Of a DNA stretch of 64,000 bases, positions 1 to 64,000 are shown piece by piece (position 1 is the stretch's first letter; every line of letters starts with the position of its first letter). A program made the position numbers and the translations under genes. This DNA comes from a virus (taxonomy: Duplodnaviria > Heunggongvirae > Uroviricota > Caudoviricetes): the IMG/VR virus record IMGVR_UViG_2706796243_000001, one strand, 5' to 3'. The notes under the pieces were generated by a model. The model did no database searches, was not told the DNA's origin, and saw only the letters and a list, made by a program, of their open reading frames with translations.

Positions 1-1
1 T

Positions 2-295
2 TACACCCTCACAGCCTACCGTGGTAAAGCTCCCAACGCCTTAAGCAGGGTATTGCAAGCAATGAACCTACCGTTCATTTATGACAAATATTTCCCAACC
101 AACTCTCCTTTTGCATACTCGTCCTCTTCGACAATTTCTCGTTTAAGAGTTCCATTGAATATGCAGAAGTTTGAAACCCGTGCTGTTGTCTTGATCACAT
201 TTAACGTGTGCTTCATCGAAACAGATACCGGAGCTTTCGAAGAACTGGAGAAGATCAACGCTCAACTCGTTTATCACTACCCAGCAGAAGGCTAA
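2..295 (+). CDS. 5'-truncated CDS, probable neck/tail-terminator protein
   Basis: Frame open from base 2 to TAA at 293-295 (the track starts at an internal Met, 53); lies directly upstream of the sheath. Confidence 0.6.
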   Translation, partial: YTLTAYRGKAPNALSRVLQAMNLPFIYDKYFPTNSPFAYSSSSTISRLRVPLNMQKFETRAVVLITFNVCFIETDTGAFEELEKINAQLVYHYPAEG

Positions 296-306
296 AGAAA
301 ACCACT

Positions 307-395
307 CGGTTATTGATAAGCACTGGCTTATTAGTGATCGTATAGGGGGCGCAAGCCCCCAGAATACAGCACAAAGAGGTGCTGGTCAATAACTG
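307..395 (+). promoter_or_regulatory. Structured RNA leader (four-way junction) upstream of tail sheath
   Basis: 307-316 CGGTTATTGA pairs with 386-395 TCAATAACTG and encloses hairpins 317-330, 345-360 (GCAA loop) and 367-384. Confidence 0.55.
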
Positions 396-424
396 TATGT
401 ACAGAAATAAAGAAGAGGAAACCG

Positions 425-1837
425 ATGGCTTATAATGACAAGGTGGTTGACGTTACAGTCACGCTTGGTACTCAACCAATCGACACCAAAGGGTTTGAAA
501 CCCCGCTGTTCCTGGCTATCCACAACGTCTTCCCTGAACGTTTTCGCGCTTATACCGAACTCGATCAGCTTGTAGATGATGGATTCGCTCCAGGTTCCCC
601 AGCTTACACCTTTGCAACAAAAGCGTTTGCTGGTACATTCCGTCCTCAGTACCTGATGATTGGTCGTCAAGCGTTTACCAATACCATCGTGGACTTCACA
701 GGACAAACAAACACTGATACCGAAAACCCGGTGGCTCTGAACGTAGTTTCCGGAGCTTATCAGACCAGCGTTATTCTTTCAGTGACTGGTGCATCTACCC
801 CAAGCTCTCTGGCAACTGCCCTGGCAGCAGCCCTTAATGGTGATGCAACTCTGACAACTGTTCTGACTGCTACGGCAAGCGCAGGCGTTGTAACCATCGC
901 TCCAAAAGATGATGGTACTTTCAGTATTGGTCGTGACAGCGGTAACATGACAATCACAAACTCCTCAAGTGAAACTGTGTCGTCTGTTCTGCCACAAGTC
1001 CTGACTGCAACTGAGAACTGGTACTTCCTGAGCACTGAATCTCACACCAACGCTTCAATCCTTGGTGCTGCTGCTTTCGCTGCTGCAAACTACAAGCTGC
1101 ACGTTTATTCAACTGCTGACGAACTGGTTAAGACTGCTGGTAGCAACTCCATTGCTAACCAACTGAAAGCACTCCAGTACGATACTACCATCGGCATGTA
1201 CGATCCTCTTGCTGATAGCGCATTCCCAGAGGGTGGAATTATCGGTGCAATGGCTTCCAACGACCCTTCTTATGGTGACTCAATCCACCTGAAGACAATG
1301 GAAGGTGTTATCGCTCCAACTCTGAGTGTGAGTGATCGCATGACCATTTGGGACCAGAATCTGAACTTCTACCGTATGATTAACGGTGTTGGTTCCTTCT
1401 ACGAAGGTAAGTGTGCTTCTGGTAACTACGTTGACGTTGTTCGTTTCGGTCACTGGCTGAAATTCCGTACAGAAGAAAGTGTGTTTGGATACATGTCTCG
1501 CCGTTCTAACATGGGTCTCTCCATGAAGATGAGTGATGACGATCTTCCTAACCTGAAATCTGTCATGATGAACAACCCGATCAACGTTGGTATTGCAAAC
1601 GGGTCTATCCTTACTGGATACGATGACGTTAACAAAGTGTTCTACGATCCGGTGATCACAATCCCGCTTCGTGCGAACATCCCGACTAACGATCTGGCTG
1701 CTCGTACTCTGAACAACGTGAAAGTGGAGCTTGTGTACAACACGCCACTGCACTTCGTTAAGATCCGCATGACCGTTCTGTTAGATAAAACAGGGTCTAA
1801 TTCCGGAAACGGTCAGACTGTAACAGCAGGAGTGTAA
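425..1837 (+). CDS. Tail sheath protein (DUF3383-like)
   Basis: 470 aa; sheath-type N-terminus (VDVTVTLGTQPI..GFETPLFL, AFAGTFRP..LMIGR) and C-terminus (YVDVVRFGHWLK); precedes the tube gene; GAGG SD. Confidence 0.9.
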   Translation: MAYNDKVVDVTVTLGTQPIDTKGFETPLFLAIHNVFPERFRAYTELDQLVDDGFAPGSPAYTFATKAFAGTFRPQYLMIGRQAFTNTIVDFTGQTNTDTENPVALNVVSGAYQTSVILSVTGASTPSSLATALAAALNGDATLTTVLTATASAGVVTIAPKDDGTFSIGRDSGNMTITNSSSETVSSVLPQVLTATENWYFLSTESHTNASILGAAAFAAANYKLHVYSTADELVKTAGSNSIANQLKALQYDTTIGMYDPLADSAFPEGGIIGAMASNDPSYGDSIHLKTMEGVIAPTLSVSDRMTIWDQNLNFYRMINGVGSFYEGKCASGNYVDVVRFGHWLKFRTEESVFGYMSRRSNMGLSMKMSDDDLPNLKSVMMNNPINVGIANGSILTGYDDVNKVFYDPVITIPLRANIPTNDLAARTLNNVKVELVYNTPLHFVKIRMTVLLDKTGSNSGNGQTVTAGV

Positions 1838-1840
1838 TAA

Positions 1841-2314
1841 ATGGATACAGCTATCCTAACGCCGTATGCGTATGACCCTAAAAAAGTCAAACTGTACCTG
1901 ATGACCCAGCGTGTGACTGGTTTCGCCGCAGATACTAAAATCGTCGTTGCCCGTAACGAAGATAACATCATCCCCCACATGGGGGTTGATGGTGAGTTAT
2001 CCGCCGCACTGTCACGTAACCAATCTGGTGTCATGACGGTTTCCCTTCAGAACACTGCTTCTTGGAACGGAAACTTTGCAAACTGGCAGAAACAAGCCTC
2101 TATCACCGGACTGATTTTCTTCCCTGTCCTTCTTGAAGGTTCTCAGGGTATGGGACTCAGCACCATCGGTTGGATTCAGAAACAACCAGACCTGACCTAC
2201 GGAACAGAAGTGGGCCAGATGGACTGGGAAATCGGTATCCTTGATGCTTGGTTAAGCCCAGATACTCTGTCTTCCGCAGGCTTCGGTCTTGCTGGCCTGA
2301 CTGGTATCGTTTAA
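1841..2314 (+). CDS. Tail tube protein (DUF3277-like)
   Basis: 157 aa directly after the sheath; AYDPKKV, GVDGE...RNQSGVMTVSLQNT motifs. Confidence 0.85.
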   Translation: MDTAILTPYAYDPKKVKLYLMTQRVTGFAADTKIVVARNEDNIIPHMGVDGELSAALSRNQSGVMTVSLQNTASWNGNFANWQKQASITGLIFFPVLLEGSQGMGLSTIGWIQKQPDLTYGTEVGQMDWEIGILDAWLSPDTLSSAGFGLAGLTGIV

Positions 2315-2388
2315 GTGTTTCGTGTGCCACATGGACGTGGCCTTTATACACGCATGGATAACTCAACCACAAAGACGCAGGAGCGTAC

Positions 2389-2862
2389 ATGAATATCAGA
2401 CCGACAACTGAAATCGACCTCGCAGGTCACAACTTCATTATCACGCACTGGTCTCCAACGAAGGTCATGAAAAACCTTCCGAAGATCGGTCGTTATGTAG
2501 CAGTCCCAATGGCAACCATTTCTGGTTCCATGATGACTGGAGGCCAGAACCTTTCTGATGCCCTCCCTACAGCTATTCTATACCTCTTTGAACAGATGGA
2601 GCAAGATGATCTCGAAAAACTTTTCGCATTGATTCTTGAAGATGTATCCGTTGATGGTATGGCGGGTAAAGTAGATATTGACGCTCTGTTCCAAGACAAA
2701 ATGTTAGACCTCATCAAGCTGGTTGCTAAAGTTCTGGAGATTAACTACGGCTGTTTTTTCACGAAAGACGGTTTCGCAGACCTTCAGGGACTTCTGGGAC
2801 GCCTGGGACAGACCCATCAAGTGAACTCGGTGGATCAGGCAATGGAAGTGGCAGCGGAGTAA
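2389..2862 (+). CDS. Tail assembly chaperone (gpG-like)
   Basis: Between tube and tape measure; contains NYGCFF over a slippery T-run. Confidence 0.85.
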   Translation: MNIRPTTEIDLAGHNFIITHWSPTKVMKNLPKIGRYVAVPMATISGSMMTGGQNLSDALPTAILYLFEQMEQDDLEKLFALILEDVSVDGMAGKVDIDALFQDKMLDLIKLVAKVLEINYGCFFTKDGFADLQGLLGRLGQTHQVNSVDQAMEVAAE

Positions 2863-3140
2863 CACCGTCCAAAATTTCGAAAGTCGTCCTGAGAGCTATG
2901 GATTATGCAAAGAAAAATAGCTCACTGACTTGGTTCGATTACTTATGGTGTCGTGCTCTGAAAAACTTCAAGGGGGAATCCTATAGCTCCCTTGAATCTG
3001 CTGATATGGCCTATCTGCTCAAGCTGAATGAATACCTCGATGTGGAAGAATTCGTTTCTGATGTCCACGAAAGAGAGGAAGAAAGTAAAGCAAGGGCTAA
3101 TCAAGCTGCAAACAGGCCGCGCCGTGGTAGAAGAGGTTAA
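2389..3140 (+). CDS. Frameshifted tail chaperone (gpGT-like, about 250 aa); includes track ORF 2898..3140
   Basis: 124 codons in frame 0 plus 126 codons in the -1 frame, joined by a Gly/Ser-rich linker. Confidence 0.8.
2754..2760 (+). promoter_or_regulatory. -1 programmed frameshift slippery site T TTT TTC
   Basis: X XXY YYZ heptamer; the -1 frame is open from 2745 (after TAA 2742-2744) to 3140. Confidence 0.85.
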
Positions 3141-3144
3141 TCTC

Positions 3145-3178
3145 AAGCCGGGTTCCTTTTCGGGAGCCTGGCTTTTTT
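3145..3178 (+). terminator. Rho-independent terminator before tape measure
   Basis: AAGCCGGGTTCC..GGAGCCTGGCTT stem followed by a T-run. Confidence 0.75.
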
Positions 3179-3193
3179 ATTGAGAGGGAATCA

Positions 3194-5581
3194 ATGGCGA
3201 ATATTATCGTAACCCAGACAGTCAACAAAGTCACATGGGACGTGGACAGGACTTCTTTCGGTCGTGCCATGAAAGCTGTGAAGTCTTTGAAGAGTGAATG
3301 GGAAAAAGCTGGCAGGGCGTTCTCTTCCAGTAAGACTGATCCAGCAGCAACATTAAGACGTTCTGCAATGCAGGCACGTCTTGTCAACAAAAGATTACAA
3401 CAAACGGAACGTGCAGAGCAAGCGAAAACTACAGCCCATGCTATTGCAATGGCTAAGAAAGAAGCTCGCGCCCGTGAGTCAATAGACAAAATTCAAAGAG
3501 CGAGAAGAAAACAAGCGGTAGCTCAACTGACAGCGAAAAGATCCCCTGAATCTCAGGCTGATTATAATGGGCTAAAAGCACGTCTTCGTCAAATGGAGAA
3601 GACCGGGGTCAATACTTACGGTTCAAACCCAGCAATCGCTGCGGCAAGACAAGCAGCTTACCAACAACAGCTTGCAAACAGAACCAAGTCTGGTAACGCT
3701 TCAGGTATGGTTGGTAAAGGAGGGTTTTCAGATCCTGATTTAGTTGCTCGCCAAACTCGTGCTATGAACCAAAGTGTTCAGCGTGAGCAGGCGAAGGCAT
3801 CCAAAGAACAGATCCGCGCCCGTGAACAAGCTCGAAAGAGACAAGAAGCAGAAGACCTTCGTTACTCTCGTTATCTTGCAGGGAAGGAATCCACGGTTGC
3901 GAATGCGTCAACTCGTCTTCGTGCAAAGTATGGTGATAACTATGCAAGTAAGCTGAAGGGATTTGATTCTTTAAAAGAAAGATTCCTTGACAGCAACACC
4001 ATGAGGTCGTCAAACTTCCGTGCTGAACTTGCTGCAATGGAAACAAGTCTCCGCAGAGCGAATGCGAGTACACTGTCTTTTAACGATGGTATGAGAAATC
4101 TTCGCAGTACGTTGATCAGTGTTTCTGCTGCATATGGGGCATTTAATGCTGCGGCAAGTGTGGTCAAGACAGGCCAATTGTTCCAAGGTATGGAAGCAAC
4201 CATGCTCATGGTTTCTGATGACTCCGCAGAAGCTGGTAAGCGTTTGCAGTTTGTTCGTGATCAATCTTATCGTTTAGGTCTTGATCTTAAGACTGCTGCT
4301 CAAGGCTACACCCAGATGTCCATCGCGGCTGATGGGGTTCTGAGTAAAAGTCAGAACGATGAACTGTTCAAAGGATTCTCTGAATATGCAACAGCCCTTC
4401 AGGTTGACCCAGTTAAATATCAACGTGGTATCACTGCGCTTCAACAGATGATGGGTAAAGGCCAGATCATGGCTGAAGAATTGAAGCAACAGCTTGCTGA
4501 AGGTATTCCAGGCTCCATGCAGGTGTTTGTTAAGGCTACACAAGAAGCTTTCAACGACACCACCATTGATGTTGGTAAGTTAATGGATATGATGAAGAAC
4601 GGTGAACTGAAAGCAGCTAAAATCCTTCCTTTTGTTGCCAAGTATTATGCAGAAGCAGCAAACAAGGGCGGGGCGCTTCAGAAGGCTATGCAAAGTAACC
4701 GTGTGGCTATGCAACGTCTCAGTCTGACATGGATGGACTTTCAGAACAAAATCTTCATGAGTGGTTTTGGTGAGGCATTGACAGGGGCATTTAATGAGCT
4801 TGCAAAAATCCTTGACTCCAATGGAACACTTGCTCAGAATATGGGACAATTCTTTGCTGGATTCACAGAAGGTTTCATGGAGATGGTGTATACTGTCTAC
4901 AATACCTTTGTGTTAATTCAGGCATTGATGGAACGTTACATTCCTATTTTCCGTAAGAACGGAGAGGATTTATCTTCTGCGTGGAAATGGGTTGGTTGGG
5001 GTATTGGTGCATTGTTCTTTGCTTCCTCTCTGATTCGAGTATTTAACATACTCACCAAAATTGCTGGACTGGCAGGAGCACTTAAATTCCTGACTGGCAT
5101 TTTTGGTGGTGGAAATGAAGATGGAGAGGGGGGTGATAGAAGAAGAAGAAATGGACCAAGGCTCGGCAGGATGGGTAAAGTTGCCCGTTGGCTTGGTATT
5201 TATGGTCTGATTGCTGGGGAAAGTATGCTTGCTGGAGACTATGTGTTTGATCAAGCACAAGACTACAGTGAATCAACTTACGGCACAGAAACTACCGCAG
5301 GTGGTAACCTTTACAAAAACTCTTGGTTAGGCAAGACTTGGGATTTCATCACTGGTCAAAGAGCGATGACAGACCAAAGACGTCTTGATTATCTCAACCA
5401 AGAAGGTCTGATGCCTGGCGCTGCACCATCCGCTGCCGTTCCAACGGTCATCCCTACCGAACCTGTGAGTGGTGAGATCACAATCAAACTCGACGCAGGT
5501 GAGATGAAGAATATGATCGACCAGCAGATTGAAGCTGCAAATATGGGTAACATCAACTTAATCCTTGGTGTCCCGCAGTAA
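3194..5581 (+). CDS. Tape measure protein
   Basis: 795 aa; Ala/Gln/Arg-rich helical N-half, tape-measure motif (LGLDLKTAAQGYTQM..ALQQMMGKGQIMAEELKQQL), hydrophobic C-terminal helices. Confidence 0.9.
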   Translation: MANIIVTQTVNKVTWDVDRTSFGRAMKAVKSLKSEWEKAGRAFSSSKTDPAATLRRSAMQARLVNKRLQQTERAEQAKTTAHAIAMAKKEARARESIDKIQRARRKQAVAQLTAKRSPESQADYNGLKARLRQMEKTGVNTYGSNPAIAAARQAAYQQQLANRTKSGNASGMVGKGGFSDPDLVARQTRAMNQSVQREQAKASKEQIRAREQARKRQEAEDLRYSRYLAGKESTVANASTRLRAKYGDNYASKLKGFDSLKERFLDSNTMRSSNFRAELAAMETSLRRANASTLSFNDGMRNLRSTLISVSAAYGAFNAAASVVKTGQLFQGMEATMLMVSDDSAEAGKRLQFVRDQSYRLGLDLKTAAQGYTQMSIAADGVLSKSQNDELFKGFSEYATALQVDPVKYQRGITALQQMMGKGQIMAEELKQQLAEGIPGSMQVFVKATQEAFNDTTIDVGKLMDMMKNGELKAAKILPFVAKYYAEAANKGGALQKAMQSNRVAMQRLSLTWMDFQNKIFMSGFGEALTGAFNELAKILDSNGTLAQNMGQFFAGFTEGFMEMVYTVYNTFVLIQALMERYIPIFRKNGEDLSSAWKWVGWGIGALFFASSLIRVFNILTKIAGLAGALKFLTGIFGGGNEDGEGGDRRRRNGPRLGRMGKVARWLGIYGLIAGESMLAGDYVFDQAQDYSESTYGTETTAGGNLYKNSWLGKTWDFITGQRAMTDQRRLDYLNQEGLMPGAAPSAAVPTVIPTEPVSGEITIKLDAGEMKNMIDQQIEAANMGNINLILGVPQ

Positions 5582-5585
5582 TTTA

Positions 5586-5607
5586 AAGGGGCTTCGGCCC
5601 CTTTTTT
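5586..5607 (+). terminator. Terminator AAGGGGC-TTCG-GCCCCTTTT
   Basis: Perfect stem, UUCG loop, T6 tract; identical 20-mer at 14837-14856. Confidence 0.9.
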
Positions 5608-5626
5608 ATTGTTTTATCTGAAGATT

Positions 5627-5645
5627 TATGATAAAATCGTAACAT
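5627..5645 (+). promoter_or_regulatory. Putative late promoter motif TATGATAAAAT.G.AACAT (copy 1)
   Basis: 17/19 identical to 14888-14906; contains extended -10-like TGaTAAAAT. Confidence 0.6.
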
Positions 5646-5662
5646 GTATAATGGGAGGACTC

Positions 5663-6535
5663 ATGGCGTTTGTATCAAATAACCAGTCCAAACCGCAGCA
5701 AGGTAAAGCCACGGCTAACGTTGAAAAGAAGGTCAACACAGCCCAAGAAGCGAGCGGTGAGGTAAAATATACGCTCTTTGCCAGTGGTTTAAATTACGGC
5801 GGAAGAAACGTAGAGCTTAAAGACAAAAACTACACCAACGATCTCGCAATAATTTTCGACGTTGTTGAACAACACTCTTACACCCGTACAGTTGATAAGT
5901 CATCATATGCTGTTGAAGAGAAGGTAAAATTTAGTGACCACGGTGTGATCGAAGATGGAAAATTTTCCTTCAGTGCCAGAGTGAACTCATCTCCTGTTTA
6001 CCTTATCCAGAACAACTATATCGATAAAGATACCGACGACCAAAACCCTGTGGCCTCAAGAAGACCGGAAAAAGCGCTGGAGGTTCTTGAAAGGTTGATT
6101 GAGGATCGTCAACTGGTAACCTTGGTGACCGAAGATAAGATCATTGAGAACTATATCCTCACATCGATGGAGGCTTCAAGAAGCAACTCTGATGGTGCTG
6201 CTCTTGTATTCCAGCTTGAATTTACTGAGTTTCGTACATTTACCCTGGGTAAAACAGCGCTTGCCACGGTTTATTCTGACCCTAAAAAATCAGGTGGTAA
6301 GACAAAGCAAAAAGGTTCTGTTCAATCTTCCGCAACAGACCAAGAGATTGAGGTTACAGCCCGTAGGACTAAGTTCGCAGGAAATGGTAAGGATGGATGG
6401 CAAGCAATTGCTGATTCAATGGATACTGGAAACTTTACCAAGCAAGACCAAGTTGTTGGTGTGATGACCCCAGATGGTAAGATTAGGACTCCAGAAGGCT
6501 CCATTATTGATTACGATAAGGCGGTAGGTAAATAA
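5663..6535 (+). CDS. Baseplate/tail-initiator (Dit-like) protein
   Basis: Follows the TMP; FDVVEQHSY...YAVEE...SDH motif; start moved to ATG 5663 on GGAGG SD. Confidence 0.7.
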   Translation: MAFVSNNQSKPQQGKATANVEKKVNTAQEASGEVKYTLFASGLNYGGRNVELKDKNYTNDLAIIFDVVEQHSYTRTVDKSSYAVEEKVKFSDHGVIEDGKFSFSARVNSSPVYLIQNNYIDKDTDDQNPVASRRPEKALEVLERLIEDRQLVTLVTEDKIIENYILTSMEASRSNSDGAALVFQLEFTEFRTFTLGKTALATVYSDPKKSGGKTKQKGSVQSSATDQEIEVTARRTKFAGNGKDGWQAIADSMDTGNFTKQDQVVGVMTPDGKIRTPEGSIIDYDKAVGK

Positions 6536-6888
6536 TGTCAAAGATCACATTCTCATGGGATATTGATGGTTTTGCTGACCAAACTATGCGTGTGGTATTG
6601 GACAGTCAAACATACGAGATGAGATTCCAGTGGAACGAGAGAGATGAATCTTGGCTCGTTTCATTTGGGGATGTTGGCTCTGATCCAACCATCTCTTTCA
6701 AATTAACAACAATTTTCGACATCTTTGCCCCTTTTAAATATTTGGAAAACATTCCTTCAGGGCAACTGCGTGTCTTTTCATTCACCCAGTCAACCAAACG
6801 TGTGGGGAGATACAATATCGGGTTCTTGTCTGACTTGCAACTCCTTTATTCATCTCCTGACGACGAGGTAACTGAAGACGAGGATTAA
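6535..6888 (+). CDS. Baseplate protein
   Basis: 117 aa; LDSQTYEMRFQWNERDESW motif of small myovirus baseplate proteins; TAATG coupling. Confidence 0.7.
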   Translation: MSKITFSWDIDGFADQTMRVVLDSQTYEMRFQWNERDESWLVSFGDVGSDPTISFKLTTIFDIFAPFKYLENIPSGQLRVFSFTQSTKRVGRYNIGFLSDLQLLYSSPDDEVTEDED

Positions 6889-6891
6889 CAG

Positions 6892-7881
6892 ATGCCGACT
6901 TACAGAACACGTACATTCAGACTCACCATTGGCAAACCTGTTTATATTGGACAGAAACCAACGAACATCTCTGATTATACCAACCAAGATACAAAAAACG
7001 CGTATGTTGTCAGTAACGAAACAGGCGCTGCAAACATCGAGTTTGAGGTGAAGAAGGATAACTCCAAAGACCCGAATAAAGGTTATGTCACGCTTTATAA
7101 CCTGAGTGACGAAACAGTTAGTTATCTTGATGCTAACCAGAGAGAGTCTATTGCCATTGTTCTTGAGGCGGGGTTTGATGGTGAAAACCAGATGATTTTT
7201 TCAGGGACTGTTGAGTTTGTCCAGGATAAATGGGATGGACACACCAGACAAACAAAGATGATCCTGGGTGATGCAACGACCAACATTATGACTGCAAAGA
7301 CCGCTAGGTCTTATAAGAAGGGGACTCCTCTTGATACAGTTCTTAACGACCTTATCTCAGACTTGAAATTACCAATTGGGAAGGTTGTTAAGTTCGGTGG
7401 TCAGACTCTCCAGCAGTCAATGGCTTTCACAGGTAACGCTGCGAACAATCTTGAAAGGCTGGCGAAGAATACTGGATCAACATTCAGTGTTCAAGATGGT
7501 GCAGTTTACTGGACAACACAAGGCAAGAGGTTTAAGACGGCTGTTTTTGAGATCAGTGCAGAGTCAGGTATGCATGATTCACCAACCCCGCAAAACCCTG
7601 AACCAGCAAAGCGTAGGCTGGAAAAGAAAAGTAAATCCAAAAAGAAACCAAAAACCAACAAAGGTCCAAGTCGTGCCGAGATCAGAGAAGACGCAGGTCT
7701 TGTTGTGGTGACAGAGCTTAATGGTGCGATCATTCCTGAAAGCACGATTTACCTGAAAAGTCAGAAATACACAGGGTTTTATAAAGTTGTGTACCTGACC
7801 CACAAAGGGCAACTTGAGGGTGGTGATTGGGTGTCTGAGATCGGTCTTGCAGAAACCCGTGGTGGAGTAGTGGAGGAATAA
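6892..7881 (+). CDS. Baseplate hub protein
   Basis: 329 aa; IEFEVKK..PNKGYVTLYNLS, LEAGF, FSVQDG, GFYKV..LTHKG motifs. Confidence 0.8.
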   Translation: MPTYRTRTFRLTIGKPVYIGQKPTNISDYTNQDTKNAYVVSNETGAANIEFEVKKDNSKDPNKGYVTLYNLSDETVSYLDANQRESIAIVLEAGFDGENQMIFSGTVEFVQDKWDGHTRQTKMILGDATTNIMTAKTARSYKKGTPLDTVLNDLISDLKLPIGKVVKFGGQTLQQSMAFTGNAANNLERLAKNTGSTFSVQDGAVYWTTQGKRFKTAVFEISAESGMHDSPTPQNPEPAKRRLEKKSKSKKKPKTNKGPSRAEIREDAGLVVVTELNGAIIPESTIYLKSQKYTGFYKVVYLTHKGQLEGGDWVSEIGLAETRGGVVEE

Positions 7882-8582
7882 TGGCATCAATTCAACGTAT
7901 GGATGCTGCGCTTAACCAATGGTTCGCAAGGCAAGCTCGCGACATCCACACAGGACTAAGGGCAAGAGTGGTTGATGTGGATTACGCAATCCCTTCTGCC
8001 ACTGTCCAACCCTTAGCCTCAACAAACTTCGACGATGGCACCGTAGACGCATATCCTGCGGTTTTCGATGTCCCGCTATCCATGCCTTCAGCTAATGGAG
8101 GAAAAGCTCGCCTGACGCTTCCTGTGAAGCCTGGTGACGTTGTTGGTCTCTCCTTCTCTGAGCGCAATGAAGGTGACGCTAATGATACGACCACCCACGG
8201 ACTTTTTCCAGGGTGGTCCATTATCGGTGTTCATAGTGATGGCAACGCCATGACTATAGACCCAAACAATGTTGAGTTGTGGAACGACCAAGTTCACTTC
8301 TCCATGACGCCTGAAGGTGATTTCACATTAACTGGTCCGGTTGGAACGTTCATTGTTGATAAAACTGGTCAAATGTCCTTCACCAATGGTGCAGCAACAC
8401 TGACTGCAAAGGTGGATGGGAACATTGAAATGAACGGGGCAAAAGTCACACCAGATGGCAACTTTATTACAGCCCGTGGTGTGAATATGAATGATTTCTA
8501 TGATTGGTTTGTCCGTCATAATCACTTCTACACATGGACAGATGATGGTGGTTCTGGTAATACCAACCCACCCAACAAATAA
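7881..8582 (+). CDS. Baseplate central spike (Gp138/gpV-like)
   Basis: OB-fold N-terminus (ATVQP, DVPL.MP, LTLPVKPGD), beta-repeat, C-terminal HxH (RHNH). Confidence 0.85.
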   Translation: MASIQRMDAALNQWFARQARDIHTGLRARVVDVDYAIPSATVQPLASTNFDDGTVDAYPAVFDVPLSMPSANGGKARLTLPVKPGDVVGLSFSERNEGDANDTTTHGLFPGWSIIGVHSDGNAMTIDPNNVELWNDQVHFSMTPEGDFTLTGPVGTFIVDKTGQMSFTNGAATLTAKVDGNIEMNGAKVTPDGNFITARGVNMNDFYDWFVRHNHFYTWTDDGGSGNTNPPNK

Positions 8583-8591
8583 GAGGTTTAA

Positions 8592-9209
8592 ATGGCAACT
8601 CTTTACTCAGATCTCCTTATGGACCCAGTTACAGGAGACCTTGATGTCTCCTCGGGGCTTAAGCTTATCGAGTCAAACCAGACCAGCCTTCGTCAGCGCC
8701 TGTGGCTAAGATTCAACATTTGGGCTGGTAACTGGTATTTCGATGAGACATTTGGTTTCCCATACCGAGCATATTTAAGCAAAAAAGTAATGAAGACTGT
8801 CCTTGACAATAAGATCAAGGAGGTAACACGTCTTGAACCTGACGTTCTTGAAATCACCTCTTTCTATTCAACTATGGATAGAACAACCCGTAGTTATCAA
8901 GCCTTTTATGAAGTCACAACCAAAGAACAGGAAGTGGTAAGACTCGCTTTTGTAGGTCAAGACGAGTATTATTACCCAACCCCTGATGAAGGTGCAACCG
9001 TTCTTTGTGATGACGATGGTTGGATCACCTGGGCTAACAAACTTTATTACTTGATCAACTTCCGTCTTCCTCGCACTGGCGATGCTACATGGTGGAATAC
9101 TTGGTCTGGTGCTGATATGGATAACCCAATTCCGGTTGGTAGTTTACTTGATGATAAGAATAATATCATCACCACAGAGGATGGCAAGTCCATCAACCGT
9201 AACCACTAA
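8592..9209 (+). CDS. Baseplate wedge/sheath initiator (DUF2634/gp25-like) with C-terminal extension
   Basis: TGDLD, LRQRLWLRFNIWAGNWYFDETFGFPY motifs. Confidence 0.75.
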   Translation: MATLYSDLLMDPVTGDLDVSSGLKLIESNQTSLRQRLWLRFNIWAGNWYFDETFGFPYRAYLSKKVMKTVLDNKIKEVTRLEPDVLEITSFYSTMDRTTRSYQAFYEVTTKEQEVVRLAFVGQDEYYYPTPDEGATVLCDDDGWITWANKLYYLINFRLPRTGDATWWNTWSGADMDNPIPVGSLLDDKNNIITTEDGKSINRNH

Positions 9210-9219
9210 GGGGTGAATA

Positions 9220-9894
9220 ATGGCAGATGTTTCTTTTCCAACGGTGAAGGTCTCTGACCTTCCTTCCGCCGTCACCGTATCTGGTGGTGACTATGTAGTT
9301 ATGGATCAGGCAGACACAACCAGGAAGGCTTCTCTTGACACCATCATGACTCGTATGGGTATTATGAAGGTTGTCTTCTTTTCTGAGGGTGGGTTCCTTG
9401 AATCCAAGAAAGACCTTGCATTCTTTGATACGAATGGTAAGTATTACACATGGAATGGTGTTTACCCGAAAACAATTCCAATGTCATCTTCCCCGTCAAC
9501 CACAGGCGGCATCAGTGAGAACGCCTGGCAAGAGTTCGGTGCCAGTGGTGGCGGCGGTTCAACAGGTAAGGTTGTCAATCTTGGCAATGTCCAAGGGACA
9601 GCAACATGTAACCTTAACAGGGGTGATTCTTTTGTTGCCAACTTGACAGGTGGTCAGTGCGTTGTCATAATTACCAATCCATCAACGGCTCAGGATGTAT
9701 CTCAGTCGTTTACCTTATCCTTAACACAGGGTACAGGGGCGAATTTGGTTTCATGGCCCAGTAATATTAAGTGGAATTATGGGCGTGTTCCAGTTCTTTC
9801 TTATAAAACCGGGGTCCGAGACATCTTTCAGTTCGTCACTTATGATGGTGGGAATAGTTGGTTCGGCTCCCTTATTATGGCAGGAGTTGAGTAA
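9220..9894 (+). CDS. Short tail fibre/adaptor protein
   Basis: N-terminal anchor paralogous to 12693..14831; C-terminal LTQGTG..VSWP..IKW...LS...DIFQF domain. Confidence 0.65.
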   Translation: MADVSFPTVKVSDLPSAVTVSGGDYVVMDQADTTRKASLDTIMTRMGIMKVVFFSEGGFLESKKDLAFFDTNGKYYTWNGVYPKTIPMSSSPSTTGGISENAWQEFGASGGGGSTGKVVNLGNVQGTATCNLNRGDSFVANLTGGQCVVIITNPSTAQDVSQSFTLSLTQGTGANLVSWPSNIKWNYGRVPVLSYKTGVRDIFQFVTYDGGNSWFGSLIMAGVE

Positions 9895-12683
9895 TGGCAC
9901 AGTTACGCCACAACATTGATAATGTTTTTCAATTGATCGATGGTCACATACAGTTCCTTGAAAGAAACAAGGGAGAGACCATTGACCCGACAGTTCAGCA
10001 CTACATCCTGAACTTACAGAATGTTTTGGCTAACAACCGTCACTTTATCAACTGGACGGCTCAAGAAGCCCAGCCTAACGGTGATGCAACTACCGAGGGT
10101 CAGTCTGTCTTGATCCTCGGTTGCGCATATGCATATCTTGCAACCAACGACCCTAAATATCTGGAACTTGCAGAAGATTTTTGGCAAGCATATATCGACT
10201 GGTTCTTTGCTGGTCAGCCAATCCCAGATCCTCCGGCAGTGTATCGCCCGAACTGGATCATTAACGGGAAAGAGCCAAGGCTTGCACATTACCCACTGAC
10301 AGACGATGGATACCCAACCCACGGTGGGTTTAAGGGTAGCGTTATGTCATGGACAAATGGTAAGACGTTAATTCCTCATGGTGCTCCACATTGGGGAGAA
10401 TACCTTGACAAGGCTTGGTTCGCCTTTGATGGTAATCTTGGATGGAATTCCGTTAACGCCACAGTATATGCTGCTAACGCAGATGGTACGACAAATTGGG
10501 ATCAGTATGGGTCTCAGTGGGATGTCGATTGGATCATTGACAGACTCGGCAGAAAAGTTGATTGGGACGGTAATATTCTTGAAGAGGGTTTCCCAGAGGC
10601 GGAGTGGGGGACTGTTCAACTCAAAGATACCACGGTAACAGGAAATTTCAAATTCAACTATGCAACTTGCAACCCTGTAGAGCATGGTGGGTACTTGATG
10701 GATCGGAACACGATGTGGCATAACCGACCAGTCAACGTACCTATTGAGATGGGATTTCAGGACAACGCCTCTGATGCTGAAACTTGGTGGTGTGATGCCA
10801 ACTATGTTATGTATCAGATCACTGGTGAACGAAAGTATTGGCTGTGCTGGCAATCTTCTCTGATTGTTTGTGACAATTATTCCGATATTGACCGCTTTGA
10901 TAAGTTCTTCCGCAAATCAACATTTGCAATAATCCCTTTCACCGATGGGATCAGTTATGATTACTCATACCCATCTTCAGCAGTCCCTGTATACACCAGA
11001 GACTCTGAGGGTTATATTGGTATTCGTCAAAATGTGGCAGCACAGACAACGCTTGAACAGCAGGCTATCTGGTTCCGTGTTAATGGAGACTCAAAATTAC
11101 GTGTGCAGTTTGCAGGTAAGGACGATCTTGGCAATGGGTTGTTATTCAGACCAGAACTTGACCTGAACAAAACGAAGACGGAGGAAGGTCGTGTAACTTA
11201 TCGTTGCGGCTTACCAAGAGGCACAGACTCTATTGTGTCTATGGATGTGCCACTGTCCAATTTCGTCAGGTTGACCCCACCAGGTGGTGGCAACTACATA
11301 GTGGCTGATCCACGAATCGTTGTCGATTGGGGAACGAACACAACCGTTGACTTTCAATACCAAACAGGTATTCTTGGTAGGATCAACGATCAGGCTTGTA
11401 CACTTATCACAGATGCGGATGGTGGTTGCACTATTGGATTTTGGTTAACAGATACAGAGACTACGGATCTGAATGCGTTTACTTATCGCTCGTATGCCGA
11501 TGATTTCAATATTTCAATCACAGATGATAACCAGTGGAGATGGTGGGCTTTATTGCCTGCTACGAATGGTGAATGGACAACCCTACAGTTGAACACTGCA
11601 AGCTTTGCTTTGAGCAGTTATCAACCGGATCACCCAGACACCGATCCAAGACCAACAAACATTAATCTTCATGGGCTGAAACAGATAAACTTAGCTCCAG
11701 ACACCGATCCGGTTGATGGGGTAAGTGCAAAGATTGATTGGTATTGTGTCAACGCTGTCCCTGAACTGTATACCTCAAACAATGGTGACGATTATACTAT
11801 GTATTTTCGTATTACTGTTTCCGGTGATAATCCGTACAATGCAAAACTTGGTGATTGTACAATTATTGACTACAGGACTAACAGTCTGAACTATACCCCT
11901 GGACTGATACCGTTCTCAAACATCAGTGATCCGAACACTGCACTATACGATGGGTGGCGAGGATTACCATATCCGGGGTATCAATACCCTACCCTGTATT
12001 GCTTTAAGGATCTGGCTATTGACTGGACGAGATTGAACAATACTATTGACTTCCTTTATGACTCACAGATGTGGTTTTACAACACATTCCACCCTGTGAT
12101 GCCAGGTCCTATGGCTCAGGCTTTTGTATGGGATAGATGGGATGCTCGTAAATATGGTGAACCAAACACCTTCACAATGAAGCATTGGAATGAGAAGGCT
12201 TGGGATGGTTATGAAGCTCGTGCATTCTTCTGCGTTTGCCGTTGTATTTATGAATTATCTCAACGCAAAGAGGCTATTCCAAGTAAGTTGTTCACGGTTG
12301 CCAAAAACTGGGTGGATTACCTTAAATGGTTCCAAGACAACAACGAAGGAAGGACTCCGACCATCTTTAATCCAGATGGCACTGTTCTTGCTCCTGTTGA
12401 TGACTTCACAAGTCATATGTCTGCATTGTTTATGGGTGGTTGCGCCATGTTAGGAATGGCGGGAATGGGTACAAGGATTCCAAACATCGACCTTGTGGCA
12501 GAGCGTTGTTTTGACCTGATCCAGGAAAACTACATCGTCCTGACCCCTAATCACCCTATGAACGGAAGTTGGTCTGTTGCTCCTCGTGCAGATACAGACA
12601 ATGGGATGTTCTTTGGCTTCCATGCTGGAGAATTGTTAAGAGGTTTTGGACTGTACGCTATGTACAGAAACCTTACAAGATAA
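9894..12683 (+). CDS. Large virion protein with GH8-like glycoside hydrolase motifs and a central beta-rich insert
   Basis: TTEGQS and NASDAE resemble GH8 catalytic motifs (TSEGQSY / SASDGD); lies in the tail module. Confidence 0.6.
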   Translation: MAQLRHNIDNVFQLIDGHIQFLERNKGETIDPTVQHYILNLQNVLANNRHFINWTAQEAQPNGDATTEGQSVLILGCAYAYLATNDPKYLELAEDFWQAYIDWFFAGQPIPDPPAVYRPNWIINGKEPRLAHYPLTDDGYPTHGGFKGSVMSWTNGKTLIPHGAPHWGEYLDKAWFAFDGNLGWNSVNATVYAANADGTTNWDQYGSQWDVDWIIDRLGRKVDWDGNILEEGFPEAEWGTVQLKDTTVTGNFKFNYATCNPVEHGGYLMDRNTMWHNRPVNVPIEMGFQDNASDAETWWCDANYVMYQITGERKYWLCWQSSLIVCDNYSDIDRFDKFFRKSTFAIIPFTDGISYDYSYPSSAVPVYTRDSEGYIGIRQNVAAQTTLEQQAIWFRVNGDSKLRVQFAGKDDLGNGLLFRPELDLNKTKTEEGRVTYRCGLPRGTDSIVSMDVPLSNFVRLTPPGGGNYIVADPRIVVDWGTNTTVDFQYQTGILGRINDQACTLITDADGGCTIGFWLTDTETTDLNAFTYRSYADDFNISITDDNQWRWWALLPATNGEWTTLQLNTASFALSSYQPDHPDTDPRPTNINLHGLKQINLAPDTDPVDGVSAKIDWYCVNAVPELYTSNNGDDYTMYFRITVSGDNPYNAKLGDCTIIDYRTNSLNYTPGLIPFSNISDPNTALYDGWRGLPYPGYQYPTLYCFKDLAIDWTRLNNTIDFLYDSQMWFYNTFHPVMPGPMAQAFVWDRWDARKYGEPNTFTMKHWNEKAWDGYEARAFFCVCRCIYELSQRKEAIPSKLFTVAKNWVDYLKWFQDNNEGRTPTIFNPDGTVLAPVDDFTSHMSALFMGGCAMLGMAGMGTRIPNIDLVAERCFDLIQENYIVLTPNHPMNGSWSVAPRADTDNGMFFGFHAGELLRGFGLYAMYRNLTR

Positions 12684-12692
12684 GAGGAATTA

Positions 12693-14831
12693 ATGGCAGA
12701 TCTATTACCTACCGTCAAGATTTCAGATTTACCGAATGCGACGGAATCTTTCGAGGGAGACTACCTGGTTGTTGACCAGTCGGATGCAACCCGTAAATCA
12801 ACATGGTCAGATATGTTCTCCCGTTTCGGGTTGATGCGCCTGTTTTCCTTCCAAGAAGGGGGGACGCTTGTCTCCCCCAAAGATCAGGTGATCGACAGAT
12901 CAACCAACAGGATCTATCAATGGACAGGGGCATACCCGAAACTTGTTCCTGCCGACTCCACACCGGAGACTACAGGTGGTGTTGGTGAAGGGGCGTGGTC
13001 AGCTAACGACCCATCTCTACGTGGAGACCTTGCAGGTGCTAATGGCTCAACCTTTATCGGTGGACCAGCGGGAACAGTGGCTCAATCACTCGATGGTTTT
13101 GTTACCCCTGCACAATTCATGGGGAAATATCCAACAACGACAGAGGCTGTAACAGCGTTAGCTGCATACGCAAAAGAGAACAAAAAAGCTGTTCTTGCAT
13201 GGGGATGGAACCTTGTTCTTGAGACAAGTGTGTATATCGACGGTGTTGAATGGTATGGTGGAAGCTTTAACCAGACTGGCGGCAACAGATACATGTATTT
13301 ATCAAACAGCACATTCCGCTGGGTGACCTTCACAGGTGTTTGTACTCGCCATTATGGTGGGCGTCTGATCATTACAGACTCCTCATGGGTTAACAATACC
13401 AACACCGCAGCGATGTTACTACAAGCCCTCCCTATAGAAGGTACAATTGACATTCTGGATAGTGATTTCAGAGGTTGTAAATATGGTATCCTTCAGCAAG
13501 GTACAGGCGCTCTTGTTACTCGCGCACGTTTTGCCCGTCTCAACTTTAACGATTTGACAGGCGATGCTATTGAGTGTAACGTTGTACAGAGACACTATAA
13601 AGCGGGTGGTTTGACAATCGAAGATATTAACATCGACAACATCAACAATACAGATAACTCTCCTAACTGGGGTATTGGTATCGGTGTTGCGGGGCAGGGA
13701 CCGTATGGTGCTAACGCCTCTGATGACCAATATGTTAGTGGGATCATCATTCGTAACGTTAAGATGCGTCGAGTTCGTCAATGTATCCACTTCGAGCTTT
13801 GCCGTGACTTTAAGGTCGAGAACGTTGAGGTTTATCCTGATGCATCCGTTTCTAACGGAACACTGCTGGCATCCGGTGGTGTCGTATGTTATGGTTGCAA
13901 AGACTATATCATTGATGGTGTTCGTGGCGAAATGGTCAACGGTGCTACCCGATTCATTTATTTTGGGTGGGGTGTTAACCAAGGAACCTTTGCTGCTCCG
14001 TGCCGTGACTTTACACTGCGAAATGTACGTACTCATACGGGACTGGTAGATATTCCAGTTAGTGCTATGGATGACTGGACCAACGATGTGAAGGTTGAGG
14101 ACATTGAGTGCCACACTTTCAAATATCGCGGTCTTGTCTCAAAACTTCGTCTTGCTGACATCCGCTGTAAACAGTTTGATGGTATTGGCGACTATGAGGC
14201 TGGACAGGGTGAGGCAGGCGGGGCGATGAAGCGTTGGGCTTGGTGTTCTGCTGAGATCATTAATATCAATAGCCTTGATGATAATGGTGTCGCTAACGGT
14301 AAGTTCGGTCAGGTAGGCTTTGACCACTTAACAACATACGGTTGTAACTTCGATGTGGTTCAGCACTCAAAGACAAACGGAAACAGAGGTGTCATACTGC
14401 TTAATGCTGGTAACATCTATATCTCTGATAATGATGATTTTCCTCAAGGAAAGGAATTCGTTAAAGGGGACATCATTCTGAAGAAGACTGGTGGTATGTT
14501 TGTTGTTGAGACAGGGGGTTCTTACATTGAACCTAATGATTTCATCAAGGCAACTGTGGTTGGCTCAAAAACGATTGAGTGTGCAGCAGATTCAAGTATC
14601 CGACAACCTTGGGCTACTCGTGCATTTAAATCTGCTGGGTTGCAACTCACCATCCCAGGCGCAGGCCCCGGTGGTGCGGATCTCCAGACAACGGTTATAA
14701 GAGCGCCATATCAAAAAGGTGCTTGGATCACACCGTTCTATCTGGACATTGCAGATCCAATCCAGACAGCCACACCTGATAACACGGCTCTTGTTTCGAC
14801 AAATCCCGTAGTATACAGCGAAAGGACTTAA
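12693..14831 (+). CDS. Tailspike, WcaM-like putative colanic acid depolymerase
   Basis: Anchor plus tailspike N-domain, then beta-helix with NWGIGIGVAG..Y...SDDQ.V...RQCIHFE like WcaM. Confidence 0.75.
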   Translation: MADLLPTVKISDLPNATESFEGDYLVVDQSDATRKSTWSDMFSRFGLMRLFSFQEGGTLVSPKDQVIDRSTNRIYQWTGAYPKLVPADSTPETTGGVGEGAWSANDPSLRGDLAGANGSTFIGGPAGTVAQSLDGFVTPAQFMGKYPTTTEAVTALAAYAKENKKAVLAWGWNLVLETSVYIDGVEWYGGSFNQTGGNRYMYLSNSTFRWVTFTGVCTRHYGGRLIITDSSWVNNTNTAAMLLQALPIEGTIDILDSDFRGCKYGILQQGTGALVTRARFARLNFNDLTGDAIECNVVQRHYKAGGLTIEDINIDNINNTDNSPNWGIGIGVAGQGPYGANASDDQYVSGIIIRNVKMRRVRQCIHFELCRDFKVENVEVYPDASVSNGTLLASGGVVCYGCKDYIIDGVRGEMVNGATRFIYFGWGVNQGTFAAPCRDFTLRNVRTHTGLVDIPVSAMDDWTNDVKVEDIECHTFKYRGLVSKLRLADIRCKQFDGIGDYEAGQGEAGGAMKRWAWCSAEIININSLDDNGVANGKFGQVGFDHLTTYGCNFDVVQHSKTNGNRGVILLNAGNIYISDNDDFPQGKEFVKGDIILKKTGGMFVVETGGSYIEPNDFIKATVVGSKTIECAADSSIRQPWATRAFKSAGLQLTIPGAGPGGADLQTTVIRAPYQKGAWITPFYLDIADPIQTATPDNTALVSTNPVVYSERT

Positions 14832-14836
14832 ATAAC

Positions 14837-14856
14837 AAGGGGCTTCGGCCCCTTTT
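14837..14856 (+). terminator. Terminator AAGGGGC-TTCG-GCCCCTTTT
   Basis: Identical to 5586-5605. Confidence 0.9.
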
Positions 14857-14887
14857 CTTATTATAAGCCTTTATAATTAAATCACAA

Positions 14888-14906
14888 TATGATAAAATAG
14901 CAACAT
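14888..14906 (+). promoter_or_regulatory. Putative late promoter motif (copy 2)
   Basis: TATGATAAAATAGCAACAT; follows the terminator and precedes baseplate J. Confidence 0.6.
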
Positions 14907-14939
14907 CTTAGAGCAAAAATCTAGCAAGAGGAGGCGTTC

Positions 14940-16433
14940 GTGGCTGCTCAATATGGATTAAATGACTACGGCTTTGCGATCCCATCCCTCGATGATTTAA
15001 TCGCAGATACCAAGCAGTCGCTGATCCGAACTTTTGGTGAAAACTTCAACACTCAGGCTAACACTGTTGTTGACAAACTTACCACAATTTTGAATGAAAG
15101 AGAATATCAGTTGATCCTTCTGGCTGCGGCTGTGTATTCTGCACAGACACTTGCAGGGGCAGAAGGTATTTATCTTGATGAACTGCTTGGTCGTCGTGGT
15201 ATTTATCGTCGTGGTAAAACCAGAGGATCAGGTACTATCCAGATGGTTGTTAACAACACCGTCCCGTACAACATGATTTACAGTTCTTCAACATATAGCA
15301 TTGACAGTGGTAACTTCGTACTCACGCAGGACACTCCTGTCGCAGGGAATATCCTGGCGCAACAAATCCTTAACCAAGATTGGGTTCTTGGTAACTATAC
15401 GTTCCAGATGATTAATCAGAACGATGGTTCAACAAAATCAATGAACTTGACGCTAAGTAATAAGGTGCCTAACAGCCCTCAGTTAAATGCGTTCATGTCA
15501 TCGATTAAGGATTTCATTGTTGACAACTCCACACAGTTAAACGAAGACAGGATCTTCATTGACTCTGCGGGTGGAGCGATGTATATCGGGTATGATGCTA
15601 ACAAGAAAATGATCGGACTTAACAGTCGTGTTGATTTCCGTTCATCACCCGTAGTGGGCCAGAGAACAATTACCATTGAAGTAATTGCTGCTGAAGCAGG
15701 GGCTATTTCTCGTGAAGCAAATACTGTAACGAATATCACACCGACACCAAGCGGTTTTATCAGCATGACCAACATGACCGCCTTTAATGACGGTTCCGAT
15801 GTTGAGACAGACACTGATTACAAGGTTCGTGCTTCACAAAGCACCGCAGCAGGTGCTGCTGCCACTAGACCTGCCGTTATTTCTGCCGTTTTAAACGTCG
15901 AGGGCGTCAGCAAGGTTCGTGTATTCTCAAACAACACAGGGGAAACAGACCAGTTTGGTGTTCCGGCATATAAGTTTGAGACTGTAGTTTATGGTGGTTC
16001 CACAGAAGAAATCAGTGAAGCACTTTATAACACAATCGCATTGTCCAACGCAACCTATGGTAATGTTTTTTATGATGTTACCACAGAGGATGATCAGACG
16101 GAACGTATCTATCACAGCAAAGCACAGGCTCGTGAGCTTGCAGTCCGTGTTCGTTATAAAGGAAAGCTCCTGTCCGTGACAGAGCAAAACACTATCAAAG
16201 ATGCATTGAAAGCCGTTGTTGATCCTCTCAACATTGCAGATACACTTTACAACATCCAGTTGGTATCCGCAGTTGGTTCCTCTATTTCACCAGGGCGCTT
16301 CACGCAATTGTTGGTGGATGTTAAGAACACTGACCAACCTGACAGTGCTTATACTAACAGCGATGTTGTTGCAGGTATGACAGAAGTCTTTGCTTTAGAT
16401 ACAGACGACATTACATTCCAGCAAATCATCTAA
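14940..16433 (+). CDS. Baseplate J-like wedge protein
   Basis: AEGIYLDEL, GSDVETDTDYKVR, VEGVSKVRVFSN motifs; GTG start with GAGGAGG SD. Confidence 0.9.
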   Translation: MAAQYGLNDYGFAIPSLDDLIADTKQSLIRTFGENFNTQANTVVDKLTTILNEREYQLILLAAAVYSAQTLAGAEGIYLDELLGRRGIYRRGKTRGSGTIQMVVNNTVPYNMIYSSSTYSIDSGNFVLTQDTPVAGNILAQQILNQDWVLGNYTFQMINQNDGSTKSMNLTLSNKVPNSPQLNAFMSSIKDFIVDNSTQLNEDRIFIDSAGGAMYIGYDANKKMIGLNSRVDFRSSPVVGQRTITIEVIAAEAGAISREANTVTNITPTPSGFISMTNMTAFNDGSDVETDTDYKVRASQSTAAGAAATRPAVISAVLNVEGVSKVRVFSNNTGETDQFGVPAYKFETVVYGGSTEEISEALYNTIALSNATYGNVFYDVTTEDDQTERIYHSKAQARELAVRVRYKGKLLSVTEQNTIKDALKAVVDPLNIADTLYNIQLVSAVGSSISPGRFTQLLVDVKNTDQPDSAYTNSDVVAGMTEVFALDTDDITFQQII

Positions 16434-16443
16434 TGAGGTAAGT

Positions 16444-17076
16444 ATGGCAGACTATTTAAAGGATGTCAACCACATCCATACTCTGCCAGATTTCGTTGAG
16501 GGAGGTATTGAATATCTCCCTGGCGATTTTCTGAAAGAGAAAGAAAACCTTGTCAAATTTATGACGGTTTATCTGGAACGCCTCAAAAAGCTTGATGAAA
16601 TGTGGGTCAACTTGTCTGAGGGCAGATTACTGAAAAATGCGACAGGTGTCAACCTTGATGAGATAGGGAAGCAGGTCGGGATTGAGCGTGATGGCTTGAG
16701 CGATATGAACTATCGTGCCATCATTATCATCCTTTTGGCAAGTGCTGCGAAGCACGGGACAAGACCTGAAGTTATCGATACCCTTAACCAGTTGTTCGGG
16801 GAAGGTAACTTTACCACATACAAGGGTGATAACTACCGTTTCGATATTAACATTTCCAAAACATGTTTCGAATTGGAGACTGCTCTCCAGGAGATTCAAG
16901 ACATGTTGCCTATGCCAACACACCTGAGACTAACAGAGTCAACTGGTACGGCTTTTGGATTCGCAGGCGATAAACATGCACTCGGATTCGGTTCTATCCA
17001 CTCAGGAAGCCGAACAGGAGAGGGTGGTCTTGCTCACCTGACGTATGTGTCTGATGAAGAGAATACCTTGATTTAA
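16444..17076 (+). CDS. Baseplate wedge protein (DUF2612-like)
   Basis: ATGVNLDEIGKQVGIER..LSD..YR motif; follows baseplate J. Confidence 0.8.
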   Translation: MADYLKDVNHIHTLPDFVEGGIEYLPGDFLKEKENLVKFMTVYLERLKKLDEMWVNLSEGRLLKNATGVNLDEIGKQVGIERDGLSDMNYRAIIIILLASAAKHGTRPEVIDTLNQLFGEGNFTTYKGDNYRFDINISKTCFELETALQEIQDMLPMPTHLRLTESTGTAFGFAGDKHALGFGSIHSGSRTGEGGLAHLTYVSDEENTLI

Positions 17077-17087
17077 GGGAGATTACA

Positions 17088-18209
17088 ATGGCAGCGCCAA
17101 CAGTACCTATTGAGATTTGGGCTTATGGAGATATTGTTCTTCCTAACACCCATGAATTAAACAAAGCACGTCCTATCGATGACCTGTGGAACAAAGGTTG
17201 GGACCTTGGTGAAAAGCCAACAGTCGAAGAATTTAACTACGTTTTAAATATGCTGACTGCATGGGCCAAGTATATCACTGGTGAGCAGATCCCTGGTCTC
17301 GACAGTCGTTTCTTACGTGTGAATCAGAACCTTGCAGACCTTGCAGACAAGGCCGCAGCAAGAACAAACCTCGATGTTTGGAGTAAAACAGAGTCTGATA
17401 CCAGATATGTGAACATTTCAGGCGACACCATGACTGGTGCATTATCTGTTCCACGCCTGAACCTCCAACCATCCGAATCAGATTACGCATACATCACGAC
17501 CACCAACCCAGCAGCAGACACCACATTCTTTGATTTTGTAGTTGGTGATAATATCGGTAATGCCCCAGGTACGTCGAGCATCGATAGTATGCGTTTCCGC
17601 TTCGTCCCTTCTGGTGGCTCAATCTTCACAATGATGGAGTTGAATGCGATCAGTGGCACTGCTGCACTGTGTAGGGTAACTGGTAACATTATCGCAAGCG
17701 GAAGTATAAGCGGTGCAAGCGTCACTGCAACCACTGCAAACTTCACAAACACTACCGTAAGCGGTACGCTGAATGCTCCAACTATTCAGTCCACAACAAT
17801 CAGGACAGGGACCTTAACGGCAACAGGAAACGTTCAAGGGTTCAACGTTGTCGCAACAAGCTCTTTAACAACCCCATATGCCAGTGTAAACGGACAGTGT
17901 AACGTTAACTCCCTTGTTGTCAACAACAACTCCGCTACAGTTGGTGGACGAAACGTTGTGAGAGCAATCAATGGTGCAACGGCAGATGGTAACGGTAACG
18001 TCACACTAAACCTGTCTGGATTTGTTCAGCAGATCCGTTTAGGTAATAGGTTTGCCACAGGTGTAAGTGAATCCAGATTTTATGCAGGTCACGTCATGAC
18101 CGGGTGGGCTTTCGGTAACAAGAAAGAATTGAGGGGCGCAACTTACTACACTGCACCACTACAGTATCTCATTAACGGACAATGGGTAACTGTTTCCAAC
18201 CTGAACTAA
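17088..18209 (+). CDS. Tail fibre protein
   Basis: Fibre N-terminus (WNKGW..EKPTVEEFN), NLADLADKAAARTNL repeat, C-terminal IRLG...LQYLINGQWVTV tip typical of Tfa-dependent fibres. Confidence 0.85.
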   Translation: MAAPTVPIEIWAYGDIVLPNTHELNKARPIDDLWNKGWDLGEKPTVEEFNYVLNMLTAWAKYITGEQIPGLDSRFLRVNQNLADLADKAAARTNLDVWSKTESDTRYVNISGDTMTGALSVPRLNLQPSESDYAYITTTNPAADTTFFDFVVGDNIGNAPGTSSIDSMRFRFVPSGGSIFTMMELNAISGTAALCRVTGNIIASGSISGASVTATTANFTNTTVSGTLNAPTIQSTTIRTGTLTATGNVQGFNVVATSSLTTPYASVNGQCNVNSLVVNNNSATVGGRNVVRAINGATADGNGNVTLNLSGFVQQIRLGNRFATGVSESRFYAGHVMTGWAFGNKKELRGATYYTAPLQYLINGQWVTVSNLN

Positions 18210-18218
18210 GGAGGATTT

Positions 18219-18773
18219 ATGACAAAGGTATATGGTGAATTTTCATTATACACCCCAACAAAGACGGACGAGAACGCCGCATTCCTGGAGTCAGGTGCAG
18301 TTTTCCTGAAAGATAAAGATGGGGAAGATTGGTACGACATAGTGAAAGAGTTGACAAAATTGAAAGAGGGGACCAAGTTCCTTCTTCTGTCTTCCGGTGA
18401 TGTCGTGTTGTGTGTGTCTTCTGATCCATCAGCATACTTCCCAGACCAAATGAAGGTTGCTGTTGTTGATGAAGTTCCTGATGGTATTGAATCCCGTTTA
18501 GGGGCTGTGCAATTCATCTCTGGGGAGTTTAAAGCTTACAATAAAGAGGCTATTGCACAGGCCGAAGTTCTTCTGGACAGTGAAATGTCTTGGGCTACAA
18601 ACCAGATTTTAGCCCTTGAAGATTTGATTTCCAGAGGACCTACTTTGGATTCCCAGAAAGCGTATCTCGAAAAGCTAAAGACATACCGTATTGATCTTTT
18701 AGCAATAGACCCGGAGGATGCTCCTAATATCAAGTGGCCTGAAAGACCAGCCAAGAGCAAAAGGATTCTATAA
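18219..18773 (+). CDS. Tail fibre assembly chaperone (Tfa-like)
   Basis: FLKDKDGEDWY N-terminus and YRIDL......IKWPERP C-terminus. Confidence 0.8.
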   Translation: MTKVYGEFSLYTPTKTDENAAFLESGAVFLKDKDGEDWYDIVKELTKLKEGTKFLLLSSGDVVLCVSSDPSAYFPDQMKVAVVDEVPDGIESRLGAVQFISGEFKAYNKEAIAQAEVLLDSEMSWATNQILALEDLISRGPTLDSQKAYLEKLKTYRIDLLAIDPEDAPNIKWPERPAKSKRIL

Positions 18774-19087
18774 TGTCTATTGACTTATTTGCTATCCTCA
18801 AAGCTGTTTGGGGCGTTATCACGTTTGTTTTAATTGGTGTCCTGAGAATCACATACTCAGATTACAAAAAAACGCAAGAGCGCCTTGATGAACTTGATAG
18901 AGACATCATAAGGATTAAGGCAGAGATGGTCACTAAGGAAAAACTTGACGAGATTCTGGATAAGAAACTCAAAACGGTTCGTGATGACGTTTCAGACTTG
19001 CGTAAGGACATTAAAGAAGACGTGGGCGATCTTCGTGCTGACCTCAGCAATCAGTTCAAGCTACTCATGGAGAATCAACGTCGATGA
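18773..19087 (+). CDS. Membrane-anchored coiled-coil protein (possible lysis accessory)
   Basis: One N-terminal TM helix plus a charged coiled coil; TAATG coupling. Confidence 0.6.
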   Translation: MSIDLFAILKAVWGVITFVLIGVLRITYSDYKKTQERLDELDRDIIRIKAEMVTKEKLDEILDKKLKTVRDDVSDLRKDIKEDVGDLRADLSNQFKLLMENQRR

Positions 19088-19557
19088 TAAGTTCAGCACT
19101 GTATTTCTTATGCTTTGCAGTGCTGCTGCTTAATGCAGACAAGGGTATAAGGATCATGTCTATTTTTGGTATGATCCATATCCTTCTGGAGAACATTCTG
19201 TACTGGTGGTTTTCAGTTCATATCCAGTTCTTTGACCTGTCTCTATATATGTCATTATGTTGGTTGCTCGACATAACCCTCCTGTTCGCCACAGCGTGTG
19301 TATTGTCGGGATGGAAGAAGAAGCTGATGCTTTCCGTATCAGTGCCTGTACTCTTCTGCCAGATAATAGTCATGCAATTTCCATATCTTTTGCCACTTGC
19401 ATTGAGTTTTGTCATCAAATCTTCATATCAGACCGTTATGGAAGTATTGATCCTCTGTGCATCATTTAAAGACAATACGGTTAAAGAGTGGCTAAAAACT
19501 GCTACTGTGGTAAGCCTCGTGGTTCTTGCAAGGTTCCTACCCATGTTAGTTCATTGA
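19084..19557 (+). CDS. Multi-pass membrane protein
   Basis: Several hydrophobic segments; ATGA coupling. Confidence 0.65.
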   Translation: MISSALYFLCFAVLLLNADKGIRIMSIFGMIHILLENILYWWFSVHIQFFDLSLYMSLCWLLDITLLFATACVLSGWKKKLMLSVSVPVLFCQIIVMQFPYLLPLALSFVIKSSYQTVMEVLILCASFKDNTVKEWLKTATVVSLVVLARFLPMLVH

Positions 19558-19572
19558 GAATCTTGAGGAAAT

Positions 19573-19842
19573 ATGTTAAAATCACTATTGAAATTTATTA
19601 AAGATCTTGTGAGATCACCAGTAGACCCTGAGAGGGTTTCTCACACAAAGTTTTGGAGCAATATCGGCTTGGCTTCAATGACCGCAGTTTTCCTTTACTG
19701 GGGATTCAATGGAACGTTGACCGAGTGGTACATGTGGATTTATGCACCCACAGTTGCTGCACCTCAACTAATCAGTAAGCTAATATCTCTACGCTGGGGA
19801 GTAACAGAAGCCCAACGTACAGAACCAAAGTCAGACCAATAA
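19573..19842 (+). CDS. Holin-like two-TM protein
   Basis: SHTKFWSNIG.. TM1 and EWYMWIY.. TM2, basic termini. Confidence 0.55.
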   Translation: MLKSLLKFIKDLVRSPVDPERVSHTKFWSNIGLASMTAVFLYWGFNGTLTEWYMWIYAPTVAAPQLISKLISLRWGVTEAQRTEPKSDQ

Positions 19843-19852
19843 GGAGACTCTT

Positions 19853-21661
19853 GTGGCAGACATGACTCAATTTGAACAGGCTGTCGATCAGGTTGTTGAA
19901 GACTCTGAACGCCTCCACAAGGTTGTCAACGGAACGGCATCCGAAACTGTTGTTACTGAAGATGGTAGCACCATTCCAACGGTTCGTAAAGCTCTTCTTG
20001 ACAACCTGTTCTTTAAAACACCGCCTATGCCGTGGATCGCGGGTACTCAGACCACAGTATTCAACCAGCTTTATGCTTTTAATGGCACAAATGGGGTTCA
20101 ATGGTGGTATGCACCAACCGCAACAGCAAGCGCCCCTGTCGTTTTACCACAAAACCCAGCTAACAGTGTTAACTGGAGATTGTACAACGACGCAGCGGCG
20201 ATGGCATCTATCTATGCACCAATCAACAGCCCGATCCTGACAGGAAACCCACAGGCTCCAACCCCTGCGGCTAACAGCAACAGTACAACAATTGCCACAA
20301 CTGCCTTTGTTACAACCGCTATTGCAAGCGCCTTGTCAAGCATCTCAGGTGGTAGTGTTACCTTTGCAAACCTGTCTGTAACAGGTGCTACAACACTCAA
20401 TAGTTTGGTGGTTGGTGGGACAATCGACCTTAATGGCCCTGTAAACGCAGATAACTCAACAGGTCGTTTCCAGAACCTGATCCTGACAAAAGAGTTGTCA
20501 AGTCTTACCTTCGTATTTACAGACGCAGATAATCCGACATTCTTTAAGACGCGCCTTGACCCATATGCGATCCAAACCCACAGCATCCAGACGGACATTA
20601 TTGTCAACGGAACAGTGGCTGAAGATGATACAACCATGTCTCTGACAGGTGTGGGTAATAACGTCTTCGATTATGTGTATATCCGTGGTAACGCAAGTAA
20701 AGATCCTACAGCACCGAGATTAAAGGTCTCAGGTACAACTGAGGTAGAAAACCTGAATATTACAGGTAACGTAACAGGTATCACCTTCAGTGTCAACGGA
20801 CTTGATATTTCACCAAACTCTGTTACAACCGCAGACGGTGTAACTGTAGGTGGTGACTTACAGGTCAGTGGTGTTACCAACCTTGGAAACGCAACAATCG
20901 GTGGCCTTGATATTACAAGTGATCTGACCGTAAACGGTAATACAACACTCGAAGATTTCTCTGCGGGTAACGGAAACATCACTGGTCCATTCACAGTGGG
21001 TGGGTTAACCAGTCTCAATGGTGGATTTACAACCGGAACAGCAGATGGTACAATTGGCGGAAAACTCTCTGTTACAGGAACGTCTGAGTTTATTGAGGAT
21101 CTTAGCGTACTTGCCGATGTTACAGTCCAGGATAACCTGACCGTAAACGGTGATGTCAACCTTAACAACGCAACAGGAACAACGACAGTTAACAACCTTG
21201 TTATTCAGGGTACGGTTACAGGTCTTTCTGTTGACTTGACAGGTCAGAACATCAACGTAGGATCTCTTTCCTCTACTGGTGCAGTAACTGCCAATAGCCT
21301 TACGGTACAGGATTCGGCAATCTTAACCAAGGCAAGTGTTGAATTCCTGACACTTATTGCTGAGGATATTGATAGCTCTACAGCGGCATGGTCCCCAAGT
21401 GGAGATTCCAACATCTACAACGTAACAGTGGATGCGGATTTAACAATTGGTGCTTGGCCTGAACCGACAGATGCTTTTTCTGCTGTGATTTACCTGACTC
21501 AAGATGGTACTGGCGGTCACACTGTGACTTTAGATCCTAACTACTTGGTTTTAAACAGCGAAACAATTAACGAGACGGCTGGTTCGGTGACTATTCTTCA
21601 ATTAACCTATAATGGTGTTGAAGGCGGTGTTATCGACACTGTAATTGTTCGTCGTCCGTAA
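19853..21661 (+). CDS. Long tail fibre protein
   Basis: Anchor N-terminus, LTGNPQAPTPA..NSTTIATTAFV fibre motif, beta-repeats, C-terminal LTQDGTGGHTVT domain. Confidence 0.85.
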   Translation: MADMTQFEQAVDQVVEDSERLHKVVNGTASETVVTEDGSTIPTVRKALLDNLFFKTPPMPWIAGTQTTVFNQLYAFNGTNGVQWWYAPTATASAPVVLPQNPANSVNWRLYNDAAAMASIYAPINSPILTGNPQAPTPAANSNSTTIATTAFVTTAIASALSSISGGSVTFANLSVTGATTLNSLVVGGTIDLNGPVNADNSTGRFQNLILTKELSSLTFVFTDADNPTFFKTRLDPYAIQTHSIQTDIIVNGTVAEDDTTMSLTGVGNNVFDYVYIRGNASKDPTAPRLKVSGTTEVENLNITGNVTGITFSVNGLDISPNSVTTADGVTVGGDLQVSGVTNLGNATIGGLDITSDLTVNGNTTLEDFSAGNGNITGPFTVGGLTSLNGGFTTGTADGTIGGKLSVTGTSEFIEDLSVLADVTVQDNLTVNGDVNLNNATGTTTVNNLVIQGTVTGLSVDLTGQNINVGSLSSTGAVTANSLTVQDSAILTKASVEFLTLIAEDIDSSTAAWSPSGDSNIYNVTVDADLTIGAWPEPTDAFSAVIYLTQDGTGGHTVTLDPNYLVLNSETINETAGSVTILQLTYNGVEGGVIDTVIVRRP

Positions 21662-21667
21662 TGATTC

Positions 21668-21695
21668 AAGGCTGTCTTCGGACAGCCTTTCTTTT
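21668..21695 (+). terminator. Terminator AAGGCTGTC-TTCG-GACAGCCTT
   Basis: 9-bp perfect stem, UUCG loop, T-rich tail. Confidence 0.8.
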
Positions 21696-21706
21696 AGGAG
21701 GTTTTA

Positions 21707-23521
21707 ATGTATCCTATTCCATGTCTCTTCTTGACATTATCTGGAGGAGGAACAGAACCACTACCACCAGGTAGTGTTAAGAAGGTGGCCTTTACCCGTG
21801 GTCTGGTTGGTGGTGCTACCAAAAGGTCAATGGCGATCCTCCTGATTGATGGGAGACTCTATACCCAAGGGGATAATGCGTGGTCTGAATGCGCAAACGG
21901 GAACATAAGCCCGTTTAAGGATCATTGGCACTTGGCGGCTAATGGTGTAGCTGATGTTTTTGGTGGTGGTAGAGCCTTTGTTGTCAAATACAACAATGGT
22001 GGCTGGCAGTATTGTGGGGACACCAGTCAATTCACTGGTAGTGGGTCTATCTATTCTTCTTGGACAAGCTTCCCTTCATCAATCACAGGCACAGTATCCC
22101 TCGCAAATTTACAAAGTGTTTCTTGTGCTCTCGGTAACACACTCTGGCAGATGGTAGATGGAAGACTTTATGGAAGCGGGTCAAACACAAATGGATGCCT
22201 TGGCTCTGGTAATACTACCGTAATATCGATCCCAAGAAGTATTAGTGCATCCTCTGTGAGAGCTTACAGCTTAAATGCTTGCGTGACATACCTGAACAAT
22301 ATTGGACTTCCCCGTGTTTGTGGGGCCACCCATCAGATAGATGGTACTTCAACAACACAAACACAAAACTTTATCGATGTTAGTTTTGCCTCTGTGACTG
22401 AAACCGTCTATGTTAAAGAGTGGTTAGCGAACGAAACAAACTCAATGGCTATCGCCTCTACAGGTGTTGATGATACAGAGCATTATTTATATACGAGGGG
22501 TATCGGGACAGCCCAATACTCTAAGAAAGAGGGTATTGGTCCTTTCGAGACATTCAGGGTTATCGACGGTGGTCAGTCTCATTTCCTGATTGCTGATAAC
22601 AAGCTTTACGGTCTTGGTGACCTAAGTGCTCAACTTGGCCTTGGCACACCATCAACAATGGTGTTAGAACCGACCCTTGTTCCAGTTCCTACAGGAAGGG
22701 ATTGGGATCTTTCGAAGCTGACATACATTGTAGACATGAAGACAGATGTCCTTAACCAGGGGAACTCTATCAGCCATTGGATGGTGTATGACGGGAACCT
22801 TTACTACGCTGGTAACCTTTATGGTTTCTTTGGGTCAACCGATAGCACTGGTGAGTTCACAAACATCCCAGAAGCATCCTTTGGGGGGACAACTGCGGAT
22901 GCTATCACCACAGGGTCTATCCCATACGCTATCAAAGGGTCGAGAAGTCAACTTACGTGGACTGTTGAGCCAGCAGATGCTGAGATTTATGATATTTCGT
23001 TCACATCGAGTGCTCCTAATATCGCAACTGTAGACTCAAATGGTATCATGACCTTCCTTGAAGAGGGTGGTTTTGACATCACAATGACTGCTAAAACAGG
23101 GTCTGGCGCGGATGCTAAAACACTCACAGATACTTCTGGCGGTTATGTTTCCATCTTCTCTGTGACTACCGATTCCATCCCACAAAAGGAAGTTGGTGAT
23201 GTGTTCGTGTTCATGGATAAAAACAGTCCTGACTATACACCAGGTCCGAACGTTGTCGGAATGGAAATTTCTCCAGCCAATGTTGATACTAACTTCATAG
23301 ACGGAGAATTAACAACTACAAATCCGGATGTGGTGATGATTGATGAGGGTGGATTCCTTTCCTGTATTGCAGTTGGTGATGCCCGTTGTGGTGTTCGTCT
23401 TATTTACAGGGAGGGTCAGGTTGAGGCATTTGATGATTCGTATGTCAGTGTTTCAGACTTCACAGCCCCACCAGATCCTGTGGACCCCGGCGAACCAGTT
23501 GTACCTTCTCAACCGCAATAA
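21707..23521 (+). CDS. Adhesin-like protein with RCC1-like repeats and Ig-like (Big_2) domains
   Basis: DGRLY..G.N..G.LG repeats; LTWTVEPADA...ISFTSSAPNIATVDSNG Ig-like motif. Confidence 0.7.
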   Translation: MYPIPCLFLTLSGGGTEPLPPGSVKKVAFTRGLVGGATKRSMAILLIDGRLYTQGDNAWSECANGNISPFKDHWHLAANGVADVFGGGRAFVVKYNNGGWQYCGDTSQFTGSGSIYSSWTSFPSSITGTVSLANLQSVSCALGNTLWQMVDGRLYGSGSNTNGCLGSGNTTVISIPRSISASSVRAYSLNACVTYLNNIGLPRVCGATHQIDGTSTTQTQNFIDVSFASVTETVYVKEWLANETNSMAIASTGVDDTEHYLYTRGIGTAQYSKKEGIGPFETFRVIDGGQSHFLIADNKLYGLGDLSAQLGLGTPSTMVLEPTLVPVPTGRDWDLSKLTYIVDMKTDVLNQGNSISHWMVYDGNLYYAGNLYGFFGSTDSTGEFTNIPEASFGGTTADAITTGSIPYAIKGSRSQLTWTVEPADAEIYDISFTSSAPNIATVDSNGIMTFLEEGGFDITMTAKTGSGADAKTLTDTSGGYVSIFSVTTDSIPQKEVGDVFVFMDKNSPDYTPGPNVVGMEISPANVDTNFIDGELTTTNPDVVMIDEGGFLSCIAVGDARCGVRLIYREGQVEAFDDSYVSVSDFTAPPDPVDPGEPVVPSQPQ

Positions 23522-23525
23522 AACA

Positions 23526-23549
23526 AAAAGGAGCCGAAAGGCTCCTTTT
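23526..23549. terminator. Bidirectional terminator between convergent blocks
   Basis: AAAAGGAGCC-GAAA-GGCTCCTTTT with A/T tracts on both sides. Confidence 0.9.
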
Positions 23550-23556
23550 CTTTTTA

Positions 23557-24786
23557 TTAAATGCAATGGATGAAGTTTCTACCATATTGCAGACCGATTG
23601 GGGCAAAGGGTATATCGTCGTCAAAGTCCATCGGAGGCTCATAAGCATCCATAGGTGGTACATCAACAGTGCCGCTCAGAGGCTCCTGAGAAGTCTGTGG
23701 TTGGGTTTGATCCGCAGGCTTACCATCGTTAGTCAAGAACTCATAAAACGGCTCAGAGAGCGTTACATACACGTTCTTGGCGCTTTCCAGGATCGTTGCC
23801 TCAGTTACTTCCGATTTGGCATTGAATCGGCTACATGCAACAAGGATTGCATTACCTGCACTTGCTCCAACAGCGTTTGATTCAACATCCTTACCAGTAC
23901 GCTCCGCAACGAAAGCCTTCATGTCTACAGTTGCACGGTGAATGGCTTTTACTGTTTCCAGTTCATCCTTCACTTTGTAACCTGCACCCATCAATTCCTT
24001 AAGGCCGTTGATACCGTGACCACAAGCTACACCAATAGGGTCATAATTCCCACCAGACTTCTTACCACCTGAGCCAGTTCCTTGACCTACTGGGCCGTAA
24101 GCTTTAAAGCCGTTCAGGATTGTGCCATCAGCAAGATTTACAAAAGCTGTCAGGCGACCACCAACCTGTACCTGTGCCAGTTGCTCATCAGACAGAACAA
24201 CATTACCAGGGCCGTTCTTCTCATCATTTACAGTCGCCAGATTCCCTGCAATAGCGGTGATCTCGCCGTAAACTTTCACCCCACCACCAGACTGTTGACC
24301 TTGAGCACTTTGCTGCGGCTGCTGACGTGGTGCAGGTTGACCTGCTTTGCTTTCGTCCAGAATGTTGAAAGTCTTGCCACTCAGAGAGCCGTTGACATAG
24401 GTCTTATCGCCGTTCGTGCTCACTTTCAGCGGGAAAGATGCAACCATACCAGGCAGAATGTCTTTGTAACCAGAGTCCAGCTTAACCTGCACTTTGTCGG
24501 TGTGGCTTGCATGTAGCTTCTTCTCCCCCATGCCGATCCACTCACCCTGGCTTTGAGGATCAATAACGTTGTTATTGTCGTCCACCTCTTGCATCAAGAA
24601 GCTGATGGTATGTGTTGATTCGATAACCTTTGCAGGCTGACCATTTCGCGCTGGGATATGGGTACGTTTCACACCATCAGGATCTGCATTCTTAACAGGT
24701 TTGATGCTGATGAATTTGATGCTGCCCTTTGCGAAGTGGTTTACCTTGCCGGACATCGGATCTTTGTATTCGTTAATTACGCTCAT
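23557..24786 (-). CDS. Putative single-stranded DNA-binding/recombination protein
   Basis: Modular protein with Gln/Gly linkers and a near-terminal EPPMDFDDDIPF matching the enterobacterial SSB tail. Confidence 0.65.
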   Translation of the reverse strand: MSVINEYKDPMSGKVNHFAKGSIKFISIKPVKNADPDGVKRTHIPARNGQPAKVIESTHTISFLMQEVDDNNNVIDPQSQGEWIGMGEKKLHASHTDKVQVKLDSGYKDILPGMVASFPLKVSTNGDKTYVNGSLSGKTFNILDESKAGQPAPRQQPQQSAQGQQSGGGVKVYGEITAIAGNLATVNDEKNGPGNVVLSDEQLAQVQVGGRLTAFVNLADGTILNGFKAYGPVGQGTGSGGKKSGGNYDPIGVACGHGINGLKELMGAGYKVKDELETVKAIHRATVDMKAFVAERTGKDVESNAVGASAGNAILVACSRFNAKSEVTEATILESAKNVYVTLSEPFYEFLTNDGKPADQTQPQTSQEPLSGTVDVPPMDAYEPPMDFDDDIPFAPIGLQYGRNFIHCI

Positions 24787-24797
24787 TCTCTCTCCTA

Positions 24798-25154
24798 TTA
24801 CTTAGTTTCTTCTTGTTGGGTATCACTGTTAACACCCAAAAGTCTATCGATCACCAGATCTTCAACCTGACTCAGTAGATTCAGGGCAAAAGACGATGCA
24901 CCGTTTAATTGCAGAAGGTTATTGCGGTGTCCACGCACCCATGCAAGAGCTTCTTCCACAGTAGTGATGTTGCCGCTTTGGATAACCTTCAGCATCTCAT
25001 CACGCATACGCTCTGAGCCGATGAACTGATTCATCTGTGCTCCGGCACTGGAAAGAAAAACAACAGTTCCAAACTGACCTTCGTCGAGTTCGAGGAAGAA
25101 CAGTTTTTCTTTTTCTGATTGGGTTTCGATAGGGGTTACTGCCTCAGTCATCAA
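24798..25154 (-). CDS. Hypothetical protein
   Basis: 118 aa with GGAGG SD; first gene after promoter 25179-25207. Confidence 0.75.
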   Translation of the reverse strand: MMTEAVTPIETQSEKEKLFFLELDEGQFGTVVFLSSAGAQMNQFIGSERMRDEMLKVIQSGNITTVEEALAWVRGHRNNLLQLNGASSFALNLLSQVEDLVIDRLLGVNSDTQQEETK

Positions 25155-25178
25155 TCCTCCGTTTGTGAGTGAAGGGGT

Positions 25179-25207
25179 ATATTACCCCTTTCAACTCTGT
25201 ATGTCAA
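25179..25207 (-). promoter_or_regulatory. Sigma70-like promoter TTGACA-17-TAATAT
   Basis: The -10 sits at the centre of palindrome AAGGGGTA-TAT-TACCCCTT. Confidence 0.8.
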
Positions 25208-25210
25208 TAG

Positions 25211-25423
25211 TTATCGAGATCTTTTCTTACTTAATTTGATTTTCTCCAGAAGAGCAGCCGCCCCTGCAACACCAAAGACACTGGCGAAAAACAAAATTAT
25301 GATCCCCACAAAAATCGCGAACGGGAAGTAGAGTGGTGCCAAGACCCACCACCATGACCATGCAATAACCCCGCACAGTTTCAAGGCGATGAATAAAAGC
25401 GCCAGTGCAGATAAAAATTTCAT
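25211..25423 (-). CDS. Small membrane protein
   Basis: ALKLCGVIAWSWWWVLAPL motif common in phage membrane proteins. Confidence 0.75.
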   Translation of the reverse strand: MKFLSALALLFIALKLCGVIAWSWWWVLAPLYFPFAIFVGIIILFFASVFGVAGAAALLEKIKLSKKRSR

Positions 25424-25647
25424 TACATAAACTCCTTGTTTACATTGATAGGTTTAATAAAAGGATCATCCATCCACGATGGGAAGCTACAAGATGTTGT
25501 TCCTGCGACCATATTACCATCCTCCAGTGCCATTACATATGTGGCTTTTACACCACATTTGGCACAGTCAATCGTGGATACAAAGTGCTCTACGACTGAG
25601 GTAGTGGAATGACCGTTTGGACAAACAAACGTTTTTGTTATTTTCAA
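25423..25647 (-). CDS. Zinc-ribbon protein
   Basis: CPNGH...CAKCG; TAATG coupling. Confidence 0.65.
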   Translation of the reverse strand: MKITKTFVCPNGHSTTSVVEHFVSTIDCAKCGVKATYVMALEDGNMVAGTTSCSFPSWMDDPFIKPINVNKEFM

Positions 25648-26162
25648 TCACATCCTCCTGAAGAACTGCCGGAGTCACAACTGCCACTGCTATAACTTCC
25701 ACCATCGTCACTACTTGACGAGTGATAAACAGCAGAGGCAACAAAAGCGCTGGTTACAATGCTATCGTCATCGTTACGACTGTAACTCGTTTCACTGCGT
25801 CTCTGTCGTGCGAGAGAATCATCATCCACAACCACACGGCGACGTGGGGGTGCAGGAGGCGGTGGTGGGCGACGGTTCCTACGCTGGCGATCCAACTCTT
25901 CCATTATCTCTTTCAGCCGCTCTTCTCGGCCCTCTGTTACCAGCTTTTTAGCTGCTACATCTGCCACTGCCTTTTTAGCAATATCCCTGATCTCATTTTC
26001 AGTCAGGGGTTTAAGCTTGTACTTATAATCCCCCTCTGGGTCACGTCCCTTCAGAACATGCACAGTTGAGGTCTGGGTCACTGTGGTGGTGTTACCACTG
26101 CCAATGGTCACTACAGAGTTTGAACTAAACAGGCTCAGTAGCCACTTAAAGAATTTACGCAT
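25644..26162 (-). CDS. Hypothetical protein with Pro-rich stretch and Ser/Gly/Asp tail
   Basis: PPPPPAPP and SSSSDDGGSYSSGSCDSG; coupled stop/start. Confidence 0.7.
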   Translation of the reverse strand: MRKFFKWLLSLFSSNSVVTIGSGNTTTVTQTSTVHVLKGRDPEGDYKYKLKPLTENEIRDIAKKAVADVAAKKLVTEGREERLKEIMEELDRQRRNRRPPPPPAPPRRRVVVDDDSLARQRRSETSYSRNDDDSIVTSAFVASAVYHSSSSDDGGSYSSGSCDSGSSSGGCD

Positions 26163-26433
26163 AAAACTCCTCCAGTACAGACCAGATTGTGTTCAATTCA
26201 CCACCAGACATCAGGCTCCAGATCACCATATCTTGATAACCCTTCTTGCAGACATCGACCTGACGGAAGGCTTTATGGAAACTGGTTGGATTATCATAAT
26301 CTACAGGAAGATATTCAACATTCTTCTTGAAGTATTCCAGCACCAACTGCTCTTCCAGATTTGGATTCTCACCTAAACTGGCTTCGTACATTTCTACAAA
26401 TTTTTGACCTGTTCGCTCAGATTTCATAACCAT
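26155..26433 (-). CDS. Hypothetical protein
   Basis: 92 aa in a tightly packed operon. Confidence 0.65.
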   Translation of the reverse strand: MVMKSERTGQKFVEMYEASLGENPNLEEQLVLEYFKKNVEYLPVDYDNPTSFHKAFRQVDVCKKGYQDMVIWSLMSGGELNTIWSVLEEFYA

Positions 26434-26795
26434 TCGCCTGTCTCCATTTGTTTTGGTGTTAAGGTCTTCACCTGCATATCATCAACTGGTGCAAACCCCA
26501 CTACTGGTTTAAAGCACCGTTCTTTCTGTGCATCGAACACATAGAATGATGCCACAGCTTCAGGTTTTGCACAAGTGGTCCAGTGATTTTTATACATGCG
26601 ATAACCATCACTATAAGTTGACAAGGCATTAAATAGCGTACCAACTACCACAACCAGCATTAAATATGCCATAACTTTATACTTCCATGTTTCCCTGAAA
26701 GATAAGACAGTGGCCCAAACAAACATCGTAATATAAAGGGCAGTACCCGGCACCCAGTTATTGTGCATCGTCAACCATTCCCAAAATCCAATCAT
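26424..26795 (-). CDS. Membrane protein
   Basis: Two TM helices plus a Cys-containing periplasmic tail. Confidence 0.7.
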   Translation of the reverse strand: MIGFWEWLTMHNNWVPGTALYITMFVWATVLSFRETWKYKVMAYLMLVVVVGTLFNALSTYSDGYRMYKNHWTTCAKPEAVASFYVFDAQKERCFKPVVGFAPVDDMQVKTLTPKQMETGEWL

Positions 26796-27505
26796 TGCAT
26801 TGCTCCTTCGCTTTTACGCCATTTATAAGCCCCGTAGATGGAGTTCAGTAAGAACGTTACCCACATAGCAAGTACCGCCCAACCCTGCGTCTCGTGGTGC
26901 ATTGCTGTTTGAATCCATAGGGTCACAGCAACCACGTTAACGATGATCCACACATACCACTGTTCTGCATAACGCACCATCATCAGATAAGTTGCAAGTA
27001 CAGAAAGAATCGCTGTTGCAGAGTCAAGACCTGGCATACTTCCTTTCAGCAAGCTGACAAACTCAGCATACAAACCAATTACAACAAGTGTTCCAATGCC
27101 AACATACCATCGTTGTTTTGTCGTAAGATACTTCTTGATAACATCTGCACGTTGACCATCTTCAGAAACGGTTAGTTTCTTCGCCCAGATAACACCACCA
27201 ATCACCTGCATTGGAGTGAACAAAATTGTGTACATAATCGTCTCACCATAAAGCTGGTAAGTATACGAGATGTATGCGTATAGAACTGTAGCAATGAAGC
27301 CCCAATAGTAACTGGAAAGCTTACCTTTTGCAACCAGGATTGCCCCGATGATCCCTGTGACAGAAGAGATAAACTCAATTGTACCCCCACCCATCGCCAT
27401 AGAGACAATCGCAATGGAGCCAGCACAAATAAGCAGCCACAGATATTCAAGTTTTGACCAACCGTAGAAGTCAGTCCACGCTGTTTTTACGTATAGATTC
27501 ATCAT
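26792..27505 (-). CDS. pnuC: Nicotinamide riboside transporter PnuC
   Basis: About 7 TM; AKGKLSSYYWG, YGETI, DSAT..LSVLATYLM..RYAEQWYVWIIVN motifs. Confidence 0.92.
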   Translation of the reverse strand: MMNLYVKTAWTDFYGWSKLEYLWLLICAGSIAIVSMAMGGGTIEFISSVTGIIGAILVAKGKLSSYYWGFIATVLYAYISYTYQLYGETIMYTILFTPMQVIGGVIWAKKLTVSEDGQRADVIKKYLTTKQRWYVGIGTLVVIGLYAEFVSLLKGSMPGLDSATAILSVLATYLMMVRYAEQWYVWIIVNVVAVTLWIQTAMHHETQGWAVLAMWVTFLLNSIYGAYKWRKSEGAMQ

Positions 27506-27525
27506 GTAATCATTTCCCCTTTGTA

Positions 27526-27720
27526 TTATTCAGGATCTGCTTCTTTAAAGTCCCACAACCATCCTTCGAATGGCTGACCATACTCCTCATCAAGTTCACC
27601 ATACTCATCACGAAGGCATGGATCACCTGTCATATCAAGACATTCTACACGATATTTTTTGCCAACAATATAAAAATTGTCAGAGCTTCTCGTACAGACT
27701 AAAAAATCACCTACTTTCAT
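27526..27720 (-). CDS. Hypothetical SH3-like protein
   Basis: MKVGD.LVC...GKKY pattern; GGAGAG SD. Confidence 0.65.
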   Translation of the reverse strand: MKVGDFLVCTRSSDNFYIVGKKYRVECLDMTGDPCLRDEYGELDEEYGQPFEGWLWDFKEADPE

Positions 27721-27730
27721 CTTTCTCTCC

Positions 27731-28075
27731 TTAATGCAAAGAAACCTGTTCTAATGTCAGACATGTTAGTCCGTAGGCTTCCTGTTGTCCAGCAAATTCT
27801 TCTTCTGTGTACGAAAAAGCCCACACTTCCCCACGGGCCTTGTGCATAATATCACGGGCTTCCCACAGATTATCTGCTTCAATGACAACAAAGGAGCGAC
27901 CAAGAGAGAAGCCACCTTTTGTTTCATGATTGCTGCCAAATGTAAAGAAGTATTTCTGCATGTCGATCCTCTCGTGAATAGAGAAAGCATCCGGTGTTAT
28001 CTTTTTAAAAGCCACAGCTTCCTCTTTGGTTTTAAAATGATGGGCCTCATGGCCTGTTGTGCAAACGATCCACAT
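27731..28075 (-). CDS. Hypothetical protein (possible internal start MQKYFFTFG)
   Basis: ATG 28075 with GAGG SD; second SD GAGAGGA before the internal Met. Confidence 0.65.
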   Translation of the reverse strand: MWIVCTTGHEAHHFKTKEEAVAFKKITPDAFSIHERIDMQKYFFTFGSNHETKGGFSLGRSFVVIEADNLWEARDIMHKARGEVWAFSYTEEEFAGQQEAYGLTCLTLEQVSLH

Positions 28076-28096
28076 ACTACAGACCCTCAACCCGCT

Positions 28097-28402
28097 TCAG
28101 CAAACTTTCGATTTGAGGTTTGCTTGTCCATTCCCGTAGAGCTTGAACTTAAGATCCAAAACGGCATCCAGCAACTCTGGGGCGGGGGCAACAAGACGGG
28201 CATTCGCCTGTAACTCTTCATTCTTCTTGAGCCAAGAAGTGTATACAGGGTTGCTCAGGGTCTTTTCATTCTCAGAACCTTCCCAATCCATCTCCCCGAC
28301 AACTTGAATCAGGGCCATGTGGTCTTTAGCGCCGATGCTGATATGGCCTTGCAACCAAGATTCTCTCTCTATCGACCAAGGACCTGGTGTATGTAGCGAC
28401 AT
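28097..28402 (-). CDS. TPGPW...ANARL..APELL family phage protein, probably frameshifted near its 3' end
   Basis: Start moved to ATG 28402 (TAATG coupling); an alternative frame continues PQIESLLKRVEGL* to 28077. Confidence 0.7.
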   Translation of the reverse strand: MSLHTPGPWSIERESWLQGHISIGAKDHMALIQVVGEMDWEGSENEKTLSNPVYTSWLKKNEELQANARLVAPAPELLDAVLDLKFKLYGNGQANLKSKVC

Positions 28403-28551
28403 TATGCCACCATAACAACAGGTAAAACAGACCTGATCCCATCTCGCCATGCCAACCAACACATCACTTGTAGGTTTTCACGCTCCTCTGCATCAGGAAA
28501 AAGATGTGTTGGTGCGTTTTTATCAAACCAGTCCATAAATTCTTTAGACAT
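28402..28551 (-). CDS. 49-aa hypothetical protein not in the ORF track
   Basis: GGAG SD, MSKEFMDWFDKNAP...VMVA*; fills the gap and couples to the next ATG. Confidence 0.7.
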   Translation of the reverse strand: MSKEFMDWFDKNAPTHLFPDAEERENLQVMCWLAWRDGIRSVLPVVMVA

Positions 28552-28873
28552 TTTGACTCCTTTGTTTAGCCCATTCAATTGCTGAGAGTATCACATCACA
28601 GTGACATCTCTTTGGTGAACAGAAGCATACCAAGTCTTTTCCATCCAAGTCAAGAAGATCTTGCAAAGTAATTTCACCTTTCCTGATCTTCTCCCACAAC
28701 CACAAGCGATACTTATCTATTACTTCATCATGATTGCCACCACCTTTTTCAAGAGGGAAAGGATTGGCTAGCTTATGCCCAACCAACCCATACTTTTTCA
28801 TGGTGCGACCCATATAAACCGCACCTTCAGGGATCACTTTACCAATGTGATAAAAATTAAGAACTTGTGCCAC
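28544..28873 (-). CDS. DUF4326-family protein
   Basis: VYMGR...LANPF...LDGKDLVCFCSPKRCHCDVI. Confidence 0.85.
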   Translation of the reverse strand: MAQVLNFYHIGKVIPEGAVYMGRTMKKYGLVGHKLANPFPLEKGGGNHDEVIDKYRLWLWEKIRKGEITLQDLLDLDGKDLVCFCSPKRCHCDVILSAIEWAKQRSQNV

Positions 28874-29234
28874 TGTTTAATGCATTTACTAGTTCGTCTG
28901 CATTCTCCTTAAAGAAATAAGACTGAACAAAATCACCATTTGCATCAATGACCGCCCATTCACCACGCATCCTAGTAATTGAAGCCTTTCTTTGTGGAAT
29001 ACGAGAACTAATTTCATCTGTCATGGCCTCGACCCACACACCAAGCTGGACACCTTCATAAGTATCCGAAAGGTCTGACCAACCATCTCCTCTCCAGTTG
29101 GGGTCTAGATTTTGTTCACGTAAGAGCCAAGAGATGGCGTTACGTAAATGTTCACTGGACATATGTGTTAGCCGAACAAGATTCCCTTCCTGGGTCTTCC
29201 AGACAAGAATTTTATTCTCCTGCATTTGCTTCAC
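28857..29234 (-). CDS. Hypothetical protein
   Basis: W.T.EG......MS..HL.NAI phage motif. Confidence 0.7.
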   Translation of the reverse strand: MKQMQENKILVWKTQEGNLVRLTHMSSEHLRNAISWLLREQNLDPNWRGDGWSDLSDTYEGVQLGVWVEAMTDEISSRIPQRKASITRMRGEWAVIDANGDFVQSYFFKENADELVNALNSGTSS

Positions 29235-29568
29235 CTTTCAAGTATGCGATAATCCAGTCTGCTGCTTCTTCGTATTTTTCATAACCAAAGAATTTACGAC
29301 GACTAAAATATGTGTCATCAGTAGGAATATTGGTCTGGAAATTGAAGTCATTCGGAGTTCCCCAGTATATCGTGATCTGATCACTGTTGCGACACTCTGA
29401 GAAAGAAACCTGCTTAGAGTCGCTATTGAAATTCCATTTCGTGATAGAGAATCCCTGCTCACGACAATTAGCATATGCCTGGAGACCTTCGGCTAATTCA
29501 GGGGCCTTTTTTAGGATGGCTTCCAAAACACCAAAAGCCTGTCTCATCCCAGAATCTTTAACATTCAT
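29212..29568 (-). CDS. Hypothetical protein
   Basis: 118 aa; AGGAG SD; overlaps both neighbours. Confidence 0.7.
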   Translation of the reverse strand: MNVKDSGMRQAFGVLEAILKKAPELAEGLQAYANCREQGFSITKWNFNSDSKQVSFSECRNSDQITIYWGTPNDFNFQTNIPTDDTYFSRRKFFGYEKYEEAADWIIAYLKGEANAGE

Positions 29569-30646
29569 TTGAATCTCCTTTACTATTAATCAATTCGTTA
29601 ACTGCCTTAATTGCTTGTTGTAAACGACTATCGTAGTCATCACCCGAGATGTAAACTACTTTAACCTGATTGTAGCAGTGCCTAACCATCATATCAAGCT
29701 TTGCGTTAGTTTCTTTTCGTTTTTCAGGTGTGTCCTGTAAACGAAGCGGATCAGAAATCCATGGAACATCTGGTTCAAGATACAGCACCAAATCATAGAA
29801 GTTATCACCCTCTTCCTTAGAGATGGCATGGAAGTATGGGTCAATAATGCTAGCCTTACCAGCACATACAGCAGAAAAATGCGTGATCAGGTTTGTGGTA
29901 TCGGAGAATGTGACACAAGTTTTTGCCCACTCAACATTCATATTTTCTTGAGAACGATGTGCCAGAGCAATCCGTATGTAGTCCTCTCGCTTCATAAGTG
30001 CCTCACTGGAGTGATATTCTTCCTCACAGATATCCCTTCCCACCTCTGGAGTAAAATCTGCCTTAAAATGCTTTGCAAGCTGTTTTGTCATTGTCGTTTT
30101 ACCAGTGCTTTCAACACCAACAATTGCAACTTTTTTCACAAAGCGACCACGACCTGATGGATTAATTTTTGTCCAATTTTTAAGAAGGTCATTCCTTACT
30201 TCTGTTGCTGAGATAGGGACCGCTTGACGATCTGCATCAATAACAACATGTACCGCATCTGGGAAATGCTTTTCAAAATATTCGCCGTATGAAGGTTCTG
30301 AAGAAAAGACATGTGTAAATTTCACAAAAGGTTGCTTTTCGTAGATTAGTTTTGTAAATCCTTCCCAGCCATGAGGGTGGCCAGGAAGATTTGTTTCATC
30401 AACATAATCAACTATCACCTGCTTTTCAAGATCCCAATCTCGAATGAAGTCTTTTAAGTCTTTCAAGCGATCTTCCAAGCCCAGTTTCGACTGCATCCAG
30501 GGTGTTTGCTGATCAACAAATTTTTGGTCATAAGACAGGAATAGGTACAACCGACCCACTTGCATCGCCGCACGGGCGATAAAAGACATATGCCCTTTTG
30601 TCAAAGGTGCAAATTTTCCAAAGACGAGACCACGGGTTACAGTCAT
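29558..30646 (-). CDS. nadR: NadR-like NMN adenylyltransferase / ribosylnicotinamide kinase
   Basis: GLVFGKFAPLTKGH (HxGH-type), ISATEVR, then P-loop GVESTGKTT and YLEPDVPWISDPLR. Confidence 0.92.
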   Translation of the reverse strand: MTVTRGLVFGKFAPLTKGHMSFIARAAMQVGRLYLFLSYDQKFVDQQTPWMQSKLGLEDRLKDLKDFIRDWDLEKQVIVDYVDETNLPGHPHGWEGFTKLIYEKQPFVKFTHVFSSEPSYGEYFEKHFPDAVHVVIDADRQAVPISATEVRNDLLKNWTKINPSGRGRFVKKVAIVGVESTGKTTMTKQLAKHFKADFTPEVGRDICEEEYHSSEALMKREDYIRIALAHRSQENMNVEWAKTCVTFSDTTNLITHFSAVCAGKASIIDPYFHAISKEEGDNFYDLVLYLEPDVPWISDPLRLQDTPEKRKETNAKLDMMVRHCYNQVKVVYISGDDYDSRLQQAIKAVNELINSKGDSNEC

Positions 30647-30906
30647 TAGTTTTTCTCCATTTGTACTAACGCAGCTTCTGCTAAGGTTTTGTTTAATTTT
30701 TCTTTTGCAATCTCAACTTCAAAGGCAGCTATCTTAAGATTTGCTGTAGCAATGTCACTTCGCAACTGAGCTTTGCGTAAGATACGCGCTTCTACATCTT
30801 TAACCCCATTACCATAGGACTCCAGCATGTCAGGGCCAAGATCACCTTCTGCATGGACAGGTGCTACAAACAGAGATGCCAGCAAAACAATCATTGACTT
30901 TTTCAT
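30646..30906 (-). CDS. Small exported protein
   Basis: Signal peptide MKKSMIVLLASLFVAPVHA plus coiled coil. Confidence 0.7.
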   Translation of the reverse strand: MKKSMIVLLASLFVAPVHAEGDLGPDMLESYGNGVKDVEARILRKAQLRSDIATANLKIAAFEVEIAKEKLNKTLAEAALVQMEKN

Positions 30907-30939
30907 TTTAATCTCCTCTTGAGATTGTTTAGTTACAAA

Positions 30940-31146
30940 TTAGTAACGAGACCACTTAACGCGACCACCGTCGCAAATCAGTTTGTTTTCAACAGCGACG
31001 CCATCGACGCTATTGACAAAGCGCTGCTCACCATTTGGCTTACAGTTGTGCTCAACAGTATCAATCGCATCCACTGCGATAAATATGGCGACGAGAACTA
31101 TTCCCAATATCACCACAGGTTTTACCAAAGGCATGTATCCACGCAT
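30940..31146 (-). CDS. Small membrane protein
   Basis: Start moved to ATG 31146 (GGAG SD, downstream of promoter); TM helix plus two Cys. Confidence 0.65.
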   Translation of the reverse strand: MRGYMPLVKPVVILGIVLVAIFIAVDAIDTVEHNCKPNGEQRFVNSVDGVAVENKLICDGGRVKWSRY

Positions 31147-31175
31147 ATTTTTCTCCAAAAAGTTATCTTGCCATA

Positions 31176-31204
31176 ACAATAAAGCCCCTTAACCGGGAAG
31201 TCAA
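31176..31204 (-). promoter_or_regulatory. Sigma70-like promoter TTGACT-17-TATTGT inside hairpin AAAGCCCCTT..AAGGGGCTTT
   Basis: Exact 17-bp spacer; overlaps a terminator-like inverted repeat at 31181-31212. Confidence 0.7.
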
Positions 31205-31216
31205 GGGGCTTTTGAA

Positions 31217-31576
31217 TTATTTTTGTAGTTCTACAATAGTTCTGGCGATATTGCAGAGGATTTTGTACTTCTCCTCTTCATCATCAGTTAGCAATCTGAC
31301 TTCTCGATCCTCTCCAACATTGTTGTGATAATTCCAGTCAGCATCAACATGGATGAGCGCCAACTTCCCACCAGAACTGGATTTCCAGCTTTTACGGATG
31401 CTCCGGCTACCACTGAACTTCGGCTCCAAACTCAACAAAAAGTATCGTTTCAACTTCTCCTGAATGACAGTTGCAAGATCTTCAACTGTTTGTGACCTTA
31501 AGATCTTCTCAACCTCGTTGTCAGTAAGATCTACCTCGATGCTTTCAGTAGTTGTGTGAGTACCTCTTACTTTCAT
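31217..31576 (-). CDS. Hypothetical protein
   Basis: Start moved to ATG 31576 (GGAGAG SD). Confidence 0.65.
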   Translation of the reverse strand: MKVRGTHTTTESIEVDLTDNEVEKILRSQTVEDLATVIQEKLKRYFLLSLEPKFSGSRSIRKSWKSSSGGKLALIHVDADWNYHNNVGEDREVRLLTDDEEEKYKILCNIARTIVELQK

Positions 31577-31577
31577 A

Positions 31578-31775
31578 TCACTCTCCGATAATTTCAAGTG
31601 CAGGAAAAGCAAAGTCTTCCACCTGTTTCACATTGCTTTCATTCATCCATGAGCAGGCAGCATATTTAACGATACTGATTACCCCGTTGGAGGTCAGCGG
31701 TCTTTCAAAGATACGCTCAACAACCATGTCAGGGCCACCTGATTTCAATCTAACCAACTGACCTTCTTTAATCAT
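31578..31775 (-). CDS. YodC/DUF2158-family protein
   Basis: GQLVRLKSGGPDMVV...C.W. Confidence 0.8.
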   Translation of the reverse strand: MIKEGQLVRLKSGGPDMVVERIFERPLTSNGVISIVKYAACSWMNESNVKQVEDFAFPALEIIGE

Positions 31776-31794
31776 ACATCCTCCTCTTATTTAT

Positions 31795-32637
31795 TTATAC
31801 CTTTCGGGCATTGTTTGGGAATTCTCTCTTTTCTGTATTTCCCCAGATTATCCGCACCGCTGAAGAACCAGGTGAGCTTGAAGATCCGTGTCCAGCCCCA
31901 CCCCCAAATTTACCACCCTGGCGACCTGTAGGGTCTGCCCCACCAGACCCGCCTCTTGCTATTGTTGGTGAATATCCACCTCTACCTCCATGACCATTGA
32001 CCCCAACGCCATAGATTCCGACACCGCCACCGCCACCGGAGTTCTCCCCAGATGTGGAACCAGAGAAGTAATAACCACATGAGCCACCGCCACCGCCTCC
32101 CTGACCATCCTGGCCTTGAGAGTACATTGTTGATGCTGGGTATGCATTACCGCCATCACCACCTTTCCCAATATACCCTGCGGCACCACCTGCGCCACTG
32201 CAACGTTTTATATCATTGGCTGAGGTATTATTCCCACCCGCGCCGCCTTTATTTATCACTGCATCACCCATATCTGGGTATTGCCCCGTGTACGGTTCAG
32301 GTCCTGACCCGAAACCAGCAGCCACTAGTGGTACAGAACCACGAAACAAACCTACAAGCGTCGTCCCATCTGCATTATTTTGTGTAAACACTTGTAAAAT
32401 CTCTCCAGGAAAAACTGGGATGTTGTTTCTCCACACCAAGTCTCCACCCGCACCTCCACGTCTTGGAAGTGGATTAGTTTGTGCTGCCCCTCCTTGACCA
32501 ACACAAAGTACACTGACCTCCTCGACATTGGCAGGGACAGTCCATGATTGTGGGGAGGAAGATATGTTGGTAAATTCCACATTACCAACAGGAATCGATT
32601 TCTTTGTTTCACTTGTAGCAAGCATCATCTCAAACAT
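31795..32637 (-). CDS. Glycine-rich adhesin-like protein
   Basis: SWTVPANVEEVSVLCVGQGG then many GGxGG repeats ending SGAVRIIW-like (SSAVRIIWG). Confidence 0.75.
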   Translation of the reverse strand: MFEMMLATSETKKSIPVGNVEFTNISSSPQSWTVPANVEEVSVLCVGQGGAAQTNPLPRRGGAGGDLVWRNNIPVFPGEILQVFTQNNADGTTLVGLFRGSVPLVAAGFGSGPEPYTGQYPDMGDAVINKGGAGGNNTSANDIKRCSGAGGAAGYIGKGGDGGNAYPASTMYSQGQDGQGGGGGGSCGYYFSGSTSGENSGGGGGVGIYGVGVNGHGGRGGYSPTIARGGSGGADPTGRQGGKFGGGAGHGSSSSPGSSAVRIIWGNTEKREFPNNARKV

Positions 32638-32654
32638 TTATAGTCTCCAAGAAC

Positions 32655-32670
32655 AGGGGCGTCTGCCCCT
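32655..32670 (-). terminator. Hairpin after DNA polymerase stop
   Basis: AGGGGC-4nt-GCCCCT; weak U-tract. Confidence 0.5.
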
Positions 32671-32676
32671 TTAAAT

Positions 32677-33024
32677 TTAGTGACACTCAGCCCAGTTTTT
32701 ACCCGTTAAGTAAGCACCTGTGATATGCACCGGAGAACCCATCATACGAGCAGCTTTCTCAACACATTTCACCACCATCTCACCAACAGGGCAATACTGG
32801 ATGTGTATCTTCCCATCTTCACCAAAGACGCCCTCATACACCGTATTACCTTCGGCATCCTTGACATTTTCACCATTCTCGTCTTTTACAGCCTTTCTCC
32901 ACTCATGCCCGTCAAATACGCGGCCTTTTGCTTCCCATTCTTTTACGAAAGCTTTTGCATCTTCCAGGGTATCAAACTCCCACTTCTTCAAGTATTTCTT
33001 AGGAACCTGGAGCTGGTATTCATC
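32677..33024 (-). CDS. DNA polymerase (family A) exon 3
   Basis: Begins GAT GAA (DEYQLQV), completing motif C YHDE; ends YLTGKNWAECH like T7-type PolA. Confidence 0.92.
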   Translation of the reverse strand, partial: DEYQLQVPKKYLKKWEFDTLEDAKAFVKEWEAKGRVFDGHEWRKAVKDENGENVKDAEGNTVYEGVFGEDGKIHIQYCPVGEMVVKCVEKAARMMGSPVHITGAYLTGKNWAECH

Positions 33025-33795
33025 CAAAAGTTTAGCGAGGTCGTTAATCTCGCCCACACCATTACGTGTTGCCATACGTTTTCACGTAGGATCGGACCAT
33101 ATCACCATCCTTTTCAGGATGCTCCCCATTTCGACGGCACTCGCTCGTCTACGCCTTTCGGCTGGCCTCTGAACGTTAAGACCAATGATACGAAGATGAT
33201 ATATGCAGCCATTGTCGTCTCTGCTTGATGGCCCTAACTGTTCCGTATGGGTAGCCCATGTCTCGGATGGCAGCTTGACTAAAGCCTTCCTGCAAGAGGT
33301 AGCAGATTTTCTCCACTTCTCCCTCTGACAACTTACTGTTTGCATTGGCAATACCTGTTGCACTTCTACCTTCCAACGTGTAGCAATGTTCTATGTTCTT
33401 ACCTCTTGTTACCCAGCGGAGGTTGGTGTAGTGGTTGTTGGTCTTATCACCATCCTTGTGGTCAACCTCTGGGAGGTTATCCGGGTTGGGAACGAAACAC
33501 TCAGCCACTAAAACATGCACAGCTTTTGTCGTTGTTCTTTTATTAAGGTAGAGACTTACAATTAGGTAGCCCCTCCCATTATCTACCTTTTGCATCGGTT
33601 TCCCGCGCCTTCCGATAATGGTTCCGTCTTCGTAAACCACATATCCGTGGTAGTTTACACTTTTCATTGATCCTCTTCGCTGCTGATTAACATAGTTGTA
33701 TTTTACTCTATTATCGAGTGAATATCAACCTTAGCCTCCCAGCAATTAAAGGAGTTATTCGATGTGAGTTACCTCACAAAGCCACAATGTTATTT
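33025..33795 (-). mobile_element. Group IA intron 2 (771 nt) in polymerase motif C
   Basis: Exon ends in U (CAT), intron ends in G; P AATTGCTGGGA, Q AATCAGCAG, R GTTCAGAGGCCA, S GATATGGTC; P3, P7.1, P7.2, P8, P9 and P10 pair. Confidence 0.93.
33176..33667 (-). CDS. Intron-encoded HNH homing endonuclease (I-HmuI-like)
   Basis: VHVLVAECFVPNPDNLPEVDHKDGDKTNNHYTNLRWVT plus C-terminal HTH-like region. Confidence 0.92.
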   Translation of the reverse strand: MKSVNYHGYVVYEDGTIIGRRGKPMQKVDNGRGYLIVSLYLNKRTTTKAVHVLVAECFVPNPDNLPEVDHKDGDKTNNHYTNLRWVTRGKNIEHCYTLEGRSATGIANANSKLSEGEVEKICYLLQEGFSQAAIRDMGYPYGTVRAIKQRRQWLHISSSYHWS

Positions 33796-34128
33796 ATGGT
33801 AGTAAATCAGACGACGAACATCATCATCGTACCAACCACGCTTGACCAATTCCCAATGTAGAAGGATGCCAACCAGGTCAAACAGAGATGCACCACCGTT
33901 TTGTTGGTAAGCATTCAGTAACGAGTGCTTAGAACGGGTCCAAATCTTACGACCATCCAATCCAGGAATATAACGCTTCCCTGTTGCTTCCCAGAAGTTT
34001 TCCAGCCATTCTTTACGGCCTTTCAACCCGAAGTTGCTATCCCAGAAAGCATCTATTACTGCCTGAGCTTTGTCAAGGGAAATATTAAGCATCGCAGCAA
34101 TCTTCGCCGCCTGAGCACCGTACATGAT
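33796..34128 (-). CDS. DNA polymerase exon 2
   Basis: IMYGAQAAKI...YIPGLDGRKI..RSKHSLLNAYQQNGGA...IYYH. Confidence 0.92.
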
Positions 34129-34258
34129 CCTAATGTTCAACAGGGTTCGCTAATTCCTGCCCGTTCTCTTATGAACTGCTGCATGTTTCCATGCAGAGCA
34201 GACTATATCTTCATCCTCTTGGGATGTCCACCGCTTCGAGCCGCTTGGCCCTACTCCG

Positions 34259-34660
34259 TTACCGGATAGTCGTTGGGATTTTACCTCTTGCCAAATACCA
34301 CTCTTCACCACTACAGTAAAGATTGTTGCAAACAGCATGTTCTACATTAGATGCACGGCATGATAATTCTATATTTTCCCAGCAATTATTCAATGTGTTT
34401 GCATCTAGGTGGTTGACCTCTTCCTCTTCAAGAAGGTCTCTACCGATCTTTGCCGCACAAATCAACCTGTGCAACAAATAGTGTTTGCCATTTTTCAAAC
34501 AGATACGCTGATAAAATTTCTTTCCCTTACCTTTGTGTAGATAGGGCTTCAACTTTCTTAGTTTTCCACGATTGCTGGAGTATATATTACCTTCGTGGTC
34601 ACAAAAGTATCCGTTTGATATTGGTATTTTAGCCAAGGTACTTATCTGCTGATTGTCCAT
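34259..34660 (-). CDS. Intron-encoded HNH homing endonuclease
   Basis: LLHRLIC...EVNHLDANTLNN..ENIE...N; AGGAGG SD. Confidence 0.9.
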   Translation of the reverse strand: MDNQQISTLAKIPISNGYFCDHEGNIYSSNRGKLRKLKPYLHKGKGKKFYQRICLKNGKHYLLHRLICAAKIGRDLLEEEEVNHLDANTLNNCWENIELSCRASNVEHAVCNNLYCSGEEWYLARGKIPTTIR

Positions 34661-34681
34661 TTCATCCTCCTAAAAGGAGAA

Positions 34682-34709
34682 ATCATACATAAATTTTTCA
34701 AACTGTCAA
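34682..34709 (-). promoter_or_regulatory. Intron-internal sigma70-like promoter TTGACA-16-TATGAT
   Basis: Directly upstream of the HNH SD and its occluding hairpin. Confidence 0.7.
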
Positions 34710-34811
34710 GCCCATCCTCGCGGATCACTTTGTAGTATTTATGTCTTTAGGATTTCCCAGCAATTCAATGGATGCACCTTATAAATTACTCTATAAGGGG
34801 GCTATCAATTA

Positions 34812-36884
34812 ACCATAAGTAACACCTTTACCGCCGCTTCGAGTTACTAGTGTACCTGAAGCTTTGGTGTACGCCTCTGCGTTTCGTGCGTGAGCATCAC
34901 CACTTTCCATGATACGGAGGTATTCCCCACCATCAAACTGGTATGCCCCCCATGCAGCTACCATCCCTTCAAGGTTGGAACCGTCAATACCGACCTGATA
35001 ATACCCGTCAGTAACGCCCCACAGCCCACGCATTTCCTTACCAAGCAGAACCTTCGGATCTGGCTTAGGCATGTTTGCACAGATGGTGTGCTTGCAGCGC
35101 CCTGTGTTTGTGATCCCAGAAAAACGTGCTGGAAGCTTCCCGTCGATTGCCAGTCGAGGGTGGTTCAACAGACCTGTGTCATTCTTATCTTCATCAATCG
35201 GGTCAAGGACTGATCGACGGTTACGCAGGGATAACCATTTGACAATCTGTTTAGCCAAGTGGACATCAATTCGTTCAAGGTTCGGACACAGCTTACCAAA
35301 GTTATCCTTCAACTGAGGTGAAGTAGGCAATTGCCGTGCCTTGCGCCTGAATTTCTTGAAGATCTCTGCGTATGCCTTCTCTGAAGCATGACGATGATCG
35401 AATTTCCGCTCTGAGATATTGAACTTATCATCACTGTTATTCAAATGCTCAATAATCAATGACTTATATTCAGACTCTCCAAGTTCCTCGATATACTTCT
35501 TGACAAGTTCATCGATTTCTGGATCAGTTCTGGCCTTCTTGAACTGATCTTTTGTCACATCTTTCACACGCCACAGAGTAGGCTTCCAGTTTGCATCTCT
35601 AATAAGGTACTTCTTGATGTCATCCTGGTTAGAGATCTTCATCGGGACCATCAGATCAGGCATTTTTCCTGCTCTTAAGTCTTCCTTGGCTTTCTCCAGC
35701 AAGTCTGGTGGTAATGGCTCCAGAGTGTTCTCTTTGTTACGTTGCTCCCTGATGAAATCACCAAACAGGGAAGGATCTTCAACTCCGTTCTGGATGCAAT
35801 ATCTCTCACCAGCAGCACTTACATCCCCGTTTCCCTTGAATGCTGTCTTTGGTGGCCCTTTGAATTCAAGAGCCTCTCGGTTAACAGGGTAACCTAATTT
35901 GTATTGTAGCCAATTCCACCCGTGGTGTGAAATATTCCCCGCCCCATCGAACGGGTTGGCTGGGAACTTAGGCTGTTGGGATTTGGTCATCTCCTTCATT
36001 GGGAGGAGTGGTTCAACCTCTTCTTCAATCTCCTTCATCATCACATCAATGCGATCACGAAGTTTTTCAGCCTCATGTTTATTAAACGGAACACCCTGGA
36101 TTTCCTGTTCAATCATCAGGTAGTCGGTAAGCATACGACGACGAAGCGCATTCTTCCAGTTAATCTGGCGCATACCTTCTGGTTTGTCCGTGTACATGAA
36201 CTGCTTATCATCAGGCCAGCGAGCGCCTGTAGATTCATCAATTAAGGCTTTCCACACCAGTTCGTTGATCAACACGTCTTCCCAAACACGGTTAACGTAC
36301 TCCCAAAGGGGTTGGTTACGCCAGTCGTCAATCTGAACTTTCTTGTTAGCTACGCGATAACCCCATGCCATCAAACCATGTGGGCCAACGCGATCTCGCT
36401 TCCCTGTAACCGGGTTAAGAACTGAATCAGGACACCCGTTTGGCAATGGTCGGTCAGGATAAAGCACACGACTCATAGACAACGTGTCGTACAGGTTTAC
36501 TTGGGTATCCCCAATTGTACCCATACATTTCGGGTCTTTGAACATGTTGTATTCAATGCCGGAAAGCTTCTTCCAGAGGCGCAGGTCATAACCAAACAGG
36601 TTGTGACACGCAATACCACGGCAAGTCTTCAGGAACGACTCAAGCTCGTCGTATGACCGGATCGTGAGATTGGCTTCAGTCTTGCTTCTGGCATATGTTA
36701 CAGCACTTTCGTACTCTGGATGTTTCGGGTCAAGAAACAGGTTCCAGTTATTTACACCGTACTCTTTGATCAGGGTGCAGTGATACTTCGTTACTTCGTC
36801 TAACAGGCCATCGGCCTCGTTATCGAGTATGAACAAGCCTTTTATGATTCCTCCTATGCAAGGTGGGTTGGTCTGTATCGACAC
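34812..36884 (-). CDS. DNA polymerase exon 1 (3'-5' exonuclease, motif A, first half of motif B)
   Basis: LDNEAD, HNLFGYD, DVLIN exonuclease motifs; GIDGSNLE motif A; RSGGKGVTYG; true start may be 36845. Confidence 0.93.
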
Positions 36885-36890
36885 CCACCT
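36861..36890 (-). promoter_or_regulatory. Hairpin immediately 5' of the polymerase SD
   Basis: AGGTGGGT/ACCCACCT stem with inner GTC/GAC; SD AGGAGG at 36850-36855. Confidence 0.5.
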
Positions 36891-36910
36891 CTCAGTTGGT
36901 TAATATATCA

Positions 36911-38920
36911 TCAAAACGGCGTATCCTCATCCATGTCTGTTGGTGATGGGAGCGATACAGGGGCCTCAACAACCGGAGCAGGGACGCTTACTTTCCCAAC
37001 AGGAGTCTCCAGTTGCAAAGAATGTACTAAGCCTTCAGGACGAAGCATGATTTCGCCATTCAGTTTAAACATTCCGTCTTCCCATACCCATCCAGATGCA
37101 TCGGTGAATTGACCGTTTTCATCCATGATCATAGTGTCTGCGACACCAAGTTTTTTGTGTGGGCGGTTCTTCATCACAACCACACGCACACGTCCACGAG
37201 AGCGGTCTGGTAGTTCTTCTGGTTCAACCCCCAATACAATCCAGGAAAGCTGTTCCAGTGCAGCAGAACCACGCAGGTCTTCTTTACGTACAGGATACCA
37301 GAAAGGCAACATATTACCGTCTTTATCCTTCGGTAACTGAAGCTCCTTACGCTTCATGTGGCTAATACTGAGAATGAACACATCATACTGCTTACAGAAT
37401 GCCGCAAGCTCGGTCATGATATTATCCAAATCTCGGCGTTCATTGTCTGACTTAAGACCGGAGATCACCATCGACAGGTGGTCAAGGATAATCCACTTAC
37501 AACCATCAAGGAACACCATCTGTTTCAGCTTCTGAATCAACTGATCAGTCGGGATAGAACCGAAGTGGTCAAAGATCTTAATCTTGTCCTCAGCAATCCA
37601 CCGTTGGTGAATGGCAAGGTGCTCTTCCTCAGTCAGGAACTGCTCAGGATCTGCAACAAATGCTTTCGGGTCAACTTTCAACTCTTCAGCATACAGGCTG
37701 TTTACAGACTCTTCTTCATCCTCTTCCAGGCGAATGATTGCCACTTTCTCGTTCTCAGTCCACCCGTCAAGACGAGGAATATCCATATTGCGAAGATAAT
37801 CCACAATTGCATACTCGATCTTACGGGAGATGGTAGACTTACCACCACCTGACGGGCCTGTCAGTGTCCAAAGCTCTCCAGTACGTGGGCCTTTTGTCAA
37901 CTCATAAAGTCGAGGCATACCCGGTAATGGAACACCATCTTTCTTCTTCTTACGAAGGTTCTCAATGGTGATATTGCTCAGACTGATCAGTTTGTCAGGG
38001 ACATACCTGTCTTCTGCCTTGGAAAACATGTTCCAGATTTCACGACCCTTCCCAGCATCGTACATATCTCGAATATCTTTAACACCAGCCGGATCGTTAC
38101 GTTCATTAGGGTAACGAGCTACAAAGATATTGTCTGACAGCAAGAATGCTGCAACATCATCTGTCGCTTCCTTACCTTTCTTGATTTTACGTTCCTTTTC
38201 CAGCGCTGTTGCTTCATCGTTATCAAAACCAAGAACTACTTTTTCGTAACCACGGATAAACTTCTCATTGTTAGCGAAGGTGTCAACTGCGTTAGCTGTG
38301 CCACAGTTTAATCCGACAAAAGGCAGTGTCGGAATACCTGCAACTTCCTCACCGTTCTGAATGGCAGTGATACCTTTCAGAACACTTGCCGCCCAATCCT
38401 TCACCCCTTTCGGGGCATTGGGGCTTGCAGCTAAAGCTTTGACAAAATCAAAACCCGCCTGCCACCCAGCAGTCACATCACCTTCACCCTCAACAACAAA
38501 AATCTGTTTACGACCATCGCCCATAGCAGCTTCATGCTGACCAAAGAACTGAGATGCTGCCTTTACAGTGCCGACCACAGAGAAGTGTCCCTTCTTCTCT
38601 TTTGGTAGTGTCCAGTCACGTTTCTTATAACCAGTAAGCTTACCGTACTTATCATAATATGGCAAGTAGGTTGCTGTAATGGTTACACCGTCGCTTGCTG
38701 AAACAGCAGACCGGATTTTAAAATACTTCGCTGCATCAAGCGAGAGACTCATTTCAGGAACTGCCAGAATACGGGTGCCATTGACTACAGATTCCAGGGT
38801 CTCTTCTTCGCGCTGCTGATAACTCACTCTTCCTCCACGATTGCCGTTATTGCCAAATCTTTGTGCTTTCGGGTTTTCCTGTCCACCTTGTCGATAAGCC
38901 GAAAAATCAAAATTACTCAT
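36911..38920 (-). CDS. T7 gp4-like primase-helicase
   Basis: TOPRIM VVEGEGD, GFDND; Walker A GPSGGGKS; IILDHLS, ISH, DLRGS; start moved to ATG 38920 (GGAGG SD). Confidence 0.93.
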   Translation of the reverse strand: MSNFDFSAYRQGGQENPKAQRFGNNGNRGGRVSYQQREEETLESVVNGTRILAVPEMSLSLDAAKYFKIRSAVSASDGVTITATYLPYYDKYGKLTGYKKRDWTLPKEKKGHFSVVGTVKAASQFFGQHEAAMGDGRKQIFVVEGEGDVTAGWQAGFDFVKALAASPNAPKGVKDWAASVLKGITAIQNGEEVAGIPTLPFVGLNCGTANAVDTFANNEKFIRGYEKVVLGFDNDEATALEKERKIKKGKEATDDVAAFLLSDNIFVARYPNERNDPAGVKDIRDMYDAGKGREIWNMFSKAEDRYVPDKLISLSNITIENLRKKKKDGVPLPGMPRLYELTKGPRTGELWTLTGPSGGGKSTISRKIEYAIVDYLRNMDIPRLDGWTENEKVAIIRLEEDEEESVNSLYAEELKVDPKAFVADPEQFLTEEEHLAIHQRWIAEDKIKIFDHFGSIPTDQLIQKLKQMVFLDGCKWIILDHLSMVISGLKSDNERRDLDNIMTELAAFCKQYDVFILSISHMKRKELQLPKDKDGNMLPFWYPVRKEDLRGSAALEQLSWIVLGVEPEELPDRSRGRVRVVVMKNRPHKKLGVADTMIMDENGQFTDASGWVWEDGMFKLNGEIMLRPEGLVHSLQLETPVGKVSVPAPVVEAPVSLPSPTDMDEDTPF

Positions 38921-39450
38921 AATCCTCCATAGCAATACTCTTTTTCCCACAACTCTCTTTGCTGAGAGGCTTCATTAAAACTCTCAAAATTTTTAAGGAG
39001 AACTTTTCCGTCTACGGTTATCCTTGCCCTCCAAGGCTTTGATGGATAACCTCTATCCCAAGAAACCCCTCTTCTTGCAGAAGACTTGTTGGAAGAATTA
39101 GGCATGTTACCACCACCTTTACGAGTATTTGTACCTCTTGTAAGGAGTTGTAAATTAGTTATTCGGTCATCGGCAACACCGCCTGTCTCCCTTAACGATT
39201 TGATATGGTCAACCTGCAATCCTTTTGGGATTGGTCCGTGGTGAAGCAGCCACACGATAACATGCCTATAACACCTGTACCCTTGAAAGCGTATAGTGCA
39301 ATATCCCTTTCCAGATATTGATCCAGCTTCCTTGCCAATAACTGCCGCTGGATGATTGTGGTTTCTACCTGAGAAGGTGTTTACTTTCCAGTACAGCTTT
39401 CCGTCTCGGTACTCCACAATGCTGCCCCAATCCGGACCATTCCCCATCAT
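38917..39450 (-). CDS. Free-standing HNH-AP2 homing endonuclease
   Basis: HVIVWLLHHGPIP..QVDH...NLQL...N plus RGVSWD...WRARI AP2 domain. Confidence 0.88.
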   Translation of the reverse strand: MMGNGPDWGSIVEYRDGKLYWKVNTFSGRNHNHPAAVIGKEAGSISGKGYCTIRFQGYRCYRHVIVWLLHHGPIPKGLQVDHIKSLRETGGVADDRITNLQLLTRGTNTRKGGGNMPNSSNKSSARRGVSWDRGYPSKPWRARITVDGKVLLKNFESFNEASQQRELWEKEYCYGGL

Positions 39451-39456
39451 CTCTCC

Positions 39457-39603
39457 TTAAAACGGCCTAACAACAACAGCAATATAAAGTCCATCCTGGA
39501 AGGAAATACCACCTTGGATGTGATACCCCTTCTCAAAAAAGAAATTCAAATTATCCTCCAACTTTTGTAGGGTTGAAGCTTTTGCGATCACCACATTTTT
39601 CAA
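39457..39603 (-). CDS. 48-aa protein not in the ORF track (DUF1737-like)
   Basis: AGGAGG SD, TTG start; LEDNLN.F..KGY.IQGGIS pattern. Confidence 0.65.
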   Translation of the reverse strand: MKNVVIAKASTLQKLEDNLNFFFEKGYHIQGGISFQDGLYIAVVVRPF

Positions 39604-39611
39604 CTTACCTC

Positions 39612-40277
39612 CTAATCCATATCAAAAGGTGCTGTAGGTACAGTGAATGAAGTACCTGAATACCTCGCAACACCCGAAATTCGAAACTGATCCATGAAAC
39701 ACTTCGCTGATCCCTCACCACCCATCACCCTTGCAAATGATGAAGCTGTACTCCAGCCGCCAGCAGATGCTTGCGATACAATGCGGTTTCCGTTCACATA
39801 GAACTGGAGATTTGTCCCATCGTAAACAATCGCGATGTGGTTCCACTGGTTCGTCGGTATGCGTGACAGTGGACCAACCTGTACAGAAGCAGAGTTATCC
39901 TGCAAATAAATAGTTGACTGATAGGTTTTTAAACAGGAAGAAGTTCCTGTGTTAAAGTACATCCACCAGGTTGCACTATCGACTGCCGTGTTGTACGACC
40001 AAAACTCAATCGTGAATGGATCACCTTTTGCAAATGCAAGATCAGGTTTTACTGTTCCAGACATTTGAAAACCACCATTGCGGCAGTCAAACGAATATTG
40101 ACCAAACTTAGCCTGCACTGTACTTTGTCCAGCAGGGGTCCCGTAACTTGTGAATGCTCGCGACGGGTTTGCTTGATCTATGGGGTAGATGCCACTCACT
40201 TTGTCAGCCTGTAGCAGCATACGTGTATCTCCATCTGATGGCCCTGCTCGACCACCAACTAATAATAACTCTTTCAC
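39612..40277 (-). CDS. LamG/concanavalin A-like lectin-domain protein
   Basis: FTIEFW, WNHIAIV..G..L.FYVNG, MDQFRISGVARY....VPTAPF. Confidence 0.8.
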   Translation of the reverse strand: MKELLLVGGRAGPSDGDTRMLLQADKVSGIYPIDQANPSRAFTSYGTPAGQSTVQAKFGQYSFDCRNGGFQMSGTVKPDLAFAKGDPFTIEFWSYNTAVDSATWWMYFNTGTSSCLKTYQSTIYLQDNSASVQVGPLSRIPTNQWNHIAIVYDGTNLQFYVNGNRIVSQASAGGWSTASSFARVMGGEGSAKCFMDQFRISGVARYSGTSFTVPTAPFDMD

Positions 40278-40287
40278 TTAGCCTCAC

Positions 40288-40980
40288 TTACTGGTTGGAA
40301 TAAAAAACCGCAGCAGCAAAACCACGGGGTGTTAAAGAACGTATCAGTTTTGTTTTGGCAGACTTTCCTCCCAGCTTTTTATGCTGTTCTGAGTAACCCT
40401 TCGCTACCGCAACGGGCTTTGCGGGTGGCATTTTAAAACCATTACCCGTCCAAAGACACGTCTTTTTAGGGTATGAGTCTCGCGGATTAATATACTCAGG
40501 GAAGAACGGATGAACATCATCATGGGGTAGATAACCCCCATATTCATACGGATGGAACATGTGGTTCGGTCTCCTCCATTTGGAGGACAGAACACTCACA
40601 GGGTTCTCTATCATGTATGGACACCCGTACTTATCTCCTAACATTGCTGCAACCTTAGCTGTATTCACGGCTTTGACCTGAAAAAGAGGGTCTTTGGCTG
40701 CTTTTGAGGCAAAATGAGCAGCACCGCTAACTGCCATATCGGTACATGGCGGAAATGCAAAGATAATATCTGGCTTAGGAATCCCATCTTTCTCTGGATC
40801 AAAACCCTCATCGATCCAAGAATTGACATACTGAATATTAGGATGCTTAACCCTTACCAACTCATAACCACCATGATCCCCAGCATCAAAGTTGAAGCAG
40901 TACACCTTATAACCATTTTTAGCATACTCCCACCCCATGATGCCGGAGCCATCGAAAAGGCTCCACACCACTTTATTCAT
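40288..40980 (-). CDS. DNA (cytosine-5) methyltransferase
   Basis: SLFDGSG (motif I), AFPPC (IV), IENP (VI), RSLTPRGF; start moved to ATG 40980. Confidence 0.85.
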   Translation of the reverse strand: MNKVVWSLFDGSGIMGWEYAKNGYKVYCFNFDAGDHGGYELVRVKHPNIQYVNSWIDEGFDPEKDGIPKPDIIFAFPPCTDMAVSGAAHFASKAAKDPLFQVKAVNTAKVAAMLGDKYGCPYMIENPVSVLSSKWRRPNHMFHPYEYGGYLPHDDVHPFFPEYINPRDSYPKKTCLWTGNGFKMPPAKPVAVAKGYSEQHKKLGGKSAKTKLIRSLTPRGFAAAVFYSNQ

Positions 40981-40987
40981 ACGGACC

Positions 40988-41242
40988 TCAATGAACAACT
41001 CGCTCTGCTGCACCATTGACCACCTGGAACTGGTGAGCAGGTGTAAGGCCGCCATCAGTATTAAGGACAACGTTTAGTGAATTATCGGATTTTACCATTG
41101 TAAAATTCATCCAACCTTCGGCTTCGTGCTGCCCCATGAGGACAAAACCTTCATCAATAAGACCTGCCAGAATTTCTTCAGCCTCTTCTTTCTTGGTCTG
41201 CTTCATATTGAATTCAACCAGTTTAACTTCACTTTTTGCCAT
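40988..41242 (-). CDS. Hypothetical protein
   Basis: 84 aa; TAATG coupling. Confidence 0.65.
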   Translation of the reverse strand: MAKSEVKLVEFNMKQTKKEEAEEILAGLIDEGFVLMGQHEAEGWMNFTMVKSDNSLNVVLNTDGGLTPAHQFQVVNGAAERVVH

Positions 41243-41532
41243 TAGAATTCCTCCTCACGATGGAAACAACCTTCGATCTCTGCATTACGCAGATGTTCAC
41301 GTAGGTGATGGTACATGACATCATCTGGAATGTCAACGAGGATCTGGGTGCCGTTTTTGAATACAGCATAATGTTCTAAGTCCTGAAAACCATTGTAATC
41401 CCAATCGCTCTCTTTGCTGTAAAAGTCCGGCTTCTGAACAGTATAAAGTGCTTCTACTGCAACCACACCTTCGGTTGGGTGCTTGTACTCAAATTCAATC
41501 TCGACTTTACGGGACTTACTCATCTTCTGCAC
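41242..41532 (-). CDS. Hypothetical protein
   Basis: About 93-96 aa, in operon. Confidence 0.65.
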   Translation of the reverse strand: MQKMSKSRKVEIEFEYKHPTEGVVAVEALYTVQKPDFYSKESDWDYNGFQDLEHYAVFKNGTQILVDIPDDVMYHHLREHLRNAEIEGCFHREEEF

Positions 41533-41845
41533 CTTCGTAGCGGGTTAGGGTTAGCTGGGAAATACCCAGTGCAATACAAGTCACAGACTCAACCACAAAA
41601 GTCATGTGGTAATCAACCTCTCCCTGCATAGAGGATTGTTCAAGATTGACAACAATAAAGTCGCCAACCCCCGGTGCCTGTTGATCAATAGCAAGGAAAA
41701 CCATTGCCTCTGCATACTCCCCATCATCAATCATGCGAAGAGTAATATCATGCCCTGCTTCACGTTTTGTGAAATCGAACACATTAACTTCACGATGAGG
41801 TTCTTCCTTCTTGGCAAACAGCCAGTTAAATAGTTTTTTCAGCAT
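41516..41845 (-). CDS. Hypothetical protein
   Basis: 109 aa, in operon. Confidence 0.65.
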   Translation of the reverse strand: MLKKLFNWLFAKKEEPHREVNVFDFTKREAGHDITLRMIDDGEYAEAMVFLAIDQQAPGVGDFIVVNLEQSSMQGEVDYHMTFVVESVTCIALGISQLTLTRYEGAEDE

Positions 41846-42011
41846 TTTTACGCAACTCCAGTTCGTCTTTAATTGACCACAAATGCAACAAGGCTTTTGT
41901 CATGTGACGATGCGCCTCGTTATAATTATCATTAGCCACATCTCGAAGTTTCAACAGTTTTTCTGTTGAAACTTTCTTCAGATCAGAAAAATCTTCAACT
42001 TCAAATGTCAT
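41826..42011 (-). CDS. Hypothetical small coiled-coil protein
   Basis: 61 aa, overlaps both neighbours. Confidence 0.6.
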   Translation of the reverse strand: MTFEVEDFSDLKKVSTEKLLKLRDVANDNYNEAHRHMTKALLHLWSIKDELELRKNAEKTI

Positions 42012-42435
42012 AAAATTTCACCCATAATTTTTGAGATTTAATACCTGAACCACCTGCATAGCGGGATTTATCACGCTGTACAGACACCTGCTCCACAATA
42101 CGGTTTTGAAGAGCGAAGCTTAAACGATCAGGAATCTTTCTGAAAGGGTTACCACGGAACATTGCATTATTGTGGTATGACACCGCATCTTCCAGGGAGA
42201 TAAAATCATTACCAGAAAGGGACTGGTAACCAAAACGACCATCTGTAATGTTCGGATATTGTGGAACACGACGAGGAACGTAGCCGTATGCTGACATCAT
42301 CTCATCAAGAGAGGCCATTTGGATATGTGTAGTATCCTTCGGTGGCTTCAACGCACTTGCGGCTGGGGCGTTGTTCCAATCTTCAAGTTCCTTTTGGAAC
42401 TTCTTGACTAACTCATTTCGAGAGTATGATGCCAT
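42001..42435 (-). CDS. Hypothetical protein
   Basis: 144 aa; AGGAG SD. Confidence 0.7.
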   Translation of the reverse strand: MASYSRNELVKKFQKELEDWNNAPAASALKPPKDTTHIQMASLDEMMSAYGYVPRRVPQYPNITDGRFGYQSLSGNDFISLEDAVSYHNNAMFRGNPFRKIPDRLSFALQNRIVEQVSVQRDKSRYAGGSGIKSQKLWVKFYDI

Positions 42436-42446
42436 AATTTTATCTC

Positions 42447-43754
42447 CTATTTACCTGGGAAAGTCTCTTCATAAAATCTTACTATACGTTGGTCAACAAT
42501 AATATCCTTTTCTTTGACCTTTTTCAATAGTCTTAATCCTTTAGCTGATGTAGCCCTGCTGAAAGCAACATAAGCCATACCGGGTGCAAAAGCGCCATAA
42601 CCAAAGTCTATATTAAGTTCAGGTAAAGTCAAGCCCTGCGCTTTATGAATTGTGACAGCCCAGCCCAAACGGATAGGGAGAGCACGGTATTCACCGATAG
42701 TGATCTTCTCAATCTCTTCGGTTGTTGTACCATCAGAATTCCTGACCTTGATTGGGTTATATTCCACATTCTCCCACACATAGGCATCTACATCAACTAC
42801 TTTCCCACAGTCCAAACGAACCTTCACACTATCCTTACCGAGTTCGATTATCTCTCCACGGGAACCATTGACATACTCTGGCTCATCAAAGCCTTTAGGG
42901 TCGTTTACTGTAATCATTACCTGTGCTCCTTCCTTCAGGTAAAGCTCTTCAGGAACAGGTTTTTGAGTAAACTCACCAGATTTCTTCGCAGTGTACAACG
43001 TAGGCAACCCAGGGACCTCATCAAAACGCTTCTTGTTTACTTTATCCGCAGCAGCATTTGTAGATGTGATCGTTATGGCATCAAGAGGCTTGCCATGATC
43101 ATAACAATGCGTGTTCATGAATTTAACAATTTCTGGAATCCGCTGTCCACGACGCAGACAATTAAGCATCGTTGAGAAATGGACACTGCTCTGGCGATAA
43201 ACTTTTTCAAGTAGTATTGGATAAGGATTGAGTTCCTTCCAAGTATCTGAGAAACAAGCCAATTCTGTGTAATGGAACTGGAAATACGTCTCCTTTTCTG
43301 TCTCGGTAAGGACGGGCGGGTTCTGGAAGAAGTCACCAAACATGCAGATCTGCAAACCACCAAACGGCTTATTTGGTTGCTTTCTTGCGAGTCGGCATTT
43401 CATATCCATTTCCCACAACTTATCAGCCCTGAACATACTGATCTCATCAATGATGATGATCTTTAGCGCTTTACTCTTCAATAGCCGTTTCACTTTCGGC
43501 TTAATCTCTTCAGTATCCTTTTTGGTAGCAACCCCCATTGTAAGCCCAAACGCACGGTGTGCAGTCATCCCATTGACGTTAATGGCAGCAGCCCCCGTAG
43601 GGGCTACTGTGAGGACTGAACCTGCGTAGAGCGATTGGATGGTCTTTATGGTGTAACTTTTGCCGCTACCACCGGGTCCCGTAACGAATACGTTATCCCC
43701 CGACATGACAGCACCAAGGGCAGCTTCAACGCCCACACCAAAATCTGACATCAA
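42447..43754 (-). CDS. Pif1/RecD/Dda-like SF1B helicase
   Basis: GPGGSGKS, APTGAAA, IIIDEISM, FGDFFQNPPV, TIHKAQGLT, YVAFSR. Confidence 0.92.
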   Translation of the reverse strand: MMSDFGVGVEAALGAVMSGDNVFVTGPGGSGKSYTIKTIQSLYAGSVLTVAPTGAAAINVNGMTAHRAFGLTMGVATKKDTEEIKPKVKRLLKSKALKIIIIDEISMFRADKLWEMDMKCRLARKQPNKPFGGLQICMFGDFFQNPPVLTETEKETYFQFHYTELACFSDTWKELNPYPILLEKVYRQSSVHFSTMLNCLRRGQRIPEIVKFMNTHCYDHGKPLDAITITSTNAAADKVNKKRFDEVPGLPTLYTAKKSGEFTQKPVPEELYLKEGAQVMITVNDPKGFDEPEYVNGSRGEIIELGKDSVKVRLDCGKVVDVDAYVWENVEYNPIKVRNSDGTTTEEIEKITIGEYRALPIRLGWAVTIHKAQGLTLPELNIDFGYGAFAPGMAYVAFSRATSAKGLRLLKKVKEKDIIVDQRIVRFYEETFPGK

Positions 43755-45037
43755 TCCTCCTTAGTTTCTTCTTCCAGGTAAATCTCTTCCAGAATTTCCC
43801 CCATCGTCCCGATAACCAGCACATCCGGCGCACCAACGGGTTTTTCTGCACCTGTCAGGACTTCATAACGGCAGCAACGACACTTCTGTTGGTTGTAGTC
43901 GTAAGGTACACTGACCACATCAGCAGGGTTAACCGCAACCTCAATCAGTCCGTTGCCACCGAACCCACCAGCATACTCTAGAGAGGCGATATGCAGACCC
44001 TGGCTACAAGTTTGGTTAGGGTTATCTTCCACCATGTTTCGAGGCATGGAAATGATTTGCCCTTTATAGTTAGGAACCTTTCTTGTGTAGCTATCGCGAG
44101 GTCCATCGGTTGTGATGGTGATCTTTTTATATGCCTTCACATCACCGTTCTCAAGAATCTCAAGATCGTTGTGCTGAATAAAGTCATACAGCATTTTCAC
44201 AGACGCATAAGACGGGTTGTGCATCAGCTTCTGCATGAACTTAACATAACGGTCATCGAACGTATCATTCTTAATGTCGTTAAGAATGCGATCAGCCAGG
44301 GTGCTTTCCTGTTTCTGACCGTGCCAGTACAGAACGCCATCCAGCAATTTAAGGTCAGGGCCGAGATCGACAACCTTTTCAGCCTTGGCTTCTTTACCTG
44401 CTTCGATCAGCGCGATAGCCCCTTCGATATCACCCTCAATCAGCAGTAGACCCACATCAGGGAAGATATCGTTGTCACGGTTGATGGTGTGCTGAGTACC
44501 ATCAGGCATCGAGATGCAAACATTGCCGGGAGTCATGATGACCACAGGGTCTTTCTTCTCAACAGTCTCTTCGTCGAAGTACGTCTTCGGCTCGGACTCT
44601 TCAACAACCACAGTCACAGGAACCTTGTGTGGTTCAGGCAACAGGGTTACAGTGGCCTCGATATGCAGATCGGTAACGTCAAAGACGACTTCCCAGCGCT
44701 TCCCCTGCTTACCGAGGTCTTTAACCACACCCTCGTGTTTATCACGACCATCGGATGTTTTCGCATGATCAATGATCTTCGCATTCTTTTTCCCTTTTGC
44801 AAAATCACGGGCATCACCACGGCTTGCGAAGAACTGTGAAGCCTGAGCAGGCTTGGCTTCCGAGGTGAAACTCATATCTACCTCTGGGGGCTTAGATGCC
44901 CCTTGGCTGTCTTTTGGTACAACCATCCAGCGCCCGGTTGCGAGTACAGCCGGAGACAAACCACGGTCCACGACCTTCATGCCGTTGTCTGCTGCAAACT
45001 TACGCGCTGCGCTACGGGATACGAATAACTGACTCAT
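43751..45037 (-). CDS. rIIB: rIIB-like protein
   Basis: LYDFI.HN...I..NG...AYK, MPR.MV..NP..TCSQGLH, VNPADVVSVP.DY...K.RCC.YEV. Confidence 0.9.
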   Translation of the reverse strand: MSQLFVSRSAARKFAADNGMKVVDRGLSPAVLATGRWMVVPKDSQGASKPPEVDMSFTSEAKPAQASQFFASRGDARDFAKGKKNAKIIDHAKTSDGRDKHEGVVKDLGKQGKRWEVVFDVTDLHIEATVTLLPEPHKVPVTVVVEESEPKTYFDEETVEKKDPVVIMTPGNVCISMPDGTQHTINRDNDIFPDVGLLLIEGDIEGAIALIEAGKEAKAEKVVDLGPDLKLLDGVLYWHGQKQESTLADRILNDIKNDTFDDRYVKFMQKLMHNPSYASVKMLYDFIQHNDLEILENGDVKAYKKITITTDGPRDSYTRKVPNYKGQIISMPRNMVEDNPNQTCSQGLHIASLEYAGGFGGNGLIEVAVNPADVVSVPYDYNQQKCRCCRYEVLTGAEKPVGAPDVLVIGTMGEILEEIYLEEETKED

Positions 45038-47028
45038 TTAGTTTCTCCTTTGCTATCAATAAGTTGTCGATACTCAATCATCTCTGGTGTGTTGAAGTGC
45101 TTCAGGTCAACATACTTGAGCAGCGGGTATCGAGATTTTTTAACTTCCAAAAGCTTTTTACCAATACGCATACGTGCATTGACAATCCTTTCAGCCTTTT
45201 TCTCCAGAGCGTAATATCCCTTGATGTTCGAAAGCGAATAAGACATGTTCACTTTAGGCTTATACTCAGGGTCGGTTTCAACTTTAACCCCAAAAATACC
45301 AAGCTCCTTCACCAACTGGCGATAAGTTGATGAGCAATTGGTTCGCTGGTTCAGATGATACTCCATGAGATTCTGTTTTGCAAGCTCATAAAGGTCATCT
45401 TTGGTAACGATCCTTGTTTCATCAGGTAACCAGCCACTGCGATTAAGAGGCACAATATACATCTTGCCCTCGACCCCCAAGTCCTTCAGGAAAGTCTCTG
45501 GCTGTTGTTTACGGTGCAGATACTGAACAGCACCAAGATCACAATTACCCTTCACCTGTCCACCACTGTAGATCATGGCGGCTTCGATATCATCAAAGTC
45601 GGCGCGAGAAATACGGTCGCTCTTGATAGAACCATCTTGGTCGATAACCCACACTTTGTGACCAGGTTCGTACAAGCCATAACCACCGTACTTCTTCTCA
45701 CCCTTCACGACAGGACGCTTCTCAAGGTCGGAAAGTTTATGCACCATTCCAACGAAGAACGGGTCTTTCAGGATCTCCAGCGCCTCAATACGTTCCGTAA
45801 CGTAGACACGTTTGAAGCAGTTCTCAGACAGCCAGTTACATTTGGTGCGGATGCACTTACCGTCATCGTTGTAAACCAGTGGCGAACCGTTCATAAGGTC
45901 AGCATAACCGTAAGTCTTGTCAGTTTCACGGCGAGTACCCTTCTCACCATAAGTTATGCACTTGTCAATACTGAAAGTCCCAAAGTGGTCATGGAACTTG
46001 TCTGCGATAAACCCCGACCCGTAACGGGTTGAGAAGTAGCCACCGACACGCTTCATATACTCCAGCACTTCTTTCAGTGTAGGTAGCTGCTTAAGCTCTT
46101 CCACGACTTCCTGACCACGTTTTTCAATAGCCTCAGTAACAAACTTTTCGAGGCGATCACGGAAACCACGGTCATTCTTACCTTCGATGGTCCATTCACG
46201 ACCAGGGTTCACATCACAATCCCCGATAGGAATAGAAACCATCATCATAGGCCAGTTCTTATTACTGGACAGATAGTTCGACAGATAAGGTTGCTGGCCC
46301 ATCACAACCACGCTGTCTGCATTGCGGGATACGGAACCGTACATTTCCAGCATCCAACCTGTTTCTTTGTCCTCATAACGATACTGAACCGGGTAGGTTC
46401 GGTCATTGATCTCAGAGGTCACAAACGGATCATTGATCTCATACGGGAATTTTGCATACCGCAGGCACTTCACGATTGCCTGGCGATATTTGGAAGTCTC
46501 AGAAGGATCTACGTTGAATTTGATTTCAACGCCATTTTCCTCTGTAGTCTTCGACTCGTGCAGAGGAACAACCTCTGGAATACCCTCATTCTTATGCACC
46601 GAGTAAACAGTTTTCATACCGTTTTTGACGGAGGTGACCGTAAACATGTCGGTCACGGTGAACGGAGCCTTAGAGCCGATGCCTTTGGCCCCAATCAATT
46701 CATTGGAGTCACGCTTAGTGGAGGTCCCCAACATCATGAAGGTCTGTGTAACCATGTCGAAGTCCATACCTAAACCACCATCCCGGACGGAGTACCAAGG
46801 CTCCAGGTCGGTTGGGGAGTGGATGATAATCGGCTTATCACGGCAACCAGCTTCCGTGTGTGAGTCAACAGCGTTGAACAGCGGTTCACGCACCGCCGCC
46901 AGAACTTTGTCGTTATAAATACCGTCGATAAGAATACTGAAAGTCTCAGCATTAATCGCGATCCCAGCCTGATAGCGCTGTACACTACCGGATACTTGGA
47001 CCTTCTCTTCGGCACGTTGGATTATCAT
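45034..47028 (-). CDS. rIIA: rIIA-like protein (GHKL ATPase N-terminus)
   Basis: IY.DKVLAAVRE...NAVDSH, RD.G.GM, STKRDSN..IGAKGIGSKAPF. Confidence 0.92.
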   Translation of the reverse strand: MIIQRAEEKVQVSGSVQRYQAGIAINAETFSILIDGIYNDKVLAAVREPLFNAVDSHTEAGCRDKPIIIHSPTDLEPWYSVRDGGLGMDFDMVTQTFMMLGTSTKRDSNELIGAKGIGSKAPFTVTDMFTVTSVKNGMKTVYSVHKNEGIPEVVPLHESKTTEENGVEIKFNVDPSETSKYRQAIVKCLRYAKFPYEINDPFVTSEINDRTYPVQYRYEDKETGWMLEMYGSVSRNADSVVVMGQQPYLSNYLSSNKNWPMMMVSIPIGDCDVNPGREWTIEGKNDRGFRDRLEKFVTEAIEKRGQEVVEELKQLPTLKEVLEYMKRVGGYFSTRYGSGFIADKFHDHFGTFSIDKCITYGEKGTRRETDKTYGYADLMNGSPLVYNDDGKCIRTKCNWLSENCFKRVYVTERIEALEILKDPFFVGMVHKLSDLEKRPVVKGEKKYGGYGLYEPGHKVWVIDQDGSIKSDRISRADFDDIEAAMIYSGGQVKGNCDLGAVQYLHRKQQPETFLKDLGVEGKMYIVPLNRSGWLPDETRIVTKDDLYELAKQNLMEYHLNQRTNCSSTYRQLVKELGIFGVKVETDPEYKPKVNMSYSLSNIKGYYALEKKAERIVNARMRIGKKLLEVKKSRYPLLKYVDLKHFNTPEMIEYRQLIDSKGETK

Positions 47029-47049
47029 CCTTCTCTCCTCTATTTGCAG

Positions 47050-47214
47050 TTATTTATGGGGTTTCTTTTGCGAGCTTTCCGCACTATGTAGATGCCTGCC
47101 AGTAATCCAAGAAGATACGCTCCTGACACTTGTTCCCAGAACATCCATTGAGTAATAGACAGTATCACAAGATACGGGATAATGCAAACACAAAGCAGCA
47201 AAAAAATTCTTCAT
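47050..47214 (-). CDS. Small hypothetical protein
   Basis: MKNFFAAL...; GGGAG SD; fills the gap. Confidence 0.45.
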   Translation of the reverse strand: MKNFFAALCLHYPVSCDTVYYSMDVLGTSVRSVSSWITGRHLHSAESSQKKPHK

Positions 47215-47218
47215 AAGT

Positions 47219-47749
47219 TCAGGCTCCCTGGGGGTCCGGCTTTTCTTTGTAGTAGATGTGGTTATCAATACTGACCGTGCGAATCATCGCCTTGGTCCAG
47301 TAAGGCTTAACCTTCTTTGAATGATAATACGTAGATCCCTTGGTGATGTCAATGGCATCATAAACAATTTTGTTATTGTTGTGGATCTTGGTCAATACCT
47401 CTGCGAACTCCTTGGCCTTTTCCCAACGATCTTTCTCATACACTTTGAAGCTTGTACTGTAGGATGTCCAGGAAAACTGCCCCGGTTGGTAGACAATCTT
47501 CTTCACCGTCCGAGGAAACTTATCATTGTCTTTTCGGTTAAGCGTCACAAAAGCTATTGACATAAGACCATGATCGCTTTCACCACGGGCTTCACGATAC
47601 ATATTACATGCCAAGATGTTTACCGCTGTATCATCTTTTTTACAAAGATGAATCACCTTGGGCTTCTTTGCGTTTTCTTTGGCTAAGACTGGTGTGGTAG
47701 TCAGAGAAAATGCACAGGCGGTTGCCAGGATTATTGCTTTTATTTTCAA
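47219..47749 (-). CDS. SleB-like cell wall hydrolase (Hydrolase_2) with signal peptide
   Basis: LACNMYREARGES, VTLNR..., IVYQPGQFSW, TKGSTYYH, IDNHIYY; TTG start with GGAG SD. Confidence 0.9.
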   Translation of the reverse strand: MKIKAIILATACAFSLTTTPVLAKENAKKPKVIHLCKKDDTAVNILACNMYREARGESDHGLMSIAFVTLNRKDNDKFPRTVKKIVYQPGQFSWTSYSTSFKVYEKDRWEKAKEFAEVLTKIHNNNKIVYDAIDITKGSTYYHSKKVKPYWTKAMIRTVSIDNHIYYKEKPDPQGA

Positions 47750-47764
47750 ATCTTGCTCCAAATT

Positions 47765-47785
47765 AAAAAGCCCCAAGAAAGGGGC
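47765..47785 (-). terminator. Terminator GCCCC-TTTCTT-GGGGC-TTTTT
   Basis: Follows the stop at 47792; overlaps a weak TTGATA-18-TTTAAT promoter match. Confidence 0.7.
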
Positions 47786-47791
47786 TATCAA

Positions 47792-48196
47792 TTAACGGCG
47801 GGAGATGTCGCCTGAGACAGTTTTCACATTACCTTCGATCTTTTCTGCATAAACATCCCCGGACACTGTGGTAACGTCCCCCAGTGCGCCGTGCTCAACA
47901 TGAACATCACCAGAAGTTGTCTTGATATTGCCAGCATTTACGCCGTAAACATTGACATCACCAGCAACAGTGGAAATACCCTTGGTGTCACCATGAATAA
48001 CCACAGTGATGTTCTTCTCTTGCGTGGTGTGAACTAACTCGCCGTTGATGTAAATGTTATCACCACGGGAAGTAATGTTCATATCACCACCAACAACGTT
48101 ACCATTGATGATGGTATTGCCATTGATACTTATAGAGTTTACCACGTTATCCTCCATTTGTCTTCTCTTCACATTTAACCACTCACGCAGTCCCAT
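47792..48196 (-). CDS. Beta-repeat protein (DUF4097-like)
   Basis: Repeats TVAGDV, TTSGDV, TVSGDV, TVSGDI. Confidence 0.8.
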   Translation of the reverse strand: MGLREWLNVKRRQMEDNVVNSISINGNTIINGNVVGGDMNITSRGDNIYINGELVHTTQEKNITVVIHGDTKGISTVAGDVNVYGVNAGNIKTTSGDVHVEHGALGDVTTVSGDVYAEKIEGNVKTVSGDISRR

Positions 48197-48359
48197 TTAC
48201 AGCCTCCAGATCTTCCTCTGGGTACAAATACATACCCACAGAATCGAAAGAGTATACCCAACCACTAAAGTAACAGCGACTAGTTATGCTTAGTATCCTG
48301 CCGCTAAGAAGATCCTTTACTTTCTGTCCCACCTCAAACTTGGGTTTCGGTTTTTCCAT
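48183..48359 (-). CDS. 58-aa SH3-like protein not in the ORF track
   Basis: MEKPKPKFEVGQKVKDLLSG...EEDLEAV; fills the gap. Confidence 0.6.
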   Translation of the reverse strand: MEKPKPKFEVGQKVKDLLSGRILSITSRCYFSGWVYSFDSVGMYLYPEEDLEAVNGTA

Positions 48360-48516
48360 TCTTCACAATCCTCGCTTTTTGAACTGAGAAGACAAAGGTA
48401 GCATGTTCTTCCACATATTGTCTACCCTGTTCTTCATCCTCGAAGATTAAAGTTTCACACTGCGCCTTCAAAGGCTTGTCTTTAACCGCACGGGTTGTGG
48501 ATACGATAAGGGCCAT
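48334..48516 (-). CDS. Hypothetical protein
   Basis: MALIV start coupled to the ligase stop (TAATG). Confidence 0.65.
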   Translation of the reverse strand: MALIVSTTRAVKDKPLKAQCETLIFEDEEQGRQYVEEHATFVFSVQKARIVKNGKTETQV

Positions 48517-49553
48517 TACAGCCCCTCGTTCAGTTTTTGCATGTACCAACCACGAGATTTGTTGCTGATAAATTTGGCAACATCCTTCATGGTTAGGGCA
48601 TTCGCTTCCAGAACATCACCTTCTTCCTTGTTGATGTCACGGCTAACCCAACCGATGAACTCACCGATCTTGGTCTGGTCGAGACCCACTTCACCCAGAC
48701 CCTGCTCCAGACGGTTTTCAGTGACCGCATACTCGACAAACTCACGGATATTCTGTAGGCGTACCGGATCAACTTCTGCCAGGGTCTTGACCTTGGAGAC
48801 AGAATGTTTCTCGCCTTTCACTTTGAACCACAGACCGGAATCTTGTGCCAGTTCAATGCTCTTTGGAGACCACACGATCCCTTCACCGACACCCTCAACA
48901 CCGAAGAACTTACCAGCAGGGCATTGAGCTTCCACCTGCAAGGTCAGCGTTGTCAGATCGTTCTGTACCATTTCCGGTTCGTTGAACGGGATATGCACGT
49001 ACCAGTAACCGAAATCCAGCACGTTGAAGATCCGCTGTTCCGGCAGGCCCATGCCGAAGATTGCGCTTGGTGGCAACCATTTCAGTGAGGTTTCTTTCTG
49101 ACCGATTGCAACACGGAAGATGGCAAAGAACTGCTCAACCTCACTGACTGCGACACCTTTCTGAATACCGCGACCAGCCCATTCACCAGCGATTTCAACC
49201 GGGAACTCGAACGGGACTTCGTTGATTTCGCAGATGTGTTTTACCTGGTCCAGCAGTGCTCCAGTATCTTTACGCACCATGAACGCCATGAAGCCGCTGT
49301 TATCCTGCTCAAGAGACAGAACACGTTCTTTGGACTGAAACACAACTTCATCTTCGGAGTAAAACACAATGCTCCCGTTGGTCCCGTGGATCTTCACAGT
49401 CCCCACGTATGGCAGGAGAAACTCAGTCGGGTTAACAACCTTGCGTTTTACGCAGCCGTTTTCATCAATACCGTCAAAGGTAAGACGGTCGTGGACAGAA
49501 CGGATCACCTGACGGAACTGGTTAGTGCTTGGGTATTTGATAGCTTTAGTCAA
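48516..49553 (-). CDS. rnl2: RNA ligase 2 family
   Basis: KIHGTN (motif I), GEWAG, F.IF, EGIV, FKVK. Confidence 0.88.
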   Translation of the reverse strand: MTKAIKYPSTNQFRQVIRSVHDRLTFDGIDENGCVKRKVVNPTEFLLPYVGTVKIHGTNGSIVFYSEDEVVFQSKERVLSLEQDNSGFMAFMVRKDTGALLDQVKHICEINEVPFEFPVEIAGEWAGRGIQKGVAVSEVEQFFAIFRVAIGQKETSLKWLPPSAIFGMGLPEQRIFNVLDFGYWYVHIPFNEPEMVQNDLTTLTLQVEAQCPAGKFFGVEGVGEGIVWSPKSIELAQDSGLWFKVKGEKHSVSKVKTLAEVDPVRLQNIREFVEYAVTENRLEQGLGEVGLDQTKIGEFIGWVSRDINKEEGDVLEANALTMKDVAKFISNKSRGWYMQKLNEGL

Positions 49554-49826
49554 TTATTTCTCCTCCACATACACTTCGTTACCGACTTTCAGGGTGCGCT
49601 TCACAGAATCTGCTTGGGTGACAACCCATTCGCCGGGAGATAAACGTTTTGTGGCCTCCTGGAAATATTCTGGGGTCACACGATAGGTCAGATTAGCCTC
49701 TACGGACAGAACCCCTTCTTCCGGATAAGCATCTTTCGTTGCATCTGCAAGCAGCTTAAGGATGTCATCACGCCACACCGGAAGCAAGGAATGCCAGCAG
49801 GCACACGTTGTCCAGTCGATAAGCAC
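49554..49826 (-). CDS. Hypothetical protein
   Basis: 90 aa, in operon. Confidence 0.55.
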   Translation of the reverse strand: MLIDWTTCACWHSLLPVWRDDILKLLADATKDAYPEEGVLSVEANLTYRVTPEYFQEATKRLSPGEWVVTQADSVKRTLKVGNEVYVEEK

Positions 49827-50100
49827 TGTTCATCGTGATGGCGTAGATGTCACGCTCATGAATGATCAGTTCTTTTACAACAGAGGTTCGGATATCGCCA
49901 TTGTCGAAGCCGCGATTTTTCAGATCACGATAACAAAAGCCTTTGATGCACCGAACATCCTTCGTGTCACCAAAGCCGTAAAAAGGACGGGCATTGGTAA
50001 GTGCGCCAGCAAAACGCTTACCACCAATGTATACCGCTTCCTGTTCGGTCTGACCGATACCTGCTACAGATTTACTCATTGTCATTTCTCTTCTCCTCAA
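49768..50100 (-). CDS. Hypothetical protein
   Basis: G.CYRD....FDNG.IRTS.V....T.NS.Y.L phage motif. Confidence 0.7.
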   Translation of the reverse strand: MRRREMTMSKSVAGIGQTEQEAVYIGGKRFAGALTNARPFYGFGDTKDVRCIKGFCYRDLKNRGFDNGDIRTSVVKELIIHERDIYAITMNSAYRLDNVCLLAFLASGVA

Positions 50101-50290
50101 TTAAAGACTTAACCAGCAGTTCGTTAACACAGACTACAACATAACGATTCTGGTTGTCAAATTTTATTTTCTTGCCAAGGTTCCAGGCGTTTTTTGCAGC
50201 GCCGGAACTTATCCAACCGATCTTTGCTTTATGGTGCCACAGGCAGTCATCCTCTTTATCATAGATGACGTAAACGCTGTCCTTACTCAT
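50072..50290 (-). CDS. Small protein, paralog of 50283..50483
   Basis: YVI.D....W...K..W.S.G.AK.A motif. Confidence 0.7.
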   Translation of the reverse strand: MSKDSVYVIYDKEDDCLWHHKAKIGWISSGAAKNAWNLGKKIKFDNQNRYVVVCVNELLVKSLIEEKRNDNE

Positions 50291-50483
50291 AAATCACCCC
50301 TGCGGTGGTTACCTTCGCGATCTTAAATCGGTCCTGCTGGGAGTACAGACAACGCAGCGGATTGTATCGACTTGAACCAAAAGCAGACTTCGCTGTTCCC
50401 GCAGAAGGCCATGATGTCTTGTCGTTAGCAGACTTCCAGAAGGTTGCATTGTGGGTATCAATGATAACGTAAATTTCTTCCAT
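50283..50483 (-). CDS. Small protein, paralog of 50072..50290
   Basis: Same motif; TGATG coupling. Confidence 0.7.
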   Translation of the reverse strand: MEEIYVIIDTHNATFWKSANDKTSWPSAGTAKSAFGSSRYNPLRCLYSQQDRFKIAKVTTAGVIYE

Positions 50484-50665
50484 CAGTCATCCCCCTCGTG
50501 TTTCCACCCAAGGGATTCAATCCACTCATTAGCCTTTACGAGATTGTCAACATCATCTCTAGGATCTTCATCTGTCATCAAGATGAGTGCATATTTTTTT
50601 GCCACGAGGAGCACTGTATGTAAATACAGTTCCATCTGTTGCATATACATCCACACTTTTAGCAT
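50483..50665 (-). CDS. Hypothetical protein
   Basis: 60 aa, in operon. Confidence 0.55.
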   Translation of the reverse strand: MLKVWMYMQQMELYLHTVLLVAKKYALILMTDEDPRDDVDNLVKANEWIESLGWKHEGDD

Positions 50666-50692
50666 GGACCTTCATTCCAGGAAATAGTTCAA

Positions 50693-50881
50693 TCATTTCC
50701 AGTCTCCGTTGATAATTCGCAGCACCACAAGATTAGTGAAGTACACAGGCCAGAGCAAGCCCATGCATATAGCAGCAAAGAGATCTACACTATCGACTCT
50801 CCCGAAATCTCTCTGCGTCCTCTTAATGAAGATGTAGAATCCAATGAATGCTATCAAAAGATAGATAATTTCCACCATCAT
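50693..50881 (-). CDS. Small membrane protein
   Basis: Two hydrophobic segments with ICMGLLWP. Confidence 0.7.
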   Translation of the reverse strand: MMVEIIYLLIAFIGFYIFIKRTQRDFGRVDSVDLFAAICMGLLWPVYFTNLVVLRIINGDWK

Positions 50882-51369
50882 TTTTTCTCCGGTAAAATAT
50901 ACACCGTTACATCACAATCGTGGAAGATTGATTTGATCATTGCTTCGATGACATTCCAGTCACCCCCTGCAAGCCCAGCACCTAGTTTAGGGAACCCGAT
51001 TCGATAGATGTCCATAGGGCCGTCTGTATAGCTCTGTAAGAGCTTTTTCATTTCAACCATCGAATCGTACAGGGCATTGTAATCGAGGTCCCTGAGACCC
51101 TGTTTACGACGATTATAGCCGTATTGTGAGTAAAGATTAAATCCTGCGAGAGACCCATCATTCAAAAAGGCCACTGTACAGGTTCCCAGCTTGGTCTTGT
51201 CGCCCTTCTCAGTTTTCAGGTCGGCAGCGTACATTTTTGGGAACGCCTCTTTGATTAGAGGAGCGATCCCGCTTCCCATCGTGCAATAACAATTGCAGCC
51301 ATGCGCGAATACATTGACCTCCCCAGATTTCACAGCCTCAATCAGGTCACCTACTTTATACTTAAGCAT
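50878..51369 (-). CDS. Macrodomain (Appr-1-p processing) protein
   Basis: GDLI, HGCNC..TMGSGIA, NLYSQY, FPKLGAGLAGGDW. Confidence 0.92.
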   Translation of the reverse strand: MLKYKVGDLIEAVKSGEVNVFAHGCNCYCTMGSGIAPLIKEAFPKMYAADLKTEKGDKTKLGTCTVAFLNDGSLAGFNLYSQYGYNRRKQGLRDLDYNALYDSMVEMKKLLQSYTDGPMDIYRIGFPKLGAGLAGGDWNVIEAMIKSIFHDCDVTVYILPEKK

Positions 51370-51872
51370 CAGTCCTCCACTACAATGTCATGAATCGTTT
51401 TTACGTATGCTTGATAACATTCACTGGCTTCCTCCGCAGAGTCGAATGTTCCAAGGTGGGTTTTGCTATACACGGCATGGTATCTGAGTCTTGTCCACCT
51501 TTTATCTACGAATACACCACGGAAACCTGTTTGGTTCTTTTTACCCCTGCTATAATTATAAACGTTTACAAATTTCTGGACATCTCTCAGGTTTGTAATG
51601 CGGTTGTTATCTTTTTGTCGATCCTTGTGGTCAATAAAGTAAGTGGGCCATACCCCGTAATAAAAAGCCCAAGCAACCCTGTGTGCCAAGAAGTAAAAAC
51701 CTTTACCTTCAATTTTAACACCAAGCCTTACGTAACCGTCTTTTCTTTTTGTCCCAGCAACCTTTCCAAAATGACGACGAGCGAGAGGGTTTATACACGT
51801 AAACAAACCTGTCTCAGGGTCATATGAGAAGGAAGATTTAAGCGCCTGCAATGCCTCTTCACTCTCCTTCAT
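51369..51872 (-). CDS. Free-standing HNH-AP2 homing endonuclease
   Basis: AHRVAWAFYYG.WP...IDHKDR..DNNRITNLR plus GFRGV..., HLGTFDSAEEA. Confidence 0.9.
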   Translation of the reverse strand: MKESEEALQALKSSFSYDPETGLFTCINPLARRHFGKVAGTKRKDGYVRLGVKIEGKGFYFLAHRVAWAFYYGVWPTYFIDHKDRQKDNNRITNLRDVQKFVNVYNYSRGKKNQTGFRGVFVDKRWTRLRYHAVYSKTHLGTFDSAEEASECYQAYVKTIHDIVVED

Positions 51873-51873
51873 G

Positions 51874-52056
51874 TTATTTCTTCACCTCATCACACTCGTA
51901 TGGGTAAACGTCAAGGTCACCACCTTTCCATTCACAACGATAATATTCAATGAAAGTCCCGTTATAAACCTCTTCCAAAACATCGAGGACATCTCCAGCA
52001 CGGGGATGGTCTAAGCGGTCGCTGTAGTTGCAGTTCATTTTTACTTTCATGCACAA
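51874..52056 (-). CDS. Hypothetical protein
   Basis: 60 aa, in operon. Confidence 0.6.
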   Translation of the reverse strand: MCMKVKMNCNYSDRLDHPRAGDVLDVLEEVYNGTFIEYYRCEWKGGDLDVYPYECDEVKK

Positions 52057-52256
52057 CTCCTCTCTTTAAAAGCGTCCATGCTTTCACGAGCTTCAGCCTT
52101 CGTCTTAGCACAGACAACAAAAATACGCTGACGCTGGTATGTGTAACCAGCCATCACCATGTCAAAGCGATCAATCCACCAAACCTCGTTGATCTCTTTC
52201 AGCGGAAATTTGAACTTTGCCATTAGCGATTGTACCACGCTACGTGGGTCGCCCAT
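52047..52256 (-). CDS. Hypothetical protein
   Basis: 69 aa, in operon. Confidence 0.55.
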   Translation of the reverse strand: MGDPRSVVQSLMAKFKFPLKEINEVWWIDRFDMVMAGYTYQRQRIFVVCAKTKAEARESMDAFKERSCA

Positions 52257-52426
52257 TCAGGACGTGGACTCCAGCAACTGATGTCGGACTCATAATTTTC
52301 ATCAGGACACCAGTACCCATTTCCATCATCAGGAATGAAGGCACCGCATTTTACACAGCAATCCCATGAATGTACATCCATCACATCGGCATAATTAGGA
52401 ATTGGACGAAGTTTCTCTTTTACCAT
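52223..52426 (-). CDS. Hypothetical protein (GAF..DDGNGYW...HVAWYNR family)
   Basis: Start moved to ATG 52426 (GGGGG SD). Confidence 0.7.
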   Translation of the reverse strand: MVKEKLRPIPNYADVMDVHSWDCCVKCGAFIPDDGNGYWCPDENYESDISCWSPRPEWATHVAWYNR

Positions 52427-52713
52427 AGTTCCCCCTTCATGAGAACAATTCTGTTCCGTTGTGCGAAATCCCTGACAAAGTGAACATATTCTTTGTCGTG
52501 CTCCGCTATCTTGGCTAATATAGCCCCAGCACTCTCTCCAGCCATCCAGGAAGATTGACAAAAACCATTGTCTTCACGGATGTGGCAGTTCTTTGCGTCT
52601 GGGCCGTACTGATCCTTCACATATTCTATGTCAAGAGAGCCTAAACGAACAAAACGTTCATCACCATCTTTATCAAGGATATAAATATACCCGAAGCTAG
52701 GTCTACGCATCAA
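52420..52713 (-). CDS. Hypothetical protein
   Basis: 97 aa; TGATG coupling. Confidence 0.65.
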   Translation of the reverse strand: MMRRPSFGYIYILDKDGDERFVRLGSLDIEYVKDQYGPDAKNCHIREDNGFCQSSWMAGESAGAILAKIAEHDKEYVHFVRDFAQRNRIVLMKGELW

Positions 52714-52897
52714 TCACGCTCCATCCCTCATCCTGCCATGCCTCGCCAAGATACCAACCAGCCATGTTGTATCCCATTTCGCACACGATTTGCCCGTTCT
52801 TCATCTCGAAGAACTCCTCTGGAGTAAAGTATTGGTTGCGTACCTTTTTACCTTCACGCATAGCCTGCTGTGCTTCTTTCCAGTTTAACTTAGTCAT
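52703..52897 (-). CDS. DUF2829/Tad2-like small protein
   Basis: LNWKEAQQAMREGKKVR..F...F.M..G...W...W..EGW.V resembles the DUF2829 pattern; GAGG SD. Confidence 0.5.
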   Translation of the reverse strand: MTKLNWKEAQQAMREGKKVRNQYFTPEEFFEMKNGQIVCEMGYNMAGWYLGEAWQDEGWSVIDA

Positions 52898-52930
52898 TGA
52901 GTTTGTCCTCGCTTTTGTTTGTGTGAGCAA

Positions 52931-52959
52931 AGAATAACAGCCCCACTTGGGGCTGTCAA
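52931..52959 (-). promoter_or_regulatory. Sigma70-like promoter TTGACA-17-TATTCT with palindromic spacer
   Basis: ACAGCCCCA-x-TGGGGCTGT-type inverted repeat spans the spacer, right after the AAA stop. Confidence 0.75.
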
Positions 52960-52962
52960 CGA

Positions 52963-54171
52963 TTAATTTACGATTGCATCAACACCTTCAGCAAAATTCT
53001 TGCGGTATTCTGTGATGATCTGCATTACTACCGGGTATTTACCCAACAATTTGGCAGGTAAGCGCTCACGATCACCCGACAACAGGATTGCTTTTCCAAA
53101 AGAGTTCTCTTGGATGAAGGACATAAACACAGAACTCACGAAATCACGGTTCGATGACGTATCATGCTGACCAAAATTGTCATACATGTACTGCAAGAAG
53201 TTCGCAGCAAAGTCAATAACCTGATCATCTGTGTACTCTTTGTTCTGAATTGCCTTACGCAACCAGATTGAACCCTGAGAGCCGAGGGTCCATAACACAT
53301 CTGAGGTGTCTGACCCGGTGTGCTTCTTGATCGATCCGTCCATAACCCCCTCGATAGGAACCATATTTGCAATACGGGTGTGATAATACCACAACTCATC
53401 GGTCAATGCTTTGCCGATAGATCCTTGTAGAGCGGCTCGTGCCAGGCGGGTGGACAAGATACCTGCATCATAATCGTACAGGATATCACTTGCGGTAACC
53501 CAAGTACGAGGTGTGGCGTATGAAGGGGAGTTGATTTCCAACATCTCCTCATAGTTTTCCAGTTTACCTGGGTTTGCACCGATAAACGCAACAACGTTGT
53601 GGTGAACATCGTTGTGCAGGGCATAATCTTGCAGCCAAACAGTCGTGTCGTAATCGAGTTCAACCAGGATCATACGGTTAGCCAGAGGTGCTTCCAGCAT
53701 ACTTACCGCAGTACCATCGCCGGGACGGTTGCCTGCACCTGCAAACACCGCTCCTTTCGGGAACATGTAGGTGCCAATACGGTGATCCAGCATGATCTGG
53801 TATGCAACCTTCTGAAGGTAAGGCTCCGCATGAAGAAGCTCATCCAGGAACACGATACCTTTCCAGTTAGGATCTTCAGGCCAGAAGTTAGGGATCGCAT
53901 AAACGGTCCGGGTAACACCCTTGTCGTCTGTGACCGGGATCTGTACGCCCACAACATCTGACGGCTCTTTATCCGCAAGACGGAAATCGATCAGGTTGTC
54001 GTCACGTTCGCCAAACAGCATGTTTGCGACCTGCTTCATTGCCTGACTTTTCCCTAGGCCAGCACCACCGAACATCATCAGCGAGCGCCCACGGCGCTGA
54101 CAGAAGCGCATTAAATCCGGGATGTCACGTAGGGTGATCCGGTTATCATCAAAAATATTACGACTCGACAT
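52963..54171 (-). CDS. MoxR/AAA_5-like ATPase
   Basis: GGAGLGKSQ Walker A, FLDEL Walker B, AGNRP.D, PLANR arginine finger, ATPRTW; start moved to ATG 54171. Confidence 0.9.
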   Translation of the reverse strand: MSSRNIFDDNRITLRDIPDLMRFCQRRGRSLMMFGGAGLGKSQAMKQVANMLFGERDDNLIDFRLADKEPSDVVGVQIPVTDDKGVTRTVYAIPNFWPEDPNWKGIVFLDELLHAEPYLQKVAYQIMLDHRIGTYMFPKGAVFAGAGNRPGDGTAVSMLEAPLANRMILVELDYDTTVWLQDYALHNDVHHNVVAFIGANPGKLENYEEMLEINSPSYATPRTWVTASDILYDYDAGILSTRLARAALQGSIGKALTDELWYYHTRIANMVPIEGVMDGSIKKHTGSDTSDVLWTLGSQGSIWLRKAIQNKEYTDDQVIDFAANFLQYMYDNFGQHDTSSNRDFVSSVFMSFIQENSFGKAILLSGDRERLPAKLLGKYPVVMQIITEYRKNFAEGVDAIVN

Positions 54172-54394
54172 TCGTTTGTCTCCTTTCTTCAAGATAATTT
54201 GCAATTACTCCCTCAATTTCTTCAGGGGCAATATCATTGTATAGGGTATGAATCCTCGTTGCAAGATCCTCAGAGAACATTTTTTCATCTGGCTCAAGCT
54301 TTTGAGCACCAAAGACTGCATACCATGCACGACGAGTCAAGCGGTGACGAGGAAGCGGCATGACTGCCGCATCTGAAAAATCTAAAGCTCTCAC
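54158..54394 (-). CDS. Hypothetical protein
   Basis: 78 aa; GTGA coupling. Confidence 0.6.
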   Translation of the reverse strand: MRALDFSDAAVMPLPRHRLTRRAWYAVFGAQKLEPDEKMFSEDLATRIHTLYNDIAPEEIEGVIANYLEERRQTNVES

Positions 54395-54771
54395 TTATCC
54401 ACCCACACAGAACTACTATCACACCAATCATAAAACAGGTCCATCGCCTCGTTGAACTGCGCCATCGGGGTATCTTTGGATATTTCACAGATCTCATCAT
54501 CGCAAACATTTTCGTTTGCAATGAGACGGGCCAGCATGTCACGGTGCTCTTTAAGAGTCGGTACTGATTCGAACATGTCTTGAACCTCTGTCAAACGAGG
54601 GTCCCAGTCGTGTCCATCAATCATGTGTTGTGGAAACTTACGTTTTATTCGACGTGCGATCTCTTTTGCAAGTTCATGAACAGTCTTATCTGTCCACTCT
54701 TCTGGACCGCACTCACCATTACGTTGACCCCACACATCACGCAAATCAAACCGGGTTCTCCAGTTACGCAT
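54391..54771 (-). CDS. Hypothetical protein
   Basis: MRNWR start with GGAG SD; FN.AM..FYDW.D....WV ending. Confidence 0.7.
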   Translation of the reverse strand: MRNWRTRFDLRDVWGQRNGECGPEEWTDKTVHELAKEIARRIKRKFPQHMIDGHDWDPRLTEVQDMFESVPTLKEHRDMLARLIANENVCDDEICEISKDTPMAQFNEAMDLFYDWCDSSSVWVDK

Positions 54772-55273
54772 TGTTCTTCTCCTTCTTAGTGATAATGAAT
54801 GTATCATCAGAGTTGATCCACATCCCGTCTTTTTCTACTGCAAGCAGGCGTTTACCAAACAGATTACCAACAGCAACCCCCTCCCATTTCCGGGGCATTT
54901 CTTCGTCAGGAAGAATAACCTCCACATGAAATTTGCCTGGCAGGTGTTTGATATTGTGCTGTAACAAACTGTTTTTGCTAGGGTCTTTAACCCATGCCTT
55001 CAACTTACCATCATAAACGTAACGCGTGTTTTTATGATACAAGTAATTTCCCCAACATGTTCTGATGATGTTGTCAACCGTGACTTTTACCCGACGACCA
55101 CTTTCAAACTGTGCCTGAATCAAAGCTGATTTCAGTTCAGAGGCACGATTTTTATAGTAGGTAAGGTGTTCTTCTTTGCGATCAGAGCGCTTCAAGAGGT
55201 AGTCCACAATCTCCGCATCGCTCTGCCCTTTACTACGCCTTAACTCGATAGCCTCTTGTAAAGATTTGTTCAT
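54764..55273 (-). CDS. Hypothetical protein
   Basis: MNKSL start with AAGGAG SD. Confidence 0.7.
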   Translation of the reverse strand: MNKSLQEAIELRRSKGQSDAEIVDYLLKRSDRKEEHLTYYKNRASELKSALIQAQFESGRRVKVTVDNIIRTCWGNYLYHKNTRYVYDGKLKAWVKDPSKNSLLQHNIKHLPGKFHVEVILPDEEMPRKWEGVAVGNLFGKRLLAVEKDGMWINSDDTFIITKKEKNNA

Positions 55274-55274
55274 A

Positions 55275-55484
55275 TCAAAGCTCCTTAATGGATTCAAGGT
55301 CAAGGTAGTCATCACCACCCACCACTTTCCCGTCAGTTTTACGATACTTCACGGCTTTTCCTGTCTCTGAATGCTGGTAAGACATCCAGTAACGAGATGT
55401 TTCGCGAAGTTTCTCAGTCCACGCCCAGCCGAGGCGGGGTTTTTTGACTGTGCCTTTGTGGGTGTAGCCTTGATTTCTGGACAT
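55275..55484 (-). CDS. Hypothetical protein
   Basis: MSRNQ start with CAGGAG SD; LRET..YW...KYRK.DG motif. Confidence 0.7.
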   Translation of the reverse strand: MSRNQGYTHKGTVKKPRLGWAWTEKLRETSRYWMSYQHSETGKAVKYRKTDGKVVGGDDYLDLESIKEL

Positions 55485-55705
55485 TCTTTGCTCCTGTATA
55501 GAGTCACTTTGTAAAGATTTTGATCGTAAACACAAAAGGGTCTTGACACCGGCCCGCTCAATTTGTATCTGCGACTTACCTGAATGTAACCACGTTTCTC
55601 CAACTTGAGAACGAGCTTACTCACTCTCCACGAGGGCATCCCCAGCAGGAAGCCCATCTGTTTCTGAGTATACTTGTTTGTGCGAAGCAGTGTCAAGAGA
55701 TTCAT
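55349..55705 (-). CDS. Winged-helix (MarR-like) DNA-binding protein
   Basis: TQKQMGFLLGMPSWRVSKLVLKLEKRGYIQV. Confidence 0.7.
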   Translation of the reverse strand: MNLLTLLRTNKYTQKQMGFLLGMPSWRVSKLVLKLEKRGYIQVSRRYKLSGPVSRPFCVYDQNLYKVTLYRSKECPEIKATPTKAQSKNPASAGRGLRNFAKHLVTGCLTSIQRQEKP

Positions 55706-56211
55706 AATTGTGACAACAGGTTAATTGCTTCATGATGTTCTTTCATCTTTGTCAGACGAAGATACATGCCGTGGTATTTACGGACACGCAACAAATCCTT
55801 ATCTGTAAGACCTTTCAGGCGACGAACATCAGAGTTATGGCGTAGGTCTGCAAGTTTCACACGAACAGCATCATAGTTGCTTGCAATGCCCTGGAAATAT
55901 TCCTCCGGTGTTTGATTGGGGGTCTTTGTCAGAAGAACCACAGCATCTTCCACACGGTTGGAGAAGCCCAGAATGACCAGATCAGCAGCCGTTACATCGG
56001 TATCTTCCAACACATCGTGCAGGACAGCAATCGCCATGAGTTGAAAATCATCAGTCTTCAGGTAGTGCATTACCTTCAGGGGATGAAGGATATAAGGATT
56101 ACCGCCCTTGTCTTTCTGATTCAGGTGGCCCTCTGCTGCGATCTTGATAGCCAGAGCAAGTTCTTGCGCCGGGGTTAAAACTGGAATCGTGGAATTGAAA
56201 GTTCGTACCAT
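55702..56211 (-). CDS. RelA/SpoT-type HD hydrolase (small alarmone hydrolase-like)
   Basis: H..Q.DKGGNPYILHP..V, LHDVLEDT, V..LT, VKLAD..HN. Confidence 0.85.
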   Translation of the reverse strand: MVRTFNSTIPVLTPAQELALAIKIAAEGHLNQKDKGGNPYILHPLKVMHYLKTDDFQLMAIAVLHDVLEDTDVTAADLVILGFSNRVEDAVVLLTKTPNQTPEEYFQGIASNYDAVRVKLADLRHNSDVRRLKGLTDKDLLRVRKYHGMYLRLTKMKEHHEAINLLSQL

Positions 56212-57203
56212 CTTTGTTGCTCCATCATATTAAAAGGTTTGATCTTGAGTGTATCAAAACCATCAATGTTGTCAAGCCAGAACTCATCTTTATATCCAGC
56301 CATTTCCATCATCATTAACTCTTCCGGGCTGGGTGTTTCCCCTGCCATCATATTTTTGAGTCTTTCATCCCAACGGAAGGTGAATAATGTCTCATTCTTA
56401 TTGCAAATCAACAACGCTTCACGGGCATTCTTGATCTTAACGCCGCGATCACGCAAGTGGAAGACGCTGTGACCAATGTGGTTGCACTGCACATCGAAGT
56501 TATCCCTGTCCTTGAAGTCGCAAAATACAAGAAGATCTCCGATAGACAAGGAGATCCCAAGAATATCAATATCGTTTCTTGACCTCTGCGTGAATTTTGA
56601 ACCAAAGCCGTATCTGCGGAACTCTGCATTGATTAAAAGGTCTGGTTCACAACGCCCCATTTGTCTGATCAGGGGCTTCAACAAACTGAGAAACTCCCTT
56701 GTACGACTTGAAAACCTCCAAGCAGAACTCTTTGTAAAGGCATCCCCATCCCCATGCCCCCGGATAATGGCAGAGACATTCCCTCTTGAGACCTCTTCCC
56801 GCTCGAACGGGCTTGAGTTAAAGGCCCTGTCTCTGACATCTACCTCCAGACGGGCCAAAAACCTCTTATCCAGGCTCTCCCGCCGATAACCATCCCAGTC
56901 ATAACCCCAGAACCAAGAAAATGGTCCTTCTCTCCTATCCACCCTTTCAAGCAGGCCCTTGAGTAGTTCAGCCAGGGGATTGTCTTCCATCACCCTTGGG
57001 TTCAACCCTGAAAGAAAATCATCGGTATTCATTCTTGGCGTATCCCAGACACCCATCATTGCCATTTGACGGTACTCGTGCTCTTTTTGCCAGTGCTCGA
57101 TCAGGGCGCGAGTGGTCTGGTCATCTTTTAATAAGCTCCAGTCGATATCTGCTGTAACCTTGGGGGCATTTACTTGTCTAACATCAACGTTGAATTTGTT
57201 CAT
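56175..57203 (-). CDS. Hypothetical protein (342 aa)
   Basis: Start moved to ATG 57203 (GAAGGAAGG SD), first gene after the leftward promoter. Confidence 0.75.
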   Translation of the reverse strand: MNKFNVDVRQVNAPKVTADIDWSLLKDDQTTRALIEHWQKEHEYRQMAMMGVWDTPRMNTDDFLSGLNPRVMEDNPLAELLKGLLERVDRREGPFSWFWGYDWDGYRRESLDKRFLARLEVDVRDRAFNSSPFEREEVSRGNVSAIIRGHGDGDAFTKSSAWRFSSRTREFLSLLKPLIRQMGRCEPDLLINAEFRRYGFGSKFTQRSRNDIDILGISLSIGDLLVFCDFKDRDNFDVQCNHIGHSVFHLRDRGVKIKNAREALLICNKNETLFTFRWDERLKNMMAGETPSPEELMMMEMAGYKDEFWLDNIDGFDTLKIKPFNMMEQQRWYELSIPRFQF

Positions 57204-57234
57204 TTTTATCCTTCCTTCAAACAAAAGTACACAA

Positions 57235-57263
57235 AGCATACACTGTAAAGAATTTGAAATCAA
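57235..57263 (-). promoter_or_regulatory. Leftward sigma70-like promoter TTGATT-17-TATGCT
   Basis: At the strand switch, back-to-back with the rightward promoter. Confidence 0.7.
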
Positions 57264-57266
57264 GTG

Positions 57267-57295
57267 TTGACAGCGCGGAATGAATGCCAGATAAT
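57267..57295 (+). promoter_or_regulatory. Rightward sigma70-like promoter TTGACA-17-GATAAT
   Basis: Upstream of AGGAG SD and ATG 57333. Confidence 0.75.
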
Positions 57296-57332
57296 TCACC
57301 CCACAAGAACGGGAACAACCCAGGAGTAGAAC

Positions 57333-58208
57333 ATGATTGACTGGAAAAAAGAATTTACACAAAACGAGATGAAAAATCTCGAAGAGCGTTACCACACAAA
57401 GATTGAGCGTACAAGAAAACGTGGTATCGAGTTCTCACTCACCCTCGATGATTGGTTCATGATGGGTAAGAAGTTACTCGGTATGGGTACTTGCGACTAC
57501 ACCAACATGCCGTTTCATATGGGAACCGTGGCGGGTTATAACCCAAAATACCCTTCAGTTGAACGTATCGACGATAAAAAAGGTTATGTGCGTGGCAACG
57601 TCTGTGTTGTAATGCGTCGTGCCAACGAATTGAAAGATTGTTTGGTTGACAAGAAGACCGCAATCACTATAATTGAACCGCTTGATCGCGAGATTGTTCA
57701 GGCAATGATGCTGAACATGTCAAAAGACCACATGGAAATGCTGAAAACTAAATATATCCCACAACAGGAGAACGAGATGATTGCTATCGAAGAGAAACTG
57801 AGCCAGGAAGCAGAAAAGCATATGCACAAGGGCGAAGTTACTGAGGAAGTAACCAAGGCTGTGGAAGAGGTCGTAGAAAAAGCACCGGAGCCAGCAAAAC
57901 TGCCGGATGACGTAGCGGTAGCTCTGGCGTATGCAAACTACTGCAAAACCTTCTCTGATGTAGGGATGAATGTAAGTGTGACATATGCACAGTTCAAGGC
58001 AAAATATGTCCGTAACACCTGCTCGATGACAGGGGAGAAGTTGACAGGTGAACCCAAGTCAATCCTGATCCTCGACCTTAAACTTGGCTTTGCGAAAGAT
58101 AATTTCATCATTGTATCCAAGAAAATGGAAACAGCAATGACCCAATTGATGATCCAGACAGGTCTCAGTCTGCCGAAGATCACCGCGATGCTGAACAAGG
58201 TGGTATAA
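57333..58208 (+). CDS. Srd-like putative anti-sigma factor with a duplicated domain
   Basis: RKRGIEFSL...CDYT..PF...SVERID..KGYVRGNV resembles T4 Srd; degenerate second copy at the C-terminus. Confidence 0.6.
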   Translation: MIDWKKEFTQNEMKNLEERYHTKIERTRKRGIEFSLTLDDWFMMGKKLLGMGTCDYTNMPFHMGTVAGYNPKYPSVERIDDKKGYVRGNVCVVMRRANELKDCLVDKKTAITIIEPLDREIVQAMMLNMSKDHMEMLKTKYIPQQENEMIAIEEKLSQEAEKHMHKGEVTEEVTKAVEEVVEKAPEPAKLPDDVAVALAYANYCKTFSDVGMNVSVTYAQFKAKYVRNTCSMTGEKLTGEPKSILILDLKLGFAKDNFIIVSKKMETAMTQLMIQTGLSLPKITAMLNKVV

Positions 58209-58465
58209 TGTACGAACACATCTTGGGCCGACCAGCAACGGCCCCTGAACAAAAGATGCTGGATCATGGTTTCAAGCCTGCGATTGTAGTTGGTGAGGGG
58301 GTTATGATTATCGACGAAGCCCATTCTGGAAAGGTGGATGCAATTGTACTGTTTGCTGTTCCACCAACCCCGTATGAGCCAAGGCCAAAACTGGCATGGG
58401 GATTCAGGGTGGAAGGAAGAGATTATTTCGTTGAAGAAAAAGAGTTGATCCGCATTCAAAAATGA
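58208..58465 (+). CDS. Hypothetical protein
   Basis: 85 aa; TAATG coupling. Confidence 0.65.
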   Translation: MYEHILGRPATAPEQKMLDHGFKPAIVVGEGVMIIDEAHSGKVDAIVLFAVPPTPYEPRPKLAWGFRVEGRDYFVEEKELIRIQK

Positions 58466-59952
58466 CATATACTGAGGCCATCTTGATTGATGGCCTTTTT
58501 TATTTGGAGAGAGATATGTATAAAGACGAAAGCGAAATGATTGAAAAGCTTCAGAAAGATGCTCTGAAGGTCATTCAATCTGCACGTATTGCATTGTTAC
58601 AACAGCGCCCATTTTACGGGACTTTGCTGAGTTCTTTGCCGATCATCGCTGATTGGCGTTGGTTACCGACTGCGGCGACTGACCACCGCAACCTGTATTA
58701 TAACCCTGAGTTCATCATGGGTATGCCGGAAGAGCGGAAGAAGAAGGTGTTTTCTCGAATTGATAAACACCCCCACATGACTCAGGAACAGAAGGATGAC
58801 TACAAAGAATATATCAATGTATTCTATCGTAAAAAGACACCAAGGGAAGTGGTGGTTATTCTCATCCATGAGACACGCCATATAACCAATGATCATATGG
58901 CTCGTGGTAAGTTCTTCGATTCAAAACTGTACAATATTGCTGCGGATCAGTATATCAACACAGATATTGTGATAAGCGATCTTGGACCACGTTCTCAGGG
59001 TATGCGATTTTTCCCTGGTGGGGCGCAAACAGTCTTTGATAAAAATAAAGAATTCGGATTTATGGCATACTGTTACTGTGATTTCTCTTTCCACGGGATG
59101 ACGGCGGAAGAAATTTACAGCGCCATTCACAAAGGGAAGGCTGTTTCAGGTCACCCAATGGGTACTCATATCGGGGATTATGACCCAGATCGTGACATTC
59201 TTGGGTACACTGATCCACACCCGTGTCAAGGTCCGGTAGCAAAAGATGAGAACTTTGCATGGTCAGCGGGTCTTATTGAGGCTGCATTAAAGGCTGCGGG
59301 TGGTGAAGGACCAAAAGAGGCACGAGAACTGGTAGCCAGAATGCGTAAACCACATATTGATTACATGCAGATCATCAAACAACGAATGATTTCTCGTGTG
59401 AGATCGCATCTTTCGTTCCGTAAACCTGCTCGTAGATCGGGGTCTGTTACGCAAGTGTTAAGAAACTACGGTGCTATCACCAACAAGCAAAGTATCATCT
59501 TGCCAGGAAGGAAGCAACAGGATACAATCGACATCGTTATCGGTTTTGATGTGTCAGGTTCTATATCTCAGACGACACTCACCAAGATCTTCAACGAGAT
59601 TATTGGTTTGTGTCTGCTTTATAAAACATTCCGTGTGACATTATTTTGCTGGTCAACGAAGGTTGGTGATGTGAAAGTGTACACACAGGAGAACATCAAA
59701 GAGATGCTGGACTACAATGTAACCTCCACAGGCGGTACTATGGCAGGTGTGGCATTCCAGTACATCGAAGATAACATTCCGAAGGCAACAGATGTGATAA
59801 TCTTCACTGATGGGTATATTGAGGATCTCAGTCATCGGAAAAAAGACTGGGGTCGTAAATGGGAAACACTGTGGGTCCTTTGCGGTAGAAACCGTGCGAA
59901 GTTTGATCCACCTTTCGGAAGGGCGGTAGATTTAGATGAGCACTCAAAATAA
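58462..59952 (+). CDS. Metallopeptidase-like (DUF2201) plus vWA domain protein
   Basis: TAATD, HETRH (HExxH), NIAAD..IN; MIDAS DVSGS, GGT, IFTDG. Confidence 0.88.
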   Translation: MTYTEAILIDGLFYLERDMYKDESEMIEKLQKDALKVIQSARIALLQQRPFYGTLLSSLPIIADWRWLPTAATDHRNLYYNPEFIMGMPEERKKKVFSRIDKHPHMTQEQKDDYKEYINVFYRKKTPREVVVILIHETRHITNDHMARGKFFDSKLYNIAADQYINTDIVISDLGPRSQGMRFFPGGAQTVFDKNKEFGFMAYCYCDFSFHGMTAEEIYSAIHKGKAVSGHPMGTHIGDYDPDRDILGYTDPHPCQGPVAKDENFAWSAGLIEAALKAAGGEGPKEARELVARMRKPHIDYMQIIKQRMISRVRSHLSFRKPARRSGSVTQVLRNYGAITNKQSIILPGRKQQDTIDIVIGFDVSGSISQTTLTKIFNEIIGLCLLYKTFRVTLFCWSTKVGDVKVYTQENIKEMLDYNVTSTGGTMAGVAFQYIEDNIPKATDVIIFTDGYIEDLSHRKKDWGRKWETLWVLCGRNRAKFDPPFGRAVDLDEHSK

Positions 59953-60322
59953 AATCGTCGCCGTTGGTCTCGGTGTGGATGTGGATTTCATGTACACCGG
60001 GGCAATTGTGCGAATAATCTTCAAAAAGGATGGTTGTGAGCATTGTGAGTACCTCACAACTTCCAACAGGAGAACCTTGAGCCTTAAGAAGTTCAAGGGA
60101 GGAGAGTGGGAGACCATTATCCCACCAGATTACACGGTAAATCCTCTGGAGATCACCACAGAGGAGGAGTTTATGGTTAGTATTTTACCTGGACTTTCAC
60201 CATTTGAGAGGTCTTTGTACACTATGGCGGGTGTAATTACCCGCATGTGGCATAATGATGCTGATGAAGAATATGCGAAGAAGTATGTTATTGAATTCTT
60301 AAGAGATTATCTGGAGTGGTGA
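59936..60322 (+). CDS. Hypothetical protein
   Basis: 128 aa, overlaps both neighbours. Confidence 0.65.
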   Translation: MSTQNKIVAVGLGVDVDFMYTGAIVRIIFKKDGCEHCEYLTTSNRRTLSLKKFKGGEWETIIPPDYTVNPLEITTEEEFMVSILPGLSPFERSLYTMAGVITRMWHNDADEEYAKKYVIEFLRDYLEW

Positions 60323-60951
60323 GAATGAAAATGTTAAATTCAAAGCAAATGTGTATACCTGATCTCTTGACTCAGGATGAAAAATTGACTGGGGATGATG
60401 TTCTTTGCTATTGCAAGGTAAAAAGATGCTTCGATTCTCGGAGAGATATTAAAAATTACCCTGTAGAACTTCTTTTCTTAGATACTAAGATGGAATGGGG
60501 GTTGTTCAGTCAATGCCTGAGAAATCTGGAGAGCAGAGGTTTCTTGCTTTTGGATCGAGAAAATAAAACAGTTACTATGGCAGATTATGCTTACTTATAT
60601 AGCCCTGGTGGTAAAAATAAGTCTTTGTATATTGGCAGGTTTTGTGATGGTGTTTGTAAAGTAGGTATTACGCAAAACCCTAGTGAACGGGAAAAGCAAC
60701 TTTCTCAATATGGTAGTGTTTTCACAATGGAATTTGTGTATACTTTTGAGAATGGGGGCCTGGCAGGGCATTTAGAAAGGATGATAAAGTGGCAGATTCC
60801 AATGATGGATTTGAGGATACCTGGTGGCACAGAGTGCTTTGAAAGCAAGTATTTTGAAAAGGCTGTAGGTATTGTCGATGGATTTTTATCATCTGTCTAT
60901 TGTGGAGAGGTTACAGTTGTCCAGAAAGAGCGAGAGGTGGGTAGCTTGTGA
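60316..60951 (+). CDS. HTH fused to T5orf172/GIY-YIG-like nuclease
   Basis: LYIG....VCKVGITQNPSEREKQL...LER.IK......TECF. Confidence 0.75.
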   Translation: MVRMKMLNSKQMCIPDLLTQDEKLTGDDVLCYCKVKRCFDSRRDIKNYPVELLFLDTKMEWGLFSQCLRNLESRGFLLLDRENKTVTMADYAYLYSPGGKNKSLYIGRFCDGVCKVGITQNPSEREKQLSQYGSVFTMEFVYTFENGGLAGHLERMIKWQIPMMDLRIPGGTECFESKYFEKAVGIVDGFLSSVYCGEVTVVQKEREVGSL

Positions 60952-61195
60952 TGAGAAGGAGTTACATGACAAGAATCTGTCCTGTACAGATCTTCGTGTC
61001 CTGCTGCATATAAAATACAAAGCCGGATACTTAGAGACAAAATCAAAGAAATATTTCGCAAGTTACAAGACGATAAGCGAGGCCACTGGTGTTTCTGAAA
61101 GGTCCATCAGTACCTCTATAAAAAACTTGGTCACACACGGCTACTTATCTGTGGAAAGGAGAGGCATGAGCACATACGAATACACCGTGCTGTGA
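60872..61195 (+). CDS. Winged HTH protein (replication-organizer-like)
   Basis: LS..DLRVLL.I...FASYKTISEATGVSERSISTSIKNL...GYL.VERR. Confidence 0.8.
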   Translation: MSMDFYHLSIVERLQLSRKSERWVACDEKELHDKNLSCTDLRVLLHIKYKAGYLETKSKKYFASYKTISEATGVSERSISTSIKNLVTHGYLSVERRGMSTYEYTVL

Positions 61196-61231
61196 TGCAA
61201 AATTTGCACCTCGTGTCCTGCAAAATTTGCA
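61196..61231. repeat. Two 13-bp palindromes TGCAAAATTTGCA, 23 bp apart
   Basis: 61196-61208 and 61219-61231, followed by a tract that is about 82% AT (61231-61320). Confidence 0.85.
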
Positions 61232-61303
61232 TATGAATACATATATAAATTAATACACATAAGGTCTTTAAAAACTAAAAACAAAAGATCTTTTATAAAA
61301 GAC

Positions 61304-61331
61304 TTGATTTATGTTTTTGTTAGTGTATAGT
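61304..61331 (+). promoter_or_regulatory. Sigma70-like promoter TTGATT-16-TATAGT
   Basis: Just downstream of palindrome TCTTTTATAAAAGA (61289-61302). Confidence 0.55.
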
Positions 61332-61467
61332 TGGTTTCAAGAGGAAGTGATGGAGCGATAGCGAAGCACTTCAGATGTGTGTGGAAGTTCAATGTGAACG
61401 GAGCCGATTGGCGACAGGGGCAAACTTGTTTACCCGATCTACTCCGGGGCGGCGCGGAGGCCGAAAA

Positions 61468-61842
61468 ATGGTTAATATTAAACGTTCTATTCAACGTCTG
61501 GTTCCGAAGTACCGTGTGATGACCAGTAGCTCAAGTTGCTCTTGTCATGTTGATGACAGTTGCGATTGTATGCCAAGCCTGTACTTGACTATGGATGGCC
61601 TGACAGGTTACGGCGCTGCACACTGGACCTACACAGACGATAGCTGCCCTAAAGCGGTGGACTCGTGGGGAAAAGCATACTGGTGTTCTTTCCTTGGTCT
61701 GGAGCCATTCTGGGCGATGGGTGAAGACGATGCAGGAGAAACTTTGCGAAATCGTCTTGACATGGCAGGCCAACCTGCTAATATCAATGGCATCAACAAC
61801 AAACGTGCTGAGGCACTGATTGCGGAGCTTAATGAGAAATGA
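61468..61842 (+). CDS. Hypothetical protein
   Basis: Start moved to ATG 61468 (GGAGG SD); ATGA coupling to the next gene. Confidence 0.55.
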   Translation: MVNIKRSIQRLVPKYRVMTSSSSCSCHVDDSCDCMPSLYLTMDGLTGYGAAHWTYTDDSCPKAVDSWGKAYWCSFLGLEPFWAMGEDDAGETLRNRLDMAGQPANINGINNKRAEALIAELNEK

Positions 61843-62051
61843 AAAAAGTCTTCATACCACTTTTGTTATCCATTCTTTTAACAGGGTGTTATCTGCCAGA
61901 GAAAAGGGATAACGCCAAAGAATATGACTGGGCGATAGAGTTCTGTGGTGGTAAGACCCAGATTGATTCCTTCATGGCTTTTGAGGCACTGTCCTCAAGC
62001 GTTGATTGTAAAGATGGTCGTTCGGCAATTGTGCCAAATTTTTATAAATAG
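61839..62051 (+). CDS. Lipoprotein
   Basis: Lipobox LLTGC. Confidence 0.75.
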   Translation: MKKVFIPLLLSILLTGCYLPEKRDNAKEYDWAIEFCGGKTQIDSFMAFEALSSSVDCKDGRSAIVPNFYK

Positions 62052-62062
62052 GAGAATAACTG

Positions 62063-62710
62063 ATGTCATGGCCTTTTCTGATTTACCTCATTGATGTACT
62101 CACTACTGATGGTACTTACGGCGGTTGGGGCTTCCTGCTCTTCATTTCAGCGGTTGCATATGTTATCATGTATGCAATTCAGAAGACTTACGAAGAGACG
62201 GATGGTAAGAAGGAACGGTTTGGATTCTTTCTGGGGCAGAACCTTGTCCTGAATCAGGACTGGTCCAATTATAAAGCCGGAGATGTGTTAGTTGTCACCA
62301 GGATTGATAATGATGGTACAATGATGGTACGTTATCCTAATGGTGATACTTCTGGTTGGCTGCGTTTCGAAGTTTTGGGGGAGGTAACAGCACCTCGTCA
62401 ACGTGAAGCAGAGCGCCAACCTGTGCCTAAGCGCGACCTGACAAAAGGGCCTCGTAAGATTGCTGTGTTCGGTATGGTGGTATGTTTCCTGGGGATTGTA
62501 TATGCAAACTTCATGCCTCAGAAAGAAACAGCTTACAAAATGCTGGCGGCGTATGTCGGTCAGAATGTGGTAGAATCACCACGTACTCAGCAACTGGCTG
62601 ACAGCACCATCAAGTACCTTGATGCGCAGATCAAGAAGTACACCGAAGAACTGGATTCTGCTGCAAAAGCCGCTGAAGCTGAGAAGGCAAAAGAGAAGGA
62701 GTCTAAATGA
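62063..62710 (+). CDS. Membrane protein with an SH3-like insert
   Basis: Two TM segments; MPQKETAYKMLAAYVGQ motif; AGGAG SD. Confidence 0.75.
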   Translation: MSWPFLIYLIDVLTTDGTYGGWGFLLFISAVAYVIMYAIQKTYEETDGKKERFGFFLGQNLVLNQDWSNYKAGDVLVVTRIDNDGTMMVRYPNGDTSGWLRFEVLGEVTAPRQREAERQPVPKRDLTKGPRKIAVFGMVVCFLGIVYANFMPQKETAYKMLAAYVGQNVVESPRTQQLADSTIKYLDAQIKKYTEELDSAAKAAEAEKAKEKESK

Positions 62711-63042
62711 CCGGAATCGCTGAACGCGTACTCCAGTCCTCAGTCCGGGCGCAAGCCCGGTCTACTGTTTCTGTCATGATGAATCTGGTAGAGGAAGTTG
62801 GAGAACTGGCACGAGCACTGAATCGCCCTTATCGTTGTGATGAACCTGCAATCGCAGAGATTGCCGATGTGATCAACTGTGCAATCGACCTCGCTTACAT
62901 GCTTGAGCTTCAGGACTGTATAAACCCTCGCGATTCTGATCGGAAAGAGATCGCAGAAACCGTCCAGCGTCGTCTTGAACATTATGTTGACAAGAAGTGC
63001 AATAAGTGGGACAGTATCGTAGAGAAGATGGGGGCTGAGTGA
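62707..63042 (+). CDS. mazG: MazG-like nucleotide pyrophosphohydrolase
   Basis: LVEEVGELARAL...EIADVINCAIDL. Confidence 0.8.
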   Translation: MTGIAERVLQSSVRAQARSTVSVMMNLVEEVGELARALNRPYRCDEPAIAEIADVINCAIDLAYMLELQDCINPRDSDRKEIAETVQRRLEHYVDKKCNKWDSIVEKMGAE

Positions 63043-63428
63043 AATCATTTGAGAAAAAGCGTATAGCGCTTGATTTCGATGACACATTCACTCTTGATCC
63101 GGAAAGGTGGTCGCAGTTCGTCCACCTCTTCTGTTCAAGAGATTCAGACTGGTCTGTCAAGTTCGTGACATTCCGATTCGAAACTGACAGGAACGATGAT
63201 ATCAAATACTGGGCTGAAGAACTTGGAATAGGCATCATTTACTGCGGCGGAGTGCAAAAGGCCGCTGTCTGTGCAAAGCTGGGGTGGATACCGGATATCT
63301 GGATCGATGATTTCCCTGTATTGATCCCCATGAAACAACAACTCCAGGGTATGATCCTTGGGATAGAGAAAAATGAGGAGAAATTGAATGGCGAAGCTCG
63401 GAAAGAGGAAATACCCCGCGCTGTATAA
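63039..63428 (+). CDS. HAD-family phosphatase (PNKP phosphatase-like)
   Basis: ALDFDDTFT, VT.R, K, WIDD. Confidence 0.8.
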   Translation: MKSFEKKRIALDFDDTFTLDPERWSQFVHLFCSRDSDWSVKFVTFRFETDRNDDIKYWAEELGIGIIYCGGVQKAAVCAKLGWIPDIWIDDFPVLIPMKQQLQGMILGIEKNEEKLNGEARKEEIPRAV

Positions 63429-63798
63429 CAAAGACACCGGGGCATGGTATACAGGGTATGAGAACGATTACGGTATTGAACGAAAAGTCGAAAGATCAGA
63501 ACAACACCAGATCCGTCACCTTGAAATCCAGTATACCGGATTCAGCCGTGGGCGGTCTGCTGCAAACATTGACATTGTTGACAGCGATGGCAACAAGTAT
63601 ATCATGTCGATGTCTGGTTTCGACTTACTAATGAAACTGGTCGATGCACCAGCAGCCCTACTGCGTGAAGAAAAGTTGACCAACTTCGACATCATGCGTA
63701 AGACAAGCCTAGTTGGGGGTGGTGTTTGGTACACAGGATCTTTCTGTCAGACGAAGCAGGGCCAGAACTACTTCATTGAGCCTGTGGAGGTGCGTTGA
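63388..63798 (+). CDS. Hypothetical protein
   Basis: 136 aa; GAGGAG SD. Confidence 0.7.
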   Translation: MAKLGKRKYPALYNKDTGAWYTGYENDYGIERKVERSEQHQIRHLEIQYTGFSRGRSAANIDIVDSDGNKYIMSMSGFDLLMKLVDAPAALLREEKLTNFDIMRKTSLVGGGVWYTGSFCQTKQGQNYFIEPVEVR

Positions 63799-63950
63799 TG
63801 AAGATCCCTTACTACACCTTCAAGTTCTGGGAGAAGATGTATGACCTGAGATACTTCATGTTCGGAAACTTACCAATCACCTATGATGTAAAGCATAAAA
63901 TGAACATGGCATACATGAAGTATCAGATGAGCCAGAAGCACGGTCAGTAA
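63798..63950 (+). CDS. 50-aa hypothetical protein not in the ORF track
   Basis: TGATG coupling, GGAGG SD; MKIPYYTFKFWEK...KHGQ*. Confidence 0.6.
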   Translation: MKIPYYTFKFWEKMYDLRYFMFGNLPITYDVKHKMNMAYMKYQMSQKHGQ

Positions 63951-64000
63951 GATCTGACACCACAATGCCCCGTATGTTGCGTAGAAACGCTTCTGCGGGG

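Follow-up and report, generated by a model that had tools for sequence, protein, structure and literature searches.

Two IA2-type group I introns with HNH nuclease genes interrupt DNA polymerase in a Seunavirus-like Salmonella phage

Polymerase coding sequence that breaks off inside a catalytic motif, and resumes beyond a nuclease gene, raises the question of whether the phage makes its polymerase in pieces or removes the intervening sequence from the message. Positions 32,677 to 36,884 of IMG/VR record IMGVR_UViG_2706796243_000001 pose it twice over; the window, here and below, is the whole 64,000-nt stretch of viral DNA that was analysed. A preliminary description, made from the letters alone, had proposed a DNA polymerase split at motifs B and C by two HNH-carrying group IA introns, and knew of no such pair in this phage group. 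The reading favoured here, with a probability of roughly 93%, is that the family A polymerase gene of a Seunavirus-like phage is interrupted by two mobile, spliced IA2-type introns with HNH genes.

One reading frame in three exons

The window gene belongs to a Seunavirus-like (rV5-like) Salmonella phage. When the intron-less polymerase gene of Salmonella phage NINP13076 (Seunavirus; L001 1578-4331, minus strand) is aligned with the window by blastn, it falls into three collinear blocks: 36884-34813, 34128-33796 and 33024-32677. Comparison with intron-less relatives had been named beforehand as a check, and NINP13076 returns the boundaries and the frame already proposed, with inserts at 34811-34129 (683 nt) and 33795-33025 (771 nt) that are exact to the base. 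The exons are:

34812..36884, minus strand: polymerase exon 1, 691 codons with a GTG start; 98.9% identical to NINP13076 and collinear with it; aligned with T7 DNA polymerase
33796..34128, minus strand: polymerase exon 2, 111 codons; 98.8% identical to NINP13076; weak Pfam DNA_pol_A match; aligned with T7 DNA polymerase
32677..33024, minus strand: polymerase exon 3, 115 codons plus stop; collinear with NINP13076; aligned with T7 DNA polymerase

Joined (36884-34812 + 34128-33796 + 33024-32677; 2073+333+348 nt), they form the single frame of 691+111+115 = 917 codons that had been read from the letters, without an internal stop, and the product is identical to the uninterrupted NINP13076 polymerase at 907/918 positions. 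At the exon-exon junctions the sequence is ...GKGVTYG|IMYGA... and ...LIYYH|DEYQ..., with no freedom to shift either boundary. Because the insert boundaries coincide exactly with an uninterrupted, 99%-identical allele, they are far beyond chance.

The joined exons encode a family A (T7 gp5 type) DNA polymerase with motifs A, B and C and the catalytic Asp/Glu. Compared with T7 polymerase structures, the 98.8%-identical intron-less orthologue matches at E 1e-20, pairing GIDGSNLE with GIDASGLE, RSGGKGVTYGIMYGA with RDNAKTFIYGFLYGA, and YYHDE with WVHDE. Exon 1 contains the exonuclease domain and motif A (GIDGSNLE), and closes with the first half of motif B (...RSGGKGVTYG); exon 2 takes motif B up again at IMYGA and reaches motif C (...LIYYH), and exon 3 starts with the catalytic DE. 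Alignment to the T7 structures sets site 1 directly after the YG of motif B (T7 TFIYG|FLYGA) and site 2 between the motif C His and the catalytic Asp (T7 VH|DE), which agrees with the placement of the inserts at motifs B and C.

Interruptions within motif B and, in motif C, between His and Asp speak against a polymerase made as three assembling polypeptides from an unspliced message, as in split genes with free-standing nuclease genes (e.g. Aeh1 NrdA with mobE). Such an arrangement draws some support from gene callers, which find in-frame starts for the fragments (TTG 34140, ATG 33075), and from relatives: as the preliminary description had foreseen for automated annotation, the K54_rec phages and CB7 are each annotated with three 'DNA polymerase' CDS plus HNH CDS. 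The candidate starts, however, sit within conserved ribozyme helices, and no ribosome site is evident for them. The practical gain lies chiefly in annotation: what appears as three pieces of 'DNA polymerase' with two genes for 'HNH endonuclease' should be entered as one spliced polymerase of 917 aa with two introns.

Ribozyme cores in both inserts

Both inserts are IA2-type group I introns, with the following features:

34129..34811, minus strand: intron 1, IA2-type group I, 683 nt; RF00028 63.8 bits against a gathering score of 50
34129..34275, minus strand: intron 1 ribozyme 3' half, with J6/7, P7, P7.1, P7.2, P3', P8, P7', P9, P9.1 and P9.2 (RNAalifold)
33025..33795, minus strand: intron 2, IA2-type group I, 771 nt; RF00028 39.3 bits, E 6.7e-08
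33025..33178, minus strand: intron 2 ribozyme 3' half, with J6/7, P7, P7.1, P7.2, P3', P8, P7', P9, P9.1 and P9.2 (RNAalifold)

The IA2 class is recognised by additional helices, P7.1 and P7.2, between P7 and P3', linked by G-U-A (PMC3428280). Intron 1 has CCG-GUAA-CGG, then A-GUA, then GGGCC-AAGC-GGCUC; intron 2 has GCC-GAAA-GGC, then GUA, then GACGaGC-GAGU-GCCGUC. The P7.1/P7.2 helices and GNRA-capped stems proposed from the letters are thus present, with GUAA (intron 1) and GAAA (intron 2) as P7.1 loops. The smaller signatures listed with them were recovered as well: each 5' exon ends in T and each insert in G, P10 complements are found in both introns (AUCA/UGAU and GAUG/CAUU), and P4 (UGCUGG/UCAGCA) appears in the Rfam alignments of both. 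In the P1 hairpin of each intron the last exon U stands opposite G, a U.G pair at the 5' splice site.

A search with the Rfam covariance model, also proposed in advance, supports the assignment at different strengths for the two introns. At the gathering threshold the whole window yields intron 1 alone; the intron 2 match comes from E-value mode and falls short of the 50-bit gathering score, P7 being pushed out of place in the alignment by the ORF. Intron 2 orthologues without an ORF score 69.8 bits (KP12, core 92.7% identical) and 73.7 bits (JEP1). The model's placement of the intron 2 P7 5' strand near the ORF start was rejected, the ORF-less orthologues placing P7 after the ORF.

Conservation of pairing was assessed by RNAalifold on the 3' halves. 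With seven relatives, the introns of RB3 nrdB and of the Yep-phi polymerase among them, 23/37 pairs of the intron 1 set are kept through changes on both sides; with seven orthologues, the intron 2 set shows compensatory changes in 16/41 pairs, including U-A/C-G in P7. Across the sets such changes support P7, P7.1, P7.2, P8, P9, P9.1 and P9.2, with covariation of P7.2 in both sets and of P7.1 in the intron 1 set, and inspection of the 5' alignment by eye shows P2, P3 and P4 to covary too. Over its 3' half, intron 1 shares 77-83% identity with the T-even nrdB intron and with a T7-like polymerase intron. One further RNAalifold helix, pairing J6/7 of intron 2 with its 3' splice region (columns 4-10 with 195-201), was given no weight, its columns being nearly invariant.

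An unspliced message would stop at once, TAA being the first codon of intron 1 and, after AAA, the second codon of intron 2. These in-frame stops at the start of both inserts also led to the rejection of an intein reading. The exon flanking intron 1 differs with the presence of the insert: exon 1 ends in GGT in 5/5 alleles with intron 1 and in GGC or GGA in 7/7 examined alleles without it, which fits the need of the splice site for U. Both this tracking of U at position -1 and the full ribozyme cores with covariation in the two inserts weigh further against three assembling polypeptides.

It is likely that the gene is transcribed as one pre-mRNA in which each intron folds to a ribozyme. Excision would proceed by a guanosine-initiated two-step transesterification, and splicing would rebuild motif B by joining GGU-AUC at site 1, and the motif C residues H-D-E by joining CAU-GAU at site 2. 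There are good grounds for expecting that replication of the phage would depend on two splicing events.

Related introns and their nuclease genes

The twin-intron arrangement is real, but the novelty suggested for it did not stand: an earlier paper describes it, with evidence of splicing, in the related phage CB7. The polymerase of Pectobacterium phage vB_PatM_CB7 has two HNH introns, common to phiTE, that divide it into exons CB7_49, CB7_51 and CB7_53 around the HNH genes CB7_50 and CB7_52 (Buttimer et al. 2020, PMC7344957). Their splicing was demonstrated by RT-PCR and Sanger sequencing (PMC7344957), i.e. in vivo; in vitro self-splicing is unreported for them. CB7 belongs to the same subfamily as the window phage (Vequintavirinae) and has introns with HNH genes at the same two junctions, GKGVTYG|IMYGA and YYH|DEYQ, with 87-95% identity in the 5' and 3' parts of intron 1 and 85-93% at the ends of intron 2. 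General knowledge of phage introns is unchanged by a further case in this subfamily. By analogy with CB7, both introns of the window phage probably splice. The same study is the source of the remaining point for an unspliced, three-polypeptide polymerase, since an HNH-containing insert in the CB7 nicotinamide phosphoribosyltransferase gene did not splice (PMC7344957). Against it, the CB7 inserts at the very sites in question do splice, and the three-polypeptide polymerase is very improbable.

The nuclease genes and their predicted control elements are:

34259..34660, minus strand: HNH homing-endonuclease gene of intron 1, 133 aa; Pfam HNH_3, E 1.5e-08
34709-34682, minus strand: putative sigma-70-like promoter, TTGACA-16-TATGAT, 11/12 by consensus match, the best promoter-like match in the region
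34683-34659, minus strand: predicted hairpin (-8.0 kcal/mol) in which the intron 1 nuclease gene has its ribosome site, AGGAGG, paired; with the promoter-like site it spans 34659..34709
33176..33667, minus strand: intron 2 HNH homing-endonuclease gene, placed in the P6 loop and encoding 163 aa; Pfam HNH_3, E 4.1e-10

Both ORFs exceed the cut-off of Pfam HNH_3, as expected from the HNH genes described in the two inserts. The intron 2 nuclease matches I-HmuI (PDB 1U3E; E 2.3e-09) and shares 51-100% identity with its counterparts in intron 2 of SPA01, APECc02, LTH01, CR9 and K54_rec3; the UAA stop codon of its gene overlaps J6/7. The intron 1 nuclease gave no match among solved structures. Its ORF, followed in the Rfam alignment and the sequence, starts in the P5 loop, passes P5', P4' and P6 and ends within P7.1, in its GUAA loop; since it overlaps P5', P4', P6, P7 and P7.1, translation and folding could interfere with each other. 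An I-HmuI-type HNH gene lies in the P6 region of each intron, with its own promoter-like site upstream. The nucleases most likely nick intron-less alleles in mixed infection, and repair would copy the intron in (homing); the presence/absence polymorphism and the co-conversion tract described below speak for such nicking indirectly.

The window differs from CB7 in genus and host (Seunavirus and Salmonella against Certrevirus and Pectobacterium) and in its nucleases. No free-standing HNH genes flank the window polymerase, unlike that of CB7. The intron 2 nuclease is of the CR9/K54_rec type, and the nuclease of intron 1 is a relative (55% identical) of CB7_50, which sits in CB7 intron 2, and not of CB7_52. 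Intron 1 is in fact a mosaic: its ribozyme ends match intron 1 of CB7 and Klebsiella phages, and its P4-P5 region and nuclease gene match the CB7 intron 2 cassette, with 92% DNA identity over 123 nt. The cassette is the P4-P5 segment with the promoter-like site, the hairpin-masked ribosome site and the HNH gene, and the second intron site of the gene lies 333 bp downstream of the first. An exchange of the nuclease cassette between two ribozymes is also seen at the locus. A tentative extension, rather less probable than not, is that the cassette is mobile by itself and moves between the two ribozymes of the same gene. The target of a nuclease would then not need to be the insertion site of its own intron, and a single nuclease could cause the two introns to be inherited together.

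Other relatives share parts of the arrangement. The Klebsiella Mydovirus phages vB_Kpn_K54_rec1-6 and KP12 have twin-intron polymerase genes, and Escherichia phage AV124 a single-intron allele. Intron 1 occupies the same site in the Mydovirus phages, with ribozyme ends 92-97% identical, but its nuclease is unrelated (149 aa there, 133 aa in the window), and intron 2 of KP12 is a 343-nt form without an ORF.

The T7-like polymerase introns of phiI, W31 and Yep-phi, from another phage family, are likewise IA2 introns: they bear their nuclease gene in P6a and interrupt a family A polymerase gene. Over the 3' half, 83% of positions agree between window intron 1 and the Yep-phi intron. The latter was considered as an occupant of the intron 1 site and rejected: it sits 10 nt upstream, in the Phe codon of KTF|IYG. 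Site 881 of E. coli Pol I is presumably the motif C His in Klenow numbering, i.e. the intron 2 site. The introns of phiI and W31 are reported at site 881, as cited in PMC3428280.

I-HmuI-type systems, too, combine a group I intron and an HNH nicking endonuclease within the family A polymerase gene of a phage, and two or three introns are common in those of Bastillevirinae (PMC11878797). They differ from the window in their Gram-positive hosts, and their ribozymes lack close sequence similarity past the shared core; their insertion site is 674 in E. coli numbering (PMC3428280).

Intron transfer between phage genera

The distribution of the two introns is patchy. Both are missing from NINP13076, KE22, KE23 and KB57; AV124 and CR9 have intron 2 only; the site of intron 1 is occupied in CB7, K54_rec3, KP12 and GE_vB_MG; and many Klebsiella, Escherichia and Cronobacter relatives carry one intron or both. 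Intron 2 is identical to the AV124 and K54_rec1/3/5 copies at 771/771 positions, against about 85% identity (range 82-86%) between the exons and those of Mydovirus. A switch in mismatches marks the start of exon 3:

32891..33024, minus strand: co-conversion tract, a Mydovirus-type start of exon 3 (120-134 nt)

Over nt 1-120 of exon 3 there are 28 mismatches to NINP13076, 2 to K54_rec3 and 3 to the intron-less Mydovirus KB57; over nt 135-348 there are 3 to NINP13076 and 49 to K54_rec3, a contrast with a Fisher p of about 1e-8 to 1e-11. Outside this tract the polymerase gene is of Seunavirus type, and exon 2 remains so up to the intron 2 junction. Intron 2 arrived together with this stretch of Mydovirus-type downstream exon.

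An abrupt switch of parentage adjoining sequence 100% identical to another genus could also arise if an assembler had joined contigs from a mixed phage sample, as short-read assemblers can at such places. A chimera would need two precise joins, because the exon upstream of intron 2 is of Seunavirus type to the junction. The same mosaic is found in GE_vB_MG, an independent GenBank record from another country, which has both introns without base substitutions (indels only), the same Mydovirus-type tract in exon 3 and then the same Seunavirus-type remainder. An assembly artefact is scarcely credible on this evidence.

With their patchy distribution, an intron more conserved than the exons and a co-converted flank, the introns show the marks of mobile, homing elements. 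The locus is a clear case of an intron that has recently passed from one phage genus to another with a different host, the donor-type exon tract being still visible. If the nuclease cassette does move by itself, this, together with the passage of intron 2 from Mydovirus to Seunavirus and the asymmetric tract of 120-134 nt, would make the locus a natural record of cross-genus homing and module shuffling.

Real introns might still serve mainly to control the timing or dosage of the polymerase, slow or protein-dependent splicing delaying replication, and not be neutral selfish DNA. The intron 1 ORF that overlaps core helices, and the ribosome site within a hairpin, could couple translation to folding, and some Bastillevirinae polymerase introns are spliced mid-cycle only (PMC11878797). 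Close relatives with neither intron, or with one, argue against a required regulatory role, and the footprints of horizontal spread fit selfish mobility, which leaves a mainly regulatory function improbable.

A further sign of mobility lies near intron 1, where 6 of the 27 differences from NINP13076 in exons 1 and 2 fall within the 10 nt upstream and 24 nt downstream of the insertion. A 3-nt indel was observed in the comparison of exon 3 with KE22 and KE23.

The polymerase gene and its two inserts

Three polymerase-like open reading frames (ORFs) of 691, ~111 and ~115 codons lie on the minus strand of the window at 32677-36884, separated by two stretches that bear HNH-type ORFs. A megablast search of GenBank phages assigns this region to the rV5-like myoviruses (Vequintavirinae), with two Salmonella phages of the genus Seunavirus as its closest matches: GE_vB_MG (100% coverage, 95.8% identity) and NINP13076 (66% coverage, 97.9% identity). 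The polymerase gene of NINP13076 is single and uninterrupted (2754 nt), and blastn aligns it to the window as three collinear blocks, 36884-34813, 34128-33796 and 33024-32677. This agrees with the preliminary description, which had read the inserts from the window alone as intron 1 (34811-34129, 683 nt) and intron 2 (33795-33025, 771 nt). Joining the exons 36884-34812, 34128-33796 and 33024-32677 gives the single frame it had proposed, 691 + 111 + 115 codons and a stop without internal stops, and the spliced product matches that of NINP13076 at 907 of 918 positions. The boundaries cannot be slid, because the joints have no bases in common on both sides.

The predicted exon junctions (^, splice site) are GKGVTYG^IMYGA at site 1 and LIYYH^DEYQ at site 2. 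When the intron-less orthologue is aligned to T7 DNA polymerase structures (E 1e-20), site 1 follows the motif B residues YG (T7 TFIYG^FLYGA) and site 2 separates the motif C His from the catalytic Asp (T7 VH^DE); these are the two motifs at which the insertions had been put. As also noted earlier, a T precedes each insert and a G ends it. Intron 1 begins with the codon TAA and intron 2 with AAA TAA, so that unspliced messages terminate at once. A polymerase left unspliced, in three pieces, is very improbable. The last codon of exon 1 is GGT in all five intron-1-bearing alleles and GGC or GGA in all seven intron-1-free alleles examined. The difference is synonymous, GGT supplying the U required at the splice site, and the pattern is an independent sign of splicing constraint.

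The polymerase start lies 27 nt beyond the end of the primase/helicase gene, and a 280-aa glycine-rich ORF without a Pfam match (31795-32637, minus strand) lies directly downstream of the polymerase stop. Free-standing HNH genes flank the polymerase on both sides in the Klebsiella phage K54_rec3 (L002 815-1477 and 5667-6176) and likewise in the Pectobacterium phage CB7 (L004 416-982 and 4989-5474); unlike these two, the window has none flanking its polymerase.

Ribozyme cores and nuclease genes

The Rfam group I model RF00028 (gathering score 50 bits) detects intron 1 at 63.8 bits, above the threshold, but in a local search gives intron 2 only 39.3 bits (E 6.7e-08), below it. The low score is an alignment artefact, because the model put the 5' strand of P7 beside the ORF start, although the real one lies beyond the ORF. 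Two natural copies of intron 2 that lack an ORF and occupy the same site exceed the threshold: that of Klebsiella phage KP12 (343 nt; 92.7% identity to the window in the core) scores 69.8 bits, and that of Escherichia phage JEP1 (328 nt) scores 73.7 bits.

Both introns can form a P1 hairpin in which the last exon U faces G (GGUUA/UAGCC in intron 1, CCAUAA/UUGUGG in intron 2), and the P1 loop could pair with the 3' exon (AUCA/UGAU and GAUG/CAUU, respectively), in keeping with the P10 pairings TGAT/ATCA and CATT/GATG named earlier. For the 3' half of intron 1, the window was aligned with K54_rec3, CB7, Yep-phi, Ekidair, LBC2, the RB3 nrdB intron and 201phi2-1; P7, P7.1, P7.2, P8, P9, P9.1 and P9.2 are recovered, and 23 of the 37 pairs show compensatory changes. 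For that of intron 2, alignment with seven same-site orthologues (CB7, CR9, APECc02, KP12, JEP1, LTH01 and the Pseudomonas phage SPA01) recovers P7, P7.2, P8, P9, P9.1 and P9.2. Here 16 of the 41 pairs show compensatory changes, and P7.1 is visible as GCC-GAAA-GGC. Covariation in P2, P3 and P4 can also be seen in the intron alignments. The P7.1 loops, GUAA in intron 1 and GAAA in intron 2, supply the GNRA caps, and in both introns P7.1 is joined to P7.2 by G-U-A, the signature of subgroup IA2 (PMC3428280). The group IA assignment of the preliminary description therefore stands, and wherever its observation and structural reading could be tested, they proved right in every detail.

Both intron ORFs carry a Pfam HNH_3 domain, as expected from the earlier reading. 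The 163-aa product of the intron 2 ORF matches I-HmuI (PDB 1U3E, E 2.3e-09), the nicking endonuclease of the SPO1 polymerase intron; for the 133-aa product of intron 1, no match to a solved structure was found. The ORFs and the candidate promoters are placed as follows:

Intron 1 ORF: from the P5 loop, across P5', P4' and P6, to a stop codon in the P7.1 loop GUAA
Intron 2 ORF: in the P6 loop, its stop codon overlapping J6/7
34709-34682, minus strand: candidate sigma-70-like site, TTGACA-16-TATGAT, the region's best match, upstream of the intron 1 ORF (consensus match alone)
33728-33700, minus strand: weaker candidate sigma-70-like site, TTGATA-17-TAAAAT (10/12), within the intron 2 P5 loop, immediately before the HNH gene (consensus match alone)

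A hairpin at the intron 1 promoter-like site pairs the AGGAGG ribosome site of the nuclease ORF. The intron 2 site parallels this stronger one.

It is very likely (probability about 0.93) that the gene is transcribed into one pre-mRNA, from which two guanosine-initiated self-splicing, or at least ribozyme-based, excisions would restore motifs B and C. During mixed infections the HNH proteins would nick intron-less alleles, and repair of these would copy the introns in. A regulatory rather than purely selfish role for the introns is unlikely.

Transfer between genera and exchange of cassettes

Intron 2 is identical over 771/771 nt to that of the Mydovirus phages AV124 and K54_rec1/3/5, with exons only 82-86% identical. 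Exon 3 changes parentage along its length (Fisher p ~1e-8 to 1e-11): nucleotides 1-120 have 28 mismatches to NINP13076 but 2 to K54_rec3 and 3 to the intron-less Mydovirus KB57, and nucleotides 135-348 have 3 to NINP13076 and 49 to K54_rec3. Two more distant Seunaviruses, KE22 and KE23, have most of the NINP13076-type bases in the first 50 nt of this exon. The exon preceding intron 2 is of Seunavirus type as far as the junction, its last 15 nt being identical in all phages compared. An identical intron, a Mydovirus-type start of exon 3 and a Seunavirus-type flank together indicate recent transfer into a Seunavirus genome: from these comparisons we conclude that such a genome took up intron 2 from a Mydovirus-like donor, and that 120-134 nt of the exon downstream came with it as an asymmetric co-conversion tract. 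An assembly chimera could give a mosaic of this kind, but GE_vB_MG, an independent record (MG969411), has the same mosaic and the same introns, differing by indels and by no substitution, which makes a chimera highly unlikely. MG969411, the sole near-identical public record, is marked UNVERIFIED and lacks annotation, and many single-base indels break its polymerase frame.

Around intron 1 the trace is shorter: six of the 27 differences from NINP13076 in exons 1 and 2 fall within 10 nt upstream or 24 nt downstream of it, which resembles a short co-conversion tract or the footprint of nuclease resistance. The intron itself is a mosaic. Its nucleotides 1-61 and 537-683 are 87-97% identical to the K54_rec3 and CB7 copies of intron 1, and nucleotides 44-166 (P4, P5, promoter-like site, hairpin and ORF start) match CB7 intron 2 at 92%. 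Its nuclease, 55% identical to CB7_50, is not related to the 149-aa nucleases that intron 1 encodes in CB7, K54_rec3 and KP12. CB7 intron 2 is in turn a CR9-type ribozyme (ends 100% identical) carrying a cassette like that of the window's intron 1. These compositions indicate that nuclease cassettes have been exchanged between the gene's two ribozymes, probably by recombination in the P4 and J6/7-P7 core sequences that they have in common. What the present copy newly offers, as modest extras, is this exchange and the co-conversion tract that crosses genera.

Related introns in other phages

The preliminary description knew of no twin introns at these motifs in this phage group; in fact it has already been described in print for the same subfamily, and relatives commonly share it. 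In CB7 (Vequintavirinae, Certrevirus) the polymerase, annotated as CB7_49/51/53, is interrupted by two introns that contain HNH genes and are shared with phiTE, and its splicing was seen as smaller, Sanger-confirmed RT-PCR products (Buttimer et al. 2020, PMC7344957). In tblastn with the spliced product of the window, the CB7 exon borders fall at the same two junctions (GKGVTYG^IMYGA and IIYYH^DEYQ). Both introns also occur in the K54_rec Klebsiella phages and KP12, and intron 2 in AV124, CR9, PBES02, APECc02, LTH01, W70, JEP1 and numerous rV5-like phages. Twenty-six records contain the intron 1 5' end and its exon junction, and those with readable annotation assign it to a polymerase gene.

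Further afield, the Pseudomonas phage SPA01 (Pakpunavirus) has an intron 2 homologue at the same His^Asp junction (L011 3501-4292), in a polymerase 26% identical to that of the window; its nuclease is 51% identical, and all the pieces are entered in the record as hypothetical proteins. In the T7-like Yersinia phage Yep-phi, the annotated intron is 83% identical to the 3' half of the window's intron 1; it is inserted within the Phe codon of KTF^IYG, 10 nt upstream of site 1. The motif C His is presumably site 881 of E. coli Pol I (Klenow numbering). PMC3428280 places introns of the T7-like phages phiI and W31 at site 881 and those of SPO1, Bastille and Pf-WMP3 at site 674, and PMC11878797 describes two or three introns per polymerase gene as common in Bastillevirinae.

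The polymerase coding sequence of JEP1, which also carries the ORF-less intron 2, is ~315 codons longer than those of its relatives; the extra in-frame segment (L009 ~2139-3083) lies upstream of motif B, has Cys as its first residue, immediately following GDAH, and looks like an intein.
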